Source: Fonticula alba ATCC 38817 (lineage: Eukaryota > Protista > Nucleariida). Taken from it: DNA of 49,177 nt. This document shows positions 1-49,177 of this stretch, one piece after another. The stretch's first letter is position 1. Each line of letters opens with the position of its first letter. Both the position numbers and the translations under genes were made by a program. The notes beneath the pieces were generated by a model. The model saw only the letters and a list, made by a program, of their open reading frames with translations. It had not been told where the DNA came from and searched no databases. The stretch is from assembly GCA_000388065.2 (NCBI GenBank), contig KB932205.1. One strand, 5' to 3'.

Positions 1-774
1 GGGGGGGGGGGGGGCGGAAGACCAGGGGAGGTATGCCTTGCCTCCGGCAGCCCCCCGCCCCCCTCGGACCCCGGACCCTGGGCCTCTCGATGCTTCCAAA
101 TGCCCGCACCCGGACTCTCGGTCCTCTAATTCTCGCCGACGACCGGGCGGTGTGGCTTGGCCCCTGTGTGCCACATTCTCCGGGTGTGGGGCCACCGCAT
201 TTGCCTTGTCCTGCCCCCCCCCCCCCCCCTCCGGTCTGCCCAGGCGGGCTCAGAGGCCGGGTGCCGGCGAGCATGGCTGCCGACGATGCGGCCACTCATG
301 CACACGCACGCACTCTCCCGCGCGCGCGCCCTCCCGCATATTTGTATGCACAATCCAGAGACGAGCAGACCGGAAAGGGGCACACGGCCACCGGGCCTCA
401 GCCCCATCGGAGCCCCATGCCCGGGAAGCCCGCTGCCCCCCCCCCCCCCCCTCAGAGTGCGCAGGTACAGGCATGTTCTGGGAGGGTGTTCGCGCGCACG
501 CCGTCCCTTCCCCCCCTTCCCACATATTCTACACGAGCATAGCAGGCGGGCCGGCGAGGGGTGGGTGGGCTGTTGGTGTGTCTCCCGCTTCCCTCCACGC
601 CGTCCCCCGTCGGTAGGAGAAGGGCGACAAGAATCCTGTTTTCAGGACCACACCAGCTGCCGGGGTGCCTCTCGCACCGAGAGGGCACAGAGTCTCTCCC
701 CGGCTGGCATTTTCTCCTCCTGCCCCGCGCTTGGACTACCTTTCCTCCCCCCCTCCCCTCCCACACTCTTTACC

Positions 775-1175
775 GTAAGTCGCCCCTCCTCCCGCCCTCT
801 CCTCCCATGCGTCCCCTGCCCCCCCCCCTCCTGCTCCTCGCTCCCCGCTCCCTGTCGTGCATTTTGCTCTTGTCCCCGCCCGCCCCCCTCATGGGCCTCC
901 GTCGCCGCGGCTTCCCATCCTGCCGCGCTGCTGGCGCGGTTCCTGCCGTCACGACCATTGTTGTGGCCGCTGGCGCCGCTCCCGGCGCCGCCGCCACCTC
1001 ATAGTTGACAGTGGCGCCGGCTGCGGCAGGGGCAACAACAGGGACAGCCCCAGCCCACCACCATCCCCATCATTGCCCCCCCCCCCTCCCCCTTCCTCCT
1101 CGTAGGCCGTCGCTCACGGTGTCGCCCACGCCCTCCCGACTAACCACCCAGCCCTCCCCTTTCGCCCGCGCTCAG
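775..1175 (+). other. Putative 5'-UTR intron of CCT1 ending immediately before the ATG
   Basis: GTAAGT at 775, C-rich body like other plus-strand introns, branch-point-like GACTAAC at 1138-1144, CAG at 1173-1175 directly followed by ATG 1176. Confidence 0.45.
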
Positions 1176-3376
1176 ATGGACGGAAAGTTCACTTCTCTCC
1201 ACGCCCAGGCGGCCTCCCTCTCCATCGGTGGTGAGCGCATCTCCGGCGACGCCGTTCGCCAGCAGAATGGTGCGCCCACTCGCATTCTTCCCTCACATTC
1301 CTTTGTCGTGCCCTGATGGGGCTTCCCTTCTGTGCCGGCCATCACCTGTCGCCAGACACTCACCCCCCCCACCCCCCTTCCCCGCTCGCACCATGCCCTC
1401 GCATGTGCTCATATGTCACGCACATACCCCACCAGTCACCGCCGTCATGGCCATTGCCAACATCGTCAAGAGCTCCCTGGGTCCGCTCGGCCTCGACAAG
1501 ATGCTCGTCGATGATATCGGTGTACGCCCCTTTCTTCAGCGCCATCCCGCGTCCTCCCTTCAGCCATCTCGCCCCCTCCCCCCTCCTTCCCCTCGGTCAC
1601 TCACTCCCCCTTTCTGTGCTCTCGCTCATGGCCCCCTCTCCCCTCTCTCCCCCCCCCCTCCCCCTGGCCTGCAGGACGTCACCGTCACCAACGACGGCGC
1701 CACCATCCTCAAGCTGCTCGATGTCCAGCACCCCGCGGCCAAGGTCCTTGTCGAGCTGGCCGAGCAGCAGGACAAGGACGTCGGTGATGGCACCACCTCC
1801 GTGGTCATCATCGCTTCGGAGCTTCTGCGCCGCTCTTACGACCTGGTCCGCAACAAGATCCACCCGACCACCATCATCAGCGGCCTGCGCATTGCCAGCC
1901 GCGAGGCGTGCAAGTACATCGCCGACAACCTGACCACCAAGGTGGACGACCTCGGCGCCGACTGCCTGATCAACGCCGCCAAGACTTCCATCTCCTCCAA
2001 GATCGTCGGCTCCATCGACTCGGACTTCTTCGCCAAGGCCGTTGTCGACGCCATGCTGGCCGTCAAGACCATCGATGCCCGTGGCTCGGTCAAGTACCCG
2101 GTCGGTGCGGTCAACGTCCTGAAGCAGCACGGCAAGAGCGCTCGCGAGTCCATCGTCCTCGATGGGTATGCTCTCAACTGCACCCTGGCCTCCCAGAACA
2201 TGGTCCGCTCGATCAAGGGTGCTCGCATTGCCTGCCTGGACATCAACCTCCAGCGTGCGCGCATGTCCCTCGGTGTGCATGTCGTCATCAACGACCCGGA
2301 CAAGCTGGAGGAGATCAAGCAGAAGTACGTGGCTACCATGTGCCATGCCATGGTGATGGCGGCCGCTGTTTTTCTTCCTTTTGCTGGCCATTTCCCCTCC
2401 CCTCCTTGCGCCCTTGTTTCCTTTCCCCCCCCCCCTCTCTCTCTGACACACCTGTCACCCTTCTCTTCTTTCTCTCCCCTCCCCCCTCTCGCCCTCGCCC
2501 TCGCCCTCGCGCACGCACAGGGAGATCGACATCACCCGCCAGAAGATCCACAAGATCCTGGCCTCCGGTGCCAATGTCATCCTCACCACCAAGGGCATCG
2601 ATGACTCGTGCATGAAGTTCTTCATTGAGGCCGGTGCCATGGCCGTTCGCCGGTGCCTGCGCGAGGACCTCGAGCGCATTGCCACCGCCACCGGGGCTTC
2701 GCTCATTTCCACCCTCGCCGACCTCGACGGCGAGGAGACCTTCGACGCGTCGCTCCTTGGCCACGCCGACGAGGTGTCCCAGGAGCGCCTGGCCGATGAT
2801 GAGCTGATCCTCATCCGCGGTACCCGTGCTCAGGGGTCCTCTTCGCTGATCCTGCGCGGCCCCAATGAGTTCATGCTGGACGAGATGGAGCGCTCCGTGC
2901 ATGATGCCCTGTGCGTGGTCAAGCGCACCCTCGAGTCTGGCCGTGTGGTGCCCGGCGGTGGCTGCGTCGAGTCGGCCCTGTCCATCTACCTGGAGAACTA
3001 TGCCACCACCCTCGGCTCGCGCGAGCAGCTGGCCATCGCCGAGTTCGCCCAGGCCCTGCTCATCATCCCCAAGGTCCTGTCGGTCAATGCTGCCCGCGAC
3101 TCGGTGGATCTGGTGGCCCGCCTGCGTGCCTTCCACCATGCGGCCCAGACCGACCCGGCCCATGCGCACCTCCGCCACAGCGGCCTGAACCTGGTTGACG
3201 GTGAGATCCGCGACAACCTGGCCGCCGGTGTTCTGGAGCCCGCCATGTCCAAGATCCGCAGTCTGCGCGCCGCCACCGAGGCCGCCATTGCCATCCTGCG
3301 CATTGACGACCTGATCAAGCTGGAGCCGGAGAACCCCGAGGGCGGTGCTGGCGGCCACGCCGGTCATGGCCACTAA
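1176..3376 (+). CDS. CCT1: T-complex protein 1 subunit alpha (chaperonin CCT1), 4 exons, 561 aa
   Basis: Exons 1176-1269, 1436-1521, 1675-2324, 2521-3376 join in frame (1686 nt). Motifs: [65 protein letters not shown]-terminus [14 protein letters not shown] is typical of the alpha subunit. Confidence 0.97.
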
Positions 3377-3377
3377 A

Positions 3378-3385
3378 TGTGTGCG

Positions 3386-3416
<31 letters not shown>
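3378..3416. repeat. (TG)n microsatellite directly after the CCT1 stop
   Basis: Near-perfect TG run. More TG/CA and (CG)n tracts follow up to about 3550. Confidence 0.9.
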
Positions 3417-5038
3417 ACATGCACACTCACACCCACACCCACACTCTCTCTTTCTCACTCACTCACGCGCAGAGCCCCCACACGGGCGGTCTGTGTATGT
3501 GTGTATGTGTGTGTGTGTCTGTGCGCATCGCTGCGCGCGCGCGCGCGCGCCGCGTCCTGTCCTTGCCCCCTCTTCTCCACCTGGTCGCTTTCCTTCTGTC
3601 TCCCTCTCTTTCTTCGATTGTTTCGCTTGGCCGTTGTTTGTGCGGGCTGCGCCCGGCGTGCGGCCCCCCCTCCCCACCTCCCCTGGCCTCCTCTTCCTCC
3701 CCTCTCCCCCCTTTAGACCGCCCCCTCTTGTACAAGTTCGTTCTTGGGAGCAGTTGATGTTCCGGGCAACCCCCTTCTCCGCACAGCAGCGCCTATGTTC
3801 ATGTCCCCTCCCTTCCTCCACTATACTTCTAAAATATCTTACTCCATCCCGTCTTCCCGGAGGGGGGGGTGGGCATCAGAGGGGGCCGGGACGCGGGCGG
3901 GTGGGGGTGGTGGTGGGGGCGTGCACGATGTGCCTGGGGTTTGAATGCGGGAGGCGGGGCGGCGGTCCAGCCGGCATTTCTTCCCCTTTCCCGTGCCATT
4001 GGTGGGGCCCCGGGTGTGGGTGCGAATCTTAACCGAGGGAATCTTAACTGTGGCGAGCTCCGTGGGGTGGCCGGGGCCGGAGGCAGCGACTGTCGTCTCT
4101 CAGGACCTGGCTGTGGGTGGGCATCTCTGCCCTTCCCCATGGGGGTGGGCTTGGAGAGGCCTGGCAGTCTTGGGAAAGGACCGGTGGGCGTGCGGGAATT
4201 GCCCCCGCCCACCCCTCCCTCGCCCCGCGTCCCCCCCTCCGGGACCGGGAGAGCCAAGGACACCTGCTGGCCAATATCGGCGCGCAGGGCGGGGCTGCGG
4301 GCATGCTCCGGCACACCCTCCCCCCTTTGGGTGCGGGCTTCTTCCCAACGCGGAGGTCTGGGGACGGGCGGAGGGCGGCGTGCCCCCCCTCGATCAGGAG
4401 CTGGAGTCCATTAATTGTGTGCCAGCCGCCGCGCCCAGGTAGCCCGTGCTAGCCTTGGCCAGGCCCTTGGTCGGCGGGTCAGCCAGGCGCAAACGGGCGT
4501 CTCCGTCCTGGGGGAACGCTGAGAGAGCACCCCCCCCCCCGTAAGGCCAGGACGTCCGGCCCTCCTGCTTGACGCGGGGTCGATCGTCGACCCGTCGGCC
4601 CACCCGCCTCGCCGGTCTGTCCGCGCGGCAAACGGATCGCCATGGCTCTTGGCTGACCGCCGTGATATGAGACGACCCGGTCCTGGCCACCCCCCTCCNN
4701 NNNNNNNNNNNNNNNNNNNNNNNNNNNNNNNNNNNNNNNNNNNNNNNNNNNNNNNNNNNNNNNNNNNNNNNNNNNNNNNNNNNNNNNNNNNNNNNNNNNN
4801 NNNNNNNNNNNNNNNNNNNNNNNNNNNNNNNNNNNNNNNNNNNNNNNNNNNNNNNNNNNNNNNNNNNNNNNNNNNNNNNNNNNNNNNNNNNNNNNNNNNN
4901 NNNNNNNNNNNNNNNNNNNNNNNNNNNNNNNNNNNNNNNNNNNNNNNNNNNNNNNNNNNNNNNNNNNNNNNNNNNNNNNNNNNNNNNNNNNNNNNNNNNN
5001 NNNNNNNNNNNNNNNNNNNNNNNNNNNNNNNNNNNNNN

Positions 5039-5098
<60 letters not shown>

Positions 5099-5140
5099 AC
5101 CCCCCCCCCCCCCCCTCCCCCCCCCCCCCCCCCCCCCCCC
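5039..5140. repeat. About 100-nt near-pure poly-C tract bordering a 340-N gap
   Basis: Directly visible. Similar poly-C/G tracts flank most gaps in the window. Confidence 0.9.
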
Positions 5141-5185
5141 TCTCTCTCTTGCTCCCCCTTCCTCCCACCCCCACCACCCCGACAG

Positions 5186-6693
5186 CCTTCGACGCCCCGG
5201 TTCCAGCCGGCGCCGCCTACAACAATGACTTCGTCCCGGTTGCCACGCAGTCGGTGTCGGCCTACTCGACTGGCCAGTCGCCGCGGATGCCGGACACGCC
5301 GATGACCCCGGCGGCCGAGCCGGCCGCCCCGGCTGCCCCGGCGACCGAGGACAAGAAGAACACCTTCTCGGCCCCTTTCTACAAGATCGAGTTCTACCAA
5401 CAGTACTTCGATGTGGACACGGCCGATGTCGGGTCGCGCATCCTGCACGCGCTTCTCCCCTACCGGCCAAACTTCCTGACCACCGTGGTCCCGCCCGGGG
5501 CGCTGGACCTGTACGGCCCCTTCTGGGTGTCGACCACGGTCATCTTCGTCCTCTTTGCCATCGGTAATCTGGCGCACTCGATCAAGGCCTTCGCCGATCC
5601 GAACTACGAGTTTGTGCCCGACTTCACCACCCTCCCCTGGGCCGCCACCACCATCTACCTGTACATCCTGCTGGTGCCGCTGGCCGTGTGGGGCATCTTC
5701 CGCTACTTCGATACCAAGCTCTCGCTGGTCCGGTTGTACTCGCTCATTGGCTACGGCCTCTCGGTTTTCATCCCGATTTCTGTGCGTCGCGCCCTCCTGG
5801 TCTCTTCCCACGGTGAGAGGGCTGTTGGCGTGGTCTTCTCGGGTTTTTATTTTTTTATTTTGCGCGTCTGCCCGCGCATACACACCCACCCCCATCCTCC
5901 TCCACTTTCCGGGGCTCCCCCTGACCCACGTCCTGCGACCTTCCTCCCTCCCTCTCCCTTCCGGTCGGATTTCCTCGGCCGAACGGCAGATCATTTGTGT
6001 CCTCCCCTGGGAGATCGTCAAGTGGGTCTGCACTGGCGTCCTCTTCCTCATCACTAGTACGCACGGGATTTATCCCCCCCCCCCCGCCCCTCGCCCCTCG
6101 CGCCATCTGCCACCCGACCTCTCGGGCTCCCCCTCCTGCCTGGCGCCCGGCGTGGGGCCATCCCATCCAGAACCGCGGCCACTTCCAGAAGGGCAACAAG
6201 TCCCCCTTCCCGTACCACCCCTCGTCCGGCGATGCCGGCCTCCTGCCCACCTGGGTGCGCGCGCGGGGGCGCCTGTGCGCCCATGAGGCCATCCAGATCT
6301 CCCAAGAGGTCTCCACCGAGCTGGGCCTCTGGCCCCTGAAGACCGAGCCGGCGGCCGGCACCGATGCCGAGGCGACCACCGTCGGCCCCGATGCCGACGC
6401 CGATNNNNNNNNNNNNNNNNNNNNNNNNNCCCCCTCCTCTTCCGTGTCTGTGCATGCATTCCCCGGTCACCCGCCTCTGCGCCTGCCCCCGCGCCCGTAC
6501 CTGCCCCCGCTTCGACTGACTCCTCGCAGCCCTGTTCATGACCTCCAACATCTGGGTTGCCGCTTCGGCGGCCGGCGCACGGTCTACCATCCTTCTGTCG
6601 GTGTGCGGTGGGCTGGCTGCCATCAACGCCGGCATCGCGCTGCTTTTCAAGTTCGTCTTCTTCACCTACAAGTCGGTGATTGTCGCCCCCTGA
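5186..6693 (+). CDS. Yip1-domain Golgi membrane protein (YIPF1/2-like), 5'-partial
   Basis: Exons 5186-5781, 5990-6056, 6530-6693 join in frame. Motifs: FYKIEFYQQYFDVDT, DLYGPFWVSTT, YSLIGYGLSVFIPIS, C-terminal ALLFKFVFF. The first exon is not visible and probably lies in the gap 4699-5038. Confidence 0.87.
6171..6404 (+). CDS. Orphan coding-like segment inside a Yip1 intron (unidentified protein fragment)
   Basis: After a CAG at 6168-6170 it reads NRGHFQKGNKSPFPYHPSSGDAGLLPTWVRARGRLCAHEAIQISQEVSTELGLWPLKTEPAAG... with strong C/G third-position bias and no stop before the 25-N gap. This frame is not compatible with the Yip1 splice phase. Confidence 0.45.
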
Positions 6694-7073
6694 GACCGTG
6701 TTGGTGGCCTGGCTGCCACACCACTGCGCAAGTCGGCGGTCTGTGGTCTTCCTTCCGGTCCCCGTATCTTCGCCTCTCTCTCCCTCCCCTCACCAGGGTA
6801 TGCTCGTCGTACGGGGGATGCGGGAGGACCGGCGGCTCCTCATGCACATTGCGCTCGAAAAAAAAAAAAACAAACACCCAACTCAATAAAATCTTCCCAA
6901 ACAAAGTTTTTCTTCCTGCCTCTGAGTCTGGGCACGGGCTCCATGGTCCCTCGCACTGCTGGTGTATTTCGACTGCAAGGGCGTTTCCCGAGCGACAGTA
7001 ACAGCAACAACAACAGCAGCAGCAACAGCAGCAGTGCAAACAGAAGCAGGAGCAAGGTGCGGCCGAATGCAAT

Positions 7074-8135
7074 TCAGCGCTTGTGGGCCGCTTGACGCAT
7101 GTACCAAATCCCGTCGGCCCTGGTGGATTGTTTGTTGATCTGTTGTTGTTGGGATTTGGAAACAATTCGTTCGAGAATCTCCCCGGTGCCTCGAACGAGT
7201 CTATACCGGACATGGGCACGCACAAATATTCATGCAGTCGGAGCTCGGCTGGTCAGCAACAGCCTGGAGGGCGAGCCGGTATGCGGGGAAATCAAATTGG
7301 ATCGTTTGGCTGAGGGGGAGGGAGAGGAGCGAGAAAGGGAGAGAGAGAGAGAGAGGACGTACCTCATGCGGCCTGTTTCCTCGTCATACTTTTCACTGAT
7401 GGTGTTGTAGAGTTTGTCATACTGGGCCGGAGTCATGGGGCCGAAGGAGGCGGCCGGAGTGGCCGGCGGATCGCGCGGGATACTCTGCGTTCCCTGGGCA
7501 CCACTCGAGCTGGTGGTGGGTACTGGCGGCGGGGGACCATGACTCGGGCGGTTCAGGGGCAGACCTGGCGGAGGGGCTTGTGGGACCGGTGGGGCCGGTG
7601 GGGGCGGCGAGCGACTCCTGCTACTGGAGTTGGAGCTGTGGCGACGGGACCGCCGGCTGTGTGTGCGGCGGGACGATCGCGTCGGGGAGGAGCGATCCCG
7701 GCGTCGCGAGCGTCTTGATGAGTCCCTGCGCCTGGATCGGGACCGGGACCGTGAGGCTGAGCGATTGCGTGAGCGATCCCGGTCACGCCGGCTAGACCTC
7801 CGCCGGCCACGGCTGCGGCTGCGGCTGCGGCTGCGGCTGCGGCTGCGGGTAGGACTGTGACTGCGACTGCGACTGCGGCTGCGGCTGCGACTGCGCTTGC
7901 TCCTCCGAGAACGTCGCCGCCTCCGATCGTGGCTGCGGCTGCGGCTGCGACTGCGATCGCAGCTACGATCACGGCTACGGCTGAGCTCGCGGGCATACTT
8001 GCGAGTGTGCTTGTCGGAGCTACGTCGGCCCCGGTCACGGCTGCGGCTGCGGCTGCGACTGCGATCGCGATCAGGGCGCGAGCCCCGTCGGCCGCCGTCC
8101 GGGTCCGGAGAGTGGTCCCGCCTGGACATGGCCAT
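7074..8135 (-). CDS. ARL6IP4: ARL6IP4/SR-25-like RS-rich nuclear splicing-associated protein, 2 exons, about 299 aa
   Basis: Exons 8135-7363 and 7200-7074 join in frame (900 nt). Long RS-dipeptide region encoded by GGCTGC/GACTGC hexamer repeats. C-terminal PMTPAQYDKLYNTISEKYDEETGRMRLVRGTGEILERIVSKSQQQQINKQSTRADG matches the SR-25 domain pattern. Confidence 0.82.
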
Positions 8136-8635
8136 CAAAGAACCACAACAATCGGGCAGCGAGGAATGGCGAAGAAAGAATGGGCCTGTGAAGGAGAGGC
8201 AGAGAGGGAGGTTGAAGGGAGACGGCGGCCAGGATATCTGAGACCACTCCATCCCCACGGATGGACCAGCCGTGGCTGAAAAGACCTCTGAACCCACTGC
8301 TCCCAACGTATGGGCAAGAGTCGAATGTTGTTGGGGTTTTATTTTCTATGTTCTATCGGTATTCGATTGAGGGACAAGGTGGCCCCTCCCCTCCACATTG
8401 GTTCCATCTTCACCCGTGAAGATGGGGAGGGGGGGGGGGGGGGTGCGCATGGTGGGGGGCGGCGTCATGAGAGGAGGAAAAGCAAGCATCTTGCCCAGTC
8501 TTGTGAGGATGGGTAGGTTATGTAGGCAGGTAGGGCTTTCCTTTTCCCGACCAGGACACGCGGGCACTCACGCAGCGAGAGGGGGCGGGGGAGAGAGGGG
8601 AACAGGAAGATCGGTCCCTGCTTTGCTGGCGCGAC

Positions 8636-10372
8636 TTAGTGGGGCAGCACCGAGGCCAGCAGGCCGGCGACCGGTTGGATCAGCCAGTCCGGCACAAAGC
8701 GCAAAGTCCAGTCGATACGCCCGCCGGTGAGAGTCCGAGCAGCAGCCAGACACCCATGCTGCGAGTGCCAGTAGTGCGCATTGACGAGGCCACGCCAGTG
8801 CGACAGGGCGGCAAGCACCACACAAAAGTGGAAAAGCTGATGCGAGCTGAGGAAGAAGTCGAAGCGCCCCGGGGCATACTTCTCCGGCGTGCGGGTGGCA
8901 TAGAGCGAAGCCCCGAGCAGGTAGAAGAAGGCCATGCCGGCCATGTTGCTGATGGAGGCCTGGCAGGTTGACATGTGCCGGAGGAGATCCCAGGCGGAGG
9001 AGTGTCAGATCGCGGATCCGTGTCTGCGAGCAAGTGTCGCCCCCCCCCCCCCCCCCCCCCCCCCCCCGGAAGACATTTGGCCCGTGGTCCTGTCGGGTGG
9101 AGGCGCCCGCGGGATGCGGGGCCAGGAGGGGAATTTGAGAGGGGGGGGGGGGGGGGGGGGGCGCGCGCGCGCGGGAGAAGGAGAAAGCAGAGCACGTACC
9201 GCTCCATAGGCGCGGGTGTAGCCCATCGCAATCAGCACATGGAAAAAGGGCAGGGCACCGGAGACACTCATGGTGACAAAGAGGATGGCCCGCTTGGCGC
9301 GGAAGGTCGGATGGAGGAAGCTTTTCCGCAAGACCATGGGCAGGAGCGGGATGGCCGGCGCCGCGGCCAGAGCCAAGTAGACCCACTTCAGGAGGCCAGG
9401 AGCACAGCCGAGAGCATAGTACAGGGCAGGAATGACAGAGCCGACGATCATGGTCATGATACCGAGGTAGTCACAGCGGTTCATGGTCTCGCTCACCTCG
9501 ACCGAGTGATCGCTATGACGTGCGAGCAGCAGGGAGACAGCGGCCGAAGAGAGAGAGAGAGGGGCAGGGGGGGGGGGGGGAAGGATGCGGTGTGGGTTGG
9601 TCAGTGTGGGCCGCCGCCGCGAGGTGGAGGCAAGGCCAGGGGCCCATTGGGAATGCGGGGGCGCACCAAAACAGATGGAAGGACGAAGACAGCAGGAGCA
9701 TTGACACGGCACACACGAAGAAGACCCCGAACATGACCTTATCGCCGAGGGTCAAGTCCGCGTAGACTGGCGCATAGCCGGTGAAGGTGAGGATGGCCAC
9801 GCCGATGAAGAAGACCGCCGCCAGGAGGTGCGAGTAGATGTTGCCGGTTTCGTTGTGCAGGAAGAAGAGAGACTTGATGTCGGTCAGGAAGGACCCATCC
9901 GAGATTCGGTACCCGGAGAGGATCCATTCATTGTCTTTGCGCCATTCCTCCAGCTCATCGTATGTCATGAGATTCTGCCGGGGCCAAGAGGCAGGGGGGT
10001 TAGCGAGGGAGGGCAGGCGTGCGCGTGCGCGTACGCGTATACGGGGAGCGCAGGAGAGAGGGGCAGGAGGAGGGCCAGCATGGTGGCAGATGGGCACAGA
10101 CACACCTTCTTGAGGTAGGCGATTGACGGGCGCTTCGGGTGGCGCTTGGGCGGCTGGTGGCTGTGATGCCGGCAGGCGTGGTCCTTCAGGGGGTGGGAGT
10201 TCTGCTGGTGGGACATTGGCAGGCTGGCGTCGGAGGCGGCAGCCTGATCGATGGCCATCGAGTCCAGGGAGGAGGAAGAGAGTAGAGCCTCGGTGGACTC
10301 GTCGGTGCCACCGACAGCGGTCACAGGGCCAGCCATGGGACGCCGGCGAACGGGAGCGGGGTCAACCACCAT
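8636..10372 (-). CDS. PAQR family (ADIPOR/IZH-type) membrane receptor, 4 exons, about 403 aa
   Basis: Exons 10372-10106, 9974-9667, 9512-9200, 8959-8636 join in frame (1212 nt). Motifs: WRKDNEWILSGYR, HNETGNIYSHL, SSSFH, RCDYLGI, PEKYAPGRFD, SHQLFH. The zinc-site residues appear intact. An alternative start at 10336 is possible. Confidence 0.93.
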
Positions 10373-10791
10373 GTCTCTCGGGCCGCGCGGGGGTATACGG
10401 CGGCAGCGGCTGTGGCTGGGTCGTAGCGTGTGTTCGAGCTAGAAGGGGCGACAAAGCGAGGGGAAGGGAACGCGGTCGGGCAGGGGGGGGGGGAGCAGGT
10501 AACGGGAGAGAGTGGGCGAGAGCAGATGCCCGAGTTGCCACGGATGGGCACCCGTCCTGCGCAGGCGGCTGAAAGGGGCAGTCAGCCAGGCGGGGCCCGT
10601 GCCCCGATCCGAGGACAGTGGGAGCAGCCGAAGGTCCCCCCCCCCCGGGTTGGTCTGTGTCTATGTGTGAGGCAGGGGTGACAGAATGTCCCAGGTCAAA
10701 NNNNNNNNNNGTGAGGCAGGGGTGACAGAATGTCCCAGGTCAAATTGTTTGGGTGCCCCGTTTTTTCCCTATTTTTGTGGTTGGGGGTGTT

Positions 10792-10826
<35 letters not shown>

Positions 10827-12818
10827 GCAAGCGGCTGGGGCCCCAACCACCGTGCGTGGATGCGTGTGTGGGCAGGAGGAAAGATCGCTTGCGGGAAAAA
10901 GGCGGGGCCCAGCGCACTGCTTATCCAACCGCCGGCCCTGCCTGTTTCCGGCCAGCGCCCCCCCCCCCCCCCCCCCTGCTACCGGTTACTCGTCTTCAGG
11001 GTGGCGGCGGCCAGAGGCATCGCCGCCACTGTGCCGATCGCTGGCGGGGGAGATCGGTGCTATGGGGTAAAAAAGCTCACGCGCGCCAACAGCATGAGGC
11101 GGGGGGAGGGGGCTGGCCCCAAAGCGGCCCTGCCGGGCCCTGGGGCACGGGCGCCAGTCGGCAGGAGGCAGCCCCAAACGGCAGCCACCGATCCCTGCGG
11201 CTCGCTTGCTGCTGGTGCCGCTCCGAGACCTGGCGGGCGACTCGAGCGGTGTTGGTGCGTTGCGCGTGTCCCATGCTGGCGGCTCCCCCCCCCCCCGGGC
11301 CTGCCCCTGCCAGGGCCGGGCCTTTTCGCGTGTCGTCTGAATGGTCTCTCTAAGTACAACCCCGCGTGCCCGAGGGAGGGGGGGGAGCATGGGGTGGCAT
11401 TTCGCGGTCCGGAAGCGGGCGCCCCCTCCCCAGGCGGCCGGGCCTGTGCTTGGCCCCCGCTCCCGCCTATCGCACCCCATTTTTTTCAGACGCCTAGCCG
11501 TGTGTACCGGTACCGCCTTCTTGTGGAGGCCTGTGAGGGCCGCCNNNNNNNNNNNNNNNNNNNNNNNNNNNNNNNNNNNNNNNNNNNNNNNNNNNNNNNN
11601 NNNNNNNNNNNNNNNNNNNNNNNNNNNNNNNNNNNNNNNNNNNNNNNNNNNNNNNNNNNNNNNNNNNNNNNNNNNNNNNNNNNNNNNNNNNNNNNNNNNN
11701 NNNNNNNNNNNNNNNNNNNNNNNNNNNNNNNNNNNNNNNNNNNNNNNNNNNNNNNNNNNNNNNNNNNNNNNNNNNNNNNNNNNNNNNNNNNNNNNNNNNN
11801 NNNNNNNNNNNNNNNNNNNNNNNNNNNNNNNNNNNNNNNNNNNNNNNNNNNNNNNNNNNNNNNNNNNNNNNNNNNNNNNNNNNCCCCCCCCCACGAGAGG
11901 CAGGGTGCCTGCCCGCGGGACTGTGTTTTTTCTGCAGGGCTGCGCGTCAGTCCCCCGCCCGGCCCCGGGCACCGTCACCCGGATGTCAGACTCCCTGCCC
12001 GCTGGCGATCTCAGGTCCGGCTGTGCTCCTGGGCCCTCCTGCTGGGCATACAGCCCAGGCCAAGAAATCGGGCTACCCCCCCTCCCCCCCTCCTGGGCCC
12101 GTGTTTTGGCGAACTGCGCGCCCCAGAGGGCCAGGGGTGCGAGGCCGACCCGGGGCGCCTCCCACGCCGAAGGCACACACGCCCCGCGCCCGTGCTGGGA
12201 GTTTCTTCGGCCTTCCAAGAGCCAGACGCTGCACCGCGGATGGGCGCCGGGTTCGTCCGGTCCGTCTGAAACAGCACGGCGCGCATCCCGCCCGCATTGA
12301 CGCCGCAGAGCAGACCCTGCGGAGAGGGCACCCGGTGGGGGCGTCGGCTCGTCGGCCCCCGGATATGTGTGCCCCACAGCGTGCCGGCGGCGGATGCCCG
12401 CCTCTCGGTCCTTTCCCCGCTGTGGATGGGCTAGGCTAATGTGCCTGTCCGAAAAAAGGATCCACCTGTATGTGCGCGTGTGCGTGTCATCACTGCTGGG
12501 TGTATTCTTGGCGCGTGTGCTCCACGCTGGGCCGGGAAGGAGACGGAGTGGGGGAAAAAGGCCCCATCGATGCGGCAGGGTGTGCGCACGGAGGCGCGGC
12601 CCTGATCACACGGAGGACCCGTGCCGATGCGTGACTTGGAAGATAGATAGGATAAATACCATTTGACCAAGGCATGCTAAGCCCTGCCCGACCGGGCGGG
12701 CGAAGAGTGCACAAAGCATGAAACATGCTTTTCGCAAGGCTGGCCCTGTGCGCGGGAGATCGCAGACGGCGACCAGCGCAGGCGTGGCTCCGGTGCCCTT
12801 TCTCTCTCTCCCCCCCCC

Positions 12819-12849
<31 letters not shown>

Positions 12850-13135
12850 CTAGCCCTCATACACGTAGACGTACATTCGCAGACATGCCGAGGAATCTGC
12901 CAACCACCGCGGCCTGGGCGTTCCCGCGTGCCTCGCAGCCCAACCAACATCCCACATCTGACATCCAACATCTGAGCCTCCCCGCTGAGTGCGATTCCTG
13001 AGGCCTCAGCCCCACCTCCTCGGCCCTCTTGCGCCAAGGAGCCAGCCCGTGAGCGGAGGTGCTTCGGCGGCTTTACCCTTGAGAGGGTATTCTTCTTGGA
13101 ACATGCAAGGCCGCATGTGGTCGACATATGTGTCC

Positions 13136-13178
13136 CCTTGCCCTTCTCCTTGCCCTTCTCCTTGCCCTTCTCCTTGCC
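13136..13178. repeat. Tandem 12-mer CCTTGCCCTTCT x3.5 upstream of the zinc-finger gene
   Basis: Three perfect copies at 13136-13171 plus a partial copy. Confidence 0.85.
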
Positions 13179-13303
13179 TCCCTCCTGGCCCCTCTCTGCC
13201 TCCTCCACCGTCCCCCTTCCGCCCCATCTCCCCGCTACCCCCCCCCATCTCTCTCTTCCTCTTCGTCTTCCCCCCTTTTTCATCATCACACTTGATCGGG
13301 CGG

Positions 13304-16300
13304 ATGTCCGGTTCATATCGACCGGAGGTGGGTAAGATCGAGGGTGCCGGCGCAGAGGGCGCACCACCGCCGGGCAAGCCCCCGATCTCTGGCTCCCTTG
13401 ACGCCGAGGAGCCGGGGCGGTCGCCATCCGCCCGGCGTACGGCGCGTCCGGGACTCCTTCCACTGCGCGCGTCTGAGCGCATGTCCCCCTCGCGCACGCC
13501 CTCCCGGCGTCTGGCGCCCGGGAGCCCGCGCTCGCCGATCCAGCAGTTGGTGCAGGAGCTCCAGCGGGACACTCTGACGGATCATGACATCTATTCGCTG
13601 GCCGCGCCGGCGGGTGGGGGGCCTTTGCGCGATGGCGTTGGTGTACCCCTCGGCTGGGCATTCAGTCGGGCGGGTTTGCCCTCGCAGCGCATTTCGGGCC
13701 TCGGTGGGTGCACCTTTCCGGGACCTCCTTCGCCCCACTCCGCCGCTTGATTGTCACTGACTGCCTCTTGTCGGTTTCCCTTTCCCCTCTGTCGCCGGTC
13801 CCCTGTGCCGACCATGTAGATTCCTTCCAACTGATGCAGCAGCCCCAGTCAGACCATGGATTCCCCATGGCCGGATCCTTCTCCAGCATACCGGCTCCCC
13901 CTCCGCCGGTTCTGTTGCCCTCTTCGCGCAATGCGTCCGGCATGTCCTCCAGTTCGGTGATGGAGCAGCTGCTCCGGACGGGGGACTTCTCGTCACTTTC
14001 CTCCGCCGGAAGTGGGTCCCCCATCCCCGGCTTGCCGCAGGGCGCGAGGCCTTCCCTTTCGATGGGGGAAAAGCCGCCGCCGGCGCCCCTCTTCCTGGAC
14101 TCGCGACCGGTCGCAGCGGCCGCGGTGGCAGAACCAACAGCACCAGCAGCACCAGCAGCACCAGCAATGGCAGCGGCGTCAAAGACCACGGCGGAGACGG
14201 CGATGGCCATTGATGCGCCAGCCGTAGCAACGACCACACCCGGTGCCCCGGTGGCGCCCGGGGTTGTCCGGCCGTCGACGGCACCATGCCCGGTGTCGGA
14301 GCCCACGACCGCCGCCTCTGGCCCGGAGGAAAATGCCTGTTTGTTGCTGGTGTCGTTGATACTCTCGGTGCCGGTGGCCCGGCCGGCAGTCCGCCGGGTG
14401 CTCGATGACCTGAGCCACTTCCCGTCTGGCTTGGCCGGGCTGGCGCGGCGAATGGTCGGACGCCTGAGCACGGTCCTTGGCATGGATTTCAACCTTCCGA
14501 CGGCCCTGTTGACGGTGGCCCACCGGCACTTCGTGAATTTGGTGTCCCCCGCCTGGAACTGGCTGTTGTACCCGCTGCTCGGGGAGGCTGGACCCAATGG
14601 GCCGGTCACCGTGTCGCCGGCTTTGGCTTCCCTTTACTCGGAGCTGGCCGGGCTCCTGGAGCCATTGGCCACCATCCCCCTGGTCGGGCGTGGCTCCGAG
14701 ACCACCCCTGACGCCGAGCGTCCCGGTATGTTTCGCTGCTGGTGGGGATTTTCCCATGGCGCCGGAGGGGAGAGAGGGAAGGGGGAGGGGGGCAACCTGT
14801 CCGGCAATGGGCCCGGCAATGAGTCCGGCAATCAGTCCGAACGTCTTCCCCTGTCTCTCGCGCTTTTCTGACTGCCCCCCATCCTGGCGGTCGATATGTG
14901 GGCCCTGCGTCGATCGATGTCCGACCAGAATCACCACAGACCGACGACTGGGCGCACTGCCCGGCCACGAGGCGCGGCACACAGGCCATCCAATATCTAA
15001 TGCACCCGGGCATGCACCGGCCATTGTCACAAATGCTGTCACATGCGATGGCCGCGCAGGAGCACTTTGCCGAATCGGCCATCGGGGTGGTGGTGCTGCT
15101 GGCCCTGCGGCATGCGGCACACACGGCCGATTCGTTGGTGATGGAGTTCCCTCCTGGCATGGCGGTGTCGGCCGCCTCGCTGCCATTGATCCTCGGACAG
15201 ATCCAGCGGCGTCTGGCCACATTGCAGACGTTGGCCTTCAGTGGACTTGGAGGGCCCAGCCCGGTCGGGGTGGCCGGGTCGGCCGGGTGGTTTGCCCGGC
15301 CCTTCGCGGGGCTGGACACCAGCTCGCCGATCATGCCCGGGCTGGGCTCCTCATCACCGCCGCTGTTTCGGAGTGATGCATCGTCTCCGCGCCCGGATGG
15401 CGAGTCTCCGTCACTGCAGTCCCGGCTGCCGGCCGACCTGCGGCCAGACCCGCGGCCGGATCCCCACGACCTGGCCCTGAATGATCCCCTTGAAAGTACG
15501 AGGCTTGAGAATGGCCGAGGTCCGGACTCCCCGAGGCCGGCACTTGGCGGCCCCAGCGGGCCGGCGGCGTCCGGGGCCCCGGGGTCCCTTCCTTTGCCGG
15601 ATTTGCCGCCGGTGTCGGCTGCTGGAAATCCGCTCGATTTGCCGGCAGCCTCGACCTCCGCCGGCAGCGGGGCCGGATCCCCGCAGCCGTCCAGCCTCTT
15701 GGAGCTTACTCAGCCAACTGCCCCGGCGGCGGTGGCAGCGGCGGCCACAGGGCCCACCACTCCGGCGCATCGGCTCCATCACTCACATCATCATCGTCAT
15801 CTCGCAGGTTCTGTGCCTGGTCCTGGGGCTTCCTTGAGCTCGCTCATGGCGGCTGCCGCCAATGTCGCCGCGACACGGGTCCATGCGGCCGGCACGCCGG
15901 ATCCCCGGCCCACAGCCCAGTCGACCGCCGTGTTGGGCGGCGAGGCGGCTCTTTCCTTGGCTGGTGGGGCCGGCCGATCGACGGCCGGTGCCGAGCCGGT
16001 CAGCGAAAGCGTCGTGGTCGGCGAGTCCCCGCATCGCCAGCAGTCCGGGCCGGATGGCGTCCTGAGCGCGGCCTCGCCGTCCAGCCCGTCAGAGCCCCCT
16101 TCCACTTCCGATGGGACCCCCTTCGAAATCTTGACCTTGAACTTGAGCCCGGTGCGCGCCCGGTTTCTTCGGCCCCTCAGTAATGCCACTTCTCTGCCGG
16201 TCGGTCTGGGGGGGGGGGGGGGGAACAGAAGCGGCCACGGAAGCGCATGCACACGGAAACAGACATGGCCCATGCGCCAGATCCGGTCCTGCACCCGTGC

Positions 16301-17476
16301 CCCCGGGCTCTCTTCCACGCCCCGCTCCACATCTCGCCCTACCCAGCCAGCCCCGGGGATTGGTGTGTGCTGCTTTGGGCGGCGGTGATGGCCGCTACTG
16401 ACGTATGAGACTCAGGCTCCTGCGTGATGTCCGGGAGCATCACACCCCCGGGGCAGGGAAACTGCCTCCAGCCCCCACGGGAGGGCGGAGAGGGGGGCGG
16501 GGGCAGGGGGGGCGGGCGTCCAGCCCAGCATCGCTTCCGGGAAACCGCCACCGGTGGCTAATCACCGGCGCGCGCTCCTCGGGGGGGGGCCAACCGGGGG
16601 GGGGGGGGGGGGGGCCCACCGGGTTGCCGGTTCGCCTCCGCCTCGCTTACTGACCTCTTCCCCCCCCTCCCCCCCCCCTCTTGACATGTGGTGCGTGAAT
16701 GCGGTGGCAAAAACAAACGGACAAACAAACCAACCAACCAATATGCCCAGCTGGGCCCCGATGGCACCACCTCGCGAGTCAGTCTCTTTGGGTGTTCGAT
16801 CTGTGCCGCCGACAACCCCTACGGGCATTATTCGCCGGCGGAGTGCCCAACCAGCAGCTTCGAGTTGGTCCCCGGCACGGCAAGTGCCCTGTGCCAGGCA
16901 ACATCCCCGGGAGAGGAGGCCCGGCGCCGGGGCCATGCACCGGGCTGCATGTGTTTCTGGTTCGAGGGGACGCCACAGCTGGCGGACCATCTGATCAATG
17001 TCCACCTCCGGCGGCTGAAGGGCCGGCCGGGGCTGGAGGCCATCTCGGCTGCCGATGAGCTGGCAGATGCCGACAGCTGGCCGGCCACTCCGGGGGCCTT
17101 GTCTCCGCGGGCGGCGCTGGACTCCAATACCAGTGTGCACACGCGGCCGCCGCCATTGCCGCCGGCCCTGATCCGATCCCTTCGGGACCCGGAGCGCGAG
17201 GAGCTGAAGGCCAAGTCCTCGGTGTCCTCGACGGTGGTGCTGTCCAAATCACGGGAGAGCTTCGGCCAGGCGCTGCCACAGCTGCGGTACATCAGTCGGT
17301 TCCAGTGCTGCTTTGCCAATTGCTCGTACGTGGCCCAGTCCGATCGGCGGTTCCTGCTCGTGACGCACCTGCGCAAGCACTTCCCCTCGGCGGCCTTCAA
17401 GTGCCCGATCTGTTCGCAGTCCTACCGCCACTCGCAGAGCCTGCGCAAGCATATGCGCCGCGCGCATGACATGTGA
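13304..17476 (+). CDS. Large Ser/Pro-rich C2H2 zinc-finger protein (putative transcription factor), 4 exons, about 1063 aa
   Basis: Exons 13304-13640, 13820-14725, 14929-16151, 16751-17476 join in frame (3192 nt), with CTGAC branch-like sites before the acceptors. C-terminal tandem fingers FQCCFANCSYVAQSDRRFLLVTHLRKH and FKCPICSQSYRHSQSLRKHMRRAH. The start codon and the exon 3-4 junction are inferred. Confidence 0.75.
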
Positions 17477-20400
17477 CAAGCATGTCCTCCGCTGGGCAGG
17501 CCGCAGGACGAGCGATCTGTGGATGTGGATGTGCGCGCGAGCGAAATGTGTCCTTGTTCTGTGTCGCTCCTTGCGCGTCTCCCCGCCCCTCCTCTCGGGC
17601 CAGAGAGCAGGGCGGGCCAGGAAAAAAATAAAATAAAATACACGGGTCTTTTCCTCCTGGCTTTCCCTTTTCCCTGGGGGCCTTCCTCCGTCTCTGTCGG
17701 CTTTTCCGAGCTCGGGTCCGGATCTCCCCCTCCACCCCCCGCCCCCCACCTGGCCGGCTGCCGTGCCAGCATATGCCAACGTATGAATGAAACATTTTCA
17801 CCGTCGGCGCGATCGGGCGGTACTTTGCGCACATAATACGTAAGTGCCCCGGAATGCCGCGCTCCATGGGGGATGGCCAGGATGTTGGGTGTTTGCGCGG
17901 GACGCCGTGGGCCCGTGCGGCGGAAGTTCCTGCCGGCCGGCGGCGGGGTGGCGAGGGGTGAGGGTGGAATTGCCGGCCTCCTCCTGTTGCTGCTCGCAGG
18001 TCGCGGCCCCTAGCAACCCTCCCCCGGCCTGGCCGGCCCGGCCCGGCCCGGCCCTCCCGGCCCCTCCCTCGGCTGGCCACTTGCCATGTGGGGGCTGGTG
18101 CGAACACCGATGCTCCCGGGCTTTGGGCCCCTGGCTGCCCCCCGTCCCCCCCCGCCCCCCCCCCCCCCCCCCCCCCTCCTGCACCGGCCCCAGGGCGCTC
18201 TCTCGGGCGATGGACGAGCCGGCGGACCTGGCCAGCCCCNNNNNNNNNNNNNNNNNNNNNNNNNNNNNNNNNNNNNNNNNNNNNNNNNNNNNNNNNNNNN
18301 NNNNNNNNNNNNNNNNNNNNNNNNNNNNNNNNNNNNNNNNNNNNNNNNNNNNNNNNNNNNNNNGGGGGGGGGGGGGGGGCACCTTGCCCCAGAGGTGAGT
18401 AAGCCACGGCCTGGCAAGGCCGCATGGTGACCCCGGACCATCCGGGGCTGTCCGGAGTCCAAGTGATGCGGCGCCTCGGCCGGTCACTTTCATTCTTCCC
18501 ATCCCCCTGAATGGGCGTGGGCGTGGCCTCGGCCGTGAGCGTGGCTGTGGTGATGTCCGCCGTGGCTCGTACCTCCGCCGCCCCTCGCTGCGCGCTTCGG
18601 TCCATCCCCGGCTTCCGGCCCGCTGCCGGGCCCCCTGTTGCCAAGCCCGACCCGCATCGGAAGTTTATATGGGTGTTGTGCGATCCTTCCCCGGGGGAAG
18701 CCCAGGGGCGTGGGTCCGGGCATGAGTGTAAGTGTGCGTAAGTGCGTGTGTGTGCGTGTGTGTGTGGTGGTGGGGGGGGGGGGGGGGGGGGCCCGCCCGG
18801 GCCCCCCCCCGGCCGGGTTGGTGGCCCCCACCGCCGGCGGCTTTGGGCCCCCGGCCGGTGGGGAAAGGCGGGGGGGGCGGGGGGGCGGGGGCTGCTTGCC
18901 CCGGCGGAGGCTGGCTAGACAGGATCTGCCGGGCCTCCGGAGCGTCGTCCCTCCCCCTCCGGGAAAGAAAGGCGCCGGAAGAGGAATCCTCCCTCGAGGA
19001 GGGAGACAGGTGTGTCACCCAGGCAAACTGCCCTGGGGGCCGCCCCCCGCGCCGTGCGGGGTGGCTGCCCTGACGGAGGTTCACCCGCGGGGCACACCGG
19101 GCTCGTGAGGAAAGGGGGTTGATGGGAACCATCGACCCATCTCGCTCGACCTTCCTCTTTCTCTCCTGCTGTCGGGCTATGCCTCTCCCGGCTGCTCGCC
19201 GCCCTGGGCGCCCCCCCCCCCCTCCCCCTCCCCCTCCCCCTGCCGAGCCTTTAGAGTGCAACACAGTTGGTTCTTCGGCCTGGGGACCGCCAGCCGGTCC
19301 CAGCAGAAGGTGGACCCCAGGCAGGCCGTCTTCCTGGGGCCTCTTGCCGGCTGGGGTTTCAGATGAGAGGATGGCCCGAGGCTGAACTTGGCGGGAGCCC
19401 CCGGGGGCCGGGTCCTCCTCTGACCGTGTCCCTGTCCCCCCCCCCCCCCCCCCCCGCCTGAGGGGAAAGGGCCGAAACTGGCGAAGCGGGCTGTCTGTGA
19501 GGCGCCAGGATGGCCTCGCACAGTTGGAGGGGGCTTGTCTCCCGGGCCGGCCCTCCGCCTCAGGGGCCGGTGGAGGCGCCGTCATATCCTTCCTCCCCCT
19601 TCGCCGGCCGGCACACCGGCCCGCCCCCGAACGGGGGACGGCCGACTGACTCACACCACAGGGGCTGAGAGCCTCGCCCGGAGGGGCGGGGNNNNNNNNN
19701 NNNNNNNNNNNNNNNNNNNNNNNNNNNNNNNNNNNNNNNNNNNNNNNNNNNNNNNNNNNNNNNNNNNNNNNNNNNNNNNNNNNNNNNNNNNNNNNNNNNN
19801 NNNNNNNNNNNNNNNNNNNNNNNNNNNNNNNNNNNNNNNNNNNNNNNNNNNNNNNNNNNNNNNNNNNNNNNNNNNNNNNNNNNNNNNNNNNNNNNNNNNN
19901 NNNNNNNNNNNNNNNNNNNNNNNNNNNNNNNNNNNNNNNNNNNNNNNNNNNNNNNNNNNNNNNNNNNNNNNNNNNNNNNNNNNNNNNNNNNNNNNNNNNN
20001 NNNNNNNNNNNNNNNNNNNNNNNNNNNNNNNNNNNNNNNNNNNNNNNNNNNNNNNNNNNNNNNNNNNNNNNNNNNNNNNNNNNNNNNNNNNNNGGGGGGG
20101 GGGGGGGGGGGGGGACAACCACCGAACGCAGGCACGCCGCGAGGAATGCCAGAAATATCTGGCCGAGATGGATGAGTGTGTTCGTGTCTGCCTGCCAGAT
20201 GCCCAGGATTTTTTCCTGTTTGTCCCCCGGCTGCCCCCCCCCCCCCTCGTGCTCGGTCTCCCCCTCTCAGGTGGCTGTGGCTCGAGGGCGCGCCTGGTTT
20301 TCACATCCAAAACTGGGAAGTAGACGCGGATGTCCTGCTCCCCCCCCCCTCCGCCGCGCCTCCATCTCCGCTTCGAAGGCTGGGCAGGCTAAACTTTTTT

Positions 20401-20619
20401 GGGCGCTCCCTCCGAAGGCGGCTCCTCAAGAGGGCTCACTACTCTTCCCTGCCTCTCCCCCCCCTCCCTCCTCTTGTTGCTCCCCACTGCGCCTTTTCTC
20501 GCCCCTCAGCCCCCCTGCCTCCCCTTCGCCGGAGCCCGTGAGAGAGCGTTTGTACCTGTGTGTGCTTGCTCGCGCGTGTGTGGCCGCCTGCCCTCCCCGC
20601 CGCGGTTTTTCTTTTCATC

Positions 20620-23600
20620 ATGTCGACTCCCCCCGATGCCGAGGCCTCGGCTGCCCAGCCGGCGGCCTCCGTCCTGATCGCCGTGATCCTCCCCAAGCGG
20701 TCGATCCGGAAGACCTTCCGCTTTGACCCGGTGCGTGTGTCGTCTACACCTGTGGCCCGCCCCCCCCACCCAACTCTCGCATGGTTCCTGCCCCCTGGCC
20801 GGGGTGGGTCTTTTTTTTTGCTCCGGCTTGAGCCCCCTTCCTCCCTCTCGCTCCTGCCTCTTTCTCTCTCTCTCTCTCTCTCTCCCCTCCCTTCCATTGA
20901 CACGAGGGGCCATGTGGACAGAACAAAAGCATCTTCGAGATCAAGAGCGAGCTGCCGGAGAAGCTCGGCCTGGGAAACCTCGGCCGCCCAGCCGCCGGGG
21001 CCTCCGTCAAGTGGGCCTCCTCCAGCCCGGATGACGATCAACTCATCAACCCGGCCAATTACGGGCTCCTGGAGATCCACGGCTCCAAGGGGTCTGGCGC
21101 GTACTTCCTGGATGACCGACGCCAGCTGGGCGCGTACAACTTCCCAGACAGCGTGCGCCCCCTCCTGCCCTCCTCAAGCCTGGGATCGGCTCTTGATGCA
21201 TTCATTCCACATGGACTTCTCTCTCTCTCCCTCTCTCGCCCTGACCGGTGTGTGTCGCCTGCGGCCCGAAGACGGCTCTGGAGTTTGTGCCCAAGCGGCG
21301 CTTTGCCTCGGAGAAGGAGTTCCAGCTGAATGCCAAAAACAACACCCGACGCAATCAGAAGGCTCTCATCGAGGCGGTCATGGCCAAGAGCATTCGCAAG
21401 ACGCGCGAGCTCCTGGACAAGGGTCTCGATCCGAACTTCACCTTCGAGAATGGAGGTGCGTCTGATGCTGCGCGCCGACTCACGAATGCCCCGGCCACAG
21501 CCCTCGCCCCGCCTCTCCTTCCCCTCTGCCGCCGGAAAAATCCCCGGCACGCCCCTTCGGAGGCCCTTAAATTTTACACAGCCCGTGCTCCTCCTTCGCC
21601 ATTCCGAGCTCACACTTACACTCCCTGTGTTCTGTCGACGCGGGCGCGCCTCCCCCCCCCCTCCTCCCTCCCGAAGAAACCCCCCTCGCGGTGGCCGCGG
21701 CCAATGACGACACCGAGATGATCTTGCTGCTGGTGCAGCAGGGCGGTGCACATCTGGACTATTTCTGCGCCACCGACGGCCGGACCCCCCTGCATCGGGC
21801 GGCGCAGCGCGCGGCCACCCGAGCAACCTCCCTGCTGATGGACCTGGCAGCGGCCAAGAGCAGCACCGCCCCGGGCGTGGCCTTCCCCGATCGCCCAATC
21901 CAGCCGCTGCATTCACTGCCATCGCTCGGGTCCGGGGCCACCCCGCTGCTGGATGCCTGCACGGCCGGGTGTGTTGGCAGTGTTCGGGCCCTCCTGGAGG
22001 CCGGAGCCCGGCCAAGCGTCCAGCGCCAGGTGACCGACCTCTCGCAGCCCATCATCCCGGATAACACCCCTCGCGCGGCGCCGGCCCACAACCCGGCCTA
22101 TCTGGGGGAGCTCCATGCCGCCTGCCACAGCAGCAGTCACGAAGTGGTGGAGTTGCTGCTCGGGCCGCCGGGGCTGGCTGACCCGGACGTCACCAATGAG
22201 ACTGGCAACACGCCGATGCACGTGTGTGCCATTGGCAACCAACGCGAGTGTCTGCAGCATCTGATGCGTGCCGGTGCGCCTTACTTTCGGCCTCTTCCCC
22301 CTCTCTCCTCTCTCTCCTCTCTCTCNNNNNNNNNNNNNNNNNNNNNNNNNNNNNNNNNNNNNNNNNNNNNNNNNNNNNNNNNNNNNNNNNNNNNNNNNNN
22401 NNNNNNNNNNNNNNNNNNNNNNNNNNNNNNNNNNNNNNNNNNNNNNNNNNNNNNNNNNNNNNNNNNNNNNNNNNNNNNNNNNNNNNNNNNNNNNNNNNNN
22501 NNNNNNNNNNNNNNNNNNNNNNNNNNNNNNNNNNNCCTCTCTCTCCCCTCTCTCTCCCCTCTCTCTCCCCTGTTTCCCCCTCGTTATCCTTCGCTCGCTC
22601 GCTTGGCGCGCACATCATCCCTGCCGTGTCTTCCATCAGTTGCGCTGACGCATCCCCCCCCCCTCTCCCCCGCTGTCGTCCAGGTTGCGTGCGGAATTTC
22701 ACCAACCGCGCACATAGCACCGCCGCACAGACCGCTGTGACGTGCGGGTTTTTCTCCATTTCCACCACTATCGCCTCTTTCAAGGATTCGGATATTGGTG
22801 CGCACATGGATGCCAGCACCCGGTCGCCCGGCACTGGGCCTGTCTCCAGCGCCTTCTCCGTTGGCCGCACCCGAATGCTCCCTAACACTGTTCTCCCCGT
22901 CCCTTCCCCCTTTCTCTTCCCCTCCCCCCTCCGCCTCCCTCCTTGTTCAAATGTTGCGCGTCGCTCTGCCGCAGTTCCTCTCAGCAATTTCGGCTCGGCT
23001 GGGGGCGCGATCGGCGTGGCCGGTGCGACCGGGGCCCGCCACTCGGACACGTCGGCCGGCGGGAGTCCGGCTCTCTCGATCAACACCAGCGAGGGCATCG
23101 CCCGGTCCGGGTCATCGGATTCATTGAAGAGCCTGGCCAGCTCGTTGGGCGAGTCCACCGGGACGACGCTCTTCATCCCGCCCCCGCCGCCGGCCGGCTT
23201 CGTCGGGATCTGTCCACCGGGCGACGGGGCCCCCCTCCTGCGGAAGGTGGTGTCATTGGAGCCGCCCCCCATGCCGCCTGGTGCGGCCGACGCCGACCTG
23301 TCCACCGGGGCCTCCTCTGTCGGGCTGTCGTCGTCGTCGTCGTCATCGCCGCCATCGTCATCTTCATTCCAGACGACTCCGCCGCCGGTCGCCGGGTTCG
23401 CCGCTCCGCCACCCGTGGCCGGGTCTCCGGTTGGGTTTGGCGGTCCGCCGCCATCGGTGTCCACCGCCGCACCTCCGAGTGGGTTTGGGGCGCCGCCGCC
23501 GATGGGCGGGCCTCCTGCCGGGTTTGGGGCGCCGCCGGGGTTCGGCGGTCCACCGCCGCCGGTGTCCACCACGCCGACCACCCCCGGTGGGAGCTTCGCG

Positions 23601-23759
23601 CCTCCGCCGCTGGGCTTCGCTCGGCCGCCGCCCTCGCCTCAGACCCCCAACTCAGAAATGTCCTTCGCCGCGGCCGGCGGCCCGCCCGGGCAGTTCGGCA
23701 AGCCCCCCTCGCGCATGGCCCGGTCTGCCCCGCCGCCTCCGCCACAGGCGCACTCTTAG
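20620..23759 (+). CDS. Shank-like scaffold: SPN (ubiquitin-like) domain + 6 ankyrin repeats + Ser/Pro-rich tail, 6 exons, 673 aa
   Basis: Exons 20620-20730, 20922-21152, 21272-21455, 21677-22273, 22684-22797, 22975-23759 join in frame (2022 nt). Shank-like blocks: KTFRFDP, NYGLL...FLDDRRQLGAY, ALEFVPKRR, LLDKGLDPNF..GETPLAVAA, GGAHLDY...DGRTPLHRAA, NETGNTPMHVCAI, FKDSDIVP. Confidence 0.88.
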
Positions 23760-24609
23760 CACGCGCGTGCGTGTGCGCGCGCGTTTGTGTGTGTGTGTGT
23801 GTATATCTGTATGTATCTGCATCTGTATGCGTCTTCGCTCCTCGTTGTTTCGCACGCGTGTTTGCACATGCACACGCCGGAAAGCCGGCGACGCACCCCC
23901 CCCCCCCCTTCTTGCCTCCCTTCCTCTCTCTGGGGGTATTTTTTTTCACTCAGCAGCACAGGCCAGGTGGCCGAGCCGTGTGAAGGAGCCAGATACACCG
24001 AGGGGCGGGGGCGAGGCAGCATACACATTTCCCCACCACTTTCATGAGCCAATCGTTTGGTGTTTACGGTCTTCTTGTCTGTCGGGGCCGCGGTGTGCCC
24101 CGCGGAGAAAGGGCGGGAGGAGAGGGGCTGCAGGTGGCTCCGAAACACACGTTCGGGGTGCGCGCCCGCTCGGTCGAAGCCCAGGGGCCCGCTTTGGGAG
24201 GGGAGGGTGGGGGACGTGTCTCGCATGCCGCGTCCGTTGGTAGCAATGTCCTGACCGCCGCCAGACTGCCACCAGTCGGGACGACGGCCGGGGAACCCCG
24301 CCCTGAGGACCGGCCCGGGGCCAGCCACAGGCGTGAACTATTTCCCACCCCGCCCGGGGCTCCAGCTCCTGGTGGGCAGACAGCCCAACCTGAGCACCCC
24401 TTTTCCCCGCCTGCGCCTCCCGCTCGAGCGCTGCTCCTCCCCCCNNNNNNNNNNNNNNNNNNNNNNNNNNNNNNNNNNNNNNNNNNNNNNNNNNNNNNNN
24501 NNNNNNNNNNNNNNNNNNNNNNNNNNNNNNNNNNNNNNNNNNNNNNNNNNNNNNNNNNNNNNNNNNNNNNNNNNNNNNNNNNNNCCCCCGCCTCCCCCGT
24601 TCCGCCGCC

Positions 24610-25559
24610 ATGCGCCCCGTCTCGACGAACAGCGTGCTTCTGGCACTCGCCGTGATGCTGCTGCACGTTCTGGCTCTGGCCTCGGCTACCGCGGTGGCCG
24701 ATCAGCCGGTCACCTGCGGCAGTAGCATCAAGCTGTTGCACACTCAGACCAAGGGGCAGCTTCACTCGATGGACATCAAATACAACACCGGCAGCATGCA
24801 GCAGGTGGTGACCGCATACCCTGGGACGGCCGGCCTGGGGTCCGGCCCCGGGCCGCACCCGGGATCCTACTGGCTTGTGGAGGGCCCGCTGGGTCGGGCC
24901 TGCCCGCGCGGCACGCCGGTTCCCTGCGGTAGCCAGATCCGGCTGAAGCATGCCCTCACGTCGACTCGACTGCACTCGCACCTGCACCGGTATGTGGGCT
25001 TTGCCTCCTTTCGTTGCCGTGGCTTGGGCGCCCGCATGTTCGCACGTCTGTCCCTGCCTTGCTCGGCCAGCCCTTCTAACCCCCCTCTGCCCCGCCCCCT
25101 GCCCCGCCCTCTGCCCCGCCCTCTGCCCAGGTCACCCATCTCCTCCACTCAGGAGGTGTCGGCTTTTGCACATCCCTCCCTGCCGGAGGGGGACTCCGGG
25201 GACGTGTGGGTCGTCGAGTGCTCGGTCAAGCACAAGTTCTGGCCCCGCGATCAAATTGTGCGTGGCTCCCATTTCCTACCGGCTCCTTTTGCGCTGCCTC
25301 CTCCTTCTTCTAGGGCAACCCCCCCCCCCCGGGGGGAGCATGGCCTTATCATCTGACTACCGTTTGCTGACTTGCACGATATTGTGCGCCTGTGCAGGTC
25401 CGCCTGATGCACCATGACACGGGGAGCTTCCTGGCCTCCAATGCACGCTACCAGTATGGACACCCGATCCCCGGTCAGATGGAGGTGTCGGCCACCACCA
25501 GCAAGAACAATGACCTCCACTGGATGGCCACTGAGGGGATTTACATCCCGCCCAACTGA
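24610..25559 (+). CDS. SDF2: Stromal cell-derived factor 2-like ER protein (3 MIR domains), 3 exons, 222 aa
   Basis: Exons 24610-24989, 25131-25257, 25398-25559 join in frame (669 nt). Signal peptide, VTCGSSIKL, LHSMDIKYNTGSMQQVVT, CGSQIRLKH, LHSH...QEVSAF, GDSGDVW, WMATEGIY. Confidence 0.93.
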
Positions 25560-26012
25560 ATGTCGGCCTGGGCGTGTCTCGCGTTCTCTGTGCCCACGGG
25601 CAATCCCCTGTCCGGCCCGGTCACAGGAGCGTGGTGGCTTCTCGCGCGGCCGCACTGCCGTCCTGTCTCTCTTTCTCTCGCCGAAAATAAATATAAATAG
25701 CACACACAGCCTTCCAACAGGAAGATCCCCGCCCATGTGCCTGCATGCACGCCCATCCACACTCATATGGCTGATGTTTAAAAGAGCGACAGGGGGGGGG
25801 GGGGAGGCGAATGGGAAAAGGGGGTGTCTTTTCATGCGCGGCATGTGGCGCATGATACAGTCACATAGGTGCGCATCGTGCGAGTACGGGGGGCAGACAC
25901 AAAAAGGCCAGTGTGTCGTGATTGGCCGTGAGAGCGTTGGCCCAGGGGGCGAGAGGTAGGAGGGGGAGGGGGGGGGGGGGAGGCAGACACAGAAAGGCAG
26001 AACCCGGCACCC

Positions 26013-27902
26013 TCACTCCGAGAGGTCCGGCGACTCGGGATCCGAGTCAACTGCCGTCTCGATCTTGGTCTCGTCCACCGTGCCCGGAACATCATCTAAG
26101 GATGAGGCAAGGTGGCAGTGAGTAAGTGGGATGGAGTGAAGGAAGGAGAGGAAAAGAGAAAGAGAGGTGGATAGAGAGGGAGGGAGGGAGAGAGAGGGAG
26201 AGGGAGAGGGAGAGGATCGCCTACGCACCGGAGTCCAGCGTCCCGGTTTCCGGGTATTGATGAAGGTCATCCGAGAGATACTGACTGGAGGGAGTCGTAG
26301 ACGCGGAGATGGTATCGGTGTCATCGGCCACCGACTCGCCGGCCGATCCGGGGGAAGTACCGGCGGCCGCCCGGCGCAGATCGGCCAGCTCGCGCTCGGC
26401 CGCGGCAATCTTCTTGCGCAAGTCGAAGGTGGCATTGTTCCAGATGTTGATCCGGTGGCTTGGGCCCCAGGTGGGCTTGTAGCCGCCGGGAGTCTGAACG
26501 CACGGGACAAACAAATCCAACGCCAAGGGCTCCTCCTCGAAGGGGGCATACATCTCGCGCCAGAAGCGGATCCCATGGGGAGCCGTCTGGGGGAGGAGGA
26601 TGCGCGGGGCGTCGGCCGAGCCGCGACCGGCCATCGGGTCCAAGCTCGCCGGGGCCTGGTAAAACTGGTTGGTGTAGACGAAGTCCAGCCAGTCGGATGT
26701 CGGCCACAGGAGCTCGGCCCAGGCTGAGGGCGATCCGGTGGGCAGCCCATGCTGGTGGCGCTCGCGCTCGCAATTGAACAGGAAGGTCCCACTGTCACAG
26801 CCGACCACCTTGCTCCAGAGCGCCCGAAGCCAGGTCCCGGTGAACTCGAAAGACTGGGGATACTGCTGGCTCAACTGCCACACGGCCTCCAGGAACTGGA
26901 TGAACACCGGGCTCACCTCCGAATACTGGGAGCTGGCCTTGCCATAGACACTGTGGCCAATGCGGTGGGCAAACTTGTGCCCGGCCGCCAGCCACTCCTT
27001 CTCCACCAGCACGGCAAAGCCACGCCGGGTTCGGTAGTACGGATCGAGGCACACCTCGGCTAGGCCGGCCAGCTGGGCCGTCCGGTCCCACCCGTCCGAG
27101 CAGTGGACCAGGATGCTCCCGCCATCCAACACATAGCGGACCATCTTCAGCGTGCCGCGCATGATGATTTGCATGTGCTTGAGCCACCCGCTGCTGTCCA
27201 GGGCGCCATACCAGCCGGAGATGCTTTGATCCGATTGCAGGACTCCTGCAAGGGGGGAACGAGACACGAGGCATTAGTCGGGGAAAGGGCCAGACAGACC
27301 CGGCAAGCATGGCCTCGACGCACCGGCAAGCAGCTTGTCCAGCGACTCGCGCATGACATGAATGTTGTCGATGCCCAGGAACTCGCGCGTGCAGTTTTGG
27401 TAGAAGTCCGGCTGCTCGAACCCCTTGCCCATGGCGGCATTGGCAATGGCATTGACCCGGGGCCGGGCGTCGACGATGTGGTTCTGCGTGCCAGTCGCCC
27501 CACCGGGCAGGGTGAACCCGGGCAGGCGCTGCGCGCGGTCCTTCTCGGCCGCCGAGAAGTACATTGACACGAGGGTCTCGTCGGCGGTCGAGCGCTTGCC
27601 CACACTGGCCAGCCCGGCCAGAGGCTGGCTGCTTCGAGAAATGGAGGCCTAGCCGGGCGGAGGGAGGGTCAGCCGAGGCAGGGACACGGGGCGCGAAGGC
27701 GGCGGGGAGTGTTGGCAAGGCATATGGACGCACTCCATTCGGCAGATACAGGTAGCTGAGGATTGGCAGCCGGCAGCGACTGCGGAACTTGGCCGCCCCC
27801 TCGAGGATGGCATCGCTGGCCTCGGCAGGCACGGCGATGACCTTGGGATATGTGTCGCAGAGCTGGTGTGTGTGTGTGTGTGCGCGTGTGTGTGTGCGTG
27901 TG

Positions 27903-27944
<42 letters not shown>

Positions 27945-29133
27945 AGAAAAAGGGGGGTGCGCGGGTGTAAAGCATGAGGCGCAGCGAGGACGCGGTCAGC
28001 AGGGCAGCGCGGGGAGGAAGAGCGGCGGAGTGGCGCCCAGCATGAAGGACAGCCAGGTACACGCACACTGTACTCGTCGTTGAGGCTGGAAATGCGCCAC
28101 ATCTTGGACACGGTCTCGACGCCCATGCGGCGATATTCGCTGTGGGGATCGTAGATCTTCCAGCCCTCATCAAAGGTGCCGGTAGGGGTGACATGGCCGG
28201 CACGCGGAGTGCCGCCATCGGACTGGGCCAGCGCTGGGTAGTTTTGGAAGGAGGCTGTGGCACGGCAGCAGGGACAGGCGATTAGCATGTGGCCAGTGGA
28301 AGAGAAGGCCAGACAGGCGGCCCACACAAAAGGGGGCACACATACCGGGTCGATAGCTGATCAGCGTCTGGTAAAAGTTCTCCCGGTCCACGCCATCCGG
28401 CAGGATGATCGAGTAGACCAGGTAGTCCCGCGAGTGGATGGTGATGATGTAGTGCCGGTCGGCGGACTTGGATCCGTCGTTGGGGCTCTTGCTGCGCGAG
28501 GTGATGTGGAACATCTTGGTGTAGAGGATCTGCCGGCGCAGGGGGAACGATTCGCAGTGGTGGCGGTGGCAGCGGCGGTGGTGGAAAGACAAGCGGAGGC
28601 AGGTGAGGCAAGGGTCACACGAGAAGGAGAGCGAGAGGGAGGGAGGGGGGAAGGGGAGGGAGGGGGAAAAGGGGGGAGGAGGGAGACACACCTTCGCATG
28701 GTAGTTGGGAGAGATGAAGGAAAGATGGTGCCGGTTCAGCAAGAGCGTCCCCTTGGCCAGGGGATGCTTGGAGAGGGGGTTTCGGAAGAAAAAGACATCA
28801 TCAACCTGCGAACAACCATAACCCGGGTCAGCTGGGAAGAGAAGGCGGAGCGTGTTTGGAAGGGGAAAAAAAGAGGGAGCAGCAAACCAACGGGAGCCAG
28901 AGACATTGCAGGCATCAGGNNNNNNNNNNNNNNNNNNNNNNNNNNNNNNNNNNNNNNNNNNNNNNNNNNNNNNNNNNNNNNNNNNNNNNNNNNNNNNNNN
29001 NNNNNNNNNNNNNNNNNNNNNNNNNNNNNNNNNNNNNNNNNNNNNNNNNNNNNNNGCGGACCTGGGTGACGGGCAGAAAGTCCGAGAGATCTCGCAGGGA
29101 GGAGTTCTTCCGGAACTTGTCCCGAAAGGCCAT
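26013..29133 (-). CDS. Myotubularin-family phosphoinositide 3-phosphatase (catalytically intact), 8 exons, about 703 aa
   Basis: Exons 29133-29062, 28805-28692, 28529-28346, 28254-28067, 27862-27734, 27648-27324, 27245-26229, 26095-26013 join in frame (2112 nt). PH-GRAM-like N-terminus, LCDTYP, FRSRCRLP, SRSSQPL, IVDARP, NIHVMRES, active site VHCSDGWDRT, EKEWLAAGHKF, GTFLFNCERER, short C-terminal coiled coil. One intron contains a gap. Confidence 0.93.
27866..27940. repeat. (TG)n/(TGCG) microsatellite in a myotubularin intron
   Basis: Directly visible interrupted TG run. Confidence 0.9.
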
Positions 29134-30383
29134 CTCTCACTCGCTGTTTCTCCCTCTCTCACTATTTGGGAGGAGGGTGGCGATCCAGTAGGCGGGAGGA
29201 GAGGGGGGAGAGAAAAGGGCAGAGAGAGAGAGAGTGGAGGGGGGGGGGCAAACGGATGTTGAGGGGGAGGACAAGTGAGGAGGGTTGTCCTCCTCACCAT
29301 GGCCGGGTCGATCAGTGAGGAGGCTCTCAAACGCATGCCCAGTGCCGGGTGTGCGCGGCCCAGGCAATGGAGGGAGGGGGGGGGGACAGGGTGAGACGCG
29401 AGACGCTGGCGCTCTCGCACACGCGCACACGCGCGCGTACGCGCCCAAAGGGATCTCTGACCCGACCAGGGCACGGAGCCCGACCCTGGCGAAAGATGGG
29501 CTGCCCGCCAGTGCCCCCCTCCCGGGGCTGGGGGCAGGGGGGGGGGGGGGGGGGCCGAAGACCGGGGTGAGAATCCGAGGTTGCCCCTGATCTGCCCGGC
29601 TCCCCTGGTCGTGGGGATCGTTACGGCGAAAAAATGTAAACACGCTGGCGCTGGGGCCGTGAGTCGGGCGCACAAGTGTACACGGTCCCCCCGCCACCCA
29701 CCTCCCGATGGTGGCGGGGCCCGAGAGACATGCATTTCACCCAGTTCTCTGTACCAACGACGACACAGATATGGGCACAGACCATGCATGGCCCAACAAG
29801 ATTAAAGACACACACAGACACACGCACATACACGCACGCACACACGCACGTACCTGCACACGTACGTACGTACGTATGTATGCACTCACGCGCCCCCCAC
29901 TCACGCCGGGCAGCATGACGATCCTCCTGACTGGGGACCATTTTAGGTACAACACCGCCGGGATGCCCACGCATCGGGCCCTGGCTGCCGGCGCACGCCG
30001 GGGGCCGACCCTCGGCCTGCGAGTCCGACCGATATTCGTTATGAGAGGTAGCTATCGCCGGGCCAATGATAGCCCCGGGACGATCCAGTGACCTTGGATC
30101 GCCGCGTGACCGCCCACCCGCCCGATTGCCAGCGGGCTGGACACGCGCGCGTGCGTGCGCGCGCATGAGCAAGGGACGCCCGCCCCACGCCGCCCCCCCC
30201 CCGCACGGCCCGAGATCTGGCCGGATGGGCAAACAGAGAAAAGCCCGCTGCTCCGTCCGGCCGAGCGGCTCCGCCATGAACAACTCACACCGGTCCTCAA
30301 CCTCTCTCTCCTCCCCCCCCCCCTCCCTCCTCTTTCATTTTGCCCTCCCCGCGCTGCCCTCCCTTTTCTTGTTACTCAGCAGC

Positions 30384-31293
30384 ATGACCGACCCGGAGGC
30401 GCCCATCTCGACATCGGAGCTGGTTGACTGGCTCGGTGGAAGGCCGACCGACCGGCTGGCGGCCATCGACATCGAAGACTGGGATCTGGCCTCGATCAGC
30501 CGCTCGGCTGTGGACCTACTCCGTGGCGATGACCCCGTCTATGTGTTGGCCCCGATGGTCCGATACTCTCGGTACGCTTTCGGGCCCGATGGCCAATGAC
30601 TTCCTCTCTGGCTGGTGGCGCCGACTAATCCCCCACACCGCGGGCTGGGGCCGGCTCCTGGCACTCCCGGCGCCAGGCTACCCTTCCGGGAGCTGGTCCG
30701 CGAGTATGGCGTGCACATTGCCTACACGCCGATGATCATCTCCGATGCCTTTGCCCAGTCGCAAGTGGCCCGTGACATCCAACTGTCCATTTCCAAGAGT
30801 GCGCCACTATCCCCGCTCAACGCTTGGCGGGGGTGCCTGCCCGCGCGCGCGCGCATGACTGACCATCCGAGCCTTGCGTTGCAGATGACACCCCCCTTGT
30901 GGTGCAGTTTGCGGCGTCCAACGCCGCGGACTTTGCCAATGCCGTGGCGCATGTGGCCCCGTATGTGGCCGGGGTAGACCTCAACTGCGGCTGCCCCCAG
31001 TCTTGGGTGATGCAGTGTGGCTACGGGGCCCGGCTGCTCCGCACGCCGGAGCTCATTTGCGACATGGTGCGCGCGGCGCGTGCTCTCCCCGGACGGGCGA
31101 GCACCGTGCCAGTCAGCGTGAAGATTCGCATTGACGAGGACCTGGCCCAGACGGTGGAGCTGGCCCGGCGGGCCGAGGCGGCCGGGGCCGCGTGGATCGC
31201 AGTCCACGGGCGCCTGACCCCGCAGCGGTCTTCTACCCCACCGAATTTGGACGCCATCCGCCTGGTATGAGAGCCCCTATCCTGTCTCGCCCT

Positions 31294-31336
<43 letters not shown>

Positions 31337-31911
31337 TCCCTCTCCGATTCTATTCGCCCCGTGCTCATGTGAGTTGACCCGTTGTGCTCTTTCCTCGCCA
31401 TTTTCCCGGACTCAGGTGAAGGAATCGGTCTCCATCCCGGTCATCGCCAATGGCGACGTGGATTCCCTGGCGGCCGTGGACACCATCCGACAGCAGACCG
31501 GGGTCAATGCCTTCATGTCGGCACGGCCACTGCTCACCAACCCGGCCCTCTTCCGAGGATATGACTCGACGCCGGTCGAGTGCGTGCGCCGGTATCTGGA
31601 ACTTGCCGTGGCGTACGGAGCCTCCTTCGACACGATGCAGCACCACGTCAGCAAGATGAGCGAGCATCTCTTCTCGGCATCCGGTGCGCGACGCGGGCCC
31701 CCTGATCGGTGGCTTGTCTCGATTCTCCCCCTCCATCCTGCTTCCTGGACCGGCGCCAAAGTGCGAACTGACACGAGGGCCCCCCCCCCCNNNNNNNNNN
31801 CACACACACACTCCGCCCCCTCCCCTCTTTCCAGAACGGCGGTACATGCACTCGCTGACGACGACGGCCGGGGTGGTGGATTTCTTTGAGGACTACGTCA
31901 GCAACTTCTAA
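30384..31911 (+). CDS. DUS4: tRNA-dihydrouridine synthase, DUS4-like, 5 exons, 344 aa
   Basis: Exons 30384-30571, 30677-30798, 30885-31264, 31416-31683, 31835-31911 join in frame (1035 nt). Motifs: APMVRYSRLPFR, YTPMI, PLVVQFAAS, DLNCGCPQSW, GYGARLL, VSVKIR, VHGR, IANGD. APMVRYS and the C-terminal pattern point to DUS4. Confidence 0.88.
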
Positions 31912-32112
31912 CATGGAGAGGCGTACGCGCGGCGCGTGAACACGCACACAGGCGTGCGACAAAGAAAGTGAAAAAGAACAAAACAATAGACAACCGCCAC
32001 ACTCACAGCTGATCCCACGCATGCGGGCGCGCATCGCTTCCACCGCGGCTCCAAGCACGGACATCGCCATGGGGAAGAAACGGGAGGCAGGTATACGGTG
32101 TATTGTTGAATG

Positions 32113-32651
32113 TCATGCGGAGGCCGGGTCGTCCCCCCCATGGCCATCTTCCTCCTCCTCCTCCTCCTGCTCCTCGTCCTCGGGGTCGCCCTCTTCTGAG
32201 GCAGACCCCGAATCGGAGTGCGAAGAGTCGGCCCCACTCTCGGAGGACCCGGCTGAGGAGGAATACCCATACTCTTCTTCGTCCTCTTCGCCGAGGGCTG
32301 CCTTGGCCTTGGCGATGGCTTGCAGGAAGGGCGCCGGCGACGGGAGAATCGACGCTCGCGGGCTGGAGAAGGCCCGCGAAGAGGCGAAGTATGGCCCGGA
32401 CTGGAAGTCGTGCTTGGTCGTCGAGGCGAAATGGGCGGATGGGGGGGGCGCCGACCCGGACGCCGGGGTCGGAGTCTCCGGCTGGGACTGCGGATGAGCT
32501 GGCTGCATATTGGGGGGGGGGGGGGCGAGTACGCAGATGGATCGGCAGGCGGCTGTGGCGAGGGTGTGTGTATGCGCGACGATGGGGGGGCGGGGGGAGG
32601 GAAGCGGTAAGAGGGGGAGGATGTCCCAGGAGGTGGTGTATTATCTAGCAT
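32113..32651 (-). CDS. Hypothetical small Pro/Ser-rich protein with acidic C-terminus (5' end uncertain)
   Basis: 32502-32113 reads as coding (PAHPQSQPETPTP...KHDFQSGPYFASS...AIAKAKAALGEEDEEEYGY...EEEEEEDGHGG). An upstream ATG at 32651 is out of frame across a G homopolymer near 32513-32525. Confidence 0.45.
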
Positions 32652-33257
32652 CCGGAGGGGGTGTAGGCTGATCGGGGGATCTCTTTTGCCCCGGAGGAGG
32701 ACGAGCCGCGGGGCGCCGGGCCCGTTCCAGCAAGAGGCACCCGATGCACGGCGCATGCGCGGGGCCCCGCCCCGGTTGTCGGGTACTTGTTCGTGGGCAG
32801 CTGACCCGGCACGTTGGGAAGTCATCACATGCATGGCCATGTCACATGCGCGACGACGCCAGGGCAGGGTCCCGATCGGGGCTGGCTGACGGGCGTCGGG
32901 CCCCCGATCGGACACCCCCGCGAGAGCCGTAACCAACACAAGGCGGACACCGATCCGCGCGAGGGCGCGCGCTCGGCAACGGGAGGCCCCCGGCGCGAGC
33001 CCCACCCCCATTTTCCTTGTGTGATGGGCGGGGGGAGGGGGGNNNNNNNNNNNNNNNNNNNNNNNNNNNNNNNNNNNNNNNNNNNNNNNNNNNNNNNNNN
33101 NNNNNNNNNNNNNNNNNNNNNNNNNNNNNNNNNNNNNNNNNNNNNNNNNNNNNNNNNNNNNNNNNGGGGGGAGCAGGGGACTATTTCTCTCGCCACATGG
33201 GCGCCTCTTCCGCCTGCGTCGCATGCCGGTGGCGAGCCGATAGGCTGGCCGGCCGTC

Positions 33258-36200
33258 TCAGGTGGAGGCCGGCTGGGGAGCCGCCGTGGTCTCGGCGGCC
33301 TCGATGGCATCAGCCTGGCGAGCGGTCTTCTCGGCCAGCATGTGCGACAGGAAGGTGAGAACCACCTCGCAAGTTTGCTTGTCGGTCGGGACAAAATGCT
33401 TGCCCTGGTGGCTGAGAACCTCCGGCTGGAGGAAGGTCTCCGACAGGGTGACACTGCGGCTGGGGGCCACAATGCGGTCGCCCTCGCCGATGATATGCAA
33501 CGAGGGGAAGTCCACCGGGGTGTCGAAGAGGTAGCGCAAACTGGGATCGCGCGCGCGGAAGCCGCTCACCAGGATGGCAAAGCGCAGATCCGCCAGCCAG
33601 GGGAGCCCGGACCGGTCCGGGCCGCCCTTGGACTTGAGATGCGCCAAAAGGGCCCCCATGGCAGCACCCTGTGAGAAACCGAACACCCCGTCGAAGGGCC
33701 CCTGTTCGCGGAAGACCTGCTCCAGGTTGGCGAGCGTCTCATCGAAGCTGTGGTACACCAGGCGCTGGGTATCCATGCGCCACCAGCTCCGCAGGGTGTC
33801 TGGGTCCGACGTGTCGAGGACTTGGGAGTTCTTGAGAACTTCATCGGCGGCCAGCTCCTCGGCGGTGAACAGCACCGGGGAGTCGACAAACTCTGGGAAC
33901 ATGCGTGGACAGGGTGATTAAGGGACCGGGACCGGGACCGGGCCCGGGCCCGGGAGAGAGGGGGCGGGACGCAGGCCGAGCGGACGTCGGGCGAGCACCC
34001 GGGCCCGGAGAGGGGGGCAGGGAGGAACACAAGCGCGGGGCGGCCGCGATGGCGGCGCGGGGGGGCACCAAGGGGGGAAGGAGGGGGCAACTACAGTGAG
34101 TTCAAGCCGAAGCGGGCAGAGATGGAGTGGCGAGCACGCGGGAGGGGGAGACAGGTTTGGGCTGAAGGGGTCCTCAGGGATCCCCCGACCCCTTTCCCCT
34201 CGGTGCCGGGGGGGGGACGAGGTCCTGCCCCGGGGCCGGCCGAGTGGTCGGGCCGCCGTGGGTGTGGGTGTGTGTCTGTGTCTGCGTGAACGTGTGGATG
34301 TGTGCGAGGGAGGGNNNNNNNNNNNNNNNNNNNNNNNNNNNNNNNNNNNNNNNNNNNNNNNNNNNNNNNNNNCCTGCCCCGCCGGGTTCGGAAGAAGTCG
34401 CGCACGCGGGCCGCTGATCCCCCCCCCCCCCCAGGGCTCGGGGCAGTCATCGCGCGTGCTAAAGCGGCCCCCGCCCAACACGCCTTACCTCGAGTAGGCC
34501 CGGGGGTAGGTGGGTGGGCCGGGGACAGCGCATGGATGGCAACACAAACACGCCCACACCTCTGTGCGTGCGCCCTTGTCCTCGCTCTTTCTCCCTCGCG
34601 CGCGCGAACACATACCACACATACATGTGTGTGTGTGTGTGTGCGCGCGCATGCGAACCCCACCACAGGTGCAGGAGGAATGGCGTAGATTCCAGGCACA
34701 CAACACAGACAGGCAGACGGACAGGGTGGAGACCAGAGTGCCAGAGTCAAACACCTCCCGCAACACACACATACACACACACACATACGCATAATACACA
34801 CATACACACAAACTCACGCGGTGCCATGGCGGAGGCATGAAGCCATCCAAGCGGCAGGTCACGGCCCCAATGACGAGGGCTAAGTGATGGCGGCGACGGG
34901 GCACTCTCGGTGGGGCATGTGTCGGGGCGCCTTTCAGCTGCCACCGGCCGAGAAAGCGAGACGCACCGAAATTCGCAACCTTCTTGATGGCCTTGCGCAG
35001 GCGGCCAGTCTTTTGGGAAAGGGTCGCGCCATTTTGCTTGATGGGCCCAGTGAGACCCCGAGAGCCCGAGTGAGACCAGCAGAGGAGGAGAGCGTCGACC
35101 GAAAGTGGGCCATCGCATGGTGGTGTGTCAGAGTGAGACGGTCGTGGGACAGACATAGGGAGGAGCTGGTTGACTGGGAAGGGGGGGGGGGGGGCGCCGC
35201 GCCATGGGTAAGCCGGGATTCCCGGCGCACATACACCCACGCGCACATGCACACACATGCACACACACATACACACAGACAGACAGAGACACTCAGGCAC
35301 ATGCACATATGCCGAGGCTGGCGATCAAGTGCGACGGTTAAATGCACAGATCCGGGCCTGGAAAGTGTGTCGAGCATGCAAGTATGTACGCGCGGCGGCG
35401 GCGGCGGCGGCGGCGGCAGCGAGGGCCCCTATCGTGGACCTGGTCTCCAATGCCCTTCGGCCATGTGAATGCATATGCCCCCAGCATGGCCGAAGGGACA
35501 TTGCCCGGCTGGTCGACTGGCATCGGTGGCTTGGTAGATGTGCAACACCTGAAGGGGGGGGAGGGGGCATATGAGGCGCGCGCGCGCGCGCTCGTGGGTG
35601 CCCCTCCGACCGGCCGGCATGCCTGTTGATGAGGACATGTTACAGCAGGCCTTGTCCCTCTTGCGGTCAAGGCCGAGGCCCCGAGAGGTGGCTGGTAATT
35701 GCATCTTCCAGGGGGTAGGAGGGGGGGGGGGAGGGAGCCTATCCGGGCAGGCCCAAGGGAGACAGGGACTTGCCTAGGTGCTCGGGCGCCAAGAAAAATG
35801 CCAGTCGCCAATCGCACTACCGGCCGAGAGGGGGGAGCATCGGCCCAAGGGGCCGACCGCCCGTGGGCCATCAAGACACAGGGGGGCACGCAAGCTTGTG
35901 TGCCGATGCAAGCACAAACAGACAGGCCCATGGTCGAAGGAGGGGAAGGGGGGGGGAGAGGAGGGAGCCTCGTTCGCCCCGCATACCCCTCTCGACATTC
36001 GCGCGGCAGGCGGGCCAGGAACCCGGGAGCAACTTTCAGCCGGCTAGGGGGTGCCGAGGGGCGGATATGTGGGCGGAGGGAAGGTGCGCCGGTGGGGGGA
36101 AGGGGCGCGCCCCCGCCGGCCCGACGGGACCCGCCCGCAGGAATGGCGCTCCCAAAGCACCAACCCACGAGCCGTCGTGGAGTGTGCCCACACACGAACA

Positions 36201-36460
36201 CGCATGTGGGGGCACGGGTGCGCCCCGGGGCCCTTGCACCGTGGGAAGAGGAGGGCGGAGGGCGGGAGGGGGGGGGGGGAGTGTCCAATGGAACATACCA
36301 GGAAGCCATGGAGGCAAAGAACCCGAAGGGGCTGGGTCCCGGCAATAGCAGCACGCAGGGCGGGGGTCATCTCCAGTGAGAGGGAAGAATCAACGTGGAA
36401 CTCCTCCGACGGGTCGACCAACGAGAGGGTCTCACGGAAGGCGGACGTTTCCTCGGGCAT
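33258..36460 (-). CDS. FSH1/OVCA2-family serine hydrolase (alpha/beta fold), 3 exons, 288 aa
   Basis: Exons 36460-36299, 35036-34967, 33892-33258 join in frame (867 nt): RVLCLHGFL|QNGATLSQKTGRLRKAIKKVANF|EFVDSP. Catalytic triad motifs GPFDGVFGFSQG (Ser), HIIGEGD (Asp), HQGKHFVP (His). Confidence 0.9.
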
Positions 36461-36505
36461 ATCACTCGGGCCAAAATCCGGGTGGGTTGAGGGGGCGACA
36501 AAGGA

Positions 36506-36545
36506 TGCGGGCGTGCGGGCGTGCGGGCGTGCGGGCGTGCGGGCG
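36506..36545. repeat. Tandem octamer TGCGGGCG x5 (GC-box-like) upstream of FSH1
   Basis: Five perfect copies 46-85 nt upstream of the FSH1 ATG. A regulatory role is inferred only from position. Confidence 0.8.
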
Positions 36546-36674
36546 TGTGCGCGTGCGCGTGTATGCGTGCTGGCGTGGGTGGGTGTGCGTGCGCGCGTGT
36601 GTCTGTGTATATAGGTGTATATGTGGACCGGCTAAAACCGACCAGGCAGTGTGGCGTCCTGGAGCTGTGGCACC

Positions 36675-37150
36675 ATGGACCCCGGGGGGGTTGGCAAGCG
36701 CGGAGGGGAGCGTCAGCGGCCGAGGTGAGGGCGAGACCGCCGCCGGCGGCAAGCCAGCAGCACGCGGTAGATGAGTGGCAGGGGCCTGGAGCCACGAAGC
36801 CCCCATGCGGCCTGGGTGAGCGTCGGAAGGCGGCACACCATCCACTCGCATCGGCGGACGCACCTGGATGTGGGCGCGTGGAAACTGTGGCGGCACAATC
36901 TCGTTCGCGTGGGGCGACCAGGAGGGGCGGGGGGAAGTAGCGTGGTCAAGGAGAGGGAGGGGCGGAGGAGGAGGAGGGCAAGATGGGGCTTCTTGCCGGA
37001 GAGCAAGGGGCCCGAGGCTCGGGGTCGGTGCGATTTCGGTGGCCGGGCTACGGCGCCTCCGGAATTCACGCCCCAGGTACCGATGCCTGCGCTTCGCCTC
37101 CTCCACCGGATACGCCCCCCGGTTGAACTTGGCCGTGGGGCAGATCTCCG
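36675..37150 (+). CDS. Tentative first two exons of the MpaB/Lcp-like oxygenase gene
   Basis: CACCATGG start at 36675. Exon 36675-36724 (phase 2, GTGAGG donor) and exon 37077-37150 (phase 2 to 1) would join the 38240 exon in frame (...AVGQIS-V-NMNEH). No homology support, and a gap lies in between. Confidence 0.35.
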
Positions 37151-37731
37151 GTGGGAAGGCAGCGAAAGGCGAGGGGAAAGCAAGCGAGCGAGCGAGCGAG
37201 CAAGCTACCAGGCAGGCAGGCAGGCAGGCAGGCCGCTTGTGCCATGCGACCGGTTCCTTCACACTGCCCCACATCCCCCCACCCCGCCCCAGTCACCCTG
37301 CCCCGGCCAGCCGTTCTCCGGCCGCGGGGGCGGGTCAGAAGCCCGCAGTAGACCAACGTTTGCCCGGGCAGGACGAGCGAGTTCGCGGCGGCCAGGTCGT
37401 CCCACGCCCCTCGCATTTAGGATGTGCAGATGGCGCGCTCTTCTCATTTTTCCCGGTCCGCCAACAGGGCCGCTCACTCGTCGGGGGGGAGGCGGGGGTG
37501 GGGCACATCTGCAGGAAAGCGCGAGGGGAGGGTGCACGCACACGCGCGCACACGCGGAATGCGTGGGCCTCGGCCGGGGACGACCGCGCGCGTCCCTCGC
37601 AGAAAGCGTGGGAACACCGATCGTAGTCACGTGTGGGAATATTGATTGCGGGCTATGTGTGGGAGACCATTTATAAGGCACTTTCCATCTGTGTTGGCCG
37701 GGGGACTGGAAGGCACTGCACAGAGATACCG

Positions 37732-37734
37732 CAC

Positions 37735-37787
<53 letters not shown>
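37732..37787. repeat. (CA)n microsatellite
   Basis: Directly visible long CA run. Confidence 0.9.
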
Positions 37788-37791
<4 letters not shown>

Positions 37792-38239
37792 CCAAACACG
37801 TATCCACCCGCATCCACTTGCAGATTTCCCTCGACCTGCCCCGCCCCCCGCCTGTGCGTCTGCCCCGCAGTCCTCGCCTCTCCCGGAGGTCTCCGCCTGG
37901 TGGCCCCACCATCACCCTCTCGAGCCGCTCTCGCTCTGCCTATCCCAGCTTGTCGGTCATCCCTCGTCTGGTGACTCTGGCTGCTCCCTTCTAGGCCCCC
38001 CCCCCCTCCCGCTCCCTCCCGCTCCCTCCCTCTCGGGACCCCCTGGTGCGTATTCCCCTTAAAGAGACAGACCTCGCCTTCTCCCCGCCCCNNNNNNNNN
38101 NNNNNNNNNNNNNNNNNNNNNNNNNNNNNNNNNNNNNNNNNNNNNNNNNNNNNNNNNNNNNNNNNNNNNNNNNNNNNNNNNNNNNNNNNNNNNNNNNNNN
38201 NNNNNNNNNNNNNNNNNNNNCCCCCCCGCCTTCTGCCAG

Positions 38240-41200
38240 TCAACATGAACGAGCACTCCATCTGGATCCTGTCGGTCTTCATGACGATCTTCTTCGTCTG
38301 GTGGCTGGTCAACACCATCCAAGTGGCCTTGTACCTGAAGCAGCGCGACAATGAGGAGCGCGATGCCATCGACTACTACCTGAACATTGACGGGACCATC
38401 CGTCGGATTTCTCGCGTCTCGGCCAACTCCGAGTCGGGAGAGATGAGCTGCGCCGAGTATGTGCACGAAATCGACCTGCTGATGCACAAGGCCAAGCGCT
38501 TCTACGGGCTGTGCTTCGGCATGTCGGACTATGCGGCCATCGAGCCGGAGCGCACTTGGACCAAGACCCTTCCTCTTTTTGCCGCGGCCCCGCCGGTGGC
38601 CCACCGGGTGACCCCCTCCTTGTCCAGCCTCGCCGTGGGTGGCGGCGCGGCTGCCTTGCTGCAGATCGCCAACCCGCTGGTCTCGGCGGCGGTGTCCATG
38701 CATCAGGGCGGTGAGTTTGACCGGGAGCCCGGCCGGCGCCAGAGCATCAGCTCGGCGGCCCCGAACGCCAAGGCGCTCTACGATCCGACTGCCCGATTCC
38801 AGAACACCTTCAACTACCTATTCCGCACCAGTACGTCCTTCTGGGGCTTTTCCTTCCGCAGCCGAGAGCATCAATGGTGGAGAGGCGAGGCGAGGAGAGA
38901 GTATAGGGCGCGAGCACCGGCGGCCCGGCAGGCGGAGGCGACCCGGCCGCCGAGGGCCTTTGAATGCTGCGGCGGATCGGCCCAGGGCCGAAAGGTGGGC
39001 GAATGGCGCGATAACCCGTCTGTCGGGTCGCACCTGCCCTGCCGGGGTGGACCGGTGTCGTGTGTAAATGCGGGCACCCATGCGTGGAGCCTTCGTGTGA
39101 TGGTGCCCATACACACACACGCGCGCGCGCGCGCGCGCATGGGCGGGAATTCGGTCGCACAGCCCCAGTCGCTGGGAACCCGATAAAAAGGGCAGGGCAC
39201 TACGAAGTGCCCCCCGCCCGCCCGGCCTCCGACCCTTCATCCGAACGGGGGACAGGCTCCGGGGGACGGGGCTAGGGGGGGGGGGTGCCATGGCGCGAGA
39301 CAGAAGCATGTGCCCGGGCGAGCATGGGTAAACAGGGAAGCCCGAGCGTCCACTGACAGTCCATTATGGCCTTTCCCGCGTATGTGTGGGGACATCCACG
39401 AAAAAAAAACACTTCGGTCCGCCGGCCCTGTGTCGCGTGTTGGGTCGCCATGTATCTCTGTGTTGTTGTTTTTTTTTCTTCGGCGCGCGCACGCTCGTGC
39501 GAACACACAGTCTACGGGACCTTCGCTGAGGCCGAGCGCTCGGCCCGGCGCATTTTTGCCATCCATTCACGTGCGGCCGGCAAGCTCCGCCACGAGGATG
39601 TCACCCCCGAGCTGGGGGATCTGTACGAGCCCGTGCGCATGTCCCCCGCTGAGGAGGCCGCCGCGGCGAATCCCCCCCCCTCGATGCACCCGCAGGCCAC
39701 CACCCGGGTGCCGTACCATGAGGGTCAGCGCTTCCTGGCCACCCAGTCGTCGGCCCTCTACTGGGTGGCTGCCGTCCTGCAGTACATCTCCATCATCGCG
39801 GCCGAGTTGGTGCGTCCCCCCACTCTTCCCCCAGCCCCCTTGCCACATCCCCTGCGCCGAGCCATCGACGGCATCAGTGGCGTGTGGTCCCTTTCGTTCG
39901 AGTGTAAGCGCGCGTGCGCTGGGGGGGGGGCGCGTCTGTGCAAAAGGCCAGGGCAGCGGGGCGAGGGAGAGGGGGGCCAGATGCGCGCGCCCTGCAAGCG
40001 AGAAAATGTCCACGCTGCAGATTGGCACGCGTTGTTCACCACTCTCGGCAGGTTTGTTTTTTTTTTCGCCCAGGGGGTCGGGCGCACTGTGACCGAGCAT
40101 GCGCATGGGTGTGCGGCGCACACGCGCGACCCACCATATTGGTTCCGAGTACGTTGTCCAAACGCACACGCGCGGGCGGCCGGGCAGGCGCATGCATGCG
40201 CGTGTGTGTGTCTGAGTGTCTGTGAGTTTGTGTGTGTGTGTGCGCGCGCACGCGCACGCGCGGGTTGCAAGGCCCCCTCTTCGCTCCGATGCGCGCCCCA
40301 GTGCTTCCATCGGGGTGGGGGCCTTGGAACGGGAGGGGGGTTAGCGACGGCAACAACAGTTGCCACGGGGCCGCCGGGGGCCACCCCGCCGCGCCAGTAC
40401 GCGTGCGTCCTGGTGACTGTGTGCTTGCTTCGCGCATTATTAAATGCTACTGGGGACTGCCTATTCTGGGAACCGCCCGACCGCCCGTCCCCCACCCGGC
40501 CCTCGCCCCCGGGGGGGTGGGGCAGGGCGAAGAGGACGTGGGCCCGCCGCCCGTCCCCATCCCCGCCCTGGACAAGGGGCGGGCTGGTGCGCCCGCAGGG
40601 GGCGATGTGGCGGCACGCGCATTCGCGCGCCCCGGTATGCAAGGTTGCTCAACGATTGTCCCACGGCGTCTGCCAGATGAGACTTGAGATGCCAGTATTT
40701 TGAGTGCACCCGTCTGCGGCATGAGTGGGACCCGGGGCCGGGTCGGCTTAACGACTGTTTGTGTGCGCAGATTTTTGTGCGTGTTGTGTGGGTGGGTGTG
40801 CGCGCGCGCGTGCCAGTACACACACACACACACACGCACGAACGCATGCACGCATGCCCTTGGGGCTTGTGCAGATGTGTCCATGTTTTCGGCCGCGCCT
40901 GCACGACTGGAACAGGGCGAGATTCACATGCCATTGGGCCCAGTAGGGGTAAGACACGCCCCTGGTCCACTTTAACTTGGTCCTGAAAGTGCGGATGTAT
41001 TTCTCCCGCGCAAGTTGCTCCCCGGGGATGGGCACCTCTCATTCGAGCGGCGGGCTCTTCGGGTCCCAGTGTGTCGCCTTGTCGCGACCCCGCGGCACCC
41101 CGGGGGGCGCGGGGGTGCATGGAGTCCGGGTGCTCTTTGTGTGTGTTTGCCCGGGCTCTTTTTTTTTGGCCACCCCCGCCCCCATGCGTGGCTGCTGATG

Positions 41201-42054
41201 CTGGACCGCCCGGAAGGAGGGCAGTCGGTCCTGTCCATCGCGTGCACGCGAGTGGCAGCACCACGCCCCCCCCCCCCCCCCATGGGCTGCGGACACCCTC
41301 CCGGGCGGTCCGATGTGAGATGCTCACATCCGCCTGCATGGGAGGAGGGCAGCGCATGTCACTGAGTGTTAAGGAGCCGCCCCCGCTCTCGGCCGGCCCT
41401 CGCCACAGGCCTGCTCGCTTATTCGAGGATCGGCATCCTTCCGACACAAGGTGCCAGTGTGCCTGTCAAGCGGCGGGGCTGTGCCTGCTGTCCGCGGTCC
41501 CTCCTCTCGTGGGGCGGGGGGCCTGGACGAAGGGCTCCCCCGAAGTCGCCAGAGGGGCCCCGCTCACGGTGGGAGTCCCATTTCGCTTAGTGGATGGGGG
41601 TGGGTGCCGGGCGAGCTGACAAGGTGACCCTATACCCCCCCCCCCCCCCCCCCCCCCCGGGCCCGGGACTTGTCCGCTCCAGTGCGCCCCCGTCCGAAGA
41701 GCAGCGGGCCAGTGGAGAGGGGGCGCGTGGCGTCGAACGAACCATACGCATGCCCGACAAGCGCGCATGTATCCCCCGCCAAGGTTCGCCAACGTCGTGG
41801 TCGCCCGGCGTGTCTCCTTGGCTATTTCGCATGTGTGGGGGGCCCATGTGAGCGGGTGTCCGGAAAACGCATGCGTGCTCCCCTCTGCTCCCTGGCTCGT
41901 TTGCATGTCTGTGTGTGCTTGCGTGTGCGTGTGGGTGTGCGTGTGCGTGTTTTCGTACAAGCATCCACGCGGCGCGACATAGCCCCAGCTCCCCCAACCC
42001 GGGGCGCCCCGGGCCGCGCTCGATTTCGGGGCCCCCTTGTTTGGGCCCGCCCCG

Positions 42055-42097
<43 letters not shown>

Positions 42098-45002
42098 CAC
42101 CGGTGACTTGTGCCACTTTATGGCCATGCACCCTCGCGGGGCGAGACCCAACGCCCAGGCCCCGACGCTTCGGCTCGCGGTGTTTGTTCCTTCCAGAGAA
42201 GGGGACCGGGGTGTGCGAGGCCGCGAAGTGAAACCCGGGCAACTTTGACCAAGGGTGGTGCTCCTGGGGCGGGCGCACACATACACACGCGCGCGCGCGC
42301 ACTCAAACATGCACCCTGGGGAGGCTCGAAGTAGCACCACTCACCACACCCGTGGGCGAGGTGGTCGCTGAAACATTTATTTTCTCGGGCCTCTTAGCAC
42401 GTACGCAAATAGTGTCTTGTAATTAGCCAAGCGGCCGCCGGCCATTGTGGGCGAGGCCCCGCGTCCTGCCCCGGTCTCAGTGTCTGCCAGCCCCTGGACC
42501 GGGGGGGGGGGGGGCGCCAGAGTGACCCCCAGTCGGGCCATAAAGCCCGCTGCTTTCGCCCGGGCGGGGCGATCCCACACGCGGACACACACACACACAC
42601 ACGCACACGCGCATGCACGCATGCACGCATGCACGCGCACCGTATCCGCACCCGGTCCAGAGCGCGGGGCTTGGCCGACTGGGGCGAATGTGCCAATGAC
42701 TCGCCCCAGCTGTGCCCCGCCCCCCAACCTCGGTGCCTCTCTTTGGCCTCCTACTCGGGCCGGGGGACGGGGGGCCGAAAAAAACCGCCCAACAGCGGCC
42801 CGGGAAAACCGTCGTTCCATCGGCCCGGTGGTCCGACACGCCCGGGGCCGGGCCGGCGCGCAGGTAGGCCGCTCTCCCTGGGGGGTGGGGGGGTGGGGCG
42901 TTTGGCAACGCAGCTGCTTTCTACGGTCCCATAGGGGACCAAGGAGGATGGCGCCCGGTGCACGAGGGAGGATACATCCCTGCAGTTGCATGGAAATTCG
43001 CAAGTGCATATCGACACGCCCATGGGTGTTTCTTAACATCCATGTGTGAGAGAGCATGCACAAGCGAATATCCAAGCCCGTGTACATGCGTGCATGCGCG
43101 CATGCGTGCTGGTGGGCCGGAAAGCCCGGCACCAAGTCCGGGAATTGCCTTCTTAATCCCCCGAAATTGAAGGGCCCCATTGTTGTCCCCTCGCCACTCC
43201 TTCTTGAGTAAGCAAGCTTGCCGGCGAGGCCGCGGCCAATTCCATGAACCGCGCGCCCCCTGGGGCGCACCGGCACGCGGAGCCCGTCCGCATGAAGCTG
43301 TCCGTGAATGTGTGCCTTGCGAGAAAAATGGACCGCCATGCTGTACGCGAGCCCCCTGCACGCGGCAGCTCCAAGCCAGGGGGCTGTCCCAAAGGGGGCC
43401 AGCAATGCAGCGGCCCCTTTCTTAGTGCCTGTGTCCCAGTGGCCCGGCTCCTTTCCCCCCCCCCCCCCCCNNNNNNNNNNNNNNNNNNNNNNNNNNNNNN
43501 NNNNNNNNNNNNNNNNNNNNNNNNNNNNNNNNNNNNNNNNNNNNNNNNNNNNNNNNNNNNNNNNNNNNNNNNNNNNNNNNNNNNNNNNNNNNNNNNNNNN
43601 NNNNNNNNNNNNNNNNNNNNNNNNNNNNNNNNNNNNNNNNNNNNNNNNNNNNNNNNNNNNNNNNNNNNNNNNNNNNNNNNNNNNNNNNNNNNNNNNNNNN
43701 NNNNNNNNNNNNNNNNNNNNNNNAGACGGGGGGGGGGGGGGGGGGGCGGGCCCGGCCGCCGGGGGCCGCCGGGAGGTTGCCTCGGGGGCACGGAGGGCGG
43801 GGCGGGGGCAGCTCGGAAACGTCGCGTGCCCGCGTCCTGCCAGGCATACTGAGACCGGCGAATAGCCGCCCACCGACGTGAAACAGTTCCATCCTGAGGG
43901 GGGTAGGTTCACGACCGAAGGCGCGCAATACACGGCCCCTGCCCTTCGCCCCCAGGGCGAGCGGGAGCCGAGCGGGAGGGGGAGTATTCGGCGTATTTGG
44001 AAGCACACGCGACAAGGGTCCCCCGGCAGGTCAACGAGACTAACACACCGTCTCATCCCATCGGTGCTTCCCTCGACCCCGTCCCTCGGGTGGGTTCTGC
44101 TTTGGCATGCGGGTGTGCGAAAAAAAAAAGCCCTGACTCTGCCCAGTCGGGTGGCTGAGAAGTTCGGCCTCGGGCGCTTCCGCTCGTCGATTCACGCGGT
44201 CTATGGAATTGGTGCGTGGTGCAGCCGGGCTTTTCCGTTGGTCCCAGTGTGTCGTGTGTTTCCTCTGCATGTGGCAGGCGCGGCCCTGTTGCCTGGCGCG
44301 CGCGCGCGCGCCCTCGGGGCAGACACCCCGAGGATGACCGTGGGGCGGAGTGCGCGCGCCCTGGGCGAACTCCAGCCTGTCAGGCACTTTTCGCGCGCCG
44401 CGTCCCGCTACGCGGCACGCGATTGCCCCCTGGAAAGGGCATTGGACAAGCATTGCACACAGACACACACACACACCGGCCCCATGTGCCCCGGACTGAC
44501 ACCCGGCTTGTTACCCCGGCTCCCCCCCCCCCCTCCCTTGGACACTTCTTCCGGGTGATGGCACCCCGGCGGCACAGCCATCCTGGGCCTGTTCCGTTCC
44601 CTCTTCCGGATTGCGCCGGCTCCCCTGCGCCAGTTCACCCACTACCGGCAGTACACCGCGCGCATGGCTCACAAGGGCCTGCCGCAGATCCCGAACTTCA
44701 ACGGCGACTACTCGCCTGCCGGCCGGTACCAGGCTCTGAAGCCGCACCTGGAGGCCACCATCCACCAGAAGCCGCCGGCCGCGGCCGGGGGCTTCGGCGG
44801 CGGGGCTGCCACCGGCACCGGCGCCCCCTATGCCAATGCCCACTGGAGCGCGGCGGGGGGAGCTTATCATGCCCGCAGGCGCGGCACTATCTCCGTTCAG
44901 GAGGGGCAGCTTGACCTGCCGAGCCAAGTGGCCCAGGCCGTCGGCGGGCTGATGATGGACGTGGTCATGAGCACCATTCGAAGCGACGCCCGCAAAAAGT
45001 GA
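38240..45002 (+). CDS. Membrane-anchored MpaB/rubber-oxygenase(Lcp)-like haem oxygenase (DUF2236 family), internal exon(s) missing
   Basis: Exons 38240-38830, 39511-39809, [missing], 44147-44211, 44578-45002. N-terminal hydrophobic helix (IWILSVFMTIFFVWWLV). Family blocks GGGAAALLQIANPLVSAAV, DPTARFQNTFNYLFRTIYGTFAEAERSARRIFAIHSR, FLATQSSALYWVAAVL, RVAEKFGL, IAPAPLRQFTHYRQYTAR. Recognised by eye, not by HMM. Confidence 0.8.
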
Positions 45003-45633
45003 TCCGCCCGGCACGCGACAATTAGTACCGCGCACGGCCCGCCCGCCCGCCGGCGTGCACGTACGCACGCACGCGGCATCGGGCCGGCAGGCGCACCGAG
45101 GCAGGGAGAGAGGGGTCCACTTCGAGAGCCGATACCAGGGGCTCACGCCCCGCCCACGGTCCACCCTCCGGCGGCCTGCGAAGGCGAACACCCCCTCCGG
45201 CACCGGGGCGGCGGCGTATGTCGAAAGCTGCACAGTGCATGCTCCGACGACCGGCGTCCCCCGGGTCCTGCCTCGGCTCGGCCGACTTTTGGCCCCCGGC
45301 CCGGCGCACTTTGCACTCTGCCCACGGGGGATGTGCGTCGCCGCCCGAGGCCCAGCCCTCCCCCGCGCGGGCCGGCGCGCTGGCCCGCCATGCGCGCCGC
45401 CCCCTTTCGCCTCGGAGAGCGCACCCGCGCCGCCCAATCGCAGCCGCACGCAGTCCGGAACCGCGGCTGGAGGCGCGCCGGCGTGCACGCACCGAGGCCA
45501 TCCTTCACACCATGACGCCTGACCTAGCCGGCCCGGCCCCTGTCTCGAGGCCGACGCCACGGGTGCATGCGCTGCACCTGCGGACAGACAGCGCGCGCGC
45601 GCGCGCGGGAGGCCCAGTCGCCCATCCCCCCCG

Positions 45634-45686
<53 letters not shown>

Positions 45687-45744
45687 CCCCCCCCCCCCCC
45701 CCCCCCCCGGGCGCGCGGAGGGGCGAGACGCGGTCGCGCTGTCG

Positions 45745-46148
45745 AACATCGCCGAGAGGGCCAGCAGAGCCCCTGTGAGCCATTTCTCTGGCGGCACCCG
45801 GCGACCATTCTTCGTCCCTTTTTTTCCACGGCCGCGCGCGCCCCACAGAGGGGGACCCAGAGCGCCAGCGAGAGAACGTAAGAAAAACCAAAAAAAAAGC
45901 CGTCAGCCACAGTTCGCCCCTGCCCGGCTCCCCATTTCGTGTGCTCTTCCGATCTAACATCGCCGAGAGGGCCAGCAGAGCCCCTGTGAGCCATTTCTCT
46001 GGCGGCACCCGGCGACCATTCTTCGTCCCTTTTTTTCCACGGCCGCGCGCGCCCCACAGAGGGGGACCCAGAGCGCCAGCGAGAGAACGTAAGAAAAACC
46101 AAAAAAAAAGCCGTCAGCCACAGTTCGCCCCTGCCCGGCTCCCCATTT
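45745..46148. repeat. 193-bp direct duplication joined by an Illumina TruSeq adapter remnant (assembly artefact)
   Basis: Copies at 45745-45937 and 45956-46148. The junction 45938-45955 is CGTGTGCTCTTCCGATCT, the 3' end of the TruSeq read-2 adapter/primer. Confidence 0.92.
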
Positions 46149-48365
46149 TCCCCCAACCACACGAGACACGCAGAGAGGAAGAGAAGGACGGAGAAAGAGC
46201 GAGGACCGTTCCCTCCAAACACATCGCGCCCGAGAGCGGGCAGCTCTAGGGGCTGGCCCCGGGCGGGGCATGCGCATGTCACAGTGCATGTGTGAGTACA
46301 CACTTGTCCCGCACACGCATGCGACTCATCTGGGAGCACCCTGGCCCCGCCCCTGGCGCCGGCGTCGGCGACGCGACGGGGGACCGAAGGGCAGAAGCAC
46401 ATGCTGCGACGCAGGCGGCACCGCCCTCTCTCCAAGGAGAAACTCCAGCTCATGGGCTGGGGCTCTCTTCCGCGGGCCGCACTCGGGACGAAAAGCCCCC
46501 AAATGCCCACCGGCCGCCCAGTCATGGCGCGCCCGCCCGCCGGCCAGCCGGCCCGCCTTTCGACACACCGTCAAGTGGTCGACATACCAGAGAGCCCCCC
46601 AGGCCGGGCGGCGGGAGAACGGATAGCGCACCCAGGCATCTGTCACAGTTTTGGCCCACTGATGCCTGGGAGTTTCTCCCAGCCTCCGTTATAACGCGCT
46701 CTAGGCAACACAGAGAGACAGAGGGATAATTGCGCCCCTCCCCCCCCCCCCCCCACACACACACACACACATACGCACGCGTCCACCCGCCCTCGCGCTT
46801 CCGGGACCGTCCGAGAGCGTAGGCCGGTTCGTGCGGCGCCGGCCACGCCCAGTTTGTGCCCGCGTCACCACCCCCGCCCCGCGCCCCCCGCCGGTCGGGG
46901 GTAAGGCGTGGGGGGGGGGAGGCAGGGAGCAACGTGCACAATGTGTATGTCTGTGTCAGCGCTTTGCACCAGCGCGCGCACACGCACCCGGCGCGCTTCG
47001 CATCCGAAAGAATAGTAGCAGTAGGAAATAAAAATACACCCCCCTAGAGCGCACACATCATCCTCTCGGCCCCCGGCGGGCAGGCAGGCTTTCTTTGGTG
47101 AGGGTTGTCCCTTTTTGAGAGCGGGCATATATTCTGGCCCGGGGTGCGCCCGGCGCTCCTCCATCACAGCGCGGTCTGGCCACCGGGACCCGGTGTGTAT
47201 GCCGACAGTCCGGCTGACCGAGGTTTATTGTCCTTTTTTTGTTGGGAGAAATATACAGGCCCCTTTCGCCGCCGAGCACCGGCCCCCCGGGTGGGGACTT
47301 CCTTGGAGAGAGATCCTCCGAAAACACCCTCTGAGAAAGGCCCCCCACGGCGTGTCAATGCTTCCCCTGGCACGCCGGTGCTCGAAACGGGCGCGACCTG
47401 TGGCCAACCACTGCCCCTCGGCCCCAGGCTCCTGCAGTGATCCGCGCCAAGAGGGCGGCGAGCCAGCCCGGCCGGGTTCGTGTCTGTGCCCGCGTCTAGT
47501 CGGCGCCCCGGCCCGCCTCGCCCCCCCCCGACGTGTGGGGGCGGTGTTGTCCGCACGCGAGGGAATGCGAGACCCGCAGGGTTAACCCGAAGCGCCACGA
47601 GTGCGCCCCCAATAGGCATCACATGAAGGCACACGCCATCAACACACTGCACAGGGATTTCATGTGATAACAGTTCAATTCCACACGTGAGAACACCACC
47701 ATCATTGTTATACCTCGAGAATGGCCATCATCCCTGAACGGCATTCCTCACAGAGGAATATCGGGGGACAACAGCCGGGCACCCTCCTCAGTTGAGCGAC
47801 ATCGGCGCTTAACCGAGGATGGAGCGAGACGGGTCGGCGGGCCCAATCGCGGGTTCTCGGAGTCCCCCCCCTCGACCGTGCCCGAAGCTGGAAATGCGGG
47901 GCTCCCGTTGGGGACCTCCCGAGACCGAAGGCCTTTGCCTGCTGTGGGTCGCGAAGAGTATTCGAAAGTGCAGCCGGGGGGCAGCAGATAGGCCGAAGAA
48001 CATCCGTTCCAAGGCTTCCCCTCTGGAACTCCTGCCGAGTTTCTTTCATTTTAGCTTGCCGTTAAGTTGCCTTTAAGACGAGTAACTGACACGTCTGGAA
48101 GCAGACGACCGCGGGACCCCCCGGTTGGCATGTTCCCTCTCTTGCTGCCCCAAGAGGCCGCTAACCGGGTAGCTGACCAAGCTGGTGCCTTGCGCCAAGC
48201 CTCACTCCCGGGACCTAGGCTTGACCGGTGTGCACACGGCAGCAGCCCGGGCCGGAGCTCGTTGTACGAGGGCGTTGTTGGCCTCGAGCGAGGTGGGGCC
48301 ACATGCGTTGGTGGGGGGGCATTTCTGTCCCGAAAAAATAGGCCCCGCCAGCATCTGTCTCCACC

Positions 48366-48438
48366 GGGGGCGTAGCTCAAATGGTAGAGCGGCCGCTTAG
48401 CATGCGGCAGGCAGGGGGATCGATACCCTCCGCCTCCA
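48366..48438 (+). tRNA. tRNA-Ala(AGC), intronless, 73 nt
   Basis: Acceptor stem GGGGGCG/CGCCTCC with the G3:U70 Ala identity pair and discriminator A. D-arm GCTC-AAATGGTA-GAGC, anticodon arm GCCGC-TTAGCAT-GCGGC, T-arm GGGGG-ATCGATA-CCCTC with the A54 typical of eukaryotic tRNA-Ala. Confidence 0.97.
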
Positions 48439-48441
48439 TGG

Positions 48442-48457
48442 TTTTGATTCTCCTTTT
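48442..48457 (+). terminator. Pol III terminator-like T-runs after tRNA-Ala
   Basis: TTTT at 48442-48445 and 48454-48457. Confidence 0.6.
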
Positions 48458-48814
48458 AGCTGGGCGGCCGACAAATGGCCTTGCGGCGAGATCCTCGATC
48501 ATTCGCGTAATAGGGGGCGCAGAATCAAGTGAGGGGTATCCTTGGAGGGGGGATGCCTGCCTGTCGCGTGGGGCGACGACGCTGTGCGTCGGAGTTCCCG
48601 GGAGCCAGACAAGGCGGAAGGAGCAACGGGGCGGGACAGGCGAAGTCTCGGCTGAGGGAGCACGAAGGGGGGGGGGNNNNNNNNNNCCCCTGCCGCACTG
48701 CGGCCCAAGCTTACCGGTGCCTTCCCATCTCGCCTGGTTGTGCTGACATTTCCCGCGCGCCTCCGCCCCCTCCCCCCCCCCTGTCTCTGTCCCTGCCCCC
48801 GCCTGCCACTAAAG

Positions 48815-49091
48815 ATGGGCGAGACCTTCACCCTGGACGAGAAGGACCTGTGGGTGGAGTACAACACCAAGCAGGTGTTCCCCTTCTTCGGCTGCTATCC
48901 CCAAACTGCAGGGGACTTTATCCACCCCCAGACCAGCTGGCTGGCCCTGAACGACTTCTTCTGGTACAACGTCGTGTCTCTGGAGACCCTGATGCCGGAG
49001 TCCATCTCCGCGCGGAAGATGGCCCGCGGGCTGCTGCGGCCGATGCCGATCGAGCGGCTCTTTGGCCTGAATGCCCTGGCCTCGCTGACCG
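48815..49091 (+). CDS. Exon of an unidentified protein-coding gene continuing beyond the window
   Basis: MGETFTLDEKDLWVEYNTKQVFPFFGCYPQTAGDFIHPQTSWLALNDFFWYNVVSLETLMPES... with strong coding codon bias, ending at a GTGCGT donor at 49092. May be an internal exon because AAG precedes the ATG. Confidence 0.62.
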
Positions 49092-49177
49092 GTGCGTCTA
49101 TCATTATTGGCGGGCCTGCGGTTGCCGTCCCCGGGGGGGGGGTGCTGATGAGACGCCGGCGGCGTCGGCGACCGCCG

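What the first reader, a model, noticed from the sequence alone, without database searches (positions are those of the whole stretch)
20620..23759. Minimal proto-Shank in an apparently unicellular eukaryote: SPN + 6 ANK, no SH3/PDZ/SAM
Seen: six exons splice in frame to a 673-aa protein whose N-terminal part follows animal Shank block by block (SPN, then LLDKGLDPNF...GETPL, GGAHLDY, GNTPMHVC, ...DSDIVP). After the sixth ankyrin repeat it goes straight into a Ser/Pro-rich tail and stops. The 210-N gap lies in a phase-compatible intron between ankyrin repeats, so it should not hide the missing domains. Known: animal Shanks are SPN-ANK-SH3-PDZ-PRR-SAM synaptic scaffolds whose SPN domain binds Ras/Rap GTPases. 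Inference: this may be an ancestral or reduced SPN-ANK module that works outside synapses.
Basis: partly seen in the sequence, partly recalled or inferred. Interest (0 to 1): 0.75.

Follow-up and report, generated by a model that had tools for sequence, protein, structure and literature searches.

The report
Shank-like SPN-ankyrin scaffold of Fonticula
A slime-mould relative of fungi carries a true relative of the front end of the animal synapse scaffold Shank, without its SH3, PDZ and SAM domains, and the same short form occurs across zoosporic fungi, so this module is older than animals and their closest relatives.

Summary
The window is Fonticula alba scaffold KB932205.1. The six GT-AG exons give 673 codons and match the public model H696_03653 exon for exon.

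The N gap lies inside intron 4. 78 homologues align across that junction with no extra column, so no exon seems hidden.

The N-terminal 420 residues are homologous to the Shank SPN-ankyrin module:
- Shank3 is the best specific hit among solved structures, by sequence (profile E 6e-15) and by fold (Foldseek E 2e-21, TM 0.81-0.85).
- Two introns share position and phase with sponge and cnidarian Shank genes.
- The model has seven ankyrin repeats, not six.

No SH3, PDZ or SAM is encoded anywhere in the window.

The protein is not a one-off. 21 chytrid and blastoclad proteins share the SPN-ANK plus Pro-rich-tail layout. Creolimax and Pigoraptor proteins add SH3. Choanoflagellates and animals add PDZ and SAM.

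Function as a Ras/Rap-binding scaffold is inferred. Fonticula keeps the Lys of Shank3 K22 but has Ala where Shank3 has R12.

I found no paper describing these holomycotan proteins, although two NCBI records are already auto-named Shank.

The parts
20620..20730 (+). Exon 1 (residues 1-37): short leader, then SPN strands beta1 and beta2. The codon for A21 (20680-20682) sits in the Shank3 R12 column. The codon for K31 (20710-20712) sits in the K22 column.
20922..21152 (+). Exon 2 (residues 38-114): SPN helix and core, with the Shank motifs NYGL and FLDDRR, and a low-confidence loop at residues 55-80.
21272..21455 (+). Exon 3 (residues 115-176): last SPN strand (LEFVPKRR), the SPN-ANK linker and ankyrin repeat 1 (LLDKGLDPNF). 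It ends in phase 1, at an intron position shared with fungal homologues and with sponge and cnidarian Shank.
21677..22273 (+). Exon 4 (residues 176-375): ankyrin repeats 2-6. Two disordered loop inserts lie at residues 240-260 (21868-21930) and 292-315 (22024-22095).
22274..22683 (+). Intron 4 (phase 1, found only in Fonticula among the six genes compared). It contains the assembly gap 22326-22535, flanked by CT repeats.
22684..22797 (+). Exon 5 (residues 375-413): ankyrin repeat 7. It ends in phase 1, at a second intron position shared with fungi, Nematostella and Sycon.
22975..23759 (+). Exon 6 (residues 413-673 plus TAG): tail of 22% Pro, 16% Ser and 15% Gly with no Pfam domain (the fold model ends at residue 420, so its disorder is inferred from composition). 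Five PPxxF motifs lie at 23187, 23472, 23511, 23604 and 23682. Residues 477-515 (23166-23282) are shared with the unnamed relative P0134.

Best explanation
Gene H696_03653 of Fonticula alba encodes the holomycotan counterpart of the N-terminal half of Shank.

Shown:
- A ubiquitin-like SPN (talin-F0 / Ras-association type) domain is predicted to pack against seven ankyrin repeats, as in the closed Shank3 SPN-ARR crystal structures.
- A 260-residue Pro/Ser/Gly-rich tail with no recognisable domain follows, and then the protein stops.
- It belongs to a family found in chytrids, blastoclads, Fonticula and an unnamed lineage. All members have SPN-ANK plus a Pro-rich tail and none has SH3, PDZ or SAM.
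- Ichthyosporean and Pigoraptor relatives have SPN-ANK-SH3. Choanoflagellates and animals also have PDZ and SAM.

Inferred origin: the SPN-ANK module was present in the opisthokont ancestor, and Shank proper arose in Holozoa by adding domains to it.

Inferred function, by analogy with Shank3: a cytoplasmic scaffold whose SPN face binds GTP-loaded Ras/Rap-type GTPases, whose ankyrin platform binds protein partners, and whose proline-rich tail recruits SH3, EVH1/WH1 or profilin-type actin regulators.
For: Gene model: it equals the public protein, exon by exon.

Sequence:
- Shank3 N-terminus scores E 3e-33, colinear over residues 78-236 against Shank3 47-209.
- Residues 1-180 have Shank3 as their top PDB hit, E 2e-9.
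- The two-sequence profile scores 58.7 bits, E 6e-15, in two colinear stretches that cover SPN strand 1 through ankyrin repeat 1.
- Pfam FERM_f0 scores 25.3 bits.
- The atlas feature search puts a Shank3 cluster first, score 0.94.

Exhaustive HMMER search: 131 hits, about 109 of them colinear SPN+linker+ANK1. The nearest named hits are all zoosporic fungi.

Conservation: 58 of the 74 columns that are at least 80% conserved in the family are kept in Fonticula.

Structure: pLDDT 83.6, pTM 0.83. The Foldseek top four are 6kyk, 6kyh and 5g4x, with TM 0.81-0.85 over about 410 columns.

Tree: the fungal clade has support 96 and the holozoan clade 95. Holding Fonticula with the fungi gives lnL 4.26 higher than the free search (p-AU 0.62).

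Introns: two positions and phases are shared with Nematostella and Sycon Shank. The chance of that is about 1e-3.

Domain absence.
Against: - No transcript evidence could be obtained, so the junctions, and intron 4 in particular, rest on homology.
- Fonticula is the most divergent member (end branch 1.59). It has Ala where Shank3 has R12, a Ras-contact residue that is Arg or Lys in 20 of 21 fungal relatives. It also lacks several near-invariant residues (R205F, G233A, D240A, G340P).
- Pfam FERM_f0 is below its curated cut-off (25.3 against 26.9 bits).
- The AlphaFold alignment contained Shanks, and the Shank3 crystals predate the network's training, so the closed arrangement may be partly recalled.
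- The tree is unrooted and has no non-opisthokont member, so loss of SH3/PDZ/SAM in Holomycota is not excluded.
- No binding was tested.
Confidence: 0.8

Rival explanations
1. Secondary reduction. The opisthokont ancestor had a full SPN-ANK-SH3-PDZ-SAM Shank, and the stem of Holomycota lost the three C-terminal domains. Fonticula would then carry a reduced form, not an ancestral one.
For: The tree is unrooted. The SPN-ANK-SH3 proteins of Creolimax and Pigoraptor come from gene or transcript models whose completeness was not checked. Domain loss is common.
Against: Every one of the 21 fungal members, Fonticula and P0134 lacks all three domains. The holozoan grades follow the species tree: SH3 only in Creolimax and Pigoraptor, PDZ and SAM only from choanoflagellates on. 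No non-opisthokont full-length Shank appeared among the 131 HMMER hits.
Confidence: 0.15
2. Truncated or mis-split gene model. The real gene continues into SH3, PDZ and SAM exons that are hidden in the assembly gap or lie downstream.
For: The window has 15 N gaps, one inside this gene and one (24445-24584) just downstream. There is no transcript check.
Against: HMMs built from Shank SH3, PDZ and SAM find nothing in six frames of the whole window. The best hit is E 0.026, inside the Dus gene 6.6 kb away. The positive control scored 1e-38. The in-gene gap lies between two residues that are adjacent in 78 homologues. The downstream genes encode MIR and myotubularin proteins. In Blastocladiella the next genes lie on the other strand.
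Confidence: 0.03
3. An unrelated ubiquitin-like plus ankyrin protein (ANKUB1, ANKRD40 or talin-F0 type) that resembles Shank only through generic folds.
For: Ubiquitin chains also match the profile (E 1e-11, summed over repeats). ANKRD40 and ANKUB1 clusters appear at 0.88-0.90 in the atlas feature search. Generic ankyrins outscore Shank3 when the whole 420 residues are used.
Against: The match to Shank3 is colinear through the linker, which is not a generic element (LEF.YKRR, HTK.N.K, KGLDPNF). Alie and Manuel found this N-terminal region similar to no other protein (PMC2824662). Two intron positions are shared with Shank genes. Foldseek separates Shank3 from all other chains by ten orders of magnitude.
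Confidence: 0.02

Closest known systems
Animal Shank/ProSAP (Shank1-3); N-terminal SPN-ARR fragment of Shank3 (PDB 5g4x, 6kyk, 6kyh)
   Same: - SPN ubiquitin-like domain, linker and seven ankyrin repeats, colinear at 29-30% identity and with the same predicted closed packing.
- Shared motifs NYGL, FLD.xR, LEF.xKRR and KGLDPNF.
- Two shared intron positions.
- The Lys of the K22 Ras contact is kept.
- A proline-rich region follows the folded part.
   Different: - No SH3, PDZ or SAM.
- 673 aa, against 1500-2300 aa.
- Ala at the R12 Ras-contact column.
- Two long disordered loops inserted in repeats 3-4 and 4-5.
- It lies outside the holozoan Shank clade.
- The organism has no synapses.
SPN-ANK proteins of zoosporic fungi, for example Blastocladiella emersonii H9P43_007078, Allomyces javanicus KAJ3354519.1 and Chytriomyces hyalinus KAJ3237822.1 (the last two auto-named 'SH3 and multiple ankyrin repeat domains protein 2'), and Rhizophlyctis, Geranomyces and Synchytrium proteins (UniProt 'Talin N-terminal F0 domain-containing protein')
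   Same: - The same architecture and size class (597-886 aa).
- 33% identity over residues 12-415 to the Blastocladiella emersonii protein.
- Three shared intron positions.
- Pro-rich tails.
- The best-likelihood tree joins them with Fonticula.
   Different: - The fungal proteins keep Arg or Lys at the R12 column.
- They end in a conserved coiled-coil-like segment that Fonticula lacks.
- They lack Fonticula's PPxxF repeats, apart from a few.
Talin F0 / Pfam FERM_f0 (PF16511)
   Same: The same ubiquitin-like fold class and a Rap1-binding precedent. Pfam's closest family for the N-terminus.
   Different: No FERM F1-F3 or rod follows. The score is below the curated cut-off. The linker and ankyrin repeats are Shank-type, not talin-type.

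Membership tests
Shank/ProSAP | N-terminal SPN (ubiquitin-like, Ras-association type) domain | tested here: met
   The profile hits Shank3 residues 6-55 and 50-143 (E 6e-15) and the isolated SPN chain 7c7i (E 9e-6). The model has a beta-beta-alpha-beta-beta fold at residues 18-121. It superposes within the Shank3 NTD-ANK matches.
Shank/ProSAP | Ankyrin repeat region of seven repeats directly after SPN, joined by the Shank-specific linker | tested here: met
   Colinear alignment of residues 78-236 to Shank3 47-209. Seven helix pairs. Target-normalised TM 0.85 to 5g4x.
Shank/ProSAP | SH3 domain | tested here: not met
   No Pfam SH3 in P0001. No SH3 signal in six frames of the window.
Shank/ProSAP | PDZ domain | tested here: not met
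Shank/ProSAP | C-terminal SAM domain | tested here: not met
   The protein ends in Pro-rich sequence.
Shank/ProSAP | Proline-rich region with a Homer (PPxxF) or cortactin binding site | tested here: inconclusive
   The tail has five PPxxF motifs, against 0.66 expected from shuffles. They lie in an internally repetitive PP.GFG.PP tract, and no binding was tested.
Shank/ProSAP | Ras/Rap contact residues R12 and K22 of SPN (PMC11393128) | tested here: inconclusive
   The K22 column is K31, kept. The R12 column is A21, not kept. Other basic residues lie nearby (K26, R27, R30, R34).
Shank/ProSAP | Placement inside the clade of animal and choanoflagellate Shanks | tested here: not met
   It is excluded from the 54-row holozoan clade (SH-aLRT 95) and groups best with the fungal proteins. 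This is what the species tree predicts for a holomycotan orthologue of the ancestral module.
Holomycotan SPN-ANK family (not described in any paper found in the searched library) | SPN + linker + seven ANK + Pro-rich tail, no SH3/PDZ/SAM, and a phase-0 intron before the last SPN strand | tested here: met
Pfam FERM_f0 (PF16511) | Score at or above the curated cut-off of 26.9 bits | tested here: not met
   25.3 bits for residues 1-140 and 19.0 bits for the whole protein. 30 of 46 family members match at E<=0.001.

The most novel reading that the evidence does not exclude
The SPN-ankyrin module is an opisthokont-wide, pre-synaptic Ras/Rap-binding scaffold. It was the seed of Shank: SH3 was added in early Holozoa, and PDZ and SAM in the ancestor of choanoflagellates and animals. 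In Holomycota it survives, as far as the named hits show, only in lineages that keep amoeboid or flagellated cells (Fonticula, chytrids, blastoclads). There it couples small-GTPase signals to actin assembly through its proline-rich tail.
Probability: 0.45. Interest if true: 0.7.

Novelty: new variant of a known kind. Interest (0 to 1): 0.6.

Why it matters
[quoted passage not shown] Its N-terminal region was reported to resemble no other protein (PMC2824662).

The data here move the SPN-ANK half back to the opisthokont ancestor. They also lay out a stepwise series of domain additions across living lineages.

This makes one question testable in tractable non-animal systems, such as the transformable chytrid Spizellomyces and culturable Fonticula. 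The question is whether Ras/Rap sequestration by SPN, known from Shank3 in integrin and KRAS signalling, is the ancestral job of the scaffold and predates any synaptic role.

Tried and rejected
- Exon 2 alone against PDB sequences gave only chance hits. Exons 1, 2, 3, 5 and 6 alone gave no Pfam family.
- The word search with the 1-420 region gave one true relative (Blastocladiella) and otherwise generic ankyrin proteins.
- The word search with the 79-sequence family profile was swamped by generic ankyrin proteins and gave no new member or name.
- The intron figure of Alie and Manuel is held only as images. I derived intron positions from genomic loci instead.
- I first assumed that the gap intron matched the fungal phase-1 intron. 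The alignment showed that the E5/E6 intron is the shared one, and that intron 4 is specific to Fonticula.
- A WH2-like LLRKV in the tail was considered. It is not supported by Pfam and is absent from most relatives.
- Paper searches for Shank together with Fonticula, chytrids, Holomycota, Allomyces and others found nothing relevant.
Exons were searched by reference. Whole-protein work used the public protein P0001. One script compared neighbouring exon pairs with P0001 and printed coordinates only.
Full report
**What is there**

The region 20620-23759 (+ strand) holds six exons:
- E1 20620-20730
- E2 20922-21152
- E3 21272-21455
- E4 21677-22273
- E5 22684-22797
- E6 22975-23759

Every intron is GT-AG with the donor gtgcg. 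The exons end in phases 0, 0, 1, 1 and 1. Their sum is 2022 nt, which is 673 codons and a TAG.

A word search with the tail frame returned a public protein of exactly 673 aa, P0001. It is the hypothetical protein H696_03653 of Fonticula alba. Each exon's whole-codon translation is found in it at contiguous positions. Single residues (176, 375, 413) fall at the three split codons.

The window is therefore scaffold KB932205.1 of assembly GCA_000388065.2. Fonticula is a rotosphaerid opisthokont: an amoeba that aggregates into fruiting bodies, on the fungal side of the animal-fungus split.

Exons were searched by reference. Whole-protein work used the public protein. One script compared neighbouring exon pairs with that protein to fix the splice sites, and printed coordinates only.

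**The assembly gap**

The N run 22326-22535 lies inside intron 4 (22274-22683). It is 52 nt after the donor and 148 nt before the acceptor, between CT-microsatellite flanks. The reading frame does not have to be continuous across the N run. It is set by the phases of exons 4 and 5.

In an alignment of 79 family members, no sequence has a residue between Fonticula residues 374 and 376 other than the column of residue 375. The split codon g|gt gives Gly, which is Gly in 97% of the other members.

In the five homologous genes whose DNA I fetched, the coding sequence is uninterrupted at this point. A hidden exon is therefore very unlikely. The true intron length remains unknown.

**Is it Shank-like? 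Sequence**

- Exon 3 alone (61 aa) has rat Shank3 residues 88-144 as its best PDB hit. That stretch is the end of SPN, the linker and the first ankyrin repeat.
- Residues 1-180 give Shank3 at E 2e-9, ahead of designed ankyrins.
- Residues 1-420 give Shank3 at E 3e-33, with one colinear stretch of residues 78-236 against Shank3 47-209. Only the 24-repeat ankyrins score higher, and they add up many repeat matches.
- A two-sequence profile (Fonticula plus its Blastocladiella relative) raises Shank3 to 58.7 bits, E 6e-15, in two colinear pieces that begin at SPN strand 1. The same profile also hits the isolated SPN chain 7c7i.
- Pfam's nearest family for the N-terminus is FERM_f0, at 25.3 bits. 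That is just under the cut-off of 26.9.
- The motifs NYGL, FLDDRR, LEFVPKRR and KGLDPNF match those in the published alignment of human, fly, annelid, sea anemone and Monosiga Shank N-termini. The authors found that region similar to no other protein (PMC2824662).

**Is it Shank-like? Structure**

An AlphaFold2 model of residues 1-420, built with the 79-row alignment, has mean pLDDT 83.6 and pTM 0.83. It shows:
- a beta-grasp at residues 18-121;
- seven ankyrin helix pairs;
- two disordered loop inserts, at residues 240-260 and 292-315.

Foldseek against the PDB puts the four Shank3 NTD-ANK chains first (6kyk A and B, 6kyh, 5g4x). They score E 2e-21 to 9e-21, with target-normalised TM 0.81-0.85 over about 410 columns. 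The next hits are generic ankyrins at E 1e-11, covering about 260 columns.

The closed SPN-on-ANK packing may be partly recalled by the network, so I treat it as supportive rather than independent.

**Relatives**

An exhaustive HMMER search of 1.84 billion representatives, using the SPN+linker+ANK1 profile, gave 131 hits. About 109 of them carry the colinear module.

The nearest named hits are all zoosporic fungi:
- Blastocladiomycota: Blastocladiella britannica and B. emersonii, Allomyces javanicus, Sorochytrium and Coelomomyces.
- Chytridiomycota: Phlyctochytrium, Rhizophlyctis, Blyttiomyces, Geranomyces, Synchytrium, Fimicolochytrium, Siphonaria, Chytriomyces and Nowakowskiella.

Two of these are auto-named 'SH3 and multiple ankyrin repeat domains protein 2' at NCBI. 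Several are named 'Talin N-terminal F0 domain-containing protein' at UniProt.

Domain content across the family:
- None of the 21 proteins of this clade has SH3, PDZ or SAM. Neither does Fonticula, nor the unnamed transcript P0134.
- Creolimax (Ichthyosporea) and Pigoraptor proteins are F0-ANK-SH3.
- Choanoflagellate proteins carry PDZ. The one from Salpingoeca urceolata also carries SH3 and SAM.
- Sponge and other animal proteins are SH3-PDZ-SAM.

**Tree and introns**

A maximum-likelihood tree of the SPN-ANK region (79 rows, 419 columns) gives:
- a fungal clade (SH-aLRT 96);
- a holozoan clade holding all but one of the SH3/PDZ/SAM-bearing proteins (SH-aLRT 95); the exception, Creolimax P0208 (SH3), falls outside it on a long branch with P0131;
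- Fonticula on a long branch (1.59) between these two clades.

Holding Fonticula with the fungi gives a tree 4.26 log-likelihood units better than the free quick search, with p-AU 0.62. The gene tree thus agrees with the species tree. It is unrooted.

Intron mapping used exact exon chaining. Two Fonticula introns fall in the same alignment column and phase in Blastocladiella, Allomyces, Synchytrium, Nematostella and Sycon:
- phase 1 in G176 of G|ETPL;
- phase 1 in V413 at the end of the ankyrin region.

A third intron (phase 0, after residue 114) is shared only with the three fungi. Introns 1 and 4 are Fonticula's own. Two or more coincidences by chance have a probability of about 1e-3.

Together, the tree and the introns argue for vertical descent of one ancestral gene.

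**Absence of the other Shank domains**

HMMs built from Shank SH3, PDZ and SAM segments find nothing in the six-frame translation of all 49 kb. The control profile scored 1e-38 on the gene.

The downstream neighbours are a MIR-domain gene (24610-25559, +) and a myotubularin-related gene (26013-29133, -). In Blastocladiella the downstream genes lie on the other strand.

**How it probably works**

Shown: the fold, the family, and the lack of SH3, PDZ and SAM.

Inferred from Shank3: SPN binds GTP-loaded Ras and Rap through R12 and K22, and the R12E/K22D double mutant abolishes binding (PMC11393128).

In the family alignment:
- The K22 column is Lys in more than 90% of the other members, and is Lys (K31) in Fonticula.
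- The R12 column is Arg or Lys in 20 of 21 fungal proteins, but Ala (A21) in Fonticula.

GTPase binding is therefore a reasonable expectation for the fungal proteins. It is uncertain for Fonticula, which has other basic residues nearby.

The tail is 22% Pro and carries five PPxxF motifs, against 0.66 expected from shuffles. These lie in an internally repetitive tract. The fungal tails carry long polyproline runs instead. This fits recruitment of EVH1/WH1, SH3 or profilin-type partners, but it is not evidence of it.

An unchecked note of this scan says that Fonticula has a Homer-like EVH1 protein with Asn at the Gly89 position. I did not test it.

**Novelty**

Searches of the paper library for Shank together with Fonticula, chytrids, Holomycota, Allomyces and related terms found nothing relevant. 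The literature I read places the origin of Shank at, or just before, the choanoflagellate-animal ancestor.

The proteins themselves are public, and some are auto-annotated, so the sequences are not new. What is new is the reading:
- a holomycotan SPN-ANK family homologous to the Shank N-terminus;
- shared introns with animal Shank genes;
- a graded series of domain additions across opisthokonts.

I class it as a new variant of a known kind, of moderate to good interest.

Noticed in passing
L002, L004, L005 (fungal loci); proteins P0002, P0122, P0124, P0127, P0132, P0133, P0144 and others: The fungal SPN-ANK proteins end in a conserved helical, coiled-coil-like segment of 40-70 residues. Examples are P0002 against P0122 (50% identity over 40 aa) and P0127 against P0144 (E 3e-10). 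Fonticula has no such segment. It might serve self-association, as SAM does in Shank.
   Followed up: partly
window 23166-23282 (residues 477-515): This tail segment is 51% identical over 39 aa to the tail of P0134, an unnamed complete 458-aa ORF on a 1490-nt contig of run SRR31152999 (locus L007). The shared motif is IPPxPPAGxVGI...RKV. P0134 and four fragments (P0152, P0234, P0246, P0249) form an unidentified lineage that includes Fonticula's highest-identity match (38% to P0134).
   Followed up: partly
L005:5986-6975 (-), Allomyces javanicus: A Ras-family GTPase gene (Pfam Ras, Roc; 196 aa) lies tail to tail directly beside the SPN-ANK gene. This may be chance.
   Followed up: no
proteins P0208 (Creolimax fragrantissima), P0145 (Pigoraptor chileana), P0154: These holozoan proteins are F0-ANK-SH3 only, at 559-666 aa. 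That is an intermediate architecture between the holomycotan form and full Shank. The completeness of the models was not verified.
   Followed up: partly
protein P0153 (Salpingoeca urceolata): The domain order is SPN-ANK-PDZ ... SH3-SAM, which differs from the animal order ANK-SH3-PDZ-SAM.
   Followed up: no
window 20731-22974 (the five introns): All five donors read gtgcg, and the introns are rich in CT and poly-C tracts. The in-gene assembly gap is flanked by (CT)n, so the microsatellite probably caused the gap.
   Followed up: partly
window 13304-17476 (+): The upstream neighbour is a called gene of 1084 aa with no Pfam hit on record.
   Followed up: no
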